Assembly (NCBI GenBank): GCA_003252385.1
Contig: QKEH01000114.1
Coordinates: forward strand, 14,440 to 78,439
Origin: Bacteroidota bacterium
Lineage (GTDB): Bacteria; Bacteroidota; Bacteroidia; Bacteroidales; UBA10428
Direction: 5' to 3'
Length of the DNA: 64,000 nucleotides
Shown: positions 1 through 64,000 of the stretch, in pieces
How positions within the stretch are numbered: the stretch's first letter is position 1
Layout of the letters: every line of letters starts with the position of its first letter
Position numbers and translations under genes: made by a program
Notes under the pieces: generated by a model
Databases searched by the model: none
Seen by the model: only the letters and a program-made list of their open reading frames with translations
What the model was told of the DNA's origin: nothing

Positions 1-860
1 TTTTCAACATTGGTGAGTCCGGGGCACTGCATGGTTATTTGTTCAATTATACCTTCCGGGGTTTTAATATCGAAAGTGTACCTGCCGGCCTGGCAGGTGA
101 TATTCAGGGCAAAAAAGTCAGCCTTTTCATCGTCGAGGGCATAGTACAGCAGACTACGGCCGGCAAGATCAAAATCGAGGGCAATGCTTTTTTTCAGAAT
201 TACGGTGCCACCCTGTTTGGTTTGATCCACAAAGCGGGCAAACGTATCCTGCACATCCTTCTCATCGTGGTAAATGTCCAAATGGTCGGCATCCACCCAA
301 GTTACCAGAGCCACTTCGGGATAAAGTTGCAGGAACGACCGGTCGAACTCGTCGGCTTCCGCCACTACCCACGGGCTTTCGGGGTGCAATATCAGGTTGC
401 TGTTCAGGTTTTTCAGAATACCTCCCAAAAAGGCATTGCATCCCACCGGCGAGCGATGCAGAATAAAGGCGGTCATGGACGAAACCGAGGTTTTACCATG
501 AGTTCCGGCTATGGCCAGTCCCCTTTGCTGATTAAACAACCACCCGAGCACTTCGGCCCTTTTCCGTACCTCAAAACCCTGTTCCAGAAAATACACGAGT
601 TCAGTATGATCGGCAGGCACAGCAGGGGTGCGTACCACCAGCGTATGTTCTTTTTGCCTGAAAGCTTCCGGCACCCGCGAAATGGAATCTTCGAAATGAA
701 TGGCGATTCCCAGCGATTCGAGGTCGGCGGTCAGGGACGAAGGAGTGAGATCGTAACCGGCCACCGGAAGTCCCTTGGCGTGGAAGTACCGTGCCAGGGC
801 ACTCATTCCAATACCTCCTATTCCGAGGAAAAAAACACGTTTTACAGTTTCCAGGTTCAT
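1..860 (-). CDS. murC: UDP-N-acetylmuramate--L-alanine ligase (3' part runs off the window)
   Basis: Not in the ORF track. Manual translation from ATG at 860 gives MNLETVKRVFFLGIGGIGMSALAR, the MurC GIGGxGMS motif; it follows murG in dcw order. Confidence 0.95.
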   Translation of the reverse strand, partial: MNLETVKRVFFLGIGGIGMSALARYFHAKGLPVAGYDLTPSSLTADLESLGIAIHFEDSISRVPEAFRQKEHTLVVRTPAVPADHTELVYFLEQGFEVRKRAEVLGWLFNQQRGLAIAGTHGKTSVSSMTAFILHRSPVGCNAFLGGILKNLNSNLILHPESPWVVAEADEFDRSFLQLYPEVALVTWVDADHLDIYHDEKDVQDTFARFVDQTKQGGTVILKKSIALDFDLAGRSLLYYALDDEKADFFALNITCQAGRYTFDIKTPEGIIEQITMQCPGLTNVE

Positions 861-966
861 GTGCTTTGCGGTGCTAAGTTTTTTATGTACTACCAGTGTT
901 TGGCCTTACTCACGTTTTTTCAGGTATAACCCATTCTCGAAACGCTTCCGGATTTCGCTGGTTTCT

Positions 967-2079
967 TTATCGTTTTGAGCTCCTCTCTACTATTTTTTCG
1001 ACTTCATCCACAATTTGTGCAGTGGCATCGGGCTGTGCCAGGCGGAGACTGTTTTTCCGCAAGGAGGCACATCGTTCCTTATCGGCAAGCAACTCCAGTG
1101 CGGCAGTTACCAGCTTCTCCCCGGCTTCCTTATCGCTGATGAGCACCGCTGCATTTTCTTTTACCAATGCCAGGGCATTTTTCGTCTGATGATCTTCCGC
1201 TACATTGGGCGAGGGAACCAGAATACTGGCTGTTCCCGTCAGACAGATTTCGGAAATACTGATGGCTCCGGCCCGGCTAATCATTACATCGGCCACATTG
1301 TATGCCAAATCCATGCGGGCTATAAAGGGAAGAACATGGAGAAGGGGATGCGAGGTATCCACCCGTACCGACATTTCATCGTAATAGTATTTTCCGGTTT
1401 GCCAAACTACCTGAATGCCTGCATCGAGAAGCAGGCTCACATGGGCAGCCATAGCATTGTTAAGAGTTCGGGCTCCCAGGCTGCCCCCCACAATAAGCAC
1501 CACCGGTTTTTCGGACTGTAGGTTGAAATGGGTAAGAGCATCGGCTCGTAACTCTTCCGAAATTTTTATGGGTCGCACCGGATTACCGGTCAGTACCAGT
1601 TTATCTTCCGGAAAGTATTTCTCCATTCCGGAATACGCCACACAGATGACACTTGCCTTGGCCGCTAACAGTTTATTGGTAACCCCGGCATAGCTGTTTT
1701 GCTCCTGCAACAAGGTAGGTATACCTTTTCGGGCTGCACTCCGCAGAACCGGCCCGCTGGCATAACCTCCCACTCCTATGGCCAGCGAAGGTTGAAACTC
1801 CCGCACCAGTTTGCGAGCCATCAACAAACTCCGGATAAGATCTGCAACGACCTTAAAATTTTTAAGTGTAATGCGCCTCTGGATTCCCGATACCGGCAAA
1901 CCCACTATTTTATATCCCGCCGCCGGAACACGTTCCATTTCCATACGGCCCCGTGCACCCACAAAAAGGATTTCGGCTTTCGGATAACGCCGGCGGATTT
2001 CATCGGCAATGGAAAGTGCCGGAAAGATATGCCCTCCGGTTCCTCCTCCGCTAATTAGTATCTTCAGTGGGTTCATCAT
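967..2079 (-). CDS. murG: Undecaprenyldiphospho-muramoylpentapeptide beta-N-acetylglucosaminyltransferase
   Basis: GGGTGGHIFP, GGYAS, GNPVR and GGSLGA motifs; dcw context. Confidence 0.97.
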   Translation of the reverse strand: MMNPLKILISGGGTGGHIFPALSIADEIRRRYPKAEILFVGARGRMEMERVPAAGYKIVGLPVSGIQRRITLKNFKVVADLIRSLLMARKLVREFQPSLAIGVGGYASGPVLRSAARKGIPTLLQEQNSYAGVTNKLLAAKASVICVAYSGMEKYFPEDKLVLTGNPVRPIKISEELRADALTHFNLQSEKPVVLIVGGSLGARTLNNAMAAHVSLLLDAGIQVVWQTGKYYYDEMSVRVDTSHPLLHVLPFIARMDLAYNVADVMISRAGAISISEICLTGTASILVPSPNVAEDHQTKNALALVKENAAVLISDKEAGEKLVTAALELLADKERCASLRKNSLRLAQPDATAQIVDEVEKIVERSSKR

Positions 2080-3226
2080 GATTCGGTGTCTCTTCTTTTT
2101 TTATTTTCTGATCGCTGGCACTTACACTTAGAATTATTCCAAAAGCTGCCGAGGTAAACAGCATCGAGGTACCTCCCATACTGATCATGGGAAGCGGCTG
2201 ACCGGTTACCGGGAAAATACCCACCGCCACCGCCATATTGGCCATGGCCTGCGATACCAGGAGCAAGGCGAGCCCAAAAGCCAGAAAGGCAGCAAAAGTG
2301 CGCGAACACTTCCGAACTATCAACCCGGCGCGGAACAGTAATACCAAATAGAGCAATACCACAAAAACGCCCCCGATAAGTCCGTATTCCTCAACAATGA
2401 TGGAGAAAATAAAGTCGGAATAGGGTTGGGGCAGGAAGTTGCGTTGCATGCTGTTTCCGGGACCCTTACCAAAAAAACCTCCGGTTACAATGGCAATTTT
2501 GGACTGCTCCGACTGGTAGTTTCCATCGCTCTCCTGCTCCATGTGATGCACAATACGGTTCCGCCAGGTACCCCATCGACCTCCCCATTCGGACTTCACC
2601 GCAATGGTAATCAGGATGGCCAGCAAAGCAATCATCAGGATGGCCAAGAGTCCAATGTAGGTAGCCCGCACGCGCCCCACAAACATCAGGGTGAGCGACA
2701 CGGCAAACAGAATAACTGCTGTGGACAGGTTGGCCGGCATAATGAGTGCTGTTATCAGCAACACCGGCCCAATAAGGGGCATAAAACCTTCCCGATACGA
2801 ACGGATTACCTCCTGCTTTAAGGAGAGCAAACGGGCAATGTACATGATCAGCGCAATCTTGGCCAGGTCGGAAGTTTGAAAGGAAATTCCGGTACCGGGC
2901 AGCGTGAGCCAGCGCGAAGCATTGTTAATACTGGTTCCAAAAAAAAGGGTTACTACCAGTAAGGGTATCGACAACAAGAGTAGCAGGTGCGAAACACGGG
3001 AATAATAGGTATAGGGCACCAGATGGGTGAAGTAAGCCACAGCAAAACCGAAGAGTATAAACACGATGTGTTTCACAACATAGTAGCCCACATGCCCCGA
3101 ATGATACTGATACGCCAGGGTGAAGGTAGAACTGTATACCGCCAGCAACGAAAGCAGCGACATAGCAACCAACAAGCCCCAGATGACGACATCGCCTTTA
3201 AAATTCTTCTTCAACAATTCCTGCAT
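2051..3226 (-). CDS. ftsW: SEDS peptidoglycan polymerase FtsW
   Basis: Polytopic membrane protein with SDFIFSIIVEEYG and PVTGQPLPMISMGGTS. Start reassigned to ATG 3226 (MQELLKK) to avoid overlapping murD. Confidence 0.93.
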   Translation of the reverse strand: MQELLKKNFKGDVVIWGLLVAMSLLSLLAVYSSTFTLAYQYHSGHVGYYVVKHIVFILFGFAVAYFTHLVPYTYYSRVSHLLLLLSIPLLVVTLFFGTSINNASRWLTLPGTGISFQTSDLAKIALIMYIARLLSLKQEVIRSYREGFMPLIGPVLLITALIMPANLSTAVILFAVSLTLMFVGRVRATYIGLLAILMIALLAILITIAVKSEWGGRWGTWRNRIVHHMEQESDGNYQSEQSKIAIVTGGFFGKGPGNSMQRNFLPQPYSDFIFSIIVEEYGLIGGVFVVLLYLVLLFRAGLIVRKCSRTFAAFLAFGLALLLVSQAMANMAVAVGIFPVTGQPLPMISMGGTSMLFTSAAFGIILSVSASDQKIKKEETPNHDEPTEDTN

Positions 3227-3242
3227 ACTCTGCTTCTTCGGA

Positions 3243-4580
3243 TTATAATTCGCGCACACACTCTTTAAACTGTGCGCCCCGATCTTCGTAACTTTTAAAC
3301 AGGTCGAAGCTGGCACAGCAAGGCGATAACAGAACGGTGTCGCCTTTTTCGCCCATTTTATAGGCTTTGTTTACCGCTTCCTTCATTGAACCGGCGTCGG
3401 CGATGGTGTCTACAACGGAATCGAAGGCTTGGTGCAATTTGGTATTGTCGGTTCCTAAACATACAATGCCCTTTACTTTCTCCTTCACCAGAGGAATCAG
3501 CGAAGAATAGTCGTTCCCTTTATCCACACCGCCAACAATCCAAACGGTTGGGCCGGTCATACACTCCAGAGCATACCACGACGAATTGACATTGGTAGCT
3601 TTGGAATCGTTAATAAACTCAATGCCATGTACCTTGATAAAGCGTTCCAAACGGTGCTCCACACCGCTGAAATCGCGCAGGCTTTCGCGTATAATTTCCT
3701 TTTTAATATCAAGAATGCGCCCCGCCAGGCTGGCAGCCATGGAGTTATAGGTATTGTGTTTTCCTTTGATGGCAATTTCGTCCAGCGGCACTTTCATCTC
3801 GGTGTTCTTCACTTTAATAACCATTTGTCCTTCATCCACATAAGCACCCTCCTTAACAATTTTGGTTTGGGTAATTTCCAGTTGGCGGGCACGTGTTACA
3901 ATTCGCTCCAGTTCTGCTATGGTAATTTCATCGTCGGAACAGTAAATAAAATAGTCGTCCTCGGAAAGATTCTTTGATATGCTCATTTTGGAATCCACAT
4001 AGTTTTGCATGTTGTAACCGTAACGATCCAGATGGTCGGGGGTGATATTCAGCAACACGGCAATGTCGGGTTTAAATTCGTACATGCCATCCAGCTGAAA
4101 ACTGCTCAATTCAAGAACGTAGTAATCGTACTCCTTGGTGGCCACCTGCATGGCAAAACTTTTCCCTACGTTACCGGCCATACCACAATTGAGTCCGGCC
4201 TTACGAAGCATGTGATGCAAAAGCGACGTAGTGGTGGTTTTTCCGTTACTTCCGGTGATACAGATTTTTTTGGCCTGGGTATAACGCCCGGCAAATTCAA
4301 TCTCCGAAATAATCGGAATATTCTTGCGGAGTACTGCCTGAATAATATCCGATTTATCGGTAATACCTGGGCTCTTAATAATCTCATCGGCGTTCAGGAT
4401 CAACCTCTCGGTGTGCTGTTCCTCCTCCCATTCGATCTCGTAGTTAAATAGGATTTCCTTGTAATGCGGTTTAATTTTTCCGATGTCCGAAACAAAAACA
4501 TCATAGCCTTTTAATTTTGCCAAAACGGCCGATCCGGTTCCGCTTTCGCCTGCGCCAAGTATTACAATTCTTTTCTCCAT
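3243..4580 (-). CDS. murD: UDP-N-acetylmuramoyl-L-alanine--D-glutamate ligase
   Basis: GAGESG, ITGSNGKTTT, ELSSFQL, NDSKATN and LLSPCCASFD motifs. Confidence 0.97.
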   Translation of the reverse strand: MEKRIVILGAGESGTGSAVLAKLKGYDVFVSDIGKIKPHYKEILFNYEIEWEEEQHTERLILNADEIIKSPGITDKSDIIQAVLRKNIPIISEIEFAGRYTQAKKICITGSNGKTTTTSLLHHMLRKAGLNCGMAGNVGKSFAMQVATKEYDYYVLELSSFQLDGMYEFKPDIAVLLNITPDHLDRYGYNMQNYVDSKMSISKNLSEDDYFIYCSDDEITIAELERIVTRARQLEITQTKIVKEGAYVDEGQMVIKVKNTEMKVPLDEIAIKGKHNTYNSMAASLAGRILDIKKEIIRESLRDFSGVEHRLERFIKVHGIEFINDSKATNVNSSWYALECMTGPTVWIVGGVDKGNDYSSLIPLVKEKVKGIVCLGTDNTKLHQAFDSVVDTIADAGSMKEAVNKAYKMGEKGDTVLLSPCCASFDLFKSYEDRGAQFKECVREL

Positions 4581-4584
4581 GGTT

Positions 4585-5835
4585 TTACCTCATTTTAAGG
4601 GTTACGATTGTTATTACAGCTAGTAGTATGCCCACAATCCAGAAGCGGGTCACAATTTTAGGTTCGGGATAACCTTTTTTCTGATAGTGGTGGTGTAAGG
4701 GTGACATAAGAAATATGCGACGCCCATCGCCATATTTCTTTTTGGTGTATTTAAAATAGCTTACCTGCAGCATCACCGATAAATTTTCGACTAAAAAAAT
4801 GCCGCAGAGGATGGGTATTAGAAATTCTTTTCGGATCAATATGGCGAATACCGCAATGATTCCTCCAATGGCCAAACTGCCGGTATCGCCCATAAATACC
4901 TGAGCCGGATAGGAATTGTACCACATAAACCCAACGAGGGCACCAATAAAGGCTCCTATAAATACCACCAGCTCTCCGGTGTAGGGTATGTACATAATAT
5001 TGAGGTAATCGGAAAAAATCAGGTTACCGGATACATAAGCCAGTATCCCGAGTGTGCTGCCTATAATGGCCGAACTTCCCGCCGCCAGGCCATCCAGACC
5101 GTCGGTCAGGTTGGCACCATTGGATACCGCGGTAATAATCAGGATAACCACCAGTACAAAAACCACCCAGGTATATTTTCGAGCCCCTTCACCCAGGTAG
5201 CTGATCAGCATAAAATAATCGAACTCATTGTCCTTGACAAAGGGGATGGTAACCCGGGTCGATTTAATGTCCTGGGTCGGCACTACAACGGACAATGGAA
5301 ACTCATCAGTTTCGGCCACCACTTGTTCCTGCAGCGGCTTTGCTCCTACAGGAATACGTTCGCGAATGACCACATCATCGCTGAAATACATGGTGAATCC
5401 AACCAGTAAGCCCAGGCCCACCTGGCCGGCAATCTTAAATTTACCGCGCAATCCTTCCTTGTTCTTCCGGTACACTTTTATGTAATCGTCGAGAAAACCC
5501 ACAAATCCCATCCAAACCGTAGCTGCCAGCATCAGCAACACGTACACATTTGTAAGGTCGCCCAACAGCAGTATCGGAATCAGAATCGCTGCCAGAATGA
5601 TAATCCCGCCCATGGTTGGAGTACCCTTCTTCTGCATCTGGCCTTCGAGTCCCAGTTCGCGAATGGTTTCCCCAATTTGTTTGCGTTGCAGTAGATAAAT
5701 TATTTTTTTGCCGAAAACCGTAGAAATAAGCAGCGACAAAATGACTGCCATACCCGTTCGGAAGGAAAGGTATTTAAACATTCCGGCACCGGGCACATCC
5801 AGCTTTTCGAGGTATTCAAACAGGTGGTACAGCAT
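4585..5835 (-). CDS. mraY: Phospho-N-acetylmuramoyl-pentapeptide transferase
   Basis: [31 protein letters not shown] and PLHHH motifs. Confidence 0.97.
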
Positions 5836-5843
5836 TTTTCAGG

Positions 5844-7316
5844 CTATTGTAAGTTATTGTTGTTGTCAAAAAAGCGTCGTACTTCTTCCTTGTCATCGAA
5901 ATGACTGCGCACGCCCTTTACTTCCTGGTAGGTTTCGTGCCCTTTACCGGCAATGAGTACCACATCGCCCGGCTGAGCCATCAGACAGGCCGCACGTATG
6001 GCTTCGTGCCGGTCGCAGATCGACAGTACCCGGTTCCGGTCAGCGGGTTCCACCCCAGCCATCATTTCGTCTATAATCGCCTGAGGTTCCTCACTGCGCG
6101 GATTGTCCGAAGTCAGTATCACGTTCTGGCTCATAGTTAAAGATATGGCGGCCATCTTGGGGCGCTTGGTACGGTCGCGGTCACCACCGGCTCCTACCAC
6201 CGTAATCAATCGGGCATTTTCGCCTTTAATCTGATTGATGGTTTCCAGTACATTCTTCAGTGCATCGGGGGTGTGGGCATAATCCACTATGGCGGTAACA
6301 CCATTGTTGGATCGCACATATTCGAAACGGCCGTCTACGGTCTCCAGACAGCTGATAAGGCGTAATACCTCCTGTTTATCGGCTCCAAGTAAGCAGGCAG
6401 CGCCATATACCGCCAGCATATTGGAAGCATTGAATTCGCCAATCAATTTCAGCCACAATTCCATCGAATTAAACTGCACCTGCATACCATCAAAATGGCT
6501 TTCAATAATTTTTCCTTTGAAATCGGCCATGGAACGCACGCCGAAGGTGCTCACCCGGGCAGCCGTATTCTGCACCATTACCCGGCCATTGCGGTCGTCG
6601 ACATTAACCAGGGCAAAGGCCGTACCGGGCAATTCGTCGAACAACCGTTTTTTAGCCTTCAGATAGCTGTCAACGGTTTTATGGTAATCGAGGTGGTCGT
6701 GGGTGAGGTTGGTAAAAATGGCTCCGTCGAAGTCAATTCCTGCAGAGCGGGCCTGATCGAGTGCGTGCGAGCTTACTTCCATAAAAGCATAGGAACAGCC
6801 GGCATCAACCATCATTCGAAATAAACGCTGAATGGTAAGCGGATCGGGGGTGGTATGGGTGGCTGTGATTTCTACATCGTTCACCAGGTAGCGTACCGTG
6901 GAGAGCAAGCCCACCTTATAACCCAGCCGGGTGAAAAGCCGGTAAAGCAAGGTGGCAATGGAAGTTTTACCATTGGTACCGGTAACGCCAACCACTTTCA
7001 TTTCGCGACTGGGGTTACCGTAATAATTGGATGCAGCTACCCCAAGAGCCCAGGCGGCACTACCCACCTGATAAAAGGTAACTCCCGGAGTCAGTTCTTC
7101 GGGCAGACGTTCGCAAAGAATGGCTGCTGCCCCCTGGGCAATGGCTTTGGAAATGAAGTTGTGCCCATCGGCTACCGTTCCGGGAACGGCAACAAACAAG
7201 TCGCCTTGCTGCACCTTGCGCGAATCAAACTCCATTTTCGCAATGCGAATGCGATCGTCTCCTACCCATTTTCCGGGAATACCCTGTAAAATTTGTTTCA
7301 GTTCTATAGTCATCAT
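5844..7316 (-). CDS. murE: UDP-N-acetylmuramoyl-L-alanyl-D-glutamate--2,6-diaminopimelate ligase
   Basis: GVTGTNGKT, MEVSSH, DYAHTPDAL, DNPR (mDAP specificity) and AGKGHE motifs. Confidence 0.97.
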   Translation of the reverse strand: MMTIELKQILQGIPGKWVGDDRIRIAKMEFDSRKVQQGDLFVAVPGTVADGHNFISKAIAQGAAAILCERLPEELTPGVTFYQVGSAAWALGVAASNYYGNPSREMKVVGVTGTNGKTSIATLLYRLFTRLGYKVGLLSTVRYLVNDVEITATHTTPDPLTIQRLFRMMVDAGCSYAFMEVSSHALDQARSAGIDFDGAIFTNLTHDHLDYHKTVDSYLKAKKRLFDELPGTAFALVNVDDRNGRVMVQNTAARVSTFGVRSMADFKGKIIESHFDGMQVQFNSMELWLKLIGEFNASNMLAVYGAACLLGADKQEVLRLISCLETVDGRFEYVRSNNGVTAIVDYAHTPDALKNVLETINQIKGENARLITVVGAGGDRDRTKRPKMAAISLTMSQNVILTSDNPRSEEPQAIIDEMMAGVEPADRNRVLSICDRHEAIRAACLMAQPGDVVLIAGKGHETYQEVKGVRSHFDDKEEVRRFFDNNNNLQ

Positions 7317-9436
7317 CCTTCAGTAAAACTCATTTCCAGTTTAATTACATCGCCCCTTCGCACCCGCGAGCCGGCAGGTATCGATTGTTTGCGAACACTA
7401 CCCCGCCCTTGAACCTGTACATGCAGTCCCAAATTTTCGAGCAGGTATACGGCATCCTTCAACCCCATCGACACCACATTAGGAACCAAATTGGGAATCA
7501 CCCGGCTGGTAACCAGTGCCACGCGGTCTTCTTCCTTTTTGGGAATCACCCATTCGCTGTGCTTATTATCGGAACGCACATCCAGGTTTAACTCATCCAA
7601 CACTTCGGCTATTTCCGGCTGGTAGCCTTTTTTCGAGAACGGAATTTCCAGATGCTCCGGTTTCTGTTCGTTCACAGGGGCTAACATCTTTATATCGGTA
7701 GCATACACTTGTTCGGCAATCTCGGCAAATACGGGAGCCGCCACTTCGGCACCATGATACAACTGATTTTGCGGGTTGTAAACCACCACAATACAGGAAT
7801 ACCGGGGTTTGTCGGCTGGAAAGTAGCCCACAAATGAGGCTTGGTAGGATCGGGTGCTATAGCCGGTTTTTCGATTGTACATCTGGGTGGTTCCCGTTTT
7901 TCCGGCAATGGTAACCGGGCAGGATTTCAGCTCCCGGGCTGTTCCTTCCTGCACCACACCTTCGAGCATACCTCGTACCATGCGCAAGGTGGAACGCGAG
8001 CAAATGGAGTGGTTAATCTCTTCGGTAACAAAGGTGCGTTCCACTTTTCCGTGGTTGCGTACCTCACGCACAAAACGCGGACGCACCATCCGGCCGTCGT
8101 TGGCAACGGCATTGTAGAATGCCAGCAGTTGCAGCGGTGTTATGCGCACCGTGTATCCATACGACATGGACGCCAGGGTAACCCCCGACCAGAGTTTGTC
8201 GCCCGGATACAGGATTTTGGGAATCCCTTCGCCCCGGATCGAAATCCCCAAGGGTTCGTTGAGGTTCATGCTATACAGTCGGTCAATAAAACGATGGGGA
8301 CGTTGCTCATACGCTCCGGTAACAATTTTGGCCATGGCCACATTCGATGATACCTCCAAGGCACGCTGTACGGTAATGGTACCGTTGCCCCCGCGGGTGT
8401 AATTATCGTCGCGTACCACCAGGTCGTAATATTCAAAAACCCCTTTACCGGTAGCAATGGAATCGGTTGCGGTAACATATCCATCTTCCAGTACTGCCAC
8501 CATTACCGGCAGCTTAAAGGTGGAACCGGGTTCGGAGCTGAGCCCCACTGCATAGTTATAGTATTCGCGATATGCCCCAAAGGTGTCTGTCAGGTTCACT
8601 ATGGCTTTCACTTCGCCGGTTTTTACTTCCATGAGCACTGCCGTACCGGCATGTGCCTGGTTTTTAACCAATTGTTTAAGTAGCGCCCGCTCAGCCACGT
8701 CCTGCAAATTCACATCGATAGTAGTTACCACGCTACTTCCGTCGCGGGGTTCAATTTCATCGGCGCCATCCAACGGCATCCAAATATTGCCCGCCAGCTT
8801 CTGCATCTTTTGAATACCCTCCACGCCTCCGAGATATTCGTCGAATGCCCCTTCGATACCCACCACATTTCCCGAAACGCTCTGGGTGGTATATCCGATG
8901 GTTCGCGAAGCCAGATTCTGATGGGGTTTTTTACGAACACTTTCCTGGCTTACAATAAGCCCTCCCTTGTACTGCCCCAACCGGAGCAGGGGGAAGGTCT
9001 TTACTTTCTTAAGCTGCACGTAGTTTACCCGGCGCTGAAGGAGGCAATAACGATTACCCTCGCGGCGTCCCTGGATTAATAATTGCTTGTAGGCTCCCTT
9101 GCTCTTATCGCGAAACAGTTGCGACAGACACATCGCCAACGAATCGACCTTGCTGTTAAACAGGGCATCGGTCAGCGCGGGAGTTTTCAAATCCATGCGT
9201 ATATCGTAATACGGCACCGAGCTGGCCAGCAAACGCATATCGGAAGCATAAATATCGCCCCGTTGTGGCGGTATGCGAATGTTTTTGATGCGCGTTTCAG
9301 CAGCTGCCTGTTTCCAGCGATCGTCGTCGACAAATTGCAGGTAGATGATCTTAAAAACGATCAACAGCGCAAAGAGCAACACCCCCAGATACACCAGGCC
9401 CACTTTCAGTAGTATGTCCTTCTTAGTTGACGCCAT
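7313..9436 (-). CDS. ftsI: Class B penicillin-binding protein (FtsI/PBP3) with C-terminal PASTA domain
   Basis: N-terminal TM; EPGSTFK (SxxK), SSN and KTGT motifs; VPNVVSMGLKDA PASTA-like tail. Confidence 0.93.
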   Translation of the reverse strand: MASTKKDILLKVGLVYLGVLLFALLIVFKIIYLQFVDDDRWKQAAAETRIKNIRIPPQRGDIYASDMRLLASSVPYYDIRMDLKTPALTDALFNSKVDSLAMCLSQLFRDKSKGAYKQLLIQGRREGNRYCLLQRRVNYVQLKKVKTFPLLRLGQYKGGLIVSQESVRKKPHQNLASRTIGYTTQSVSGNVVGIEGAFDEYLGGVEGIQKMQKLAGNIWMPLDGADEIEPRDGSSVVTTIDVNLQDVAERALLKQLVKNQAHAGTAVLMEVKTGEVKAIVNLTDTFGAYREYYNYAVGLSSEPGSTFKLPVMVAVLEDGYVTATDSIATGKGVFEYYDLVVRDDNYTRGGNGTITVQRALEVSSNVAMAKIVTGAYEQRPHRFIDRLYSMNLNEPLGISIRGEGIPKILYPGDKLWSGVTLASMSYGYTVRITPLQLLAFYNAVANDGRMVRPRFVREVRNHGKVERTFVTEEINHSICSRSTLRMVRGMLEGVVQEGTARELKSCPVTIAGKTGTTQMYNRKTGYSTRSYQASFVGYFPADKPRYSCIVVVYNPQNQLYHGAEVAAPVFAEIAEQVYATDIKMLAPVNEQKPEHLEIPFSKKGYQPEIAEVLDELNLDVRSDNKHSEWVIPKKEEDRVALVTSRVIPNLVPNVVSMGLKDAVYLLENLGLHVQVQGRGSVRKQSIPAGSRVRRGDVIKLEMSFTEG

Positions 9437-9447
9437 ACATCGCGCAG

Positions 9448-9825
9448 TTATTGTTCAATTTTATAGGGTGGCTCCTTGGAGAAACCCAATCCCAGATTAT
9501 GTTCACGAACCAAAGCCTCCACTCGCGAAGGACGGTTCAGATTCATCAGTTCCGAAGCCGTGGTGATTTCTTCGGCACGCAAATCCCTTACCTGGCTCTT
9601 AAGCCCTTCAATCTCGCGCACCACTTTTTCGGCATTGTAGCGGTTGGCGATATACACCAGCGCCAACAACACCAGGAACAGAATGAAAGGAATCTGCCGA
9701 ACAAAGGCATGCACCGTGAGCACGCTGCCGTCCAGCACGCTCTTGAGCGAAAAGCCCGTAAGCTCAGCCCGCTCCTGCTTGGCATCTACAAATTCTACAT
9801 TATCCTGCTCTGTCATACTCCCCAT
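9448..9825 (-). CDS. ftsL: FtsL-like cell division protein
   Basis: Single TM followed by a coiled coil, between rsmH and ftsI. Start uncertain (ATG 9825 or 9816). Confidence 0.8.
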   Translation of the reverse strand: MGSMTEQDNVEFVDAKQERAELTGFSLKSVLDGSVLTVHAFVRQIPFILFLVLLALVYIANRYNAEKVVREIEGLKSQVRDLRAEEITTASELMNLNRPSRVEALVREHNLGLGFSKEPPYKIEQ

Positions 9826-10729
9826 GTTCCTGTTTTTCAGCAATCCGTAGCCGGGCACTTCGCGCCCGGTTATTCAATTCAAGTTCTTTCTGATCCGGCA
9901 CTATCACCTTATTGTTCACCGGAGTGAGAGGTCGCAAAATATTTCCGAACAAATCGGTTTCGGTACTTCCCGTATCGAAACTTCCGGTTCGGAAGAAGTT
10001 CTTCACCACACGGTCTTCCAACGAGTGGTAACTAATTATGGATAAGCGTCCACCGGGAGCCAAAATTTCTGTTGCCTGGGTCAACATACTTCTGAGGTAG
10101 TCTATTTCGTGATTCACCTCAATACGCAGCGCCTGAAAAACCTGCGCATAAAACTGATGGTCGCCCCACCGGGGAGTTACTTTTCTGAGAGCCTCCTGCA
10201 AGTCGCCTACGGTCTGCAAGGATGCCTTTGTCCGGTGTTCCACAAGCAGATGAGCCACTTTCGCGGCATTTTTTAATTCGCCATAGACTCTGAAAATCCG
10301 GGTGAGTTCGTCGGCAGTATAACAGTTAACCAAATGAGCCGCCGTAATTTCGGAATGACGGTTCATGCGCATGTCCAACTGGGCATCGAACCGGAAGGAA
10401 AACCCCCGGTGAGGGCTGTCAAAATGATGCGATGACACGCCCAGATCGGCTAACAGACCATCAATTTGTTCAATGCCATGATACTTGAGGAAATTCTTTA
10501 AGAACCTGAAATTGTGCCTAACAAATACAAACCGTTCGTCGTTGGGAACGTTTGCCATAGCCTCCTCATCCTGATCAAATCCCACCAATTTTCCACCTTC
10601 TAATCGTTTTAAAATCTCACGCGAATGTCCACCGCCCCCGAAAGTAACGTCGACATAAATTCCGTTGGGCTTAATGTTGAGCCCGTCAACGCTTTCTTTC
10701 AATAGTACTGGCAGGTGGTATTCCATCAT
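9800..10729 (-). CDS. rsmH: 16S rRNA (cytosine(1402)-N4)-methyltransferase
   Basis: HLPVLL, DVTFGGGGHS, DLGVSS, SYHSLEDR and RARSARLR motifs. Confidence 0.97.
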   Translation of the reverse strand: MMEYHLPVLLKESVDGLNIKPNGIYVDVTFGGGGHSREILKRLEGGKLVGFDQDEEAMANVPNDERFVFVRHNFRFLKNFLKYHGIEQIDGLLADLGVSSHHFDSPHRGFSFRFDAQLDMRMNRHSEITAAHLVNCYTADELTRIFRVYGELKNAAKVAHLLVEHRTKASLQTVGDLQEALRKVTPRWGDHQFYAQVFQALRIEVNHEIDYLRSMLTQATEILAPGGRLSIISYHSLEDRVVKNFFRTGSFDTGSTETDLFGNILRPLTPVNNKVIVPDQKELELNNRARSARLRIAEKQEHGEYDRAG

Positions 10730-11193
10730 TCATCCGTTTCATCAACTAATCCTTCCATAATATTTTCCGCCATTCCGGCAAAATCGTCATCGTCCACTTC
10801 AATTTGTTCGTAGAGCGTTTTCGACCAGATTTCAATTTTGCCGTATTGCCCGGCCAGCACCACATCTTTATCCACCTCCACTTCGTCGAGCAAACGCTTG
10901 GGAATGAGCAGCCGGCTGTTGGTGTCGAGCATGAGCTCGGCCATACCTTTAAAAAACCGGCGCAGAAACACGTTATGTTCCTTCTTATAGGGATTAATTT
11001 TCTTCCGTATAATTTTTACCTGCCGTTCCCACTCTTCATCCGGATACAACACCAGGCACTTCTCGAAAATATCCTTCTTAATGACGAAACGATCCGGATT
11101 ACTCCCCGTCAGCTGCTTCTTGAAAGCCGCCGGCAGTATCAGGCGCCCCTTGGCGTCGAGCTTGCAGGTATGTTCGCCGATGAAGGTGATCAT
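10726..11193 (-). CDS. mraZ: Division/cell wall cluster transcriptional repressor MraZ
   Basis: LDAKGRLILP and LDTNSRLLIP repeated motifs; first gene of the dcw cluster. Confidence 0.95.
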   Translation of the reverse strand: MITFIGEHTCKLDAKGRLILPAAFKKQLTGSNPDRFVIKKDIFEKCLVLYPDEEWERQVKIIRKKINPYKKEHNVFLRRFFKGMAELMLDTNSRLLIPKRLLDEVEVDKDVVLAGQYGKIEIWSKTLYEQIEVDDDDFAGMAENIMEGLVDETDE

Positions 11194-11230
11194 TCGAAAT
11201 GGTATAAATCGGCATAAAAGTAAGGATTTT

Positions 11231-11270
11231 TACCCCACTTTCAACCATTTAACCCCACTTTCCTCCACAA
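11231..11270 (-). promoter_or_regulatory. MraZ-binding phased direct repeats (4 x G/A-TGG, 10-bp period)
   Basis: Minus strand reads ttGTGGaggaaaGTGGggttaaATGGttgaaaGTGGggta. CCAC/CCAT cores on the plus strand begin at 11235, 11245, 11255 and 11265, directly upstream of mraZ. Confidence 0.8.
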
Positions 11271-11606
11271 TGTTGATAACTTTTACACCGTTCATCCGCG
11301 TTTTTATTACTGAAGCAAAAGCATACCCTGCCCTGCACCCTTAGACAGTATTGATCTGCAAGGCGATTCCCCAACTTCAATATCGCAGCTGCTCCACCCT
11401 GTAAGCGAGAAAGGCACCGCACCTTTCTAACTCCACAGCAGGCAAGAAACACTATGCAAGACGTTGATACTATGAACAAAGCACGCCAATAGCCCTGGAA
11501 CGCCCAAATTGAGTTCCGACCTGCATTGCTTTAAAAATTAACCATTGACGCTTATTGCCCGGGCATTTTATTCTAATTTTAGAGCTTCTGAAAAACGGCA
11601 GCCCGT

Positions 11607-12461
11607 ATGAATGCACAATACCCCCCATCCTCCACTCAGCACCGCATAGATATCGAACAGGTATTCCGCTCAAAAAGTCCCAAAACTACACGTTGGATTC
11701 CGGGCTTTGTGTACCGCTATCTCAAACGCATTATTCACGAAGATTTCGTGAACGATTTCCTGAAACTGCATGGCGGGAAAAAGAACATTGATTTTATCAA
11801 CGCCAGCATCCACGATTTCAACGTAACCATTGAGGTTATTGGCGAAGAGAATATTCCGGCGGAAGGACGCTTTGTATTTGTCTCGAACCATCCTCTGGGA
11901 GGCTTCGACGGCCTGGTGCTTATGCAAATTATCGATCGTCATTTTAAGGACTACCGTTTTCTGGTGAACGACATACTCATGAACCTGACCCATATCCGGG
12001 AGTTGTTCATACCCATTAACAAACACGGAAGACAAGCGTTGGAAGCCGCCCGGCAGATCGAAAACAGCTATGCCTCGGACATGCAGCTGCTCACCTTCCC
12101 GGCCGGTTTGGTTTCGCGAAAAATCAAGGGTCAGATCATGGATCTTCCCTGGCAAAAAAGCTTTATCGTAAAAGCCCGGAAACACAAGCGCGATATCATT
12201 CCCATACATTTTAGCGGAAGCAATTCCGCATTCTTTTATCGCCTGTCCAAACTCCGAAAGTTTTTAGGCATTAAGGCCAACCTCGAAATGCTATACCTGG
12301 CTGACGAAACCTATCAACATCGAAATAAACACTTTACCATTACCATTGGGAAACCCATTCCGTATACCACCTTCGATACCGGCAAGGATCCTATGCAGTG
12401 GGCCAAATGGGTTAAGCAACAAACCTACCTGCTTGCCGGAGTTACCGAAGTACCTTTATAG
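11607..12461 (+). CDS. PlsC-family acyltransferase, GlsA/OlsA-like O-acyltransferase
   Basis: SNHPLGGFDG (HX4D-type) and FPAGLVSR motifs; paired with the downstream GNAT. Confidence 0.8.
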   Translation: MNAQYPPSSTQHRIDIEQVFRSKSPKTTRWIPGFVYRYLKRIIHEDFVNDFLKLHGGKKNIDFINASIHDFNVTIEVIGEENIPAEGRFVFVSNHPLGGFDGLVLMQIIDRHFKDYRFLVNDILMNLTHIRELFIPINKHGRQALEAARQIENSYASDMQLLTFPAGLVSRKIKGQIMDLPWQKSFIVKARKHKRDIIPIHFSGSNSAFFYRLSKLRKFLGIKANLEMLYLADETYQHRNKHFTITIGKPIPYTTFDTGKDPMQWAKWVKQQTYLLAGVTEVPL

Positions 12462-12523
12462 CAGCGGGCAGGCGTGTACTTTACAAAAATAATGCTACCT
12501 TTGTTTTCCTTAAAAAATTCGGT

Positions 12524-13471
12524 ATGAAAGAGGTAATTCCTCCGGTCGACAGCGAACTGATTGAACAAGAACTGACTGAAGAACGATTTCTTCGCTACAC
12601 CAATAACGCCAGCAACGAATTGTATGTAATTACGCATCACAATGCCCCCCATACCATGCGGGAAATTGGCCGGCTGCGCGAAATTACTTTTCGTTTGGCA
12701 GGTGGCGGTACCGGTAAAGAAGTGGATATCGACAAGTACGACCTGGCTGAAGTGCCCTACAAGCAACTCCTGGTTTGGGATCCCCAAAAGAAGGACATTC
12801 TGGGCGGTTACCGTTTTATACTGGGCAACGAGGTTCAAGTCGATTGCGAAGGAAAGATTAACCTGGCCACCAGTCCATTATTTCATTTCTCCGACGATTT
12901 TATCCAAAACTATGTTCCATACATGATTGAGCTGGGCAGGTCTTTTGTTCAACCTGCCTACCAATCGTCGAACCGGAACAAGAAGAGTCTTTTTGCACTG
13001 GACAACCTATGGGACGGTTTAGGTGCAATCTGGCAGGACAACCCCGAAGTGAAGTACTTTTTCGGAAAGGTGACCATGTATACCGACTATCAGCGTGAAG
13101 CCCGCGACCTGATTCTGTCTTTCATGAAAAAGCATTTTATGGGCGATGAAAAACTTCTGCATCCGTTTAAGCCACTGCTTCCCGAAACGGATCCTGCTAT
13201 TATCGGATCCATTCTGAACGCCGATTCCATTCAGGAAGATATGAAATTGCTATCGCAGGCCGTTAGAGCACGGGGCGAAGTGATCCCTCCGCTGATTAAC
13301 GCGTACATTAATCTGTCGCCTACCCTGAAATGTTTTGGCACGGTACTCAATGATCACTTTGGCGATGTGGAAGAAACGGCCATTATGGTTACCGCAGCCG
13401 ATATGTACCCCGCTAAAGTGGAGCGGCATGTAAACACTTACGCTGCTCAAAAAACCCGAAAAGCACACTAA
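12524..13471 (+). CDS. GNAT-family N-acyltransferase, GlsB/OlsB-like (often annotated 'hemolysin')
   Basis: EIGRLREITFR..GGGTG, ELGRSFV, LDNLWDGLG and IPPLINAY motifs. Confidence 0.8.
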   Translation: MKEVIPPVDSELIEQELTEERFLRYTNNASNELYVITHHNAPHTMREIGRLREITFRLAGGGTGKEVDIDKYDLAEVPYKQLLVWDPQKKDILGGYRFILGNEVQVDCEGKINLATSPLFHFSDDFIQNYVPYMIELGRSFVQPAYQSSNRNKKSLFALDNLWDGLGAIWQDNPEVKYFFGKVTMYTDYQREARDLILSFMKKHFMGDEKLLHPFKPLLPETDPAIIGSILNADSIQEDMKLLSQAVRARGEVIPPLINAYINLSPTLKCFGTVLNDHFGDVEETAIMVTAADMYPAKVERHVNTYAAQKTRKAH

Positions 13472-13750
13472 GGATCATCTCAACACTTATTTCTGTTCCG
13501 TGTAGAAGTTTGAAGGTTTAATCCCCGGAAAGTCCGATCGACGAATCCTTGTGAATCCGTATCCTGAAGTTCTTTTGGATAGGGACAAAATGCGTGTTGT
13601 ATACCACTTTGAAGCAGGCAAAGAATATCCGGCGCTGCCGAAGTGGGTCGTGTTCAACATTTTTCTGAGCAGTAATCTTTCCCAATAGCCTTAACCATCA
13701 GTCATGGAGCAATACTCTGCTACCATTCAATGCCAAAGTATTTCAGATAA

Positions 13751-15652
13751 CTAATACGCCCGGGTATTTTTTCCTTCAATAAAGTTGATGAACGACTGAT
13801 TTACTACCTTATTGCCACCGGCAGTCGGATAGTCTCCGGTAAAATACCAATCGCCCTTATGATCGGGACAGGCCTCGTGCAAGCCTTCAATCGACTGGTA
13901 CACAATTTTTACTTCGGCCCTAATTTCAGAAGTACGCAGCATTTTTGCTATTTTATCCGAAATCTGTTCGGCGGTAAAAGGCTGGTAAATTTCTTTTACG
14001 TAATTCACGATTTGCTCTTTGGGCATGCCTTCCTGAGCTTTCGACCTTTTGTAGACATCGTTAATGACATGATCGTTCCCGGTTTCTTTAAGCAGTTCAA
14101 TAGCTGCCCGGAAGGCAATGAAGTCGCCCAGCTTGGTCATGTCAATCCCGTAACAGTCGGGGTAACGTATTTGTGGCGAAGAAGACACAATAACAATACG
14201 TTTGGGCCCCAGCCGGTCAAGAATCCGAATAATGCTGTATTTCAGGGTGGTTCCACGCACAATGGAGTCGTCAATAATCACCAGGTTATCCTGATCGCGG
14301 TTAACGGTTTGGTAGGTAATGTCGTACACGTGGCCCACCAGGTCATCGCGGGCATCGTCCTGGGTAATAAAAGTTCGAAGTTTAATATCTTTGAGTGCCA
14401 CCTTTTCGATACGGGGTTTGAGTGCCAGAATACAATCCAATTCCTCCACCGATATCTCTTTGCCGGCTTCAATAATCCGGTTCTTCGCATGCTGCTGCAT
14501 GTATTTCTCAATACCGTTAACCATACCATAAAAGGCGGTTTCGGCGGTATTGGGGATAAATGAAAACACCGTATTGGCCACTTCGCCCTGAACCGCCTTA
14601 ACAATGGCAGGGGTCAGCAGTTCGCCCAGTTTCTTGCGCTCGCGATAGATATCGCTGTCGCTGCCTCGTGAAAAATAGATGCGCTCGAAGGAGCAGGAAC
14701 GTCGCTCATAAGGCCCGCGAACATTTTCCAGGTGAACGGATCCGTTACGTTTCATAATAAGGGCACTACCCGGGGGAACTTCTTTAACATTGTCTGCCCG
14801 CACGTTCATTACCGTTTGAATTACCGGCCGTTCCGAAGCAGCTACCACCACCTCGTCGTCCTCGTAATAAAAAGCAGGGCGTATTCCCCAGGGATCGCGG
14901 TAAACAAACGCATCACCGTGTCCGATAAAACCTACCATGGCATAGCCTCCGTCCCATTTCTTACTCGACTCGCGCAGCAAACTGCCAATATCCAAATTAT
15001 TGGCAATGGCCTCGGAAATTTCAATATTCGGGAGCCGTTCCTGCTTGTACTTATTAAATAATTTCTGGTTTTGGGTATCCAAAAAGTGGCCCACATTCTC
15101 CAGCATGGTCACCGTATCAATTTTACCGCGCGGATGCTGTCCAAGTTCCACCAGATGATTGAACATTTCGTCCACATTGGTCAGATTAAAGTTGCCCGCC
15201 AATACCAGGGTACGCGATTTCCAATTGTTCTGGCGCACCACCGGATGGGCGTTTTCCACCTTGTTCTTACCGTAGGTTCCGTAGCGAAGATGCCCCATCA
15301 GCACTTCACCGGCAAAGGGCAGATTTTCAATCGCCCAGCTAATATCCTTTATTATTCCGGGCGACTTTTCTTCCGCCTCATCAAAATTTTTTCGAATGGC
15401 CTGAAACAGATCATTAATGGCCGATGGATTAACCGATCGCAAACGGTTAAGGTACTCGAAACCCGGAGGGATGTCGAGCTTAATACAGGCAATCCCCGCA
15501 CCATCCTGACCCCGGTTGTGCTGTTTTTCCATAAGCAGGTACAGCTTATTGAGCCCCCAGCGCCAGGTACCGTATTTGAGCTGATAGTATTCCAGGGGTT
15601 TGCGAAGTCGTATCAGTGCAATCCCGCATTCGTGCTTAATTCCGTCTGTCAT
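13751..15652 (-). CDS. purF: Amidophosphoribosyltransferase (long Bacteroidetes type)
   Basis: HECG N-terminal nucleophile after a short propeptide, HNRGQDG, GHLRYGT, CSFERIYFSR and PRPP motif IIDDSIVRGTT. Confidence 0.92.
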   Translation of the reverse strand: MTDGIKHECGIALIRLRKPLEYYQLKYGTWRWGLNKLYLLMEKQHNRGQDGAGIACIKLDIPPGFEYLNRLRSVNPSAINDLFQAIRKNFDEAEEKSPGIIKDISWAIENLPFAGEVLMGHLRYGTYGKNKVENAHPVVRQNNWKSRTLVLAGNFNLTNVDEMFNHLVELGQHPRGKIDTVTMLENVGHFLDTQNQKLFNKYKQERLPNIEISEAIANNLDIGSLLRESSKKWDGGYAMVGFIGHGDAFVYRDPWGIRPAFYYEDDEVVVAASERPVIQTVMNVRADNVKEVPPGSALIMKRNGSVHLENVRGPYERRSCSFERIYFSRGSDSDIYRERKKLGELLTPAIVKAVQGEVANTVFSFIPNTAETAFYGMVNGIEKYMQQHAKNRIIEAGKEISVEELDCILALKPRIEKVALKDIKLRTFITQDDARDDLVGHVYDITYQTVNRDQDNLVIIDDSIVRGTTLKYSIIRILDRLGPKRIVIVSSSPQIRYPDCYGIDMTKLGDFIAFRAAIELLKETGNDHVINDVYKRSKAQEGMPKEQIVNYVKEIYQPFTAEQISDKIAKMLRTSEIRAEVKIVYQSIEGLHEACPDHKGDWYFTGDYPTAGGNKVVNQSFINFIEGKNTRAY

Positions 15653-15667
15653 GCCTCAATCCAGTAA

Positions 15668-16114
15668 TTATAAAGAAGGATAATTTATTTTACTCCGAAC
15701 AATAAAAGCATCCGGGTAGAAAGGTTCAATTTGTTTGAGAAATTTCATGGCTTCGCTGTGGGTTCGGAAATCGCCAACATAGAGTAGGTAAAAGGGGGAG
15801 TCGAATAGAAAATAGGTATTCATCTTGCCGTAACGGCTAATAAAATTGGCCTTCATTAGCTCGCCTTCTTTCCGTGCCTTATTGCCCGAATCGGAAAACA
15901 GACGAATACGGTACCCAACAATACCGTTTTTTTTACTTTCCTCGTACAGATGCCTGTCAATCAATTGCAAAATAGCATCGTCCTGAACGAGAGTAACTTT
16001 TCCTTTGGAACCGGGGGATTGAATTTGACGCGCCAGATTGGTACCCGCAAGCTGGGCATTGCAAAAACTTGCGAAAGCAAACAGAAGGATGAAAACCAAA
16101 GGTGCTCTTTTCAA
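15668..16114 (-). CDS. SPOR domain-containing periplasmic protein
   Basis: Signal peptide from TTG 16114 (MKRAPLVF...CNAQ); GYRIRLF...YVGDF...YPDAFIV SPOR pattern. A TATTTTTG -7 element at 16136-16143 overlaps the longer ORF start. Confidence 0.8.
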   Translation of the reverse strand: MKRAPLVFILLFAFASFCNAQLAGTNLARQIQSPGSKGKVTLVQDDAILQLIDRHLYEESKKNGIVGYRIRLFSDSGNKARKEGELMKANFISRYGKMNTYFLFDSPFYLLYVGDFRTHSEAMKFLKQIEPFYPDAFIVRSKINYPSL

Positions 16115-16202
16115 TGTATCGGCGCTTTTACTCCGCAAAAATAGAGTTTTTTTTCCTTGTTACCACCAAAAAACTTTTGCAGGCAAAGAATGTAAATCGG
16201 CA

Positions 16203-16655
16203 TCAGATAACAATCTGTCTGGATTCGTTTACGGCAATGGTCTTTTTCATCATCCAGGTTTTGGCCGTAACGGTTCCTTCCAGCCTAATTTGCACCTGTT
16301 GTCCGGTTTTTAACGCCATTAGCTGCATGGCGGTGCCTATGAAATTGGCCAGACGAATGCGCAAATCTATGGGGTAACTCTCGTTCGATCGGGGTTTCAA
16401 CACCACAGGAGTGTCGGTGGCAATCTTTCCGATATACCCCCCATTCAGAAACAACCGGGTGTCCATATCCGAAATTTTTATTCTATGCAGCGATGGGTTA
16501 TCAATATCCAATTTTAACGACACCTGAAGGGCATTGTCATCAAATCCTTTGATCTGAATGTCGCTTACACGGACTATTTCTATCTCGTTGTACTTTCCGC
16601 AGGAAGTTAACAATCCAATGCAAAGCAGTAAAAAAATCAGACGAAATGGTTTCAT
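16203..16655 (-). CDS. LEA_2/WHy-domain lipoprotein
   Basis: Lipobox LLTSC; IDNP motif and beta-rich pattern. Confidence 0.7.
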   Translation of the reverse strand: MKPFRLIFLLLCIGLLTSCGKYNEIEIVRVSDIQIKGFDDNALQVSLKLDIDNPSLHRIKISDMDTRLFLNGGYIGKIATDTPVVLKPRSNESYPIDLRIRLANFIGTAMQLMALKTGQQVQIRLEGTVTAKTWMMKKTIAVNESRQIVI

Positions 16656-16728
16656 AGAAAAACGTAACTTGGCATGAAAAACGTGGTAAAGCTAGTATTT
16701 ATTTTAACCTGTCCTGAATAACACCATT

Positions 16729-17187
16729 ATGAGTAAAATTCGAAAAGAGCAGATTGACTGCTTTCTGGCGCCCAGAAAACTGGCCATAGCGGGAGCCTCA
16801 AGAAATCCGCAAAAATTTGGACACCAAATTGTTAATCACCTCCTGGCAAACGGGTATGCCGTAACTCCCATTAATCCGAATGCCGATGAAATACTGGGGC
16901 TTCCCTGCCTGAAAAAGGTGCATGAACTCCCTGGCGATATCGACAGCCTGCTCATTGTAACACCCCAAAGCGAGACTGACCAGATACTCCGTGAGGCAAT
17001 TCAAAGAGGCATTAAGAACATCTGGGTACAACAATCGGCCGAAACAGCCGACACCCTGCGCATTGCCGAAGAGTATCAAAGGGAAATAATTACCCGGAAG
17101 TGCATCTTTATGTTTGCCGAACCGGTAAGCAGCATCCACAAGTTCCACCGTGGTTTGGTGCGGCTTTTGGGAAGTTTACCGAAATAA
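16729..17187 (+). CDS. CoA-binding protein (YccU-like)
   Basis: AIAGASRNPQKFG, PINP and IWVQQ motifs. Confidence 0.85.
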   Translation: MSKIRKEQIDCFLAPRKLAIAGASRNPQKFGHQIVNHLLANGYAVTPINPNADEILGLPCLKKVHELPGDIDSLLIVTPQSETDQILREAIQRGIKNIWVQQSAETADTLRIAEEYQREIITRKCIFMFAEPVSSIHKFHRGLVRLLGSLPK

Positions 17188-17219
17188 AAAATGCCCTGTA
17201 TGGGCATTTTTTATTTCGG
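17179..17219. terminator. Bidirectional intrinsic terminator
   Basis: Perfect 18-bp inverted repeat CCGAAATAAAAAATGCCC-tgtat-GGGCATTTTTTATTTCGG between convergent genes. Confidence 0.9.
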
Positions 17220-17226
17220 GTATTTC

Positions 17227-18288
17227 TTAGTTTTTCTTGATCCAGTCGGCCAGCCAGTCGCCCACTTCCGATGTTTTATAGGCTTTTTCCTTCGAAATAT
17301 CCTCAGTTACCACTCCGGCAGCCAAAGAGGCATCTACCGCATCGCGAACTTTTTTCGCTTCATCCATCAGGTTCAACGACTCCAGCAACATAGCTGCAGA
17401 GAGTACAGTAGCCACGGGGTTCGCAATGTTTTTGCCTGCTGCCTGTGGATACGAACCGTGAATCGGCTCAAATACCGAGGTATGTATTCCCACCGATGCG
17501 GAGGGTAACAGTCCCAACGAACCGGTAATTACACTGGCTTCATCCGATAGAATATCGCCAAACATGTTTTCCGTTACCATCACATCAAATTTCTTGGGCC
17601 ACTGGATCAACTGCATGGCTGCATTGTCCACAAACATGTAATCGGTGGTAATATCCTTATAATCGGCTTCCATTTTTTGAGCAGTTTCGCGCCATAAACG
17701 CGAAGTAGCCAACACGTTGGCCTTATCCACAATGGTTAAACGTTTGTTGCGCTTGGCGGCATACTCGTACGCCAGTTTAATAATCCGCTCAATTTCCTCG
17801 GTGGTGTAGGTACAGGTATCGAAAGCTTTTTTCTGATCTTCCGAACGGCCCTTTTCGCCAAAGTAAATACCCCCGGTAAGTTCCCGAACCACAACCAAAT
17901 CGGCGCCTTCGACAATGTCCTTGCGCAAGGGGCTTTTATCCAGCAGCGAAGCAAAGGTGGTAACCGGACGTATATTGGCGTACAAACCCAATGCTTTACG
18001 CATGGCCAGGAGCCCTTGTTCGGGACGCACCTTGGCTTTGGGGTCGTTATCGTATTTTGGGTCGCCGATGGCGCCAAACAGCACAGCATCGGAATTCATA
18101 CAAATTTCGTGGGTTTCTTTTGGGTAAGGATTGCCCACCTTATCGATGGCGGTTGCCCCAACCAAACCAAACTCGTAGTTGAACTGATGCTGGTACTTGG
18201 CTGCTATGGCATCCATCACTTTTACGGCCTGATCTACGATCTCTGGCCCAATACCGTCTCCGGGTAATTTTGCAATTTTAAAAACCAT
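17227..18288 (-). CDS. leuB: 3-isopropylmalate dehydrogenase
   Basis: [34 protein letters not shown] and EPIHGS motifs. Confidence 0.97.
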
Positions 18289-18359
18289 TTATGTAATTTT
18301 TATTTTGAATTAATCGTTTGTAAATCAGCTATCCGTCTTAAAATTTCACTTTTGAGCGG

Positions 18360-18367
18360 CAAAGATA
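18360..18367 (-). promoter_or_regulatory. Internal -7 promoter element for leuB
   Basis: TATCTTTG on the minus strand in the cimA-leuB spacer. Confidence 0.55.
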
Positions 18368-18403
18368 TAAAAACCAGTCCTATATGATTCTCTGTACCGG
18401 AAA

Positions 18404-19927
18404 CTAAACATGATGCGTCCCCTCAACAATATTCAGCATCTTCATGGTAGCAATAATTGCCGCAACGGTCTGATCCGAATCCAGCCCACGTGTACGGACT
18501 TCCTTTTTCCCAATCTGCCAAGTAATAACGGCTTGCACCAGAGCATCGGTTTTACCTCCGGGAGGAATGCTGACGTGGTAATCCAATAATCGGGGCAAAT
18601 CGCGTTTAAAGCCTTTATAAATTTTCTTTAGTGCCCGCATAAAGGCATCGTATTGCCCGTCGCCTACGGAGGTTTCCTCAAACTCTTTGCCGTCAATCAT
18701 AATACGTAGCGTGGCTACCGGCCGTAATCCTTTGGCAGTGGATAAAGAATAATTGAGTATCTGAATTTTTTCTTCAATGGCGTTGCTGCGGAGCACATCG
18801 GAAATGATGTACGGCAAATCTTCCTGGGTAACCATTTCTTTTTTATCGCCCAGTTCAATTATTTTTTTAGTCACCTTCTGCATCGACTCGGCATCGAGTT
18901 CAATGCCCAGATCTTCGAGATTTTTGGCAATATTGGCCTTCCCCGATGTTTTGCCCAGGGCATAGCTGCGTTTGCGCCCAAAACGCTCGGGCAATAAATC
19001 GTTAAAATAGAGATTCTTTTTATTATCGCCATCGGCGTGTATACCACTGGTTTGGGTAAATACATTTTCGCCAATCAGCGGTTTATTCGGGGGAATACGT
19101 ATTCCGGAGAAACTTTCCACCATTTTACTTACCAGGTTCACCTTCGATTCATCTACTGACATTTTGAAACCAAAGTGATCCTTCACCACGGCAATAACAC
19201 TGGATAGCGGCACATTGCCTGCTCTCTCGCCCAAGCCGTTAACGGTGGTATGCAAACAGCTAATCCCCGCCTTCAGTGCGGCATACACATTGGCGGTTGC
19301 CAGGTCGTAATCGTTATGGGCATGAAAATCAAACATCAGGTCGGGGTAGGTATCCCGCATTTGTTTGCAAAAGGCATAGGTTTCGTCCGGATTTAAAATT
19401 CCCAGGGTATCGGGAAGCATGAACCGGCCAATGGGTTTTTCCTGCAATTTATCGATCATGGAAAAAACATATTCGGGCGAATTGCGCATACCATTCGACC
19501 AGTCTTCGAGATAGACATTCACCTTCACGTCCAGGGACACAGCGTAATCGATCACCTCAAAAATATCGTCCAGATGCTGTTCGGGCGTTTTGCGCAGCTG
19601 GTGGGTAACATGCTGTAAGGATCCCTTGGTAAGCAGGTTAAGCACTTTGCAACCTGCGCCCAGAATCCAGTCTACCGAAGTCTTCCCGTCCACAAAACCC
19701 AATACTTCCACCTTATCGATAAACCCGTGGTCTTTGGCATAGGATGCAATTCGTTTCACGGCCTGCAACTCGCCCTCCGAAACCCGTGCCGAAGCTACCT
19801 CGAGGTAATCCACCTTCAGGTCTTCCAACAGCAATTTGGCCATACTTAACTTTTCGTCGTATGTAAAGTTGACCCCCGATGTTTGTTCACCATCGCGTAG
19901 CGTGGTATCCATTATAGTGATTTTCAT
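18404..19927 (-). CDS. cimA: (R)-citramalate synthase (LeuA-family paralog)
   Basis: [22 protein letters not shown] and GLGERAGN motifs plus a C-terminal regulatory domain; second DRE-TIM gene in the leu operon. Confidence 0.85.
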   Translation of the reverse strand: MKITIMDTTLRDGEQTSGVNFTYDEKLSMAKLLLEDLKVDYLEVASARVSEGELQAVKRIASYAKDHGFIDKVEVLGFVDGKTSVDWILGAGCKVLNLLTKGSLQHVTHQLRKTPEQHLDDIFEVIDYAVSLDVKVNVYLEDWSNGMRNSPEYVFSMIDKLQEKPIGRFMLPDTLGILNPDETYAFCKQMRDTYPDLMFDFHAHNDYDLATANVYAALKAGISCLHTTVNGLGERAGNVPLSSVIAVVKDHFGFKMSVDESKVNLVSKMVESFSGIRIPPNKPLIGENVFTQTSGIHADGDNKKNLYFNDLLPERFGRKRSYALGKTSGKANIAKNLEDLGIELDAESMQKVTKKIIELGDKKEMVTQEDLPYIISDVLRSNAIEEKIQILNYSLSTAKGLRPVATLRIMIDGKEFEETSVGDGQYDAFMRALKKIYKGFKRDLPRLLDYHVSIPPGGKTDALVQAVITWQIGKKEVRTRGLDSDQTVAAIIATMKMLNIVEGTHHV

Positions 19928-20015
19928 AGCTGTACTGTTTAGTTCCTAACGATGTAAATGTAAGATGTAAAGAATTGGTAACCTGTAAAAAACGGGATAC
20001 CCTTGCTTTAAGCAA

Positions 20016-20049
20016 AGAAGACAGCTTTGGCAAACCAAAACTGTCTTCT
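20016..20049 (-). terminator. Intra-operon hairpin after leuD (weak terminator or mRNA stabiliser)
   Basis: Minus strand AGAAGACAGTTTTGG-tttg-CCAAAGCTGTCTTCT, 15 bp with one G-U, followed by a weak U-tract. Confidence 0.55.
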
Positions 20050-20061
20050 AAAGTTAGTGAA

Positions 20062-20658
20062 TTAGTTTACCCGATTGGCTTCAAAAGCCTCAATCTTGTC
20101 GCGTATACTCAGCAGGTAATCAATATCGTCGTATCCATTCAGCAAACACTCCTTTTTGTACGGATTGATTTCAAAACTCTCCGACTCGTTGCTTGACACC
20201 AGCGTAATTTGCTGTTTTTCCAGATTCACTTCCAGTTCGGTTTTGGGATCGACCTGAACGGCTTTAAAAATTTTTTCCAGAAATGCGGCCGAAACCTGAA
20301 CCGGAAGAATACCATTGTTCAAAGCATTGTTTTTAAAAATGTCGGCAAAAAAGCTGGACACCACCACTTTAAATCCATAGCCATGGATAGCCCATGCAGC
20401 ATGTTCCCGGCTCGATCCGCTTCCGAAATTTTTACCCCCTACCAGAATGGATCCGGAGTAGGTTGGGTCGTTTAGAACAAAGCCTTGGATAGGCTGGTTT
20501 TGTTTGTTGTAACGCCAGTCGCGAAAAAGATTGTCGCCGAAGCCCTCCTTGCTGGTAGCTTTCAGAAAGCGGGCGGGGATAATCTGGTCGGTATCCACAT
20601 TCTCTATAGGCATAGGAATGCAGCTGGAACGCAATGTGGTAAATTTATCTATTGGCAT
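20062..20658 (-). CDS. leuD: 3-isopropylmalate dehydratase small subunit
   Basis: [20 protein letters not shown] and FADIF motifs. Confidence 0.97.
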
Positions 20659-20688
20659 GTTTACTCGTTTTTATCGTTACACTTAAGC

Positions 20689-22086
20689 TTATAAGAAATC
20701 GCGCGGATCGGTTACTTTTCCGGTTAATGCAGCAGCAGCAGCGGTAAGCGGACTGGCCAGCAAGGTACGCGACCCGGGGCCCTGACGGCCTTCGAAGTTC
20801 CGGTTGGTGGTCGATACCGCATATAAACCTTCGGGCACCTTATCATCGTTCATAGCCAAACACGAGGAGCATCCGGGCTGACGTAATTCAAAACCGGCTT
20901 CTTCCAGGATTTTATCCAGACCTTCCTGTTTTGCCTGCTTCTCAACCTGCCCCGATCCGGGTACAATCCAAACCACCACGTCGTCGGCCTTTTTCTTGCC
21001 TTTTACGAAATTGGTAAACGCACGTAAGTCTTCAATACGGCCATTAGTACACGAGCCCAGGAATACGTAATCCACTTTTTTACCAATCATGGGTGTACCG
21101 GCTTCAAAGCCCATATAGGCCAACGATTTAATATAGCTTCCGCGGGCACTCTCTTCGATAGTTTCCACAGCGGGAATGCTTTGGGTAATGCCCGTGCCCA
21201 TGCCTGGATTGGTACCATAAGTAATCATGGGCTCAATATCGGCTGCACGGTATTTCAGTTCCTTGTCAAATACGGCATCGCTGTCGGTTTTTAAGGTTTT
21301 CCAATAGGCCAGTTTTTTATCCCATGCATCGCCCTTGGGAGCAAACTCACGTCCTTTGATGTAGTTAAAAGTCACTTCATCGGGAGCAATATGTCCTCCG
21401 CGGGCACCCATTTCAATACTCATGTTGCAAACGGTCATGCGACCTTCCATGGTCAGTCCGGTAATGGCAGATCCGGCAAATTCCACAAAATATCCGGTAG
21501 CTCCGCCTGTGGAAATTTTAGCGATTATATACAGGATAATATCTTTGGCTTCCACTCCCTTACCCAAAGTTCCGTCGATGGTAATGCGCATGCGTTTCGG
21601 CTTGGGCTGCATGATGCATTGTGAGGCTAAAACCATTTCCACCTCGCTGGTACCGATACCAAAAGCAACAGCACCAAAAGCACCGTGCGTGGACGTATGC
21701 GAATCGCCACAAACAATGGTCATTCCGGGTTGAGTTAAACCCAACTCAGGCCCTACCACATGCACCACGCCCTGGTTCGGGTGTCCCAGTCCGTAATGAC
21801 GGATTCCGTGTTTTGCAGTATTTTCGGCCAGTTTGTTCACCTGCATTCGCGACAATTCGTCCTTAATTGGCAGGTGCTGGTTTACAGTAGGTACGTTATG
21901 ATCGGGGGTGGCCACCGAATTTTCAGGGCGGAATGCCTTAATACCTCGTTCGTCCAATCCGGCAAATGCCTGCGGGCTGGTCACCTCATGAATCAGATGA
22001 CGATCGATATATACTACACTGGGACCTCCCTCAATTTGTGTAACCACATGAGAGTCCCACACCTTATCAAATAATGTCTTTCCCAA
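20689..22086 (-). CDS. leuC: 3-isopropylmalate dehydratase large subunit
   Basis: [22 protein letters not shown] and PGCSSC motifs; probable TTG start at 22086 (MGKTLFDK). Confidence 0.96.
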
Positions 22087-22105
22087 TTTTCTAAATTTTA
22101 TACTG

Positions 22106-23602
22106 TTAAACAATTTTATTTATGGCATCAATAAAAGCTTCGACCGATGCGGTAATAATATCGGTATTTCCGGAGAACCCGTAGTAAAGTTTGCCCCGGT
22201 TTTCGATTTGTATGTGCACTTTACCCAAATCATCGGTACCCCGGGTAATGGCTTGTACCAGAAATTCCTCCAGTCGTACTTTATGCCGAACCAGTTTTTT
22301 TACCGCTTTAAAGGCTGCATCGACCGGGCCGTTACCGTCTTCGGTGGCTGTGAATTCTTCACCGCCAATATTCAGGGTTACCGTGGCCATGGGTATGGTC
22401 GATTTCCCCGAAAGTACCTGAAGGTGTTTCAGTTGAATTTTACCTTGCTCATTGGTTTTATTACTGCCCACCAAAAGCTGCAGGTCTTCATCGTTTACGT
22501 CCTTCTTCTTATCGGCTACTTCAAGGAACTTTTCGTATACCGCGTTCAGTTCTTCTCCCTCCAGGCTGTAGCCCAGCAGGCTTAACCGGTGTTTCAGAGC
22601 GGCGCGCCCGCTGCGTGCGGTCAGCGAAATGCTCGATTCATTTACACCCACTTCCACCGGATCAATGATCTCGTAATTTTCACGATTCTTCAACACTCCG
22701 TCCTGATGAATCCCTGATGAATGGGCGAAGGCATTACGCCCTACAATGGCCTTGTTGGGCTGCACCGGCATGCTCATCAGCGACGATACCAGACGGCTGG
22801 TTTTAAAGATCTTCCTGGTGTTGATCCCGGTTTCAATCGGGATATCCTTATGGCTTTTCAGGGTCATTACTACCTCTTCAAGCGAGGTATTTCCGGCTCT
22901 TTCGCCAATTCCGTTTATGGTCACCTCGGCCTGGCGGGCTCCGTTCAGGATTCCTGAAATAGAATTGGCAGTAGCCATACCCAAGTCGTTATGACAGTGA
23001 GTGGAAAGTATTGCCTTATCCACGTTTTTTACGTTATCAATCAAGTACTTAATCTTCTCGCCAAACTGATGAGGCAGACAGTACCCGGTGGTATCGGGGA
23101 TATTAACTACGGTTGCACCGGCAGCAATCACGGCTTCCACCACCCGAGCCAGGTATTCGTTCCCGGTGCGTCCGGCATCTTCGGCATAAAATTCAACGTC
23201 TTCCACAAAACGCTTAGCATACTTCACGGCACGCACCGCACGCTCGATAATTTCATCCTCGTTGGAATTTAACTTATGATGAATGTGGTAATACGAGGTA
23301 CCTATTCCGGTGTGAATTCGTTTGAATTTGGCATGTTTCAAAGCATCGGCAGCCACCTCAATATCCTTTTCCACCGCACGGGTAAGGGCACAAATGGTAG
23401 GTTTGCTTACCGCTTTTGAAATCTCCACTACGGAATTAAAATCTCCCGGGCTGGAAATGGGAAAACCGGCTTCAATAATATCTACGCCGAGTTCCTCGAG
23501 CGCCTTGGCCACCTCAATTTTTTCGACTGTGTTCAACTGGCATCCCGGTACCTGCTCGCCATCGCGCAGCGTGGTATCGAATATGTATAATTTATCGCTC
23601 AT
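22106..23602 (-). CDS. leuA: 2-isopropylmalate synthase
   Basis: [23 protein letters not shown] and HSSGIHQDG motifs. Confidence 0.96.
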
Positions 23603-23894
23603 AGTGTTAGATTATTAATTCAGAACTTTACTTTTTAAACTCGTGGTACGTCAACCAACTCTTTTTATCCCCCCCACGGGGGTAGCAAAGTATCGTGAAT
23701 TTTGTTCAGTATTTTAGGATATTGTTTCATCAGTCTGTTTTCCTTTTACATTAATGAAGTAAGTCCAGCTCGTTGTGTTAAACTTATTTCACAAGAATGC
23801 TTCCTGGTTCACTATTCACTTGCCCGGGGATTCTGCTGCGAAGCTGTTGGAGGCCTTGCCGGCAAACAACCCCTTCCCGGCCATCCGGGGGTCT

Positions 23895-23934
23895 AAAAAG
23901 AAACGAGGGCTATTCTCGTGAGAACAGCCCTCGT
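23895..23934 (-). terminator. Attenuator terminator hairpin of the leu operon leader
   Basis: Minus strand ACGAGGGCTGTTCT-cacg-AGAATAGCCCTCGT followed by TTCTTTTT. Confidence 0.85.
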
Positions 23935-23958
23935 ATATAATTTATACACACACCATTC

Positions 23959-24021
23959 TCACCTGTGTATTCGAAGAATACCAAGAAGAATAATGCTGAG
24001 TAGTAGACTTTGATAATTCAT
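23959..24021 (-). CDS. Leu/Ile-rich leader peptide (MNYQSLLLSIILLGILRIHR)
   Basis: 20-codon ORF below the track cutoff with 6 Leu (CTA CTA CTC CTT CTT CTT) and 4 Ile codons, directly upstream of the terminator and leuA. Confidence 0.85.
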   Translation of the reverse strand: MNYQSLLLSIILLGILRIHR

Positions 24022-24038
24022 AGTTGATTATTGAATCA

Positions 24039-24046
24039 CAAAGATA
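24039..24046 (-). promoter_or_regulatory. -7 promoter element of the leu leader
   Basis: TATCTTTG 17 nt upstream of the leader ATG. Confidence 0.7.
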
Positions 24047-24137
24047 TAGATTATTATTTTCTTTTAAAAACATCCTTATAAAAAATTCCTCCCTCGTGGT
24101 CTTTTTGTCCGACCACTCCGGTTAGGCACAGGTAAAG

Positions 24138-24881
24138 TTAGTTTTCAAGGGCGGCCATTACCTCCTCGGTAAGCTCCAGGTTGTGGTATACATTCTGCAC
24201 ATCATCCAGGTCTTCAAACTCCTCAACCAAATTTAATATCTTCTTCGACTCTTCCACAGTCAATGCCTTAGTATCGTTCGGAATACGCTGTAGTTGAGCA
24301 CTCTCCACTTCAACTCCCAATTCTTCCAGTCGCTTTTGTACGCTTCCGAAATCTTCCAGTGCCGTGGTAATCACAAACATATCGCCTTCTACCTCAAATT
24401 CTTCCACTCCGGCATCAATTACCTCGAGCTGAAACTCATCCGGATCGGCACTTCCGGCTTTGACATTAAAAACTCCCTTACGCTCAAAGAGAAAACTTAA
24501 TGATCCGTTGGTTCCTAAGCTTCCATTACGCTTGGTGAATACGGAACGAACCTGGCTAACGGTACGTTGATTGTTATCGGTTAAACATTCGATAAAAATG
24601 GCTATCCCATTAGGGCCATATCCCTCAAAAGTAACCTCTTGCAGGTTGTCTCCTTCTTTATCGGCCTTATTAATTGCCCGATCCACATTTTCCTTGGGCA
24701 TGTTAGCGCCCTTCGCATTGTTCATGGCCATGCGCAGGCGCGGATTGGCATCGGGATCGGAGCCGCCCTCCTTCACCGCAATGGAAATTTCTTTAACAAT
24801 CCGGGAAAATATTTTACCCCTTTTGGCATCCAATGCCCCTTTCTTCCTCTTAATCGTTGACCATTTACTATGTCCTGACAT
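24138..24881 (-). CDS. yebC: YebC/PmpR family protein
   Basis: MSGHSKWSTIKRKK, EGYGPNG, TDNNQRT and DDVQNVYHN motifs. Confidence 0.95.
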   Translation of the reverse strand: MSGHSKWSTIKRKKGALDAKRGKIFSRIVKEISIAVKEGGSDPDANPRLRMAMNNAKGANMPKENVDRAINKADKEGDNLQEVTFEGYGPNGIAIFIECLTDNNQRTVSQVRSVFTKRNGSLGTNGSLSFLFERKGVFNVKAGSADPDEFQLEVIDAGVEEFEVEGDMFVITTALEDFGSVQKRLEELGVEVESAQLQRIPNDTKALTVEESKKILNLVEEFEDLDDVQNVYHNLELTEEVMAALEN

Positions 24882-25011
24882 ATAGCTTAATTTACAGTTA
24901 CTCGATTATTTGCGTGGCAAAAATATAAAATAAAACAAACCCTGAAAACAGAGAAATTAATATCGTGACAGAGAGCCGGGATTTTCCGCTTTATGGCACC
25001 ACATTTCTCCC

Positions 25012-25362
25012 TTAATTACTAGCCCAAAGTTCTGAATAGGCTGGTAATTCACCGGCATCCTGAATACAGTGGGCAATTTCCACCACCGAATGTCGAATTT
25101 GGCGGATCAGTTCTTCATCCAAATTTATGAACGAAAGTGTTATCCCCAGAGAAGCAACCATGCCTGAAATCAGCTTTAACATTTCGTAGGCACTGCAGTC
25201 GATGGCCCTTACACCGGCAAGGTTAACCAGTACCGTATTACAGTCCTGCTTCATAGCCTGAATTATTAACTTTTTTAGGCTTTCCTGATACCGAAAATTA
25301 ATACGGCGGATAGTGTAGGCAGAAATAATGACGGTTTGATTAAAAGATTCAAGAGAAAACAT
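25012..25362 (-). CDS. STAS-domain (anti-sigma-factor antagonist-like) protein
   Basis: VLVNLAGVRAIDCSA resembles the STAS DL..V..IDSSG motif. Start set at ATG 25362, below a TACTTTTG element at 25389-25396. Confidence 0.6.
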   Translation of the reverse strand: MFSLESFNQTVIISAYTIRRINFRYQESLKKLIIQAMKQDCNTVLVNLAGVRAIDCSAYEMLKLISGMVASLGITLSFINLDEELIRQIRHSVVEIAHCIQDAGELPAYSELWASN

Positions 25363-25478
25363 ACTATGACCGTTTGCTATTCGAGCTGCAAAAGTATATT
25401 TTTTCAGCATGCTGCAAGCAGGTTTCTGCAAACAATTTACTAATTGTCAACCTTTTCCAGCGCTATCCAATGATCCGA

Positions 25479-26162
25479 TCAGCCAAGTAGTTTAAAGCCT
25501 TTGCCATGAATATTGATTATTTCGACCGTAGGATCGTCCTTCAGGTATTTGCGTAACTTGGCGATATATACATCCATGCTTCGGGCGTTAAAGTAGTTGT
25601 CATCCACCCAAATGGTTTTTAGAGCAAAATTCCGTTCCAGTACCGAGTTCTTATTCAAACACAACAACTTGAGCAGTTCGGTTTCCTTGGTGGTTAACTT
25701 CTGGATCCGATCTTTGAGAGTCAGAATCTGTTTTTCGGTATCGAAACGATAGCGCCCTATGGCAAATTCGTTCTGACTGCTCCCTCCAAATTTACCCGTC
25801 CGGCGCAGTATGGCTTCGATACGGTATACCAACTCTTCCATAGAAAAAGGTTTGGTAATATAATCATCGCATCCGGCTTTAAAACCATCCAGAATATCTT
25901 CCTTTTGCGACTTGGCCGTTAAAAAAAGTATAGGAATGTCGGTATTGGTCATCCGAATTTCCTTGGCCAGGGTGTAGCCATCCTTAATGGGCATCATAAT
26001 ATCCAGGATGCACAAATCGTAATGCTGTTTGATAAAAGCCTTATAGGCCAATTCCCCGTTCGGAAATAAATCAGTGCTGTACTTTTTTGCAATCAGGTAC
26101 TCCCTCAGGAGGCTTCCCAGATTCTCGTCGTCTTCGGCCAACAATACTTTTAATTCGTTCAT
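25479..26162 (-). CDS. rprY: OmpR-family response regulator RprY-like
   Basis: LLAEDDENLG, LDIMMP, DDYITKPF, LTTKE, DDNYFNARSMDVYI and NIHGKGFKL. Confidence 0.88.
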   Translation of the reverse strand: MNELKVLLAEDDENLGSLLREYLIAKKYSTDLFPNGELAYKAFIKQHYDLCILDIMMPIKDGYTLAKEIRMTNTDIPILFLTAKSQKEDILDGFKAGCDDYITKPFSMEELVYRIEAILRRTGKFGGSSQNEFAIGRYRFDTEKQILTLKDRIQKLTTKETELLKLLCLNKNSVLERNFALKTIWVDDNYFNARSMDVYIAKLRKYLKDDPTVEIINIHGKGFKLLG

Positions 26163-27661
26163 AGCTGTTTTATTAATGGCAATTTAATGAAGAAAGAGGT
26201 TCCTTCTCCCAATTCCGATTCCAGGGTTATATGCCCTTTATGCTCTTCCACAACCTTCTTCACATAGCTCAATCCCAGTCCAAAACCTTTCACGTTATGG
26301 ATATTACCGGTGGATACCCTGAAGAACTTATCGAAAATACGCCGTTGGTTTGCCCGGCTGATTCCTATTCCATTGTCGCGAACGATGATCAGCATATCAC
26401 TTTGAACGTTACGGGTCTCAATATAGATCTCCGGAGCTACAGTGGTGTATTTAACGGCATTGTCGAGCAGGTTGGAAAGAATGTTGGTTATGTGTACCGG
26501 GTCGCCCTCAATTTGATCGTTATCGGCGTGCAAGGACGGAATGAGCATGCCTTTGCGTGAGTCGACCTGCAGGGTAAAATTGGCAATGACCGATTCAATA
26601 ATCTCATGAACCGAAAGAATTTCAAAGGTCAGCTTCATATCGCCCTGATCGAACTTGGCCATCTGAAGTACCCGTTCAACCTGATAGCCTAACCGGGCAC
26701 TCTCATCGGAAATAATACCGGAAATACGGCTGTAATTTTTCTGCTCGGGCGAAATACTTTTATCGTTGAGCATTTGGGAGGCTAACGAGATGGTGGATAT
26801 CGGGGTTTTCAGTTCGTGGGTCATGTTGTTCACAAAGTCGCTCTTCATTTCCGACAAGCGCTTCTGACGAATAATTACGTAGAGTGTAAAAGCAAATGTA
26901 ACCAGCAGAAAAAGTGTCAGAACGGATGAAGAAACTACGATAAAACCCATGGAACTGATGATCATACCCCGCATATTAGGGAAATACACGGTGAGGTAAC
27001 TGGGTTCATCAAAGAAGTCGTCGGGAAACAGTTCGATCTGATAGTACTTCTGATGGTCTTCTTTACGAAAATTTTTCGATTTAAAAATCACCTTCTCGTT
27101 CCAGTTGGTAACCGCAAATTCGCATTCCACTTCCAAACCGTGTTCAGCAAGTGCCATTTGTAAAAAGCGATCCACCAGGTCGGGAGTAACGCGTTTTTCG
27201 ATACTGCTTGAAAAATTAAACATTTTAGAAACCACGCGATCAATAAATTCCCGCCGGTTCAATATTCGTTTTAGCATGGACACATTCTTCGATGGATGTT
27301 GCCCGAAGGGATGTCCGATACGCGAACCAAAGAAGATGTTGGTTTGAAGTTCGTATGCGGCATCGGAAGAATAAAGCAGCGTATCCCGCTGAAATTTTGT
27401 GAGGCTGTCCGCAGCTAATTTAGCCCTCAGATATTGCGTACTATCCCACGAAGCGCCGTTCATTTCATCAAAAATATAACTCATGGTTTCATTGCGCTGC
27501 ATATTAAAGACGGCATCGGTTAAAGCTCTGCGGGCAAACTGATCGAAATGCCGTTCGCTCACCTGGTAGGCATTGCGCATCCAGAAGAACTGCAACATAA
27601 TGAGCCCTAACAGGGCAATACTCATGAATACGGTAACTAGGATGATTAACCTCTTGCTCAT
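26159..27661 (-). CDS. rprX: Membrane sensor histidine kinase RprX-like
   Basis: Two TMs; NNMTHELKTP H-box, NLLDNAVKY, DNGIG and HNVKGFGLGL. Start at ATG 27661 (MSKRLII); 4-bp overlap with the regulator. Confidence 0.85.
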   Translation of the reverse strand: MSKRLIILVTVFMSIALLGLIMLQFFWMRNAYQVSERHFDQFARRALTDAVFNMQRNETMSYIFDEMNGASWDSTQYLRAKLAADSLTKFQRDTLLYSSDAAYELQTNIFFGSRIGHPFGQHPSKNVSMLKRILNRREFIDRVVSKMFNFSSSIEKRVTPDLVDRFLQMALAEHGLEVECEFAVTNWNEKVIFKSKNFRKEDHQKYYQIELFPDDFFDEPSYLTVYFPNMRGMIISSMGFIVVSSSVLTLFLLVTFAFTLYVIIRQKRLSEMKSDFVNNMTHELKTPISTISLASQMLNDKSISPEQKNYSRISGIISDESARLGYQVERVLQMAKFDQGDMKLTFEILSVHEIIESVIANFTLQVDSRKGMLIPSLHADNDQIEGDPVHITNILSNLLDNAVKYTTVAPEIYIETRNVQSDMLIIVRDNGIGISRANQRRIFDKFFRVSTGNIHNVKGFGLGLSYVKKVVEEHKGHITLESELGEGTSFFIKLPLIKQL

Positions 27662-27702
27662 GGAAACAAAGATACCTATTGGAACCTTTTGATCTGTAAA
27701 CC

Positions 27703-27738
27703 TTAACAATCTTTAACAAAGCTTGAAAAAACTTAACA
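27703..27738. promoter_or_regulatory. Phased TTAACA direct repeats (candidate OmpR-type operator)
   Basis: TTAACA at 27703, 27713 and 27733 with degenerate TTGAAA at 27723, a 10-bp period, lying between divergent -7 elements at 27667-27674 (minus) and 27750-27757 (plus). Confidence 0.55.
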
Positions 27739-27762
27739 GATGAATGCACTACATTTGTTTCA

Positions 27763-27912
27763 TACAAAACAAGCAAGGTTCAGAGACATAAAAAAATAGG
27801 AAAATTTCTTTTTCATGGTGATTAGTTAGTAAAGTTAGATTACTGATTCTTTTCATAGTTAAAAATGGGTTAGGGTTTGTGAAGGAGGTCGAAAGGCCTC
27901 TTTCTTTTTTTT
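27763..27912 (+). ncRNA. Candidate trans-acting sRNA (~150 nt) divergent from rprX
   Basis: TACATTTG -7 element at 27750-27757, a plus-strand intrinsic terminator at 27881-27912, and minus-strand genes on both sides. The 5' end is approximate. Confidence 0.6.
27881..27912 (+). terminator. Intrinsic terminator of the candidate sRNA
   Basis: GAAGGAGGTC-GAAA-GGCCTCTTTC followed by TTTTTTTT. Confidence 0.8.
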
Positions 27913-28065
27913 ATAAAAACCCGAGCAACGACGGGTAGCTGCTCATTGAATTGACCGTGGCAAGCCATTCTGCCAAAACGAAGTTACACTCCATCTAACA
28001 TACAGACACAATGAGAGACACCCGTTGCAAAGGTTTATCGAAAAATGGATTCACCCCCATTCAGG

Positions 28066-30102
28066 CTAAAAGGAATTTACCAGCCTCATGTCAGGCTGGG
28101 GAACTTTGGACAAACTCACACGGATCGCCTCAAAAAGCTTCTCCTGAGTTAGGGGTTTGGTCACATACGCCGAACAACCGGCCTTCCGGCACTTTTGTTC
28201 ATCGCCATCCAGGGCATTTGCAGTTTGGGCAATAATCGGCAAATGGGGCCACTGTGCAGAAATATAACGGGATGCCTGATAGCCATCCAGCATCGGCATT
28301 TTAATGTCCATCAACACCAAATCTATCTCGTCATGGCTTTCCACCCGCTCAATGGCCTCAACTCCATTGCACGCCCGGATAAGTTGTACCCCGGTTGGCT
28401 TTAATACCTCACTCAGATAGATATAGTTGCACTGATCATCTTCAGCAATGAGCAGTGTATATCCTCGTAGGTCGGGTGTTACTGCGGATGACAGGGACGC
28501 TCCTCTCGATTCGCTGCATTGCGGCTCCGGCAAGGGGTGCAAAGGCAACACAACATTAAAACAAGTCCCCTCACCGGGAGCCGATTCCACCCGAATGGTT
28601 CCATGCAACAATTCTACAATACTTTTGCTAATAGCCAATCCTAAACCGGCACCTGACCAATATCCCGGAAGATTGTTCTCAATCTGAAAATGGCTTTCGA
28701 AAATGGCGTCCTTGAACTCAGCAGGCATACCAATACCCGAATCACGTACCGTAAAAATAACTTTTGCATCATCCAATACTTTATATCCGTATTGAATGGT
28801 GCCCCGCTCTGTGAACTTTGCCGAATTGGTTAACAGATTGAGGATAACCTGCTTCAACCGGTCTGCGTCGGTATACAATTGCAGAGTACGGAGGGAAGTG
28901 TCCACATCCACTATCAGATCTACATCCTGCATGTGGTTGTATTTTCGTAACGTTTGTTCAATTACCGCTTTAAGATCCAATAATAGACTATAGGGATTGC
29001 AAACCCGGTATTTAACTTTCAACTTTTTACTCTCGAGCTTGGAGAAATCAATAATATCGTCAATAATATGAAGTAAATCGGCGCTGCTATTTCGAATGAG
29101 GTGGAGAAAATGATTTCGATCGTTTGTAGAGAAATTCCTCTCCAGCAACAAATCCGTAAACCCAAGTATGGCATTCATGGGGGTACGAATCTCATGCGAC
29201 ATATTCGCTAAAAAGGAAGTTTTTTGTCGATCCAGGTTTTCGGCTCTTTCTTTGGCTGTTCTCAGCCGTGCCTGTACTGTATGATGTTCTGTCCAGTCTA
29301 GCACCGTAGCCAGAATACCTTCCTCCTCCAAGGTCGCTAACTCGTACCTTTGGAGGGTGGTGCGGTACTTTTTTTCTTCGGTCTTCTGCTTTAACGCGAT
29401 CGTGAAACCAAGTTCTTTAGATGCGGAATGAAAGAAACCTTTAGCCCTCATTGAAATGTGATCTATAAAAGATCCCTGATCTTCTGCTGCCCCGACCTGA
29501 CTGAACGATTCGATCAAACTCATCGCTGCTGGGTTAGCATAGAGCAATTGCCCTTGTTGGGTAAAAATAAAGACAGGTAGAAGCAAGCCGGCAAACGAAT
29601 CAAATTCCAAGGAAGCGGATTTGGGACAAATCGCCTCAGGTGGATGGAGGATCATTGCCTGAAACTGAATGGCCAATTCCAGATTTTCGAATTGACTATC
29701 AATAAAGGCACACACCGCATCGAATGTCGTTGAATATTGCAGGTGCAGCCTGGTAAATCGCAATACCTCTTTTTTCAGAAGTTTCAACCTGTACAAATAA
29801 CCGAACAGGTTGCGCTGATTCTGCTTGAACCGATCGCTATTCTGCAGAGCGAAAGAATGATACGGATTTTTTATTCCAAATTCAAGGGTACTTTCGGAAA
29901 CCACAAAGCTTTGGGAACGAAGCTCTTCGGCCAGGATGTTTACGATTTGAAGAACATCATCGTCGGGCAACTCCTGTATTGAAGGCCTTTCGCTGTTTTG
30001 CAATCTTTCGTCGAACCGGCAATCATTCAATTGCCGTGCAAGATTCACACTGCCAGCTGCCAGTGTACTGGCAAATTTCTCCACGCAGTCACTAATTTTC
30101 AT
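28066..30102 (-). CDS. Cytoplasmic hybrid sensor kinase (PAS-like, HisKA, HATPase, REC)
   Basis: FLANMSHEIRTPMN, NLLTNSAKFT, GAGLGLAI and a receiver domain (AEDD, LMDIKMP, TKP); no obvious TM. Start uncertain (ATG 30102 or TTG 30144). Confidence 0.85.
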   Translation of the reverse strand: MKISDCVEKFASTLAAGSVNLARQLNDCRFDERLQNSERPSIQELPDDDVLQIVNILAEELRSQSFVVSESTLEFGIKNPYHSFALQNSDRFKQNQRNLFGYLYRLKLLKKEVLRFTRLHLQYSTTFDAVCAFIDSQFENLELAIQFQAMILHPPEAICPKSASLEFDSFAGLLLPVFIFTQQGQLLYANPAAMSLIESFSQVGAAEDQGSFIDHISMRAKGFFHSASKELGFTIALKQKTEEKKYRTTLQRYELATLEEEGILATVLDWTEHHTVQARLRTAKERAENLDRQKTSFLANMSHEIRTPMNAILGFTDLLLERNFSTNDRNHFLHLIRNSSADLLHIIDDIIDFSKLESKKLKVKYRVCNPYSLLLDLKAVIEQTLRKYNHMQDVDLIVDVDTSLRTLQLYTDADRLKQVILNLLTNSAKFTERGTIQYGYKVLDDAKVIFTVRDSGIGMPAEFKDAIFESHFQIENNLPGYWSGAGLGLAISKSIVELLHGTIRVESAPGEGTCFNVVLPLHPLPEPQCSESRGASLSSAVTPDLRGYTLLIAEDDQCNYIYLSEVLKPTGVQLIRACNGVEAIERVESHDEIDLVLMDIKMPMLDGYQASRYISAQWPHLPIIAQTANALDGDEQKCRKAGCSAYVTKPLTQEKLFEAIRVSLSKVPQPDMRLVNSF

Positions 30103-30205
30103 CAGATGTAAGTTAGTTGTCCATCCTTCTTTTAGGCTGATCAAAATTAGTGGAACAAACGCCTGACACCGGATTAATTAAAATGACATATTGTATCGGA
30201 ACCCT

Positions 30206-30219
30206 ATGATAAAAATCAT
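30206..30219. promoter_or_regulatory. Crp/Fnr-like palindrome
   Basis: ATGAT-AAAA-ATCAT upstream of the hybrid kinase; resembles TTGAT-N4-ATCAA. Confidence 0.4.
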
Positions 30220-30361
30220 CCCAAGCAACGTTTTTAAACAGACTCTCCGATTTTGGACAGGGTCATTTCGATACGATCCTGCAGCAGCTCATAAAGCAGG
30301 TCGGCATGTAAGAATTACTGGCTAAGGAAGTAACTAATGTTATTGTATTTTGCGCGAAACC

Positions 30362-30784
30362 TCAGGCCAGCCACTTCCTGAGCGATTTGATGGAATCCGG
30401 ATCCAGCTCGGTGAGCATAGCAATTCCTTTATGCCCCTTCAGATTTTGAATGGCTTCCTTCATGGCAAATAAAGAACCCTCTGTACGAATAATCAGAAGA
30501 TAATCCACCTGCTTCAGTTCGGGGATAAAATAGTGGTTGCCCGAGCGATTTACGACCAAGGTCAGTTTTTCAATCTCCTCATGCGATAAATCGGCATACT
30601 GACGGAAATGTAATACCTCCTTCTTCTGTTCAACCACAGCATCTTCAGCCATAGCCAGTTGAATTCCCAGCTGATCATTGAGCAGCATACACAGTTTTAG
30701 TTCCGGTTCCGATGAGGCGATGGCGTATATCGCGATTTCTTCATCGGCAGGGGTATCGGAGTACTTCAGTATTGCTTTCTTCAC
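30362..30784 (-). CDS. IPExxxVDY family protein
   Basis: Signature IPELKQVDY; lies downstream of rnc. Confidence 0.85.
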   Translation of the reverse strand: MKKAILKYSDTPADEEIAIYAIASSEPELKLCMLLNDQLGIQLAMAEDAVVEQKKEVLHFRQYADLSHEEIEKLTLVVNRSGNHYFIPELKQVDYLLIIRTEGSLFAMKEAIQNLKGHKGIAMLTELDPDSIKSLRKWLA

Positions 30785-30795
30785 CTGAATAAATT

Positions 30796-31575
30796 TTAAA
30801 GCCCAAGCATTTGAATAGCTTGCTTGGATGCATTTTGTTCGGCTTCCTTTTTCGATTTACCCATGCCCATCCCCACAATTTCATCAAAAACAAGCAAGTG
30901 CGAAACAAATACGGGTTTTTTTGTTCGCGCGGAAACCTGTTCCTGACTGGTGAAATTAATGTCTTTCCGGTTTTTTTGACCCCATTCGATGATACGACTT
31001 TTAAAGTCGGTCTCCGTTTCGATGAGTTTATTCAGATTAATATGTTTCTGAAGCAATTTTTGGGTAATGAAACGTTTTACCTTACCGTATCCTTTATCCA
31101 GATAAATGGCGCCTATTAATGCCTCTAACGCGTCTCCGTACAAGCCAATGTGAGTGTCGCTGGTCAGATTGGAGACAATTAATTTATCCAGCCCCATGGT
31201 AAGCGCAACATTCCGCAGGGTCTCCCGGTTAACAATCTTGGAACGCATTTGGGTCAGAAAACCCTCGTCGCGACCGGGATAGCTTTCATAAAGATGTTCG
31301 GCAATCACACTATCCAGAATGGCATCGCCCAAAAACTCAAGACGTTCGTTATGAATATCGTTTTGTTTGGAAAAACGCGATGCAGCTGACTTATGAATCA
31401 GCGCCAATTGGTATACGGCATACCTCTTGGGTTTAAAGCCCAGAATTTCCTTGATCTGACGCTTAAAATGTTTATCGAGTGGGTAAAAATTCCTCTTCCT
31501 TTCAGAAATCGATCGAAGCAATGGTTTACTCAAACCTTTTGAAAATTGCAGAAGTATTGTGCCCTCCAAAACCAA
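30796..31575 (-). CDS. rnc: Ribonuclease III
   Basis: NERLEFLGDAIL, DALEALIGAIYLD and dsRBD GKSKKEAEQNA. The true start is probably near the fabF stop (~31520). Confidence 0.93.
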   Translation of the reverse strand: MVLEGTILLQFSKGLSKPLLRSISERKRNFYPLDKHFKRQIKEILGFKPKRYAVYQLALIHKSAASRFSKQNDIHNERLEFLGDAILDSVIAEHLYESYPGRDEGFLTQMRSKIVNRETLRNVALTMGLDKLIVSNLTSDTHIGLYGDALEALIGAIYLDKGYGKVKRFITQKLLQKHINLNKLIETETDFKSRIIEWGQKNRKDINFTSQEQVSARTKKPVFVSHLLVFDEIVGMGMGKSKKEAEQNASKQAIQMLGL

Positions 31576-32776
31576 ATGTATTGCTTAAGGCCACATTCAC
31601 TTTACGCTCCTGAGCCACATTAGCAGTTAAATTTAGTTTGGAATCAATCTGTGGATCCAACTCATTGAGGTTGATAGTTGGGGGAACCAGATTATGAACA
31701 ATCGACTTGATTGCGGCAATGGCCTCAATGGCTCCGGCAGCACCCAGCAAGTGCCCGGTCATCGATTTGGTTGAACTGATGTTCAACTTGTAAGCATGAT
31801 CGCCAAAAACCTTTTTTATTGCTTTAGTTTCGGCAATATCTCCTAGTGGAGTGGAGGTTCCGTGAACATTAACATAGTCCATCTCTTCCGGGTTCAGCCC
31901 AGCATCTTCTAACGCGAACTTCATCACGTTCGCAGCGCCAATCCCTTCGGGATGAGGAGCCGTAAGATGATAGGCATCGGCAGTAAGACCTCCTCCAACC
32001 AGTTCGCAAATGATATGTGCACCACGTTTTTTAGCATGTTCCAGCTCCTCCAAAACGAGTACTCCGGCACCTTCGCCCATCACAAAACCATCGCGGGTTA
32101 CATCAAAAGGACGAGAAGCAGTCCGGAACTCATCGTTGTTGGTTGAAAGTGCCTGTAAGGCATTAAATCCGCCAATTCCCGGAGGGGTTATGGAAGCTTC
32201 AGAACCACCCGAGATGAATACATCGGCCTTGCCCAGTCGGATGTAATTGTATGCATCGATAATGGCGTTGGTAGATGTGGCACAGGCCGACACCGTGGCA
32301 TAGTTTGGCCCACGGAAACCATATTTCATCGATATTTGTCCCGCTGCAATATCCAAAATCATCTTGGGAATAAAGAACGGGTTAAAACGCGGAACTTCAT
32401 TATTCTGAAGGAAGCCCTTCATTTCTTCGTAGAAGGTGTTAAAACCACCTATACCCGAGCCAAAGATCACCCCGGCCTTATCGAGGTTTAGTTTCTCCAG
32501 ATCCAATCCGGCTTGCTTCATTGCCTCATCAGCAGCCACCAGGGCATACTGACAATACAAATCCAGCTTACGTGCCTCTTTTCGGTCGAAGTGATCTTGG
32601 GGGTCAAATCCTTTAATCTCGCATGCAAACTTAGTCTTAAAGTTTGTGGGATCGAAATGAGTAATCATTTCGGAACCACTGGTCCCTTTAATCAGGTTCG
32701 TCCAGTATTCCTCAACATTGTTGCCAATAGGAGTTAAAGCTCCTATACCTGTAACAGCTACTCTCTTCAATTCCAT
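31526..32776 (-). CDS. fabF: Beta-ketoacyl-ACP synthase II
   Basis: SACATS, HGTST, GHLLGAAG and NTFGFGGHN motifs. Confidence 0.97.
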   Translation of the reverse strand: MELKRVAVTGIGALTPIGNNVEEYWTNLIKGTSGSEMITHFDPTNFKTKFACEIKGFDPQDHFDRKEARKLDLYCQYALVAADEAMKQAGLDLEKLNLDKAGVIFGSGIGGFNTFYEEMKGFLQNNEVPRFNPFFIPKMILDIAAGQISMKYGFRGPNYATVSACATSTNAIIDAYNYIRLGKADVFISGGSEASITPPGIGGFNALQALSTNNDEFRTASRPFDVTRDGFVMGEGAGVLVLEELEHAKKRGAHIICELVGGGLTADAYHLTAPHPEGIGAANVMKFALEDAGLNPEEMDYVNVHGTSTPLGDIAETKAIKKVFGDHAYKLNISSTKSMTGHLLGAAGAIEAIAAIKSIVHNLVPPTINLNELDPQIDSKLNLTANVAQERKVNVALSNTFGFGGHNTSAIFKRFE

Positions 32777-32805
32777 AAATACAAGATTAGTCTACGTAAG
32801 AAAAA

Positions 32806-33042
32806 TTACTTTGCGTTCTCTTCGATGTAAGCAATAGCATCCTTAACAGTACCAATTTTTTCAGCTTGGTCGTCGGGAATACCAATGTTGAATTCTTTCT
32901 CGAATTCCATAATTAGCTCCACTGTATCCAGTGAGTCTGCACCTAAATCGTTGGTGAAGCTGGCTTCGGAAGTAACTTCACTTTCATCAACACCGAGTTT
33001 GTCAACGATAATAGCTTTTACTCTAGATGCAATATCAGACAT
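32806..33042 (-). CDS. acpP: Acyl carrier protein
   Basis: [12 protein letters not shown] phosphopantetheine site. Confidence 0.98.
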
Positions 33043-33207
33043 AGTTCAAAATTTAAATTATACTTAGGATTAAAAATTAACGGTGCAAAGAAATGCAATA
33101 ATTGAAAAAAAACAAACAAAAACATTGAATTATTGCCGTAAAAATAGCTTTTTTTGCCCAAAATTTCGGTGATTTATTTCTTACTGATAAACACTACGCA
33201 TTTGATT

Positions 33208-33789
33208 ATGAAACAAATAGCCATATTTGCCTCGGGATCGGGCTCGAATGCCCAAGCCATTGTTGAGTACTTTCAAAACCATAACCAGATCCGGGTCGCC
33301 TGCATTCTCTCGAACCGTCCTGATGCCTACGTTCTGGAGCGGGCAAAACAACTGAATGTTCCGGCTTACACCTTTACCCGACAAGAGTACCAGGAGGGGG
33401 CAACCATTCGCCAGATTCTGCAAAACCATCAGATCGATTTCATCGTTCTGGCTGGTTTCCTTTGGCTCATTCCCGGGTATCTGCTGGAGGCCTTTCCAAA
33501 GGCAATGATCAACATACACCCGGCCTTATTGCCAAAATTTGGAGGAAAAGGCATGTTTGGCATGCATGTTCACAATGCCGTGGTGGCACAGGGCGAAAAA
33601 GAATCGGGAATCAGCATACACTACGTCAACGAGCACTACGATGAAGGAGATATTATTTACCAGGCAACCTGCCCGATAACCGTCTCGGACACCCCGCAAC
33701 ACGTAGCCCAAAAGGTCCACCAGTTAGAATACCTCCATTTCCCAAGAATCATTGAACAAGTGGTGCTTCAGCTACCGGAACGTCATTAA
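33208..33789 (+). CDS. purN: Phosphoribosylglycinamide formyltransferase
   Basis: ASGSGSNA, NIHPALLP and YDEG motifs; start at ATG 33208. Confidence 0.95.
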   Translation: MKQIAIFASGSGSNAQAIVEYFQNHNQIRVACILSNRPDAYVLERAKQLNVPAYTFTRQEYQEGATIRQILQNHQIDFIVLAGFLWLIPGYLLEAFPKAMINIHPALLPKFGGKGMFGMHVHNAVVAQGEKESGISIHYVNEHYDEGDIIYQATCPITVSDTPQHVAQKVHQLEYLHFPRIIEQVVLQLPERH

Positions 33790-35039
33790 TTGACGGTCTG
33801 AAGCAATTGGATTACCCGGGTTTTTACGGAGTCGAAGGCAGCCCGGTTTGCTTCGTGAACCGGTTCCACCGGAGGTGCTTCCACTTTAAGCGGATCAATG
33901 GGCTTGCCATTCATGTAGAAGCGGAAGTCCAAATGAGCGCCTGTAGCCAAACCGGTTGCACCCACATAGCCAATTACATCGCCTTGTTTAACATGGGCTC
34001 CGGTTTGAATTCCTTTAGCAAAGCCCTTAAGATGCAGGTAAGCCGTAGAATACACTCCATTGTGTTTGATCTTGACAAAGTTACCTCCCCCACGGTTGTA
34101 GCCATGACTGGCTTCAATCACTTTTCCATCGCCAATGGACTGAACCGGTGTACCGGCGGGGGCCGCATAGTCGACCCCGTGATGGGGGCGGCGGATTTTC
34201 AGTACCGGATGCATCCGAGAGTTCGAAAAATGAGAACTTACGCGGGAAAAACGCAAGGGCGCCTTCAAAAAGGCCTTACGCAGGCTTTGCCCTTCCAGGT
34301 CATAAAAACTCACTATACTGTCCTGTTCGAAGGGTATGGCATAATACTCGGTACCTCCGTTGCGGAAGTAAGCCCCGTAAATTTGCCCCAAACCCACAGC
34401 CAAGGTATCCACATATTGTTCATCATACACTACACAAAAGCTATCGGCCGGTTGCAGACCAAAAAAGTCGATCGTCCAGGCATAAATCTCGGAGAGCTCA
34501 TTGGCCATAACCGGGTTGGCACCTCCTTCTACCATGGCATTCCACAGCGAAGACCGGATACTTCCCGTTGCTCTTCGCTGAATGGTAGTAACCTCCTTCT
34601 GCCCCATGCGTATGGGCATAGAATCCGCCATAGCAAACAGGACATAATCAATAGGGGTATGCTCGTAAACCAGGTACCGCAGGGTATGTAACGAATCGTT
34701 ATTGAAGAAAAGCGCGTATTTGTTACCCGCCCGTATTTTTCGCAAATCGAATGCAGGATTGCCGCTCCCCACCAGTCTGGCTATGGCGCCTTCGGGCAGG
34801 TTGTATTCGCTGAGTATGGACAGCAACATCTGGTTCGGTCTCACCTCATCAAACTGAATATCGAACGAATCTACCGGTAACCCGTAAAGTTGAATCACTT
34901 CCCGGGGGACTTGTATAGAATCTGCCACCATGGCCCCACGCCCTCTGGGTATGAAATGGTAGGTATAAAAACAGCTTCCGGCTATGGTTAAAATGAGAAC
35001 CGATACCACGGTTATAATCTTCCAATGTTTACGAATCAT
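33786..35039 (-). CDS. M23 family peptidoglycan DD-endopeptidase (MepM-like)
   Basis: N-terminal TM; HHGVD (HxxxD), YLHL and ATGAHLDF motifs. Confidence 0.9.
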   Translation of the reverse strand: MIRKHWKIITVVSVLILTIAGSCFYTYHFIPRGRGAMVADSIQVPREVIQLYGLPVDSFDIQFDEVRPNQMLLSILSEYNLPEGAIARLVGSGNPAFDLRKIRAGNKYALFFNNDSLHTLRYLVYEHTPIDYVLFAMADSMPIRMGQKEVTTIQRRATGSIRSSLWNAMVEGGANPVMANELSEIYAWTIDFFGLQPADSFCVVYDEQYVDTLAVGLGQIYGAYFRNGGTEYYAIPFEQDSIVSFYDLEGQSLRKAFLKAPLRFSRVSSHFSNSRMHPVLKIRRPHHGVDYAAPAGTPVQSIGDGKVIEASHGYNRGGGNFVKIKHNGVYSTAYLHLKGFAKGIQTGAHVKQGDVIGYVGATGLATGAHLDFRFYMNGKPIDPLKVEAPPVEPVHEANRAAFDSVKTRVIQLLQTVN

Positions 35040-35042
35040 CTC

Positions 35043-37706
35043 TTAAGCAACTACAATATTTACAATCTTATTGGGCACTACAATTATTTTACGTACCTCA
35101 TGCCCTTCGATCCATTTCAGAGCTTTCTCGTGGGTTAAGGCGGCCTTTTCTACCTCTTCCTTAGTGGCAGCAATAGGCATTGGCAGCTTAAAACGCATTT
35201 TACCGTTGAAGGAAACCGGATACTCAAAACTGTCTTCCTGCAGGTATTGCTCGTCTACTTCGGGCCAGGGCTCGTATGCTATGGTAGTGCCGGCACCATA
35301 CAATTGCCATAGCTCTTCGGCCAAATGCGGGGCAAAGGGCGACAACAGTTTAGTGAATACCTGAGCTGTTTCCTTTTGAACTTTCCCTTTTTTCATGGCC
35401 AGATTGGTAACAATCATCAGCTGGGAAATGGCGGTATTAAATTTCAGTCCTTCAATATCGGAACCTATTTTCCGAATACTCTGATGCAGCAACTTCATCA
35501 TTTCGGCATCATCGGGCTCCGAACCAATATTCTGCGGATCGGCAAAGAAACGGTACACCCGGCAAAGAAAGTTGTAAACCCCCTTAACTCCGGTATCGAC
35601 CCAGGGTTTAGTGGCATCCAACGGCCCCATAAACATCTCGTACAGTCGAAGACTATCGGCACCATAATTGGTGGTAACATCGTCGGGGTTTACCACATTT
35701 TTAAGCGATTTCGACATTTTAGCCACAATCTGGTTCAGTTCCGCCCCCGTGTTCGTATGGAAAAACTTACCGTCCTTCTCCTCTACCTCATCGGAAGGTA
35801 CTTTAGATCCGGTTTCGGTTTCGTAAGCAAAAGCGAGGATCATGCCCTGGTTAAACAGTTTTTTGTAAGGCTCGTCGGTGGAAACAATACCCAAGTCGTA
35901 AAGTACCTTATGCCAGAAGCGGCTGTATAGTAAATGAAGAACAGCATGCTCGGCACCTCCTATATAAAGGTCAACGGGCATCCAGTAATTCTCTTTGGCT
36001 TTATCAAAAGGAGCTTCCGGATTTCTAGGATCGATATACCGGAGATAGTACCAGCACGATCCCGCCCATTGGGGCATGGTGTTGGTTTCGCGGCGGAATT
36101 TCCCTTTATCATCGGTGCCATACAACCAATCGGAGGCATTGGCCAGTGGCGACTCACCGTCGTCGCCGGGCTTGAACGCTTCCAGCTCGGGAAGGGTAAC
36201 CGGCAATTCGTGGTCGGGCACTACGGCAATGGAACCATCTTCGTAATGTTTTACCGGAAAAGGCTCTCCCCAGTAACGTTGACGGCTAAAGAGCCAGTCG
36301 CGCAGTTTGTAATTGACAGCCGCTTTTCCCAGTCCCTTGCCTACCAGCCATTGGGTGGTAGTTTTTATCCCCTGCTCCTTATTCAATCCGTTAATATCCA
36401 AACCTTCACTACCGTCCGAGTTGATATAGGCTCCATCCTCCGTCCAGCAGGCAGTTCCGTTCAATACGTGCTGCTTAATTTCCGGATCGGCGGTTTTGGG
36501 TTCAAGTATACAGATAACGGGCAGATTAAACTGGCGGGCAAACTCAAAATCGCGGGTATCGTGGGCAGGCACGGCCATAATGGCTCCGGTTCCATAACCC
36601 ATCAGCACGTAGTCGGCCACCCAAATCGGGATGCGTTTTGCGTTAACCGGGTTGATGGCATAACGACCGGTAAAAACCCCTGTTTTTTCCTTGGCCAGTT
36701 CGGTACGGTCTAAATCCGATTTCATAGCAGCCGCTTTCACATAAGCATCTACGTGGCTCTTTTGCTCTCCGGTAACGATATCCCCCAACATGGCATGCTC
36801 CGGGGCAATAACCATATAGGTTGCCCCAAACAGGGTATCGGGGCGGGTGGTATACACCCGGAGTTTTTCCGTCAGCCCATCTACTTCAAAATCCACTTCG
36901 GCACCCGTTGATTTGCCAATCCAGTTGCGTTGCATGTCCTTCACACTCTCCGGCCATTCGGAAAGGGTATCCAGACCGGTAAGCAAGCGTTCGGCATACA
37001 AAGGTATCCGCAGCATCCACTGCTTCAGGTTTTTTCGTTCTACTTCCCTGGTGCCACATTTCTCGTGCGAACCATCGTTGAGCACTTCCTCGTTGGCACA
37101 AACAATCTTACAATGCTTACACCACCAAACCTGGGCATTATCGTAATAGGCCAACCGTTTGGCATCGGTATATTCGCGTACCGCATGGCTTCCCCTGGCT
37201 TTTATCTCATCCGGTATGGGAAGCTCATCAATAGGACGTCCTTTTTCCTGTTCCTTATCGAACCAGGTATGGTACAAACGAATAAATATCCATTGGGTCC
37301 ATTGGTAATAATCGGTATCGGTGGTATTGATTTCACGATCCCAGTCGTAGCTCAATCCCAACGATTTGATCTGACGCCGGAAAGTGTCGCAGTTTTTTAG
37401 TGTGGTAATTGAAGGATGGGTTCCGGTTTGAATGGCATATTGCTCGGCCGGAAGCCCAAAGGCATCCCAGCCCATGGGATGCAGCACATTGTATCCGTTC
37501 ATTCGTTTATACCGGCTTACAATATCGGAAGCAGTATAACCTTCGGGGTGCCCCACGTGCAGTCCGCTACCCGAAGGATAGGGAAACATGTCGAGTGCAT
37601 AAAATTTCTTCGGATTGGAAATATCGTCGCGGGTTTTAAAGGTTTTATTCTCCTCCCAATAGGCCTGCCATTTCTTCTCGATATCGGTAAAATTATATTC
37701 CATCAA
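35043..37706 (-). CDS. leuS: Leucine--tRNA ligase
   Basis: [18 protein letters not shown] editing motif, [12 protein letters not shown] and KMSKS. Confidence 0.97.
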
Positions 37707-37808
37707 TATGCGGTTTTGATAATCGGTGAGTGCACTTCCTTAAAATAGTGGTGATTTCAAGTGCACAAAAGTAACAAAAGTTGAATTATTTGAAAGTATA
37801 GCAGTTTT

Positions 37809-38708
37809 TTATAGCCGCTTTGTACCCGAACGTGAATATGTACTATTAATCAGATACACACCCAGTAAAATAGTAAGCATGCACCCCAGGTGCAGGTAGG
37901 TCAGCCTTTCGCCATACAGCAGCCCCCAGCCCATAGCAAAAACAGGTATAATATAGGTAACGGTGGAAGCAAAAATGGCCGTTGCGTAACGGATAAGACT
38001 GTTCATTAATACCATTGCCAAAGCGGTTCCAACCACCCCCAGGAATAATACAGCCGACAGATCGATCATCCAGGTTTTTGAAACCGTAATATGATGAACA
38101 TCGGTGGTTAGGAAATATACCAGTGCTACCGGGGTAATAAAGAAAAACGACAACGAAGTGATTTCAACCCCTTTCAGATGCGTGAGCCTGGCCTTCACCA
38201 AATTTACATTAGCCGCATAACTTGCGGTAGCCATCACAATGAGCACTGCATAAAAGTCGACATTTTTTAGCGACATGGTACTACCTGCAGCCATTAGTCC
38301 TAAAGCGCCAGCCATTCCAAGAAACAGTCCAACGCCTTGCCACCAGGTTGCCCGCATCTTAAAACAAAGAAAGCCGATGATAAAGGTAAAAACCGGAGTC
38401 ATGGTATTCAACATTCCGGCCAGAGCACTTTCAATATGGGTTTGTCCCCGGGCGTATAAAAGGGCAGGAATTAAACCTCCCAAAAAGCCCGACATGGCCA
38501 AATGGAACAGATCCTTTAGTGATTTATGTTTAAAATGCCTTATTGCCAGGGGAAGCAACACCAAACCGGCCGCCATCATACGTACAGTTGCCACCTGCCC
38601 GCCGGACAAGCTGCGCAACGCCAGTTTGGTAAGAATGAAAGAACCTCCCCAAATAAAAGCCAGCAAGAATAAAATCATACCCTGAAACCACCTCTTCTGC
38701 CAATTCAT
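37809..38708 (-). CDS. EamA/DMT family transporter
   Basis: About ten TMs in two EamA repeats; IWGGSF motif. Confidence 0.88.
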   Translation of the reverse strand: MNWQKRWFQGMILFLLAFIWGGSFILTKLALRSLSGGQVATVRMMAAGLVLLPLAIRHFKHKSLKDLFHLAMSGFLGGLIPALLYARGQTHIESALAGMLNTMTPVFTFIIGFLCFKMRATWWQGVGLFLGMAGALGLMAAGSTMSLKNVDFYAVLIVMATASYAANVNLVKARLTHLKGVEITSLSFFFITPVALVYFLTTDVHHITVSKTWMIDLSAVLFLGVVGTALAMVLMNSLIRYATAIFASTVTYIIPVFAMGWGLLYGERLTYLHLGCMLTILLGVYLINSTYSRSGTKRL

Positions 38709-38830
38709 ACCTTATTTTTGGGTGAAGCTAAATCTATTTTACGGGAAGCGCAACAAAGGGAATAAATTCGGTATTTTTCTGGAAACAATTTTCTGACCTT
38801 CCTAAAAAGTACTACATTTGCGCCCGAAAC

Positions 38831-38907
38831 GGTCCCGTAGTTCAGTTGAATAGAACGTCAGATTCCGGTTCTGAAGGTCGGGGGTTTGAATCCCTCCGGG
38901 ATCACCA
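38831..38907 (+). tRNA. tRNA-Arg(CCG)
   Basis: Cloverleaf with acceptor GGTCCCG/CGGGATC, anticodon arm TCAGA-TTCCGGT-TCTGA and encoded CCA; TACATTTG promoter element at 38813-38820. Confidence 0.95.
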
Positions 38908-38915
38908 ATAATCAT

Positions 38916-38960
38916 GGAGTGTAAGTTCCGAACAGGAGTTGGAATTTGCACTCTTTTTTT
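38916..38960 (+). terminator. Terminator after tRNA-Arg
   Basis: GGAGTGTAAGTTCC...GGAATTTGCACTCT hairpin plus a T-run. Confidence 0.8.
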
Positions 38961-39145
38961 GTTTGGTATCAGCGGGCAAATTGTAATTCGCTAGTTCCAG
39001 AGCATCCCCCAATTATTTACAGAAAGCACTTTTTGAATTTCGCACTACAGCACAAACAGCACCTCTCAGAAGTCAGTTAGTTATGTGTTCCGGCATCCCC
39101 TTACAGCACCTGTCCATCCGTCCATCACGCTGTGGCTATGCAGAA

Positions 39146-39181
39146 AATAAAAAAGGAGAGCCTCAGCTCTCCTTTTTTATT
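39146..39181. terminator. Intrinsic terminator of the exbB/exbD operon (bidirectional shape)
   Basis: AATAAAAAAGGAGAGC-ctca-GCTCTCCTTTTTTATT. Confidence 0.88.
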
Positions 39182-39199
39182 CGTTCTATTTCTGCTCCA

Positions 39200-39685
39200 C
39201 TATCGTCCGGCTTTTAATGCCTCAATGGCATCGCCTTCGAAAGTAGAATAGTTAATCTTCAGTGCACTGGCTTTCCGAAGTTCCTGTTTAACATCGGTAA
39301 CAATACCCATTTCGGTGTTGCCATCAATTTTAAGGGACACGGTCATTTTACTACGTTTGTTTTCGTCAGTAGCTTCCCGTTTTGCAGCCACAAAGTCCCG
39401 TATTTGTTCGGGTTCAGCAAACGAATCGTTTAACTGAATGCGGGGAACGGTACCAAAAACTTTTTTATTCGTAGGCTTTCCAATGTAGATGTAGCTCACC
39501 AAAGCTTTGTCTTCCAACTTTTTTACCTCACTGGCTGTAGGAGCAGCAATGTCGACCCGAAGTTCCACTTCACGCATAACCGTGGTTACCATGAAAAAGA
39601 ACAAGAGCATAAACACGATATCGGGCAGGGAAGCAGTAGAGATCGCTGCCATCGATTTTTTTCCGCCTTTTCTAAATTTCGACAT
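39200..39685 (-). CDS. exbD: Biopolymer transporter ExbD/TolR family
   Basis: SLPDIVFMLLFFFMV TM with the conserved Asp. Confidence 0.88.
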   Translation of the reverse strand: MSKFRKGGKKSMAAISTASLPDIVFMLLFFFMVTTVMREVELRVDIAAPTASEVKKLEDKALVSYIYIGKPTNKKVFGTVPRIQLNDSFAEPEQIRDFVAAKREATDENKRSKMTVSLKIDGNTEMGIVTDVKQELRKASALKINYSTFEGDAIEALKAGR

Positions 39686-39686
39686 A

Positions 39687-40271
39687 TTACTTTCCTCCTA
39701 TGTTTCGGGGTTCAGCTTCGGATACCTTGCGCGGAACAACTGTTTCTACGGCAGCTATTTTATCTTGATCTTCCAGATCGTCGTAACGAACTCCGAATTT
39801 CCTTAAACTAAATTCATCGCGAAGATCATTGATTGCCGCATTTAACTCGTTTTGCACTGCGATATACATTTTATACGAGGTACCCCTGTCGTTCTGCAGG
39901 GATATCACGTGCTTGGTGGTAAGTTCCATAGGCCCGAAGAACGGCACATCCACAATCTCCTTAACCGGCAAGTCGGGCTCATCGTAAGGGTTGAGAATGA
40001 AATTCTTGGTGGCCTGTCGAAGATCCTTAATATCCATTTGCTCTCCTTCCACCAACAGCTTATCATCGCGGTTTACCAGTACCACAAAGATATTTCGTTC
40101 CTTAACATCTACCTTTTCATCTTGCTGTTTCTCCTCAGGCATGGGAGGCAGCTTGGTGATGATACCCATATCGGTATCCATGGTGGTAGAAACCAGGAAG
40201 AAGATAAGCAACAGGAAGGCAATATCGGCCATAGACCCTGCATTGATCTCCTGAATCTCTCTTTTTGCCAT
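39687..40271 (-). CDS. exbD: Biopolymer transporter ExbD/TolR family
   Basis: NAGSMADIAFLLLIFFLV TM with the conserved Asp. Confidence 0.88.
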   Translation of the reverse strand: MAKREIQEINAGSMADIAFLLLIFFLVSTTMDTDMGIITKLPPMPEEKQQDEKVDVKERNIFVVLVNRDDKLLVEGEQMDIKDLRQATKNFILNPYDEPDLPVKEIVDVPFFGPMELTTKHVISLQNDRGTSYKMYIAVQNELNAAINDLRDEFSLRKFGVRYDDLEDQDKIAAVETVVPRKVSEAEPRNIGGK

Positions 40272-40307
40272 AATTACTTCTTTTATTAAGCAACCGGAGT
40301 TGCGTTT

Positions 40308-40763
40308 TTACTTTATTGCACGGTATACTTCGGTGGCAATAATGCCCACGAAAGCCACTACAGCTAAAATGTAGGTAGCATTCAGCCCGGTACCCACCCA
40401 CTTAAGAGTTGCCTCCGAAGGAGTTGGTATCTGGGGGTTCAAAATTGACAGTGGCTCGCTGGATGCAGTGAAATAGGATACAACGAACAACACCCCTCCA
40501 AGAACCAGAGCAATAAGCGCCCCTTTCAAAACTTTTGGACTGGATAAAATATTAGCGAAAGAAAACACCAATGTTGCCAGGGTAGCAATGGCGAAAAGAA
40601 TTCCTGACCAAACGAGTACCAGCGAAGTATAGGTTTTTGCTTCAAATGGTGTTCCTACTGTCTCGGGCACACTGCCTCCCAGGTAGTAAAACCCGGCAAA
40701 GACAATGGATAGTCCTGTTATAATGGTGAGTACAACAGAAGATATTTTTTGAATACCTGTCAT
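40308..40763 (-). CDS. Four-TM membrane protein within the ExbB/ExbD operon
   Basis: Four hydrophobic segments; tightly spaced between exbB and exbD. Confidence 0.75.
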   Translation of the reverse strand: MTGIQKISSVVLTIITGLSIVFAGFYYLGGSVPETVGTPFEAKTYTSLVLVWSGILFAIATLATLVFSFANILSSPKVLKGALIALVLGGVLFVVSYFTASSEPLSILNPQIPTPSEATLKWVGTGLNATYILAVVAFVGIIATEVYRAIK

Positions 40764-40774
40764 GATACGTTTCC

Positions 40775-41578
40775 TTATTTTTTATTGTACTTAATCAGAA
40801 TATCAACCAGTGAGATAGAAGAATCTTCCATACGGTTTACCATGCTGTCGATTTTAGACAGGATAAAGTTGTAGAACACTTGCAGAACCATGGCCACAAT
40901 AAGACCGAATAATGTAGTAAGAAGAGCCACTCCAATACCACCCGCTACAATTTGAGGAGAAACGTTACCGGCTGCACGGATCATATCGAATGCCTGGATC
41001 ATACCAATTACTGTTCCCATGAATCCGAGCATAGGAGCCAGTGCGATGAAAAGAGAAATCCAGCTCAGGTTTTTCTCCAGAAGACCCATTTGAACACTAC
41101 CGTAAGAGATGATTGATTTTTCTACCATTTCCAGACCTTCATCAGAACGGTCAAGTCCCTGGTAAAAAATACTGGCCACAGGACCACGAGTGTTACGGCA
41201 AACTTCTTTTGCTGCTTCAACACCACCCTGGTTAAGAGCTTCTTCGATTTTGCTCAGTAATTTATCGGTATTGGTAGTCGCCATACCCAGATAAATAATA
41301 CGTTCGATAGCCAGCGCCAATCCAATGATAAGACAAAGCAGTACAACGCCCATAAAGGCAGCACCACCTTCAATAAATTTAGCTTTTACGGTTGTATGCA
41401 ACGGCACCTCAGCAGGAACTTCATCAGTGGTTGCTGCAGCAGCGGGTGCAACAGCAGCAGTGTCCACGGCAACAGTATCTGCTGCTTCGGCAACTGCCTC
41501 GTCCTGTGCGCTAACTATAGATGATACTCCAAAACTTAGTATCCCAATTACTGCTATAAATGCAAATAATTTTTTCAT
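40775..41578 (-). CDS. exbB: MotA/TolQ/ExbB proton channel protein
   Basis: APMLGFMGTVIGMI and ALLTTLFGL; signal peptide and Ala-rich linker. Confidence 0.9.
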   Translation of the reverse strand: MKKLFAFIAVIGILSFGVSSIVSAQDEAVAEAADTVAVDTAAVAPAAAATTDEVPAEVPLHTTVKAKFIEGGAAFMGVVLLCLIIGLALAIERIIYLGMATTNTDKLLSKIEEALNQGGVEAAKEVCRNTRGPVASIFYQGLDRSDEGLEMVEKSIISYGSVQMGLLEKNLSWISLFIALAPMLGFMGTVIGMIQAFDMIRAAGNVSPQIVAGGIGVALLTTLFGLIVAMVLQVFYNFILSKIDSMVNRMEDSSISLVDILIKYNKK

Positions 41579-41883
41579 GATTTACTTAAAGTTTAATTAT
41601 TAATTGTTTCCTATTTTATTAAGATATTAAAATCATTTCCTTTTGCACTCTTCACAAAATGTACCCAAATACAAAAAAGAAATCTTGTTATTTCAAAATG
41701 ACGGCATGCTCTCATCTGCCAAATTGTCCTTCGCTTTATCTTCTGCCCTACTGCTACCGGGCAAACATCCCTCCTGCGGAACCGAAAAGGAAGAACTGCA
41801 ATAGTATTTTGGCAGTACCCCGATTGCCTCTTCCGTAAAATTATTCTCTAAAAATACTTCAAAGAAACTGCATTCGCAACATG

Positions 41884-41973
41884 CGGAGAGAGAGGGATTC
41901 GAACCCTCGATACCGGTTCACGCGGTATACACACTTTCCAGGCGTGCGCCTTCGACCACTCGGCCACCTCTCC
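41884..41973 (-). tRNA. tRNA-Ser(GGA)
   Basis: GGAGAGG acceptor, CACGC-CTGGAAA-GTGTG anticodon arm, long variable arm and TTCGAAT T-loop; CCA not encoded. Confidence 0.95.
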
Positions 41974-42139
41974 AAAATCTTCCGTTTGACCCGGCTTTTT
42001 TTCGCGACGAAAATTACTAAAAAAAATTTAATTGCAAACGATGAAGTGCTTATTTATCGGCGCTTTTGCCTATTTATATCCTTTATAGATCACGGTATTC
42101 AACCTGCTTTTTGTGCACAACGAAAGCGGTTGAACGTCC

Positions 42140-42916
42140 TTAAATTGTCTGCAGTTTAAATACTTCTTTGGCATTTGAGGTTGTAACCTTTGCCACCTGC
42201 ACAATCGAAAGTTTCTTAATTCCAGCTACATGCTCGGCAATAATGCGTATGTAGGCGCTTTCGTTCCGTTTACCCCGGTGGGGCACCGGTGCCAGATAGG
42301 GCGCGTCGGTTTCGAGTACCAGGTGCTTCAGATCCACTTGCCGGACCACCTCGGAAAGTTGAGAATTTTTAAAAGTTACCACCCCGCCTATGCCCAGAAA
42401 AAAGCCAAGCGAAACAATTTTCTCAGCCTGTGGAAGCGTACCGGTAAATGCATGAAATACGCCTGTAAGCCGGCTGTATTTGGTTTGGCTGACGATTTCA
42501 AAAATTTCATCAAATGACTCGCGGGCATGAATGACCACCGGAAGATTGTGATCCAATGCCATTCCCAGTTGCATTTCGAACACGTTTTGCTGCTCCTTAA
42601 AATAGGTTTTATCCCAGTAGAGATCGATACCGATTTCACCCACTCCCATATAGCGTTGGCTGGCCAGGGCATCGGACACCGCCTGCACTTCCTCTTCGTA
42701 ATCGGTGGTAACGTGTGTGGGATGCAATCCGGGCAGCGGAATACACAAATCGGGGTGGCGCTCCGTAAGGGCAAGAAGTGCCGGCATGGACGCTTTATCA
42801 ATATTGGGCAGAATTATCCGGGACACCCCCTCGCCCTTTGCCCGGGCGAGTACCTCGTCCACATCGTTGGCAAACTGCTCTAAATATAAGTGTGCGTGTG
42901 TATCAATAAACTCCAT
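42140..42916 (-). CDS. tatD: TatD family DNase
   Basis: IDTHAH, GEIGID, IHAR and LETDAPYL motifs; start at ATG 42916. Confidence 0.93.
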   Translation of the reverse strand: MEFIDTHAHLYLEQFANDVDEVLARAKGEGVSRIILPNIDKASMPALLALTERHPDLCIPLPGLHPTHVTTDYEEEVQAVSDALASQRYMGVGEIGIDLYWDKTYFKEQQNVFEMQLGMALDHNLPVVIHARESFDEIFEIVSQTKYSRLTGVFHAFTGTLPQAEKIVSLGFFLGIGGVVTFKNSQLSEVVRQVDLKHLVLETDAPYLAPVPHRGKRNESAYIRIIAEHVAGIKKLSIVQVAKVTTSNAKEVFKLQTI

Positions 42917-43104
42917 AAACAAGGTGCTTTCTGAAATAAACAGGGATAGAAACTGGAAGCGACCGGCGAAAATAGTCAATTACATTCGCTGTACAAAAAT
43001 AACTTTCCATTCATGCGAAAGATAGCTGATAATAGTGTCGGCCAGGTGATCCGTATCGTCCACGCCTTCCATCCCAAATGGAGCAGGCTTTGCAGTAATA
43101 CCAT

Positions 43105-44202
43105 CTATATTTTACGGTACACTTTTCCGGGAAGGGATTTTACCAGCCCCTTAAACTCCAGCTGCAGCAACTGAGCCGAGAGGGTGGCCACCGGCAGGTC
43201 GAGAAACCGGCTGATCAAATCGAGAGGGGAGTCGCCCTGCTCCATCAGATAGTTAAGGATTCTGTTTTCCGCATCGGTCAGATCGAATACGATTTGTTTT
43301 TGAACGGCAGCAGCCTGAGCCATCCAGCCCAAAGCCGCTTCCACATCGGCACTGCATTCGACCAGGGCTGCCTTATTCCGTTTAATCAGGTCGTTGCACC
43401 CCTTGGAATGAAGATCGGTAGCACGCCCCGGCACGGCCAACACGTCGCGATTGTAGGAATTGGCCATGTCGGCGGTAAGCAGGGCTCCACCTTGAGGCGC
43501 CGATTCTACTACCAGTGTGGCATCGGCCAATCCGGCAATGATCCGGTTTCTGCTGATAAAATTCCCGGGATCGGGTTTTCGTTTGCCGCGAAACTCGGTT
43601 AATAACGCCCCCTGCTCTCGGATTTCGCGGGCTATTTGGGCATGTGCCGAAGGGTATAAAAACTCCAGGCCATGCCCCAGTACCGCCACCGTTTGAAGTT
43701 TATTCTTCAATGCTGTGCGGTGGGCGCAAATATCTATTCCGTATGCCAGTCCGCTTATTATCAGCGTCTTAGGAAATGACCGAGCCAGGCCGGCAATAAT
43801 TTCCTCCGTTATGGCCTTACCATATTCGGTTGCACTTCGGGTTCCCACAACAGACAATACCCGGTCGGTATTGTAATCGGTATCACCTCTGGCATAAAGA
43901 ATAACCGGGGCATCCTCGCACTCGGCGAGTCGTTTCGGATAATTCGCGTCGAGATAGAAATAGGTTTGAATGCCGTGTTTTTGGATGTATTCCATTTCCT
44001 TCCCGGCCTCCGACAGTATTTCGGATGTGTGCAGATCGGCCAGTATTTGCGGCCCAATGCCAGGGATTTTTTGCAGTACACTTTTCTTTTCGGTGAAAAC
44101 CGCTTCGGCACTGCCGGTATAGGCCACCAGCCTGCGAGCCAGTAGTGGCCCGATATGCGGGATTAAATTGAGCGCTATTTTGTATTGAAGCTGAACCGGC
44201 AT
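43105..44202 (-). CDS. dprA: DNA-processing protein DprA
   Basis: SVVGTR, ISGLAYGID and RNRIIAGL motifs; C-terminal winged helix. Confidence 0.94.
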   Translation of the reverse strand: MPVQLQYKIALNLIPHIGPLLARRLVAYTGSAEAVFTEKKSVLQKIPGIGPQILADLHTSEILSEAGKEMEYIQKHGIQTYFYLDANYPKRLAECEDAPVILYARGDTDYNTDRVLSVVGTRSATEYGKAITEEIIAGLARSFPKTLIISGLAYGIDICAHRTALKNKLQTVAVLGHGLEFLYPSAHAQIAREIREQGALLTEFRGKRKPDPGNFISRNRIIAGLADATLVVESAPQGGALLTADMANSYNRDVLAVPGRATDLHSKGCNDLIKRNKAALVECSADVEAALGWMAQAAAVQKQIVFDLTDAENRILNYLMEQGDSPLDLISRFLDLPVATLSAQLLQLEFKGLVKSLPGKVYRKI

Positions 44203-44214
44203 TCCTGTAAAAAG

Positions 44215-44688
44215 CTACTTCAAGCTGTCCAGAGTATGCAGTAATTGGCCCAATTCGCGTTTGTTCAGGCCGGAAAGACTCACCGGGTGGTATTTGGCCA
44301 CTTTATCTTTGATCTGTTCGAAGAGGACCAGCTTTTTCTTTCTCCCCCAGAACGACTCCTGGATTTCATACCCCCGAAAAGCATCGGCTGCAATTTCGAT
44401 AGAATTTTTTTGCTTATTGAAGATACTCATGGAGAAATAGCGTAAGACAATAGAACGTGCATCGCTGCGAAAGTAAATGTAGTTGAGTTCGAGGCGGCTT
44501 TCAATAATGCTGCTTACCAGGTACAGCACCACCATAACCACCACGATTTGAACGCGCCCCAAGCCCAGTATCTTCATCCGGGTGGGCATAAAATAGATGA
44601 TTAAACAAGCGGCAATAATCAACCCAAACAGGGTAAGCATCCGGCGAACCTGGGTTCGCAATACGGTTCTTTTAGTATCGATCAGCAT
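44215..44688 (-). CDS. Hypothetical two-TM membrane protein
   Basis: Two hydrophobic helices followed by a basic soluble domain; co-oriented between tadA and dprA. Confidence 0.7.
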   Translation of the reverse strand: MLIDTKRTVLRTQVRRMLTLFGLIIAACLIIYFMPTRMKILGLGRVQIVVVMVVLYLVSSIIESRLELNYIYFRSDARSIVLRYFSMSIFNKQKNSIEIAADAFRGYEIQESFWGRKKKLVLFEQIKDKVAKYHPVSLSGLNKRELGQLLHTLDSLK

Positions 44689-44743
44689 AGTGTGCCTGGC
44701 TTAGAGGTTCATTGGATAGAACGTAAAAATAGGGTATTTTGTA

Positions 44744-45190
44744 TTACCGTTTTCTTCTAAAGAAATCCTTGAGCAAATTTTCCGATTCTCCTTCCAGCAC
44801 CCCCCGGGTTACCTGGGTACGTGGATGCAAAAGGGTGGTTCCGGTAAGACTGTACCCCCGCTTGGGGTCGGAAGCCCCGTAGACCAAGCGGCCGAGTTGT
44901 GCCCAAAACAAAGCACCAGCACACATTACACAGGGTTCCAGCGTAACATACAGGGTACATTCATTTAAATATTTACTTCCCAAGTAGTTGGCAGCAGCGG
45001 TAATCCCCTGCATCTCGGCATGGGCAGTTACATCGTTGAGTTTTTCGGTCAGGTTGTGAGCCCGGGCAATGACCAGTTGGTTAACCACCACTACCACGCC
45101 CACCGGCACCTCATCGGCTGCAAACGACTTTTTCGCCTCCGCCAGTGCCTGCCTCATAAAATATTCATCATTAAGGTATTGCTGTTCCAT
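44744..45190 (-). CDS. tadA: tRNA adenosine(34) deaminase / nucleoside deaminase
   Basis: EVPVG, TAHAE and TLEPCVMC zinc motifs. Confidence 0.88.
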   Translation of the reverse strand: MEQQYLNDEYFMRQALAEAKKSFAADEVPVGVVVVVNQLVIARAHNLTEKLNDVTAHAEMQGITAAANYLGSKYLNECTLYVTLEPCVMCAGALFWAQLGRLVYGASDPKRGYSLTGTTLLHPRTQVTRGVLEGESENLLKDFFRRKR

Positions 45191-45303
45191 TCCGAAAATA
45201 AACTATCCAAACAACAGGTTCCGTTTCAGGGCTGATTTTTTGCTATCTTCACCTTCTGAAAAATGCTACTTTTTTAGAAATAACGCAGTAAAAATAGAAT
45301 AAA

Positions 45304-47061
45304 ATGTACAGGACTCATACTTGTGGAGAACTAAATATCAGCAAGGTTGGTGAAATAGTAACCCTAAGTGGCTGGCTGCAACGGTCGCGCGATCTGGGCG
45401 GAATGACCTTTATTGATTTACGCGACCGCTATGGAATCACGCAGCTGGTATTCAACATGGATACCAATGCCGAATTGTGCCGGAAAGCCCGAAAACTGGG
45501 ACGCGAATACGTACTTCAGGTGATAGGCACCGTGGCAGAACGCAGCAATAAGAATCAAAAAATTCCTACGGGCGAAATTGAAATCATTGCCGAAAAACTG
45601 GAAATCCTGAACAGCTCGGAAGTTCCGCCGTTTACCATCGAAGACGATACCGATGGTGGCGATGAACTGCGCATGAAATACCGTTACCTGGACTTGCGGC
45701 GCAATGCAGTACGGAAAAACCTGGAACTTCGCCACCACATGGCGCAGGAAATCCGCAACTACCTAAGTGCGAAGAAATTCCTGGAAATTGAAACTCCGGT
45801 ACTCATCAAATCCACTCCGGAAGGCGCCCGCGATTTTGTAGTGCCCTCGCGTATGAATCCCGGACAATTTTATGCCCTGCCCCAGTCGCCCCAAACGTTC
45901 AAACAACTACTTATGGTGGGAGGATACGACCGCTACTTCCAGATTGTGAAGTGTTTCCGCGATGAAGACCTGCGCGCCGACCGCCAACCGGAGTTCACCC
46001 AGATAGACTGCGAAATGGCCTTTGTGGAGCAGGATGATATTCTGAATGTATTCGAGGGCCTCACCAAAAACCTGCTGTTAAAAGTTAAGAATATTGAATT
46101 CGATGGCCCTTTTCCCCGCATGCCCTATTCCGAAGCCATGGAAAAATACGGCAACGACAAGCCCGACATTCGTTTTGGCATGACGCTGCATGAATTGACC
46201 CCGCAGGTGAAAGGCAGTGGCTTTGTGGTGTTCGATTCGGCAGAATACGTGGGAGCCATTAATGCTGAGGGCTGTGCCGAATACACACGCAAGCAGCTTG
46301 ATGAGTTAACCGATTTCGTAAAGAAACCCCAGATAGGAGCCAAGGGTCTGGTATATGTTAAATATCTCGCCGACGGCACCCTGAAATCATCGGCAGACAA
46401 ATTTTTCGACCAACAAGCCTTAATAGGCTGGGCAGAAACCTTACATGCCCAACCCGGCGACCTGCTGCTGGTGCTTGCGGGCGACCGCGCCACCACCCTC
46501 AACGCTTTAAGCGAGCTGCGTCTGGAAATGGGACGCTCGCTGGGGCTTATGAATAAAGAAATGTTTGCCCCCCTGTGGGTCGTTGATTTTCCGTTGTTGG
46601 AATGGAACGAGGACAGCCAGCGTTTCTATGCCATGCATCACCCCTTTACCTCGCCATGCAAAGAGGACATTGCCCTTATTGACAGCGACCCGGGTGCCAT
46701 CCGCGCCAACGCTTACGACCTGGTTATTAATGGAGTGGAAATTGGAGGGGGATCGATACGGATCCATAATGCCACGCTGCAACAAAAAATGTTTACCGCA
46801 CTGGGGTTCAGCGATGAGCAAGCCCGCGAACAGTTTGGCTTCCTGATGAATGCCTTTAAATACGGAGCTCCGCCCCATGGTGGTATTGCCTTTGGTTTCG
46901 ACCGCTTGGTGGCCCTGTTCTCCGGCCTGGATTCGATCCGCGATGTAATTGCCTTCCCAAAAAATAACTCGGGTCGCGATGTAATGATCGATTCCCCTTC
47001 GACCATAGAAGAACAATTGCTCAAAGATTTGTCGCTGGAAATAAACCTAAAGGCCGAATAA
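45304..47061 (+). CDS. aspS: Aspartate--tRNA ligase
   Basis: [35 protein letters not shown] and PPHGGIAFG motifs. Confidence 0.97.
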
Positions 47062-47086
47062 ACTGTTCTCCAATAAACACGGTTTT

Positions 47087-47674
47087 ATGGAGAAGATAGC
47101 ATTGGGAGCCCACCCCTACCTTTACCCGTTACCTACGGTTATTGTTGGGACCCGGACAGAAGACAAACCGAATTTTATTACCGTATCCTTTGTGGGGATT
47201 GTGCAACAGCACTCTCCCCCAATGATTTCGGTAACGCTGCATAATAATCATCATACCAGCAAAGGAATCCGGGATACTAAAGCCTTCAGCATCAATATTC
47301 CCAATACCCGATTGCTGGCTAAGACGGATTATGTAGGTATGACCTCGGGACTTACGGTTGACAAATCGGAGGTATTCGAATTTTTTGAAGGCCACATAAC
47401 CGGCTGCCCCATAATCAGGGAAACGCCTCTGAACCTTGAATGCCGACTGATAAAGGAAATTGAATTGGGAGGAGAAAGTGTGCTTTTTATCGGCGAAATC
47501 GTAGAAAGCTATTCGGCACGGAAGTATCTGAAACGCGGCATTCCTTACGTACCCAAACTTCGACCCATACTTTTTTCGATTAATACCAACAGCTATTACC
47601 GTGTAGGCCGAAAACTGGGAAAGGCCTGGCATGAAGGCCTAAGGATAAAAGAAAAAGTGAGAAAGTTATCCTGA
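47087..47674 (+). CDS. Flavin reductase-like (flavoredoxin) protein
   Basis: YPLPTVIVG, FSINIP, G..SG..VDK, LECRL and FIGEIV motifs. Confidence 0.85.
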   Translation: MEKIALGAHPYLYPLPTVIVGTRTEDKPNFITVSFVGIVQQHSPPMISVTLHNNHHTSKGIRDTKAFSINIPNTRLLAKTDYVGMTSGLTVDKSEVFEFFEGHITGCPIIRETPLNLECRLIKEIELGGESVLFIGEIVESYSARKYLKRGIPYVPKLRPILFSINTNSYYRVGRKLGKAWHEGLRIKEKVRKLS

Positions 47675-47709
47675 GTCACTTCCAGTAATCCAGGTTGTAT
47701 TAGTCAGGG

Positions 47710-49497
47710 TTAATCCAGTTTCAGTACTGCAAGGAAGGCAGACTGGGGCACCTCCACATTGCCTACCTGGCGCATACGCTTTTTACCCTTCTTCTGCTTT
47801 TCCAAAAGTTTCCGTTTCCGGGTAATATCGCCCCCGTAACATTTGGCAGTAACATCTTTCCGAACCGCCTTAACGGTTTCGCGCGATATAATTTTGGCTC
47901 CAATGGCGGCTTGTATGGCTATATCAAACTGTTGACGGGGAATGAGCTCCTTCAGTTTTTCGCAAATACGTTTTCCAAAGGAATAGGCATGATCCTTATG
48001 GATCAGCGCTGACAGGGCATCGACCATTTCGCCATTGAGCAGGATGTCGAGCCGCACCAGGTTGGCGCGCTGATACCCGATCTGATGGTAATCGAACGAA
48101 GCATACCCTTTGGAAATGGATTTCAGCTTGTCGTAAAAATCAAACACAATTTCCGACAGAGGCATTTCGAAGGTGATCTCCACGCGATCGCTGCTCAGGT
48201 AGACCTGGTTCTTCATCACCCCGCGTTTGTCGATGCAGAGGTTCATAATGGGCCCAACATAATCGTTTTTGGTAATAATCTGTGCCAGTATGTATGGCTC
48301 TTCAATGTAGTCGAGCAAGGTAGGTGCCGGCATACCCGACGGGTTATGTACATCGATTACTTCGCCTTTGGTGGTATAGGCTTTAAACGATACGTTAGGA
48401 ACCGTTGTGATTACGTCCATATCGAATTCGCGATCGAGCCGTTCCTGAATGATTTCCATGTGGAGCAAACCCAGAAAGCCGCAACGGAATCCAAAACCCA
48501 ACGCAGCCGATGATTCCAGCTCAAACACCAGCGAGGCATCGTTAAGCTGGAGCTTCTCCATGGAGTTGCGCAGTTCTTCGTAATCGTCGGCATCGACCGG
48601 ATAGATACCGGCAAACACCATGGGCTTTACCTCTTCAAAACCTTCGATAGCACTGGTACAGGGGCGCGCTACATGGGTTATGGTATCGCCCACCTTCACC
48701 TCACGCGAGCTTTTGATCCCGGAAATGATGTACCCCACATTACCGGCCCGGAGTTCCTTCCGAGGCTCGGTTCCCAGCTTGAGTACTCCAATTTCATCGG
48801 CATGGTATTCTTTTCCGGTAGCCACAAACTTCACGTGATCGCCCGGCCGGATGGTTCCATTCATAATTTTGAAGTACGAAAAAATGCCCCGGAACGAATT
48901 GAACACCGAATCGAAAATCAATGCCTGCAGAGGGGCTTCCGGATCGCCAACGGGATGAGGAATGCGTTCCACAATAGCTTCCAGAATGGCATCAACTCCC
49001 ATGCCTGTTTTACCGCTGGCCTCAATAATGGTGTGCCGTTCGCAGCCAATGAGTTCGACTATTTGATCTTTAACATCTTCGGGCATGGCACTGGGCATGT
49101 CCATTTTATTGAGTACCGGAATAATTTCCAGGTCGTGTTCAATGGCAAGATAGAGGTTGGATATGGTTTGCGCCTGTATGCCCTGGGTGGCGTCCACGAT
49201 GAGCAAAGCCCCTTCACAGGCAGCTATGGAACGGGAAACTTCGTAAGAAAAATCGACGTGCCCCGGAGTATCGATCAGGTTCAGGAAATACTTACCATCG
49301 GGGCGGTCGTATTCCATTTGAATGGCATGGCTTTTAATGGTAATCCCTCTTTCGCGCTCCAAATCCATATTATCCAGCACCTGATCCTGGAATTCCCGCT
49401 CACTCACGGTTTGGGTGGCCATAAGAAGCCGATCGGCCAGGGTACTTTTACCGTGGTCGATGTGAGCGATGATGCAAAAATTCCGAATGTTCTTCAT
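47710..49497 (-). CDS. lepA: Translation elongation factor 4
   Basis: [25 protein letters not shown] and KCYGGD. Start at ATG 49497; TATCTTTG element at 49523-49530. Confidence 0.97.
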
Positions 49498-49623
49498 GCG
49501 ATACCCTTCTAAAGTTAGCCGACAAAGATATCTATTTCGCCTTAATTGCGAAAACCGTGAAACAGAATAAACCCAGCGTAGGCAATGGAAAAAATTAAAA
49601 TTAGTATACCCCTGTAAGTCTAA

Positions 49624-49661
49624 CAACAAAAAGATTGCAAGAGTTTTCCTCTGCAAAATCT
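49624..49661 (-). terminator. Probable terminator of the TonB-receptor operon
   Basis: Minus strand AGATTTTGCAGAG-gaaaa-CTCTTGCAATCT followed by TTTTGTTG; imperfect stem. Confidence 0.5.
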
Positions 49662-49907
49662 CTATCCCTAAGCAATAGAAACTGACGATAAATCAACGAT
49701 TAGTCTTCCAAATACATTATCTGGGTTAATTTAAAAATACCCCAAGTTCGCCATGCTCTATTCTCTTAATCATTTACCACTAAGGCAACTTATTCCGACT
49801 AAACTTTTAAACCCCGCTTAACCGATATCAACCAAAATAACGGTTAACCTCCAATGTTCAGGGAAGACAGCCTATCCGGCTTTAAAGAACTACTTAGGCA
49901 AGCGAGA

Positions 49908-50609
49908 TTACTGGTTCAGGTAATCCATTACCCGAGCAAAGTCGCTCTCCTGACTAACTTTTAAGCGATTTTCGGTTATGAATGCCTTAACCTGAGCGAA
50001 ACGATCCGGAAAGTTCTTTTTAAAGAAGGATTCTTTCAGTTTGACCCTAACCAACTGATTATTAATAAGGCAGTAATATCGGAAGCCGCTTTTAAACTTT
50101 TCGGAATACAAAGCATCGGGTGTTGACAGCTTAATCTTTTCCTTATAGACATACTTCAGGAAAGCCTGTTCGCCGGCACTCAGCACCTGAAGGAATACCC
50201 GATCGTGCGAATGGAATCCTGAGTTTTCGGGTTGATAGCACCTAAAGGTTACTCGCCTGCCCAGGTAATCGAGAGAAAAGGAATCGACCACTTCCGAAGG
50301 CATTGCCACAATGCGTTTCTGAAATTCGTTATACACCAACAGCTGATGAGCACAAATATCCAAAATGATGGGAACCTGTGGTATTAGCGAACCATCTTTT
50401 AGACGTATCGATCCACTGGCTCCGTTGGGCTGCAGGTAGGGATTTCCTTGCACCCGGGCATATAAAATCGGATTTAACCCTCCGACCAGCGAATAAAACC
50501 GGTGTTCGGGGTATACCTCCGAAGCCCTTTGCACGTACTGAGCAGAAAGACTTCCTCCAAGGCACGTTAAAAGAATGAGTAAAATCCGGAAATGGGGTCT
50601 ATTTTGCAT
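49908..50609 (-). CDS. Hypothetical exported protein (last gene of the TBDR/DUF4249 operon)
   Basis: Signal peptide (...SLSAQ), GNPYL motif and C-terminal VKAFITENRLK...DFARVMDYLN. Confidence 0.7.
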   Translation of the reverse strand: MQNRPHFRILLILLTCLGGSLSAQYVQRASEVYPEHRFYSLVGGLNPILYARVQGNPYLQPNGASGSIRLKDGSLIPQVPIILDICAHQLLVYNEFQKRIVAMPSEVVDSFSLDYLGRRVTFRCYQPENSGFHSHDRVFLQVLSAGEQAFLKYVYKEKIKLSTPDALYSEKFKSGFRYYCLINNQLVRVKLKESFFKKNFPDRFAQVKAFITENRLKVSQESDFARVMDYLNQ

Positions 50610-52875
50610 CGATAATCTGAATTATTTTTTGAATAACTATGGGCAATCCTTCGCTGGTAAAAGACCGAATATCTACCAGATAGTTTCCTTCTTCATCGGA
50701 ACTGGAGAAAACATCGCCTGCTGTGTGATTCGGCTCCAGCTGTAGGTCTGAATTCCAATATAAAAGATTCTCGAAAGAGGGCACTTTGGAACCATTAGAT
50801 CCATTTTGGACAGAAACGGTACAGTTCTCATAGCCAGGTAAAACGTTTTGAACCGAATTCTGCTTCTTCAAACTTTTTCGATATCCGGGGGTGGTATACA
50901 CCGCCAGCAGTCCTTCGTATGTAAGATTACCGGTAGCATGCAATCCGCTCTGCACCTCAACCCGCTGGATGTCTTTGGTTCCGAGCAGGTACAATTCCTC
51001 CGGATGGGAAATCAAAATACCATCCAACAAGACAATGGGGTTATCATACCGTATATTGCTCTCAATGTCGAATATACTTACCTGTGCAGTTCCCCGGGAA
51101 TATTTATAGCGCACCGAGGGTAATATTTCCCGGGCTATCTCCTCAAAGTTATCCATGTTGACATATTCACCGGGAAATACCACATACGTAGGAACCCCGT
51201 AAAAGGGCATTCTGCGTGGATTATCTTCCAAATGAAACTGTCCGTTTTTTACATTTTTGAAGGCGCGCTGAATGATCATCCGTTGGGCTTCTTCATGGAG
51301 ATAAGTGGTAAATTCTTCGGATTTATTCTGTTCTAATTTATGCGTACCGGAACCCTTGGAAGAATAATAAAACGGATCATCCAATTGCACGGCAAATTCG
51401 GTAAATAGTGGTTCACCCCCTCTGCTAACTTTGAACTGAACCGGGCAAGCTCCTACCTCATTGACTAAGAAGGCCCATTTTCCCTGGGTATTGCTTCGGG
51501 CTAAGGCTACACTTCCCATGGTGTCTAATACCGCCATAATTACATCCACATTGGAGAAGGGAGCTCCATCCTTATTCAATATCTTCCCGGTAACCAGCAT
51601 CCCCAAATCTTCGGCCGGAAAGGTGACCTTTCCCGATAACAGCTGGTTATACGTTGGTTCTGCAACAGGCAGGTAACGAGGATAGACCTCGGCCATTTGA
51701 GACGATACGCTTTGAATAGCCATAAAATCGAAAGTAGCCTGCACAGCTCCTTGTTCAACAGAATAATACGATGGCATTTTTGATACACATACCGATAAGG
51801 GAGTTGCCGGTTGCAGAGAGGCGCCATTAAAATCTAATTCGAACGAGATTTCGGATCGGGAGCGAACCGGAGAGTTTAGGGTACAACGAACTGCCCAATT
51901 GTCGGGTTGACAGAGGTATTCCTGGGCATGCACCAAACGCCCCTCAGGGGTGACCACTTGAAGCTCCACCAGTCCGCCCGGTAAATCCACTTGGTGCACA
52001 CAAACACGAGCGGTATCGGACGCAAACGAGAGGGGTTGATGAACCAACACCTGACCGCGATGCAACATTTTTAGAACCAGCGCCTCGGAAAGGTGGTTTC
52101 TTCTGCTAATGACAAAACAACCCGATCCATTCTCCTTAGCCTGCCATTGGATACGGTAGCCCTGACTGAAAACTTCAGGCAGTACATATTCGGTAGCTGT
52201 ACCTTGGGCGTTCGAGAAAGTGAGCACATATTTTTTCCCCGACTTCGGAGTAAATATCACCTGAGCCTCGCCGTAACTATTGGTAACAAATTCGTCCAAA
52301 ATCGTATGGTCCGATTCTTCATGAACCGATCCCGTACCATGAGCCCCGTTCACCATAGGGTACTTCAGGAGCACGGTTGTTTCCAGTCCATCGATTAGCA
52401 TTCCGCCCTGTAGATACACCTGAGGCAGGCAAGGATAATCAATGGTTCGGATGTATTCCCGCGAATCGTATTGATTGTATACATAAACAGGTGTGCTGCT
52501 GAATTGCTCATCGCCAAAATTTTTCATCCAATTGGTATACGCCTTCAGTAAGTAGGCTCCGGTTTGTAAAGTGTCGGGGAGTTGCAGTACGGATGTTGCC
52601 CGATTTCCTTCCAGACGCAAAACCTTCTGAATAACGGGATGCTCCTCGTTGGTAAGCAACTCCACATAAAGTACCTTGCTAATGCACTCTGCCGGATTAC
52701 TCTTGGCATAACAAACGGCGCTAAACGGAATGAGCTCTCCGGAGATAAACTGTTTCTGCCCCAACTGAAGGCTCACTTGTTCGGTATAAAGTTTTTCATC
52801 AACAGGGATCCCGGCCTTAAGCATACCCGTTATACTCCATCCTAAAACTGCGATATAGAAATATTTACCTATCAT
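50599..52875 (-). CDS. Exported macroglobulin(MG2)-like protein with a TonB plug-like module
   Basis: SKVLYVEL...LPDTLQTGAYLLKAYTNWMKNF N-domain, NPIVLLDG...DIQRVEV...YEGLLAVYT plug-like segment and LLYWN...SDEEG C-domain. Confidence 0.65.
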   Translation of the reverse strand: MIGKYFYIAVLGWSITGMLKAGIPVDEKLYTEQVSLQLGQKQFISGELIPFSAVCYAKSNPAECISKVLYVELLTNEEHPVIQKVLRLEGNRATSVLQLPDTLQTGAYLLKAYTNWMKNFGDEQFSSTPVYVYNQYDSREYIRTIDYPCLPQVYLQGGMLIDGLETTVLLKYPMVNGAHGTGSVHEESDHTILDEFVTNSYGEAQVIFTPKSGKKYVLTFSNAQGTATEYVLPEVFSQGYRIQWQAKENGSGCFVISRRNHLSEALVLKMLHRGQVLVHQPLSFASDTARVCVHQVDLPGGLVELQVVTPEGRLVHAQEYLCQPDNWAVRCTLNSPVRSRSEISFELDFNGASLQPATPLSVCVSKMPSYYSVEQGAVQATFDFMAIQSVSSQMAEVYPRYLPVAEPTYNQLLSGKVTFPAEDLGMLVTGKILNKDGAPFSNVDVIMAVLDTMGSVALARSNTQGKWAFLVNEVGACPVQFKVSRGGEPLFTEFAVQLDDPFYYSSKGSGTHKLEQNKSEEFTTYLHEEAQRMIIQRAFKNVKNGQFHLEDNPRRMPFYGVPTYVVFPGEYVNMDNFEEIAREILPSVRYKYSRGTAQVSIFDIESNIRYDNPIVLLDGILISHPEELYLLGTKDIQRVEVQSGLHATGNLTYEGLLAVYTTPGYRKSLKKQNSVQNVLPGYENCTVSVQNGSNGSKVPSFENLLYWNSDLQLEPNHTAGDVFSSSDEEGNYLVDIRSFTSEGLPIVIQKIIQIIDAK

Positions 52876-52898
52876 AAATTGTATTTGCTGTCAAGTGT

Positions 52899-54005
52899 TT
52901 ATAGTCGGGGTTTGTTAATCCAGGTAGCTTCCGCATCATCGGGAATAGGTGCATCCAGGGGAACAGGAAACGCATCTAAATTAAGGTTCAACTCTGAAAA
53001 TGAACTCAATCCAACTCTACCAACAAAGAGAAGTGCTGAACGCGTACTGATATCGGAGGCAAAGAACACCCCGCATACCGGATACAACTCGTCAGTAATA
53101 CACATAATATTACCATGTACCTGAGAGGCAACCGGGTCGAACAACCGTCCATCAGAGGAAAGTTGTTCGCGTGCTTCCGAATAAAACCGATAGGCATCGG
53201 CAGATATGCTATTTTGCTGCAACTCAAATACTAAACCACAAAATTCCGTCGATATCAGCGATTCGGTCGAATCCATTTCCGGAGTGAACGTTTCCATTAC
53301 TTGTAACGACATATCAAACATTTCCAGTTCGTCAATCTTAAAACTCTGATACTCGTCGGCATTGGCTATGGGTATGTTACTAAACCATCGGGAACGATAA
53401 TCGTAAGACGTACGCCCTAGAACTGAACCTATTTGCATAATAATGCTTTTATGCTGTTCCAACGCCCTATACTTATAAAAGTACTTGTTGTTAGTTGCAA
53501 GCAAACCCAAGGTGCCTGCATAGATTACCATGGTTTTATCCTCTTCTTCATGGATATTGCCATCTACATCCACCGGATAGGTAATTTTCTTCTCGGCTTT
53601 GCAAAACAGCGTGTCAACAGGTGGGCAAGGTTGTATGGTTTGGGGAACCGATTCGAAACTATTGCCATCGGGGGTGTTAATGTGTAAGGTATACGTAGAC
53701 CCGATGCGAGGAATGTTGCCCGCATGGAAGCTAAGCTTGTATTTTCCCTTGCTTTGCTCTTCATAATAAAAATGGCTCCCATTCTCATCGGTTACATACA
53801 CCTCGGCCCGGGGCACACCTATGCTTAAAAAATTCCCCCCCGTTTCGGTTACATACGAAAGGGCAATTTCATACGTCTGCAACAGTGTACCAATACTCCC
53901 TTCTACACATAGCACAGGAGGCATGGACTCCACCTCAGGCTCAAAGCTTTTATAGCACGACGAGAATATAACCACCAATAGGATCAACCAACGATACATT
54001 AGCAT
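52899..54005 (-). CDS. DUF4249 family lipoprotein
   Basis: Lipobox FSSC; VLCVEGSI, YTLHI, QNSISADAY, LFDP..GNI and GVFFAS. Confidence 0.8.
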   Translation of the reverse strand: MLMYRWLILLVVIFSSCYKSFEPEVESMPPVLCVEGSIGTLLQTYEIALSYVTETGGNFLSIGVPRAEVYVTDENGSHFYYEEQSKGKYKLSFHAGNIPRIGSTYTLHINTPDGNSFESVPQTIQPCPPVDTLFCKAEKKITYPVDVDGNIHEEEDKTMVIYAGTLGLLATNNKYFYKYRALEQHKSIIMQIGSVLGRTSYDYRSRWFSNIPIANADEYQSFKIDELEMFDMSLQVMETFTPEMDSTESLISTEFCGLVFELQQNSISADAYRFYSEAREQLSSDGRLFDPVASQVHGNIMCITDELYPVCGVFFASDISTRSALLFVGRVGLSSFSELNLNLDAFPVPLDAPIPDDAEATWINKPRL

Positions 54006-56740
54006 TAAAATTTAAGATTATAGGTCAATGAAGGGATGGGAATGCCAATGATGGCTAACTGATAATTGGAATAGGGTTTATAGTTGTTTACGGCAGAAGG
54101 AACCTCCTTCCGGTAATAGGTAGAATAGACGTTTTTATGGGCGTATACATTAACAACCGATAACACCCAACTACTCTGACCTCTCTTCTGTTTTTTAAGA
54201 CTCATTTTCCAGGTGAGAGATACATCCAGACGATGGTAATCGGGCAGACGGTATTTGTTCCGGTCCGAATACACTACAATGGGATTACCGGCCACCCAAA
54301 TGTAATTCTCCGGATAGGTTACGGGACGCCCGGTGCTGTATACAAAACTGGATCCGAGAGTCAAGCGCTTGGTCAGTTCCAGGTTGGCCACTACCGAAAC
54401 ATCATGGGGCTTATCGTAGTTCGATGTATACCACTCGCCGCGGTTGATGAGTTCTTCTTTGGCTGCCCCGCTGGTTTGCATAAAGGACCGGGAATACGTG
54501 TAACTCACCCACCCCGATATACGCCCGGAATTTTTACGCAGCAACAACTCTATCCCGCAGGCTTGCATGGCAGCTGAAAGTACATCCTGCTCAATATTGG
54601 GGTTAACTGCCAGGATAGCTCCCGGCTTAAACTCCAGGACATCGGTTGCCCGTTTGTAGTACAACTCTGCCGAAGTTTCGTAGAGGTTGGTTTTACTATT
54701 ATGGAAAATGCCCAGAGAAACCTGATCGGCAACAGCTGGATGAATATAGCGGTCGCTACTCTTCCAGGTATCCGTTGGCACCAACACGGCAGTGTTGGAC
54801 AGAATATGAAGATTTTGCCGGGTGCGGCAATAGCCGAGTTTCAGTGAATTAGATACCCCCAACACATAACGTAGCGCCATTCGGGGTTCCCAGCCTGCAT
54901 AGTTTTTCAACAGCGCTCCGGTTGCATACTCCTCGGTACCCACCCAGGTTGATGAGCTGATACTATCGTTGCTGTAGGTATTTATGGTAGCCGGCCCCAG
55001 CGCACTAAAACTGCTGTAGCGTAAGCCCAGGTTAACAGACAAGCGGGGAGTAATCGCATACTCTTCCTGTAGGTAAGCTGCCCAATCGCAGGCGTATGCA
55101 TCGTCCAATGCAACCGGTTCAATATTAGAATAATCGCCATAGGGTGTCTTGGTGCCGGAACCAATAGTATATTGGTTTACTTCCATACCTGCTTCCATAG
55201 AATGGTTAAGCAGTTCCACCCGGGTACGAAAAACCCCTCCTTCCTGATTCATACTGGTTTGCAACGACGATGCGCTATACGAATCACTCTTTTCGACCGT
55301 TTCGTTGGTAAGGTTCGTTGAAAATCCATTCAGAAAAAAGGATAACTTATCACTTACGATATAACGAATCTGAGAAGAGAACAAGCGGTTGGTATAGCTA
55401 TAAATTGCTTCGTCAGCCAGATCAAAATAGTCGCTGCTCTGATACGCAGAAACATTCAACCGGAGTTTTTGGGTGATGATGAAACCCAGTTTGCCGTTCC
55501 AGTCGAAAAAATTTGCCGAACTGTTGCGTATATCTTCTTCGGGGATACGGTGTAAGATCCAATCGGAATAAGTGGTTCTTCCACCTATCGCATAGGAAAT
55601 CCGGTCGTGAACCAATGGGCCCTGCAAAGCAAGTTTGCTGCTAAACAACCCAGCACTGGCATCGCCTTCAAATTCTTCCATATTGCCTTCTTTGAGGGCA
55701 ATATCCATGTAGGACGAAATCCGCCCCCCATAACGTGCAGCCACGCCACCTTTGTGCAATTCCAGATTTTCAATACTGGAGGCATCTACAATGGAAAACA
55801 TCCCAAACAAATGGTTGGCATTGTAAATGGGAACGCCATCCAGCATAATCAGGTTCTGGTCGCTACTCCCTCCTCGTACGTTAAACCCCGATGCCAAATC
55901 GCCTGAAGATTGCACACCCGGCATTAAAGTCATGGTCTTCATCAGGTCGGGCTCGCCCATAAGTACCGGAATCGAACTAACGGTTCGGGCGTCAAGCCGA
56001 ACAATGCTCATTTCGGTGCTCATCACATTGGCTTTGGCATTATGGGTAATTACGACCTGATCCAGGTCGATGGTTTTTTCGAACAGCTCAATGTCCAAAT
56101 TTCCGGGCGAAATCATGTTTAGGGTAACTACCTTAGATTCAAAGCCCACGAAGGCATAATTCACCTCCTGCCTTCCTACCGGAATTTCCAGGGAATAGTA
56201 CCCCTTAGGGTCAGTAATAATGTTGGCACGGGTACCTTCCACCTGAATCAACACGCCGGGCAATGCCTCGCCCGTTTTGCCATTGCGCACAAATCCATGG
56301 AGTTGCGCCTTTTTAAATTTCCCGGCTAACTGGGGTGAGCCGATATCCAAAATTGAGTTGTATTCACTGGGAGATTCGCCACTCATGGTAATCTGATCCT
56401 TCATGCTCAGCTGGGAACGTTGCATGAATACCAGGTTCTTTTTACGATAAACCATGTATGCCAGATTGTATTTTACAAGTTCCTCATCCAGGAATTTGAG
56501 CAGAGGCTTCAAATTATCCCCGTTATCGAGATATACCTCCTTTAACAGCCCTTCGGTGTAAAAGAACCGGTTCGGGGTAGTCGATTGTAAACGGCTGAGA
56601 TAGTCCTCCAGCGATGTTTGTTGAGCAACACCGGTTATGAAGAGGTCGGCTACCTGTTGAGCCGAAGCTTGCACGTGTACAGCACTCAGAAAAACAATAA
56701 CGGGAATCAGCCGAAGTGAACATCTGTAAAAAAAGAACAT
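54005..56740 (-). CDS. TonB-dependent receptor with a carboxypeptidase-like regulatory domain
   Basis: TGEALPG, GEPDLMK...PGVQ, FNVRGG..DQNL, ARYGGRISS, LPDYHRLD and terminal YNLKF. Confidence 0.9.
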   Translation of the reverse strand: MFFFYRCSLRLIPVIVFLSAVHVQASAQQVADLFITGVAQQTSLEDYLSRLQSTTPNRFFYTEGLLKEVYLDNGDNLKPLLKFLDEELVKYNLAYMVYRKKNLVFMQRSQLSMKDQITMSGESPSEYNSILDIGSPQLAGKFKKAQLHGFVRNGKTGEALPGVLIQVEGTRANIITDPKGYYSLEIPVGRQEVNYAFVGFESKVVTLNMISPGNLDIELFEKTIDLDQVVITHNAKANVMSTEMSIVRLDARTVSSIPVLMGEPDLMKTMTLMPGVQSSGDLASGFNVRGGSSDQNLIMLDGVPIYNANHLFGMFSIVDASSIENLELHKGGVAARYGGRISSYMDIALKEGNMEEFEGDASAGLFSSKLALQGPLVHDRISYAIGGRTTYSDWILHRIPEEDIRNSSANFFDWNGKLGFIITQKLRLNVSAYQSSDYFDLADEAIYSYTNRLFSSQIRYIVSDKLSFFLNGFSTNLTNETVEKSDSYSASSLQTSMNQEGGVFRTRVELLNHSMEAGMEVNQYTIGSGTKTPYGDYSNIEPVALDDAYACDWAAYLQEEYAITPRLSVNLGLRYSSFSALGPATINTYSNDSISSSTWVGTEEYATGALLKNYAGWEPRMALRYVLGVSNSLKLGYCRTRQNLHILSNTAVLVPTDTWKSSDRYIHPAVADQVSLGIFHNSKTNLYETSAELYYKRATDVLEFKPGAILAVNPNIEQDVLSAAMQACGIELLLRKNSGRISGWVSYTYSRSFMQTSGAAKEELINRGEWYTSNYDKPHDVSVVANLELTKRLTLGSSFVYSTGRPVTYPENYIWVAGNPIVVYSDRNKYRLPDYHRLDVSLTWKMSLKKQKRGQSSWVLSVVNVYAHKNVYSTYYRKEVPSAVNNYKPYSNYQLAIIGIPIPSLTYNLKF

Positions 56741-56817
56741 ACTACCACTACCTCCTTCGATTATTAATACATGTTATGGATAAGAGAGTGACCAGCAAGA
56801 GGCTGAAAACACGTAGC

Positions 56818-56834
56818 CAAAAGTAGTACTTTTG
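56818..56834. promoter_or_regulatory. Back-to-back -7 elements (bidirectional promoter)
   Basis: Inverted repeat CAAAAGTA-g-TACTTTTG between divergent genes. Confidence 0.65.
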
Positions 56835-56850
56835 TAAAAATAGCATCTCC

Positions 56851-57315
56851 ATGAAAGTGATTCATTGCGATTTTTCCAATCCCATGCACACGCAAGCTGT
56901 GATTAACCTGATGAATGCCTACCTGTCCGATGCCATGGGAGGAAAGCTTCCTCTGCTTACCCTAAAGCAGGAAGAGGATCTGATTACCGGCTTACGTGAC
57001 CATCCGTCAAAACTCGTTTTGCTGGTTGAGGATGAACAACAATTTATTGGCCTGACCAATTGCTTCATCAATTTTGGAACCTTCGCCTGCCGGCCATTTA
57101 TAAACATTCACGACCTGGTGGTATTACCTGCCTCCCGTGGCAAAGGCGCCGGAAAATTACTGATGCAGGCCATTGAACTGGAAGCCCAACGACTAAACTG
57201 TGCTAAAATAACCCTTGAAGTGCGCGACGATAATACCACGGCACAAGCCCTGTATTCGAAAACCGGTTATGGCCACTGCGAGCCCCCGATGCTGTTCTGG
57301 GTGAAATACCTGTAA
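56851..57315 (+). CDS. GNAT family N-acetyltransferase
   Basis: NIHDLVV...RGKGAG and ITLEVRDDN..AQALY motifs. Confidence 0.88.
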   Translation: MKVIHCDFSNPMHTQAVINLMNAYLSDAMGGKLPLLTLKQEEDLITGLRDHPSKLVLLVEDEQQFIGLTNCFINFGTFACRPFINIHDLVVLPASRGKGAGKLLMQAIELEAQRLNCAKITLEVRDDNTTAQALYSKTGYGHCEPPMLFWVKYL

Positions 57316-57397
57316 AAATTTCGACTAAACCCCAGGCAGATTGGCTCTGATCTGTTCTCTAAAATCCAATCTAAAACACTCCCAACCTAAGCCCAGA

Positions 57398-58288
57398 ATG
57401 GAATCCAATAAAACAATCGTTCCCCTGCCCTGCACCAGTGCCCTGCACCCGCTGAAACGAAAAATACCCTATGGCTGGGATCTCAACCTTTACCGGGGTT
57501 GCGCGCACGACTGCATCTATTGTTATGCCAGACACCAGCACCCCCATTCCGAGACTCACGATTTTGAAACGATTTATGCTAAAACCAACCTGGCAGAAGT
57601 ATTGGATCGCGAATTGAGACGCCCGGGGTGGAAGCGGGAAATTATTAATATTGGAGGGGTTACCGACAGCTACCAACCCGCCGAAGCCGAACTTAAACTG
57701 ATGCCAGAGGTACTTCGGGTGCTGATCCGGCATAAAACACCTGCCATAATTTCCACCAAATCCACCCTGGTGTTGCGCGATATCGAACTGATCGACCGAC
57801 TTTCGCACTTAACATACATTAACGTTGCTGCATCGGTGGTTACCCGCGATGAATCGATACGAAAATTTATTGAACCCGGTGCCAGTGGCGCCGACAAGCT
57901 TTTTGAAGCACTGCATGAATTTCGAAAAACCAACGCTTCGGTGGGGTTACATGCCATGCCCATTATCCCTTTTCTAACCGATAGTTATGAAACCATAGAA
58001 ACCCTGTGTGCCGGAGCCCGTGCAGCAGGAGTCCACTATATGCTTCCGGGGGTGATGTACCTTCGGGGAAATACCCGAAAAACCGTTTTCGATTTTTTCC
58101 GCAGAACCTTCCCTGATCGTTTCGAAGCACTTCAGGCATGTTACAAAAAAGGTGGTGCCGATAAAAACTATAAGGATCAGTTGTACCAACAGGTGGTGAA
58201 TCCGCTTCGCAAGAAATACGATCTTTCCGGAGACTACAGCCGCATTATTCGGGAAAAAATGCACAAGCCCGATCCAACCCTTTTTTAA
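57398..58288 (+). CDS. Radical SAM protein, spore-photoproduct-lyase-like family
   Basis: NLYRGCAHDCIYCYA (CxxxCxxC), TDSYQPAE, ISTKS and IEPGA; start at ATG 57398. Confidence 0.85.
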   Translation: MESNKTIVPLPCTSALHPLKRKIPYGWDLNLYRGCAHDCIYCYARHQHPHSETHDFETIYAKTNLAEVLDRELRRPGWKREIINIGGVTDSYQPAEAELKLMPEVLRVLIRHKTPAIISTKSTLVLRDIELIDRLSHLTYINVAASVVTRDESIRKFIEPGASGADKLFEALHEFRKTNASVGLHAMPIIPFLTDSYETIETLCAGARAAGVHYMLPGVMYLRGNTRKTVFDFFRRTFPDRFEALQACYKKGGADKNYKDQLYQQVVNPLRKKYDLSGDYSRIIREKMHKPDPTLF

Positions 58289-58306
58289 ACACCTAACTTT
58301 ACCTCC

Positions 58307-58570
58307 ATGGAACCGCATACACCCGTACCCGACCCACAGCTTCTAATGGACCTGATCAAAACGCCCATGCCTTTTGGAAAATACCAGGGGCGACCACTCT
58401 ATACATTGCCTGAGCCCTACCTGGTTTGGTTTAAGCAGAAAGGCTTCCCGAAAGGCAAACTGGGCATACAGCTGGAAACGCTGTATGAAATAAAACTCAA
58501 CGGATTGGAATACCTGCTTAAGCAACTGGCATCAGGAAATCATGGGATCGGAGGAACAGAAAACAAATAA
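58307..58570 (+). CDS. DUF3820 family protein
   Basis: MPFGKYQG..L..LPEPYLVWF..KGFP.GKLG...YEIKLNGL signature. Confidence 0.85.
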   Translation: MEPHTPVPDPQLLMDLIKTPMPFGKYQGRPLYTLPEPYLVWFKQKGFPKGKLGIQLETLYEIKLNGLEYLLKQLASGNHGIGGTENK

Positions 58571-58721
58571 CCTTAAAAATATAAATCAGTCCCCAATATT
58601 ACCAAACCATCACACCAATTTTTGCGTATTTACATCATAATGCATCCTTTTTTAAAGGGGCACATGTGAATATTTTACGTTTTTAACGTGTATCTTTGCA
58701 CAAAATATCAATTTATCAGCT

Positions 58722-60296
58722 ATGAGCACGCCAGACAAGAGATTCTGCGAGAAAAGTGGCCGTGAGTGCTATGGCGATACGGATTTGCCCCTGCTCTTTG
58801 ATGTTAGCCGGAGGCTGAACAACATTCGCAATATTAAGGAAGACCTGGACACGATTCTCGAAATAATCGCCCGGTACCTAAATGCCGAACGAGCCATCAT
58901 AACCATTCTCAATCGCGAAAGTTCCAATATCTTCATTGAACGTGGTTACGGACTCAGCGAAGAAGCCAAAGCCCGGGGTGTTTACAAAGTGGGCGAAGGG
59001 GTGATTGGCCGTGTGGTTAAAACAGGAAAACCAGTGGTTATCCCCAAGATACTGAAGGACGACACCTATCTGAACCGCACCAAATCGAAACTGCTCACCT
59101 CCGATCGCCGGCACATAACCTTTATTTGCGTGCCTGTTATGGTGGAAGATACCATCACCGGAACGCTAAGTGTAGATATGGCGTTTGATGAAAAAGCCAA
59201 TCACGATGCCATAGTGCGGCTGCTCAACATTTTGGGCAGCATGATCGCCCAATTCGTACGTATCCGTCAGGATCGGCTGGAAGAAATTGAACGGCTCAAG
59301 GAGGAAAATTTAAAACTCCATACCGAATTAAAAGGGAAATTTATTCCGGAAAATATGGTAGGCAATTCCGGCAAAATGCTGGAAGTGTATAAGCTCATCG
59401 AACGGGTGGCGGCCACCAATGCCACGGTACTTATCCGGGGCGAAAGCGGCGTGGGGAAAGAACTTATTGCCGATGCCATTCATTACAACAGCCCCCGAGC
59501 CGATATGCCCCTGATTAAGGTAAACTGCTCGGCATTGCCCGAAAGCCTGATTGAAAGCGAACTCTTTGGCCATGAGAAGGGTGCATTTACCGGAGCCGAT
59601 CGTCAGCGCAAAGGCCGTTTCGAACTGGCAGAGGGTGGGACTATTTTTCTGGATGAAATAGGTGATTTGCCGGCCCAGACCCAGGTGAAACTTTTACGAA
59701 CCTTGCAGGAAAAAGAATATGAACGTATTGGCAGCGGAGAATCCATAAAAGCTAACGTGCGAATTATCGCTGCCACCAACCGCAACCTGGAGCACTTAAT
59801 TGAAAAAGGCGACTTTCGCGAAGACTTATTCTACCGCCTGAATGTATTCCCGATATTCATGCCGCCATTACGTGAACGTATCAACGACATACCCAGCCTG
59901 GTAGATCATTTTATCCAAAAGTGCAACCAGGAAAACGCGACCAACATTAAGCGTATTTCGTCGTCGGCTATTGATATGCTGATGGTATATCATTGGCCCG
60001 GAAATATTCGTGAGTTGGAAAACTGCATTGAGCGCGCTGCCATAATGAGTGTCGACGGGGTGATTCGTGCCAACAACCTGCCCCCCACCCTGCAGACCGC
60101 CGATTCCTCCAATACTCCTACCAAAGGCACACTCCATGCTGTTCTGGAACGGGTGGAAAAGCAAATTTTGGTAGAAACCCTGGTGCAAACCCGCGGTAAT
60201 ATGGCTAAGGCATCAGCTCAATTGGGCATTACCGAACGCATTATTGGGTTACGTGCAAAAAAATACGATATTGATCCCCGTCGTTTTAAGCGATAG
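58722..60296 (+). CDS. GAF-AAA+-HTH sigma-54 enhancer-binding protein (NifA/AnfA-like)
   Basis: GAF segment (GEGVIG, FICVP), [28 protein letters not shown] and C-terminal HTH; TATCTTTG element at 58691-58698. Confidence 0.88.
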
Positions 60297-60456
60297 TTGC
60301 TACGCTACCATCAGGGTTCCTCTGGTATCGCCACACCGTATAGAAGGATCCTTGCATAAGGTATAGCGACAGACAACAAAGTTAAAGACACGGCTCTCCT
60401 GGCTTATCGACCCCTACTAAAAGATAATTCCCGGCTATGACGTGTATGCTTGCGCA

Positions 60457-62181
60457 TCATCTTTCCGACTCACCGGACTGGATCGACAATGAAAACCATC
60501 GGGTCACGTTCAGAAAGCGGTCGTACAGCCGCAGTTCAAAGGGCTCTGCTATCGGCATTTTTTGAGTAACGGGTTCCGAAGCAGCTGCACCATTGATTCG
60601 AATGCATGTATCGGAAGTGTGCACCTCGGCATACAACCAGTCTTCCTGAGAACAAATGGTTAACTCTTGGCCGCGAGCCTCCCATTTTATTTCTGCCTGG
60701 GAACCCTCAAAATCGGTGTACTGACTCAAATTACCCGGCGAGACTTCTTTAAAGCGTTTTTTTACCCGATCAACCGGAGTGCCTTTCACCTGGATGAAAG
60801 CCGGATGAATACACCCCATTCCCTGCAACGCCAGCAATTGTAAATGGCCAACCAGCAGAGGGTCGTTACCGGTAATCAGAGCATGTATGGCATCCACAGC
60901 CAGAGCATCACTTCCGGCCAAAATCAGCCGCATGTTCATTTGCACCTGAGGCAGGAGGTACGAGTTCCCCATACCAGCACCCGGAAACGGGCCATATTGC
61001 GCTCCCTGAATCCCATCGGTAATTACATAATCAGCAGGCCGGCAAAGGTAATAATCGTGAATCCACTGATCCAGCGGTTTTACGCTCCCTTTGAAGTCCC
61101 AATGCGGAATCATCTGCCAGCGCCCCGATTGGTCGGAAGCCACAACCTTAGGGCCATTGCCATACATGCGAACCGGTGTGGCACCTATCCCCAGATTTTT
61201 AACTGCCCCGGTTATGCCGGTCAAGAAATGGGTTTTCAACACCGGCAGGCTAATCAGCACCTGTGCCTTGTAATAGATATTGTTCAGATAGTACCGCGGA
61301 TGCAAAATGTACTGACCTTCAGGCAGGGCAACCAGAATTTGATCGGTAGCAGCCGAATCGTACCAGGCACCTGCAAATTCATCGAGAAGAATTACGGAAT
61401 CCAGGCCCGTTATTCGGCCATATCCCAAACGATTGAAATTCTCGCGTGTATTATCCAAACCGGAAGCTTCCAGGAGAACCAGCATTCCGCTTTTATTGTG
61501 TTCGCGTACTAAATCCACCACCGACTGGATCACCCGATAATCGGTGGCCACGCCATTGGCTTCGGGAGGAAAATACCGCTCACTTCCGGACACCCCATCG
61601 CGCGCACCAATCATATTGGGCTTAAGCACCACCGTATCACCTTCGTGTATCAAGGTATCAAAACCGCCTGACAGGGTCACTGCCTGGCGAATAAGATTTG
61701 TTATCTCTTCCTGTCCAATCCAACAGGCAGAATCCTTCTCTGACTGAACCACGGCCACACAAGCCTTGTATCCATTACCCTGATTCGGCTCGTTCCGAAG
61801 TAAATCAGCTGCCTGCCGACGTTGTTCCCCTGTCTGCGAACGGGCTACCCATTCCTTAATGGGAGAACCGAAGACCATCATCGTAATTACTCCCAACCCA
61901 CAAATGCCATACACGGTATAGTGTCCTCTGCGATGAACAGACAGGTTTTGGGTTACCTTCCTGAACCATCCGCGGAATAATCCTGCTCCGCAAATCCAAA
62001 GCACAAAAGCGGAAGCCAGTGGAAAACTTGCCCGCATGCAAGGATATGCAGCCCGCTGCGGTTTGGGCAGTACCCTGATGAGAAACCAAAGTAAAGCCGC
62101 AGCCCCTATCAGTGCTGCATAGTATCGGGTTGTTGTAAATCTCCGGTATGGAAGGGTGAGAAATTGAAGAAAAGTTTTCAT
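60457..62181 (-). CDS. Membrane-anchored DUF362 domain protein
   Basis: GDTVVLKPN and ISLPVLKTH..GITGAVKN motifs; N-terminal TMs. Start probably ATG 62181. Confidence 0.8.
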   Translation of the reverse strand: MKTFLQFLTLPYRRFTTTRYYAALIGAAALLWFLIRVLPKPQRAAYPCMRASFPLASAFVLWICGAGLFRGWFRKVTQNLSVHRRGHYTVYGICGLGVITMMVFGSPIKEWVARSQTGEQRRQAADLLRNEPNQGNGYKACVAVVQSEKDSACWIGQEEITNLIRQAVTLSGGFDTLIHEGDTVVLKPNMIGARDGVSGSERYFPPEANGVATDYRVIQSVVDLVREHNKSGMLVLLEASGLDNTRENFNRLGYGRITGLDSVILLDEFAGAWYDSAATDQILVALPEGQYILHPRYYLNNIYYKAQVLISLPVLKTHFLTGITGAVKNLGIGATPVRMYGNGPKVVASDQSGRWQMIPHWDFKGSVKPLDQWIHDYYLCRPADYVITDGIQGAQYGPFPGAGMGNSYLLPQVQMNMRLILAGSDALAVDAIHALITGNDPLLVGHLQLLALQGMGCIHPAFIQVKGTPVDRVKKRFKEVSPGNLSQYTDFEGSQAEIKWEARGQELTICSQEDWLYAEVHTSDTCIRINGAAASEPVTQKMPIAEPFELRLYDRFLNVTRWFSLSIQSGESER

Positions 62182-62383
62182 AGTAAACAGTGAAGCTAAT
62201 TTGGCCTGCAAGGTAGCCACTGTCCCCACTCAGGTCGTCCGGAAACCGGTTTTCGAACCAAATACCTGACAAAAATTAAGGGCGACCGGCGAAATCCGTT
62301 ACCGAAAACTATCATCCATACTATGAAAGTCCACACCAAGGTTTAACGGCTCCCCCGCCTATCGATCTCCCAACAGATTATGG

Positions 62384-63682
62384 TTATCGGCTGAGGGTTT
62401 TAAGTAATTTTCTTCGATAACGCGACTGTTTGTAAATCTTGAATACCATTTTAAGAGGGTCGCGAAGCAAATTCACGTTGGTTTCCTCCCGGGAATCCTG
62501 CCAATAAATGGGCACTTCGTGAACCTTCTTACCGAGCACCTCGGCCACCATAAGCATTTCTGTGTCGAAAGCAAAACTGATCTCTCTGAGATAGGGCACA
62601 ATATGGCAGGCACTGGATGCAGTGAAGGCTTTAAACCCATTTTGGGTATCGGAATAATCGATCCAGAGCAACACTGAAACTACCAGGTTGTACACCCAGC
62701 TGCTAAACTTTTGCTTGAATCCCCGGTTGACTACCGACGATTGCTCGTGCCAACGACTCGATATACTTATATCATACCCGTTGAACAATGGAGCTATCAG
62801 GCTTCCGGTGAGCCGTAAATCCGACGATACATCCGCATCGGTGTAGAGCAAAATATCGTCAGGAGCCATGCCGTTATTCGCAATGCAGCGAAAGGCCGAA
62901 ACAACAGCTCCCCCTTTTTGGGAGCTCTGAGCTATGGAGGGGTTCATTTCGTGCAGAAACCATACTGCCACCTTTCCGGATTGTAACAGGCCCGGGTAGT
63001 TGCCCTCCAGATACACCTGAGCCAGCAGTCCCGACTGGTACGTAAAATCACCATCGTCGACCAATATGAGTTTCCAGAAAAATTTCGGGTTCCACTGCTG
63101 CAATTCCTCCAACTGGGCAATTTTTACCCGGAGAAAATCTTCGCCATGCGGATTCTCCTTCGATTTAGGGAACAACCGCTTGTGCTCCTTAAACAGAGGA
63201 ACTACAAAATAGAGAGTGACCTGCTGTTCCGGAGCCAGTTGAGCCAGCTTTTGTTCCGACTCCTCCAGGTAACGTTGCAACGGTCTTAAGGGGGGGATAA
63301 AAACAAAAATATGGTTTAACGCAAAATTGACTGTTACGTTAATCAAAATGGCTGCAAACTGGCACGTCAGAGGCGAAACCCCGTAGTATCGCACCAGCAA
63401 CCAAGTTTGAAAAAGGGTTAGCAACAACGATACCGACCGAAACAGATAGTACAGCGCCAACTGGCTTTTAATATTCCTCGAACGGTTCTCAAAGGTCCAA
63501 TACTTATTCATCAGGAAGGTAAGCAGGGTCACTACCAGAAAGGCGACACTCTGTCCCACCAAATAATGCCCGTTCAGCGATACGTAAAGCAGGTAGAATA
63601 TACCGATGTGGAGGGCGGTATTAATAAAACCCACCACCGAGAACCGGAAAAAACGAAAGAGTATTTTTTGTTTGTGTTTCAC
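62384..63682 (-). CDS. GtrA-like flippase fused to a GT2 polyprenol-phosphate glycosyltransferase
   Basis: N-terminal four-TM GtrA pattern (RFSVVG, NKYWTF) plus GT2 motifs LVDDG, KGGAV, TDAD, DTQNGFKAF and FAFDTE. Confidence 0.85.
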   Translation of the reverse strand: MKHKQKILFRFFRFSVVGFINTALHIGIFYLLYVSLNGHYLVGQSVAFLVVTLLTFLMNKYWTFENRSRNIKSQLALYYLFRSVSLLLTLFQTWLLVRYYGVSPLTCQFAAILINVTVNFALNHIFVFIPPLRPLQRYLEESEQKLAQLAPEQQVTLYFVVPLFKEHKRLFPKSKENPHGEDFLRVKIAQLEELQQWNPKFFWKLILVDDGDFTYQSGLLAQVYLEGNYPGLLQSGKVAVWFLHEMNPSIAQSSQKGGAVVSAFRCIANNGMAPDDILLYTDADVSSDLRLTGSLIAPLFNGYDISISSRWHEQSSVVNRGFKQKFSSWVYNLVVSVLLWIDYSDTQNGFKAFTASSACHIVPYLREISFAFDTEMLMVAEVLGKKVHEVPIYWQDSREETNVNLLRDPLKMVFKIYKQSRYRRKLLKTLSR

Positions 63683-64000
63683 GAGACTCTAATTTCTGCA
63701 GGTTTGATATGAAATGTGCCTCCGGAATGCGGGATACGACCGGTCGAACAATCAAATGCAAGTTCCAGGGTGCTGGGATAAAGATGATCCTGCCTGAAAT
63801 CAAAGAGCTGCTCTGACTGGCGGTTAATCCCTGAACAGAGCCGAAAGATTGTATTTATATTATTTCCTGATACGCTGCAAATGGGAAAGGTAACGCCCCT
63901 GCCGAAATCCACGCCTCCTGGGCATATAGTCTGCGTGAATCGGTTGGTACAACGAAAAACCAATTCAGACATCGAGCAATGTTTATTATCCAAGTTCAAT
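63679..64000 (-). CDS. C-terminal fragment of an unidentified upstream gene
   Basis: Frame open to the window edge; its stop overlaps the GTG start of the GtrA-GT2 gene (GTGA). Confidence 0.5.
   Translation of the reverse strand, partial: LNLDNKHCSMSELVFRCTNRFTQTICPGGVDFGRGVTFPICSVSGNNINTIFRLCSGINRQSEQLFDFRQDHLYPSTLELAFDCSTGRIPHSGGTFHIKPAEIRVS

Follow-up and report, generated by a model that had tools for sequence, protein, structure and literature searches.

A putative FopS-like small RNA gene divergent from an rprX-like sensor kinase gene in uncultured Bacteroidales

Introduction

RprXY is a widespread two-component system of the Bacteroidota whose signal and output are poorly understood. 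In enterobacteria, the OmpR-dependent small RNAs (sRNAs) MicF and OmrA/OmrB block the translation of envelope-protein mRNAs; they depend on Hfq, and their genes are not divergent from the gene of their sensor. ArcZ, beside arcB in E. coli, and Qrr1, beside luxO in Vibrio, are encoded head to head with a two-component or phosphorelay gene, and the signaling system in question regulates them. The primary transcript of ArcZ is longer than its conserved, active portion, which lies at the 3′ end.

The closest described systems come from Bacteroides. FopS is a family of anti-start-codon sRNAs of B. thetaiotaomicron (Ruttiger et al. 2025, PMC11697453), which according to the sections of that paper at hand occurs 14 times in B. 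thetaiotaomicron and 12 times in two species named there, is conserved in the Bacteroidaceae, pairs with the start codons of outer-membrane transporter mRNAs including susC, whose translation it represses, and binds the protein RbpB. The same sections describe GibS as longer and multi-seeded, one of its seeds being of the R1 anti-start-region type also found in FopS, with promoter motif PM2 and a response to GlcNAc-containing glycans; they report that classical RNA chaperones are absent from these taxa, and they describe no link between GibS and a classical two-component system (PMC11697453). A 2026 review, in the portion accessible to us, likewise ties no sRNA to a classical two-component system, and we found no literature linking rprX to an sRNA.

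The original prediction for the 64,000-nt stretch of Bacteroidales DNA analyzed here (the window) placed a multi-seed sRNA upstream of an rprX-like gene, blocking the translation of many envelope mRNAs under RprXY control, and likened it to MicF and OmrA/OmrB. Comparison with related genomes partly supports this interpretation. The likeness to MicF/OmrA/OmrB would be one of concept only, an OmpR-family regulator driving sRNAs against envelope mRNAs, with sequence and structure unrelated; the FopS/GibS type of Bacteroides sRNA, which was not named, is closer. With ArcZ and Qrr1 the locus appears to share the head-to-head placement with a signaling gene and, as we propose, an active 3′ end as in ArcZ, although sequences, phyla, and chaperones are unrelated.

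Results

The spacer and its surroundings contain the following features.

25479-26162, minus strand: rprY-like response regulator gene of the OmpR family, 227 aa (Pfam Response_reg and Trans_reg_C)
26159-27661, minus strand: rprX-like sensor histidine kinase gene, 500 aa (Pfam HisKA and HATPase_c)
27667-27674, minus strand: rprX promoter -7 box TATCTTTG, 5 nt ahead of the ATG
27703-27717, no strand assigned: direct repeat TTAACA-N4-TTAAC, TTAACAATCTTTAAC, 10-bp period, a candidate site for an OmpR-family regulator
27732-27738: third copy of the repeat, CTTAACA
27750-27757, plus strand: sRNA promoter -7 box TACATTTG, of the Bacteroidota TAnnTTTG type, assigned by sequence
27763-27912, plus strand: predicted primary transcript, about 150 nt, its 5′ end placed from the -7 box
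27806-27842, plus strand: module 1 (seed 1), beginning UUUCUUUUUCAUGGUGAUUAGUUAG, in an anti-start-codon form specific to this species
27843-27880, plus strand: conserved core (seed 2), CUGAUUCUUUUCAUAGUUAAAAAUGGGUUAGGGUUUGU, defined by conservation across relatives
27881-27912, plus strand: Rho-independent terminator of the sRNA, a covarying hairpin and a T-run
27922-27945, minus strand: terminator-like hairpin of the convergent hybrid kinase gene, 8 pairs and then GGTTTTTATA
28066-30144, minus strand: hybrid histidine kinase/response regulator gene, 692 aa (Pfam)

Both neighbors of the spacer lie on the minus strand, as predicted, the histidine kinase gene at 26159-27661, with its start codon at 27661 rather than 27662, and the hybrid kinase gene at 28066-30144. 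The kinase gene is upstream of the regulator gene and overlaps it by 4 nt on the same strand, and the same pair is present in relatives. Against the NCBIfam model for RprY (NF051850) the regulator scores 364.5 bits, just under the equivalog cut-off of 370, and its next family, Bacteroidota PhoB, reaches 164.7 bits. No RprX-named model stands among the best 25 of 86 NCBIfam families for the kinase, whose orthologues adjoining the sRNA in related genomes are 45-58% identical. Relatives of the hybrid kinase, at 40-50% identity, occupy the far side of the sRNA in many loci.

Every sequence element that had been claimed for the spacer upstream of the kinase gene is present: the plus-strand promoter element TACATTTG at 27750-27757; two TTTTCAT segments, at 27810-27816 and 27850-27856, 40 nt apart; three GTTAG motifs, at 27825, 27834, and 27869; and a plus-strand terminator with a GAAA loop, whose 10-pair stem spans 27881-27904 and whose T-run extends to 27912. 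This terminator and that of the hybrid kinase gene are convergent, back to back. The interval 27749-27912 has no plus-strand ORF of at least 20 aa, and in the predicted fold of the transcript, terminator aside, the seeds are mostly unpaired. TTTTCAT itself occurs in the window at chance frequency (22 matches versus 21.4 expected), whereas the composite TTAAC-N5-TTAAC-N30-34-TAnnTTTG occurs once, versus 0.00 expected from 100 shuffles. It is conservation, not motif counts, that carries the weight of the case and is decisive.

In an Rfam search of the spacer, FopS (RF04319) gave a weak match at 27846-27913, with 24.1 bits against a gathering score of 56, and no GibS-type match was returned. Apart from RF04319, no Rfam family matches these elements repeatedly; its scores in relatives are 28-44 bits: at most 31.8 bits within the genus, and 40.8 and 43.5 bits for rprX-linked elements of other families. 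Bona fide FopS copies (56-87 bits) were present in 22 of 151 genomes of the order, none of them beside rprX in the 17 sampled genomes that also showed rprX. The putative sRNA has the FopS design of an unpaired anti-start-codon seed directly before a terminator hairpin, built from an unpaired U-rich CAU stretch, then a G/U-rich UUA(A/G)GGUU, then the Rho-independent terminator, and it also shares a TAnnTTTG-type promoter; the genome encodes one RRM_1 protein, at C33:2211-2423. It differs in that FopS is a short RNA (about 65-70 nt) with an adjacent promoter and its seed at the very 5′ end, whereas here the corresponding stretch lies 41-181 nt from the promoter across the loci; in that it is present in a single copy, fixed next to rprXY, whereas FopS is described as multicopy; and in that SusC-type starts are not enriched among its predicted targets. 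Because it scores 24 bits where Rfam requires 56, exists in one copy, and has a 5′ extension, we regard the RNA as FopS-like and not as a member of FopS. GibS resembles the two-module transcript of this species as a longer, multi-seed RNA but has the promoter motif PM2 in place of the TAnnTTTG-type box.

The strongest evidence comes from positions 27843-27912 (plus strand), where a near-invariant 38-nt stretch, CUGAUUCUUUUCAU...GGGUUAGGGUU, is followed by the hairpin and T-run. By pattern and covariance model together, 23 of the 25 genus genomes, the one under study among them, have core and terminator, and in the two others rprX is truncated by a contig end; BLAST matched core and terminator in 19 of the 24 other genomes. 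Across the genomes of all species the core pattern was found in 23 stretches, 21 of which have core plus terminator. In these 21 sequences the core has 27 invariant columns, the invariant stretch being 38-43 nt long, and in every locus with enough assembled flank the core lies upstream of the kinase gene and is oriented away from its start. In the loci compared, the regulator protein is 74-85% identical and the kinase only 45-58%, while the core is nearly invariant. In the genome under study the core is single-copy by pattern, and the covariance model R2 finds one copy at 79.5 bits, with the next match at 24.1. Metagenomes yielded 11 multi-kilobase contigs with the core, of which 9 are bona fide, and none of the 11 is transcript-like. 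A search for RNA sequencing runs covering 27000-29000 listed none, an outcome that is neutral as to expression. Three further candidates were not counted as members: L065, a Cytophagales metagenome-assembled genome in which the match coincides with the beginning of a 282-aa gene on the opposite strand; L056/L221, in which the core strand has no T-run; and L223, which is unrelated.

The terminator stem shows compensatory changes in 8 of 9 pairs, and 98.9% of cells are paired (21 sequences), a covariation reached by none of 500 shuffles, and sliding the 3′ partners of the stem reduced pairing to 54-75%. The pair counts lean toward the structure, since they come from a covariance-model alignment fitted to it. 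It replaced a MAFFT alignment that misplaced the hairpins and from which RNAalifold recovered no more than a weak helix within the core. The only structure predicted for the core is a weak, non-covarying helix of 7 pairs. In the sister genus, the element at the syntenic position lacks the CAU stretch but retains GGGUUAGGGUU together with the terminator, which suggests that the anti-start-codon part may not be the essential one. We place the functional part of the RNA, provisionally, in the conserved 3′ 70 nt. The claim that both seeds and the terminator are conserved beside rprX holds for the terminator and seed 2 and fails for seed 1.

The control region is conserved over a wider range. The box TACATTTG lies exactly 32 nt past the direct repeat TTAACAATCTTTAAC (27703-27717), a spacing kept in 25 of 28 rows of the genus alignment. 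From box to core the distance is 88 nt here and 41-181 nt in relatives, and in three rows, from two species, it is just 41 nt, which ties the promoter to the core. A proximal TAGGTTTC near the core is found only in closer relatives; the window has TAGATTAC. Of 24 rprX-like loci in other Bacteroidales families, 15 carry the repeat upstream of the gene, mostly 39-45 nt from the rprX ATG, versus 1 of 1034 control windows, and where a TAnnTTTG box is also present it stands 31-33 nt past the repeat in 8 of 10. In 13 of the same 24 loci CAAAnnTA occurs within 20 nt of the rprX start codon. Short, terminated FopS-like elements are divergent from rprX-like kinase genes at L077, L089/L157, L141, L142, L147, and L162, and at L080 such an element is divergent from a response-regulator gene whose product has 54% identity to RprY. 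The -7 box of rprX, 5 nt before the ATG, implies an rprX mRNA that is leaderless or nearly so. These comparisons argue for the predicted ORF-less plus-strand transcription unit running from the TACATTTG promoter to the terminator, and the predicted link to the rprXY-like operon gains from a shared, deeply conserved control region with a direct repeat of the response-regulator type. 

Measured from the repeat, the rprX start is about 41-55 nt away and the predicted start of the sRNA about 46-60 nt. Since the two promoters flank this one repeat, we infer RprY-like control of both, and consider the repeat a candidate RprY-type binding site common to the divergent promoters. For P. gingivalis, binding of RprY to its own promoter has been reported (PMC5706477); the sections at hand of PMC3646045, PMC6032018, and PMC5706477 give no RprY binding motif. 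Elsewhere in the genome under study TTAACA-N4-TTAAC is not enriched (5 matches versus 4 for the reversed control) and its other copies neighbor unrelated housekeeping genes, so no regulon backs the assignment to RprY.

The two seeds differ in conservation. Seed 2 is conserved in the genus; at the position of seed 1, genus relatives read TTTTTCGTCTAATAG (CGU), so the tandem seeds of the original prediction are a feature of this species only. Module 1 resembles the single seed of rprX-linked sRNAs in other families, such as that of L141, with TTTCATGGTATTAGTTA. The core contains UUCUUUUCAU, which is complementary to AUG-AAA-AGA-A, the kind of start that is typical of signal-peptide proteins. Of the 37 occurrences of the seed's perfect complement, ATGAAAAGAA, in the genome, 13 fall at predicted starts, and 11 of these 13 proteins have a hydrophobic N terminus, versus 33% in the background. 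The predicted connection to signal-peptide proteins is supported to this extent, in that the complement prefers such starts; a conserved target did not emerge.

Gene calls for the target search were crude, made from ORFs (3142 ORFs, 5821 candidate starts). Among the longest helices between the core and these 5821 starts, the maximum of 18 was equaled by 92 of 200 dinucleotide shuffles. The top target, an 18-bp helix at a kinase start (C152:9116), was rejected when the site proved missing in 10 orthologues, as was the PorV start (rank 5, 11 nt perfect), where complementarity is not kept in 21 orthologues. Starts of TonB-dependent receptors, with 25 of the 28 genes mapped, showed no enrichment (p = 0.13), and the starts of rprX, rprY, and the hybrid kinase gene had ordinary pairing energies. 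Complements of 18-mers, with at most 2 mismatches, gave 20 non-self matches in 25 genus genomes versus 14 for the reversed control. Searches of the genome with module 1 and the core (blastn-short) returned no extended antisense copy; the best matches, at chance E-values, were one of 16 nt in a coding region and one of 17/18 at the start of a signal-peptide gene. The 10-nt match noted earlier at 62175-62184 exists. Helices, orthologues, and TonB-dependent receptor starts together yielded no conserved or statistically supported target.

Discussion

In all likelihood the spacer contains a genuine small regulatory RNA gene of FopS-related design, and this gene and the sensor gene have a conserved control region in common. 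Transcription would start a few bases past the TAnnTTTG box (27750-27757), run away from rprX, and end at the hairpin and T-run at 27881-27912. The active part would be the almost invariant, largely unpaired 38-nt core together with the terminator, the build of FopS. Most likely, this core would pair across the start codons of mRNAs for envelope or secreted proteins and so block initiation, and an RRM-type RNA-binding protein may modulate the sRNA, as RbpB does for FopS. If the RprY-like regulator controls both the sRNA and rprX promoters, the sRNA would be a post-transcriptional arm of the two-component system. Taken as a whole, this reading, a trans-acting sRNA divergent from rprX, acting by start-codon pairing on envelope and secreted-protein mRNAs and under RprY control, is in our judgment somewhat favored by the sequence comparisons.

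The same conservation could, in principle, arise in other ways. The sRNA might be real but serve mainly as a ligand or sponge of an RRM-type, RbpB-like protein, the 38 nt being a protein-binding surface. The invariant stretch of 38-43 nt is similar in length to a 41-nt motif reported in RbpB ligands (PMC11697453), GGGUUAGGGUU outlasts the CAU stretch in the sister genus, our searches found no conserved target, and the genome has one RRM_1 gene. We nevertheless consider this unlikely, as the seed's perfect complement falls on the starts of signal-peptide genes; moreover, FopS itself both binds RbpB and pairs with susC starts, so the two roles are not exclusive.

Very unlikely, in our estimate, is a minus-strand leader or mini-ORF (MKRIRN...) between the hybrid kinase gene and rprX that acts in cis on rprXY. 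The minus strand does have a canonical A-rich start region with a conserved ATG AAA AGA ATC, and all 21 sequences retain an ORF that opens with MKRI and has 6 codons or more. However, that ORF varies from 6 to 60 aa and its conservation stops after MKRI(R/S), which rules out the minus-strand sORF at 27856 as a conserved coding sequence, and the 23 nt ahead of its ATG are as conserved as the ORF. Further, only the plus strand has a T-run past the hairpin, a terminator-like hairpin upstream belongs to the hybrid kinase gene itself, a separate -7 box serves rprX 5 nt ahead of its ATG, and upstream of the conserved stretch the minus strand shows no conserved promoter motif. Finally, the element could act as DNA, supplying more regulator sites or a bidirectional terminator without a separate RNA function. 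The GTTAA/GTTAG words of the core are indeed the reverse of the TTAAC repeat, and the arms 27698-27717 and 27858-27877 are 75% complementary, but relatives space these words at 6 nt and not at 10, the invariance spans all 38 nt including the U-rich CAU part, and the hairpin covaries. A conserved promoter that points into the element from 41-181 nt away fits a transcript and not an operator, and a purely DNA-level role seems to us very improbable.

Returning to the trans-acting sRNA, its production in an RprY-dependent manner would give RprXY a post-transcriptional arm. The comparison also offers a candidate regulator site, TTAACA-N4-TTAAC placed 32 nt ahead of a TAnnTTTG box, and would carry the FopS plan of an anti-start-codon seed with a terminator from the Bacteroidaceae to uncultured environmental Bacteroidales. 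A single-copy form tied to one locus points to a possible origin of the multicopy family. More speculatively, and with considerable doubt, the rprX-divergent promoter and TTAACA-N4-TTAAC could be an ancient, order-wide output port of RprY that in many Bacteroidales drives an anti-start-codon sRNA that, during envelope or oxidative stress, halts the production of signal-peptide proteins, the multicopy FopS/GibS RNAs being descendants of a single ancestor linked to a two-component system that escaped to other promoters. If so, it would correspond in the Bacteroidota to the sRNA arms that sigma-E or OmpR have in enterobacteria.

Conservation of a probable rprX-linked sRNA gene

The candidate sRNA lies in a spacer whose neighborhood is organized as follows.

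25479-26162, minus strand: rprY-like OmpR-family response regulator, in the same operon as the 500-aa kinase
26159-27661, minus strand: rprX-like histidine kinase, 500 aa, first gene of the operon with the response regulator
27662-28065: intergenic spacer, flanked on both sides by minus-strand genes
27763-27912, plus strand: predicted sRNA, comprising seed 1 or module 1 (27806-27842), the core with seed 2 (27843-27880) and the terminator (27881-27912)
28066-30144, minus strand: hybrid kinase, 692 aa, on the far side of the spacer

The regulator is RprY-like, scoring 364.5 bits with NCBIfam NF051850 (cut-off 370), against 164.7 for the next family. When the window was re-inspected, every motif of the original prediction, which had proposed a multi-seed sRNA under RprXY control, was found in its place. 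TTTTCAT, however, occurs at chance level (22 in the window versus 21.4 expected), and because motif counts do not exceed chance, the case depends on comparison across genomes.

In a BLAST search of 76 same-family genomes, the spacer matched 19 of the 24 other genomes of the genus, best over 27829-27914. The alignment contains a near-invariant core, CTGATTCTTTTCATAGGTAAAAATGGGTTAGGGTTAA, followed by a hairpin of variable sequence and then a T-run; 5' of the core is a variable region and, farther 5', a conserved block, TTTAACAAnCTTTAACAA...TTG...CTTAAC...TAnnTTTG. Pattern search and a covariance model together place the element, single-copy in this genome, in 23 of 25 genus genomes (this one included); the two without it are 66% and 81% complete, and in both a contig end truncates rprX. 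When prokaryote species were scanned, each represented by one genome, 23 stretches matched, 21 of them Bacteroidales MAGs with core and terminator, and 9 of 11 contigs from a metagenome scan are bona fide further copies. Across 21 sequences, 27 core columns are invariant. At every locus with enough flank, the core lies upstream of, and is directed away from, an rprX-like gene; across these loci, protein identity is 74-85% for the regulator but only 45-58% for the kinase. We regard the sRNA gene as very probably genuine; it has long been tightly linked to rprXY. In one genus relative, L034:1250-1296 (minus strand) matches the Acido-Lenti-1 RNA (RF01687; 38.4 bits, gathering score 37), a few hundred bases away from the sRNA locus.

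Four observations count for an RNA read from the plus strand. The nine-pair terminator stem is paired in 98.9% of cells, with eight of the nine pairs changed on both sides (equaled in 0 of 500 shuffles), counts to be read with the caveat that the alignment was fitted to the covariance model; shifting the 3' partners by 1-3 columns lowers pairing to 54-75%. Only on the plus strand is the hairpin followed by a T-run. A terminator-like minus-strand hairpin of the hybrid kinase gene (27945-27922) abuts the sRNA terminator. The alternative, that the conserved ATG opens a minus-strand coding sequence, has in its favor a shared MKRI(R/S), but nothing else is common to these reading frames, which vary from 6 to 60 aa, so this is not a conserved coding sequence. 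On the plus strand, the candidate transcript region has no ORF of at least 20 aa. Antisense to module 1, an 18-aa ORF (27763-27816, minus strand; MKKKFSYFFMSLNLACFV) has the look of a lipobox-containing lipoprotein signal peptide; a search of the genome for paralogous gene starts found none that shares extended identity with it.

Relation to FopS

The only meaningful Rfam lead was RF04319 (FopS): positions 27846-27913 score 24.1 bits, where the gathering score is 56. In the available text of PMC11697453, FopS sRNAs are 65-70 nt long and block initiation on susC-type mRNAs through an unpaired 5' seed that pairs beside the start codon; they are antagonized by RbpB, number 14 copies in B. thetaiotaomicron, and are reported to be conserved within Bacteroidaceae. 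Covariance model R2, trained on the 21 sequences that have both core and terminator, matched 66 of 151 order genomes at E <=0.01, this one included, with multiple or tandem copies in some. These matches share TTTTTTCATAG(G/A)TT..TAGGTTAG followed by a terminator, and RF04319 co-locates with them at 28-41 bits. Of the 151 genomes, 22 carry bona fide FopS (at least 56 bits); rprX was located in 17 of these, and in none of them does such a copy lie beside it. The rprX-linked elements themselves reach 40.8 and 43.5 bits. The element therefore resembles FopS in its design and, in part, in its sequence, and it differs from FopS in scoring below the family threshold, being single-copy, having a 5' extension and being fixed to one locus. 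In another Bacteroidales family, locus L081 (G152:C18:26504-27176) holds a tandem array of four FopS-like sRNA genes spaced by about 200 nt (R2 40-42 bits, RF04319 28-34 bits), and the genome has a fifth copy at another site.

A divergent promoter pair older than its cargo

The plus-strand promoter proposed originally proved to be one half of a rigid, old divergent pair sharing a repeat of 10-bp period at the rprX-like loci compared. Its box, TACATTTG (27750-27757), lies exactly 32 nt 3' of the direct repeat TTAACAATCTTTAAC (27703-27717), a composite found once in the window (0.00 expected). This spacing recurs in 25 of 28 genus rows, six of which repeat a species that was retrieved from two sources, and two of the three exceptions are regular-expression artefacts in which a later pseudo-repeat was picked. 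The distance from -7 box to core is 88 nt here and ranges from 41 to 181 nt among genus rows. The window's rprX has its own TAnnTTTG -7 box 5 nt before the ATG (27659-27674, minus strand), so that its mRNA would be leaderless or nearly so.

For other families, we surveyed one genome per family of the order; the kinase N-terminus was located in 103 of 151 genomes (this one included), and the 24 loci compared were those in which its true N-terminus is present and preceded by 150 nt of sequence. TTAAC-N5-TTAAC is present in 15 of these, mostly 39-45 nt from the ATG (controls, 1 of 1034 windows); 10 of the 15 have a divergent TAnnTTTG, spaced by 31-33 nt in 8, and in 13 of the 24 the rprX ATG has a -7 box no more than 20 nt away. 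The cargo is a short, terminated FopS-like RNA at L077, L089/L157, L141, L142, L147 and L162, and the FopS-like RNA at L080 neighbors a response regulator 54% identical to RprY. At L144, L145 and L164 the same repeat and box precede protein genes and no sRNA: genes that we take from their translations to be lepA-like (a GTPase; L144) and ribF-like (L164), and, at L145, one whose translation reads as a signal-peptide protein. The divergent promoter predates its cargo.

OmpR/PhoB-family binding sites usually take the form of a direct repeat with a 10-bp period, and RprY would be the obvious candidate to bind this one. In P. gingivalis, binding of RprY to its own promoter has been reported (PMC5706477), and the available text of PMC3646045, PMC6032018 and PMC5706477 gives no RprY binding motif. 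Other parts of this genome show no enrichment of the repeat. Probably the most useful product of this analysis is the promoter pair with its candidate regulator box, both testable in cultured Bacteroidota. The repeat box (27698-27717) and part of the core (27858-27877) are 75% complementary across 20 nt, and the TTAAC words of the DNA site mirror GUUA(A/G) words of the RNA.

Seeds and candidate targets

Of the two tandem anti-start-codon seeds proposed originally, seed 2 is conserved, but the CAU of seed 1 is confined to this species; genus relatives have TTTTTCGTCTAATAG at the equivalent place. In other families, rprX-linked sRNAs have one seed, which seed 1 resembles (TTTCATGGTATTAGTTA at L141); seed 1 also has the customary spacing from the -7 box, and for these reasons we speculate that it may be the older module and the core a later addition. 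In the sister genus g8 (L028-L041, L165), the syntenic rprX-divergent element keeps GGGUUAGGGUU (AGGUUUAGGGUUUAA) and a terminator without the CAU stretch UUCUUUUCAU, which speaks against equating the conserved function with the anti-start codon alone. Conservation of the element runs deepest in its G/U-rich word.

The idea that the RNA targets envelope mRNAs fared unevenly. A perfect complement to the seed reads ATGAAAAGAA; of its 37 occurrences in the genome, 13 fall at predicted start codons, and 11 of the 13 proteins concerned have a hydrophobic N-terminus, versus 33% of all predicted proteins; among them are PorV (an outer-membrane beta-barrel), DUF362, SprB-repeat and Ig-like proteins. 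Placement at signal-peptide starts fits the idea, but the enrichment arises in part because MKR is a common signal-peptide start, and every stricter test was negative. Long helices at predicted start regions of the genome were not in excess over shuffled seeds, complementarity in the two best candidates was not conserved in orthologues, TonB-dependent receptor starts were not enriched among predicted targets, near-perfect seed complements showed no clear excess across the genus, and pairing with neighboring genes was unremarkable; these negatives are weak, as the gene calls are crude ORF calls. We infer from the likeness to FopS that the RNA may act in a similar way, and an RbpB-like protein partner is possible, since the genome encodes one RRM_1 protein. 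At the porV loci of the genus (L193-L213), a box, TATATTTG/TATCTTTG, followed by GCG(A/G)AC lies about 20-30 nt before the start codon, which indicates short and conserved 5' UTRs.
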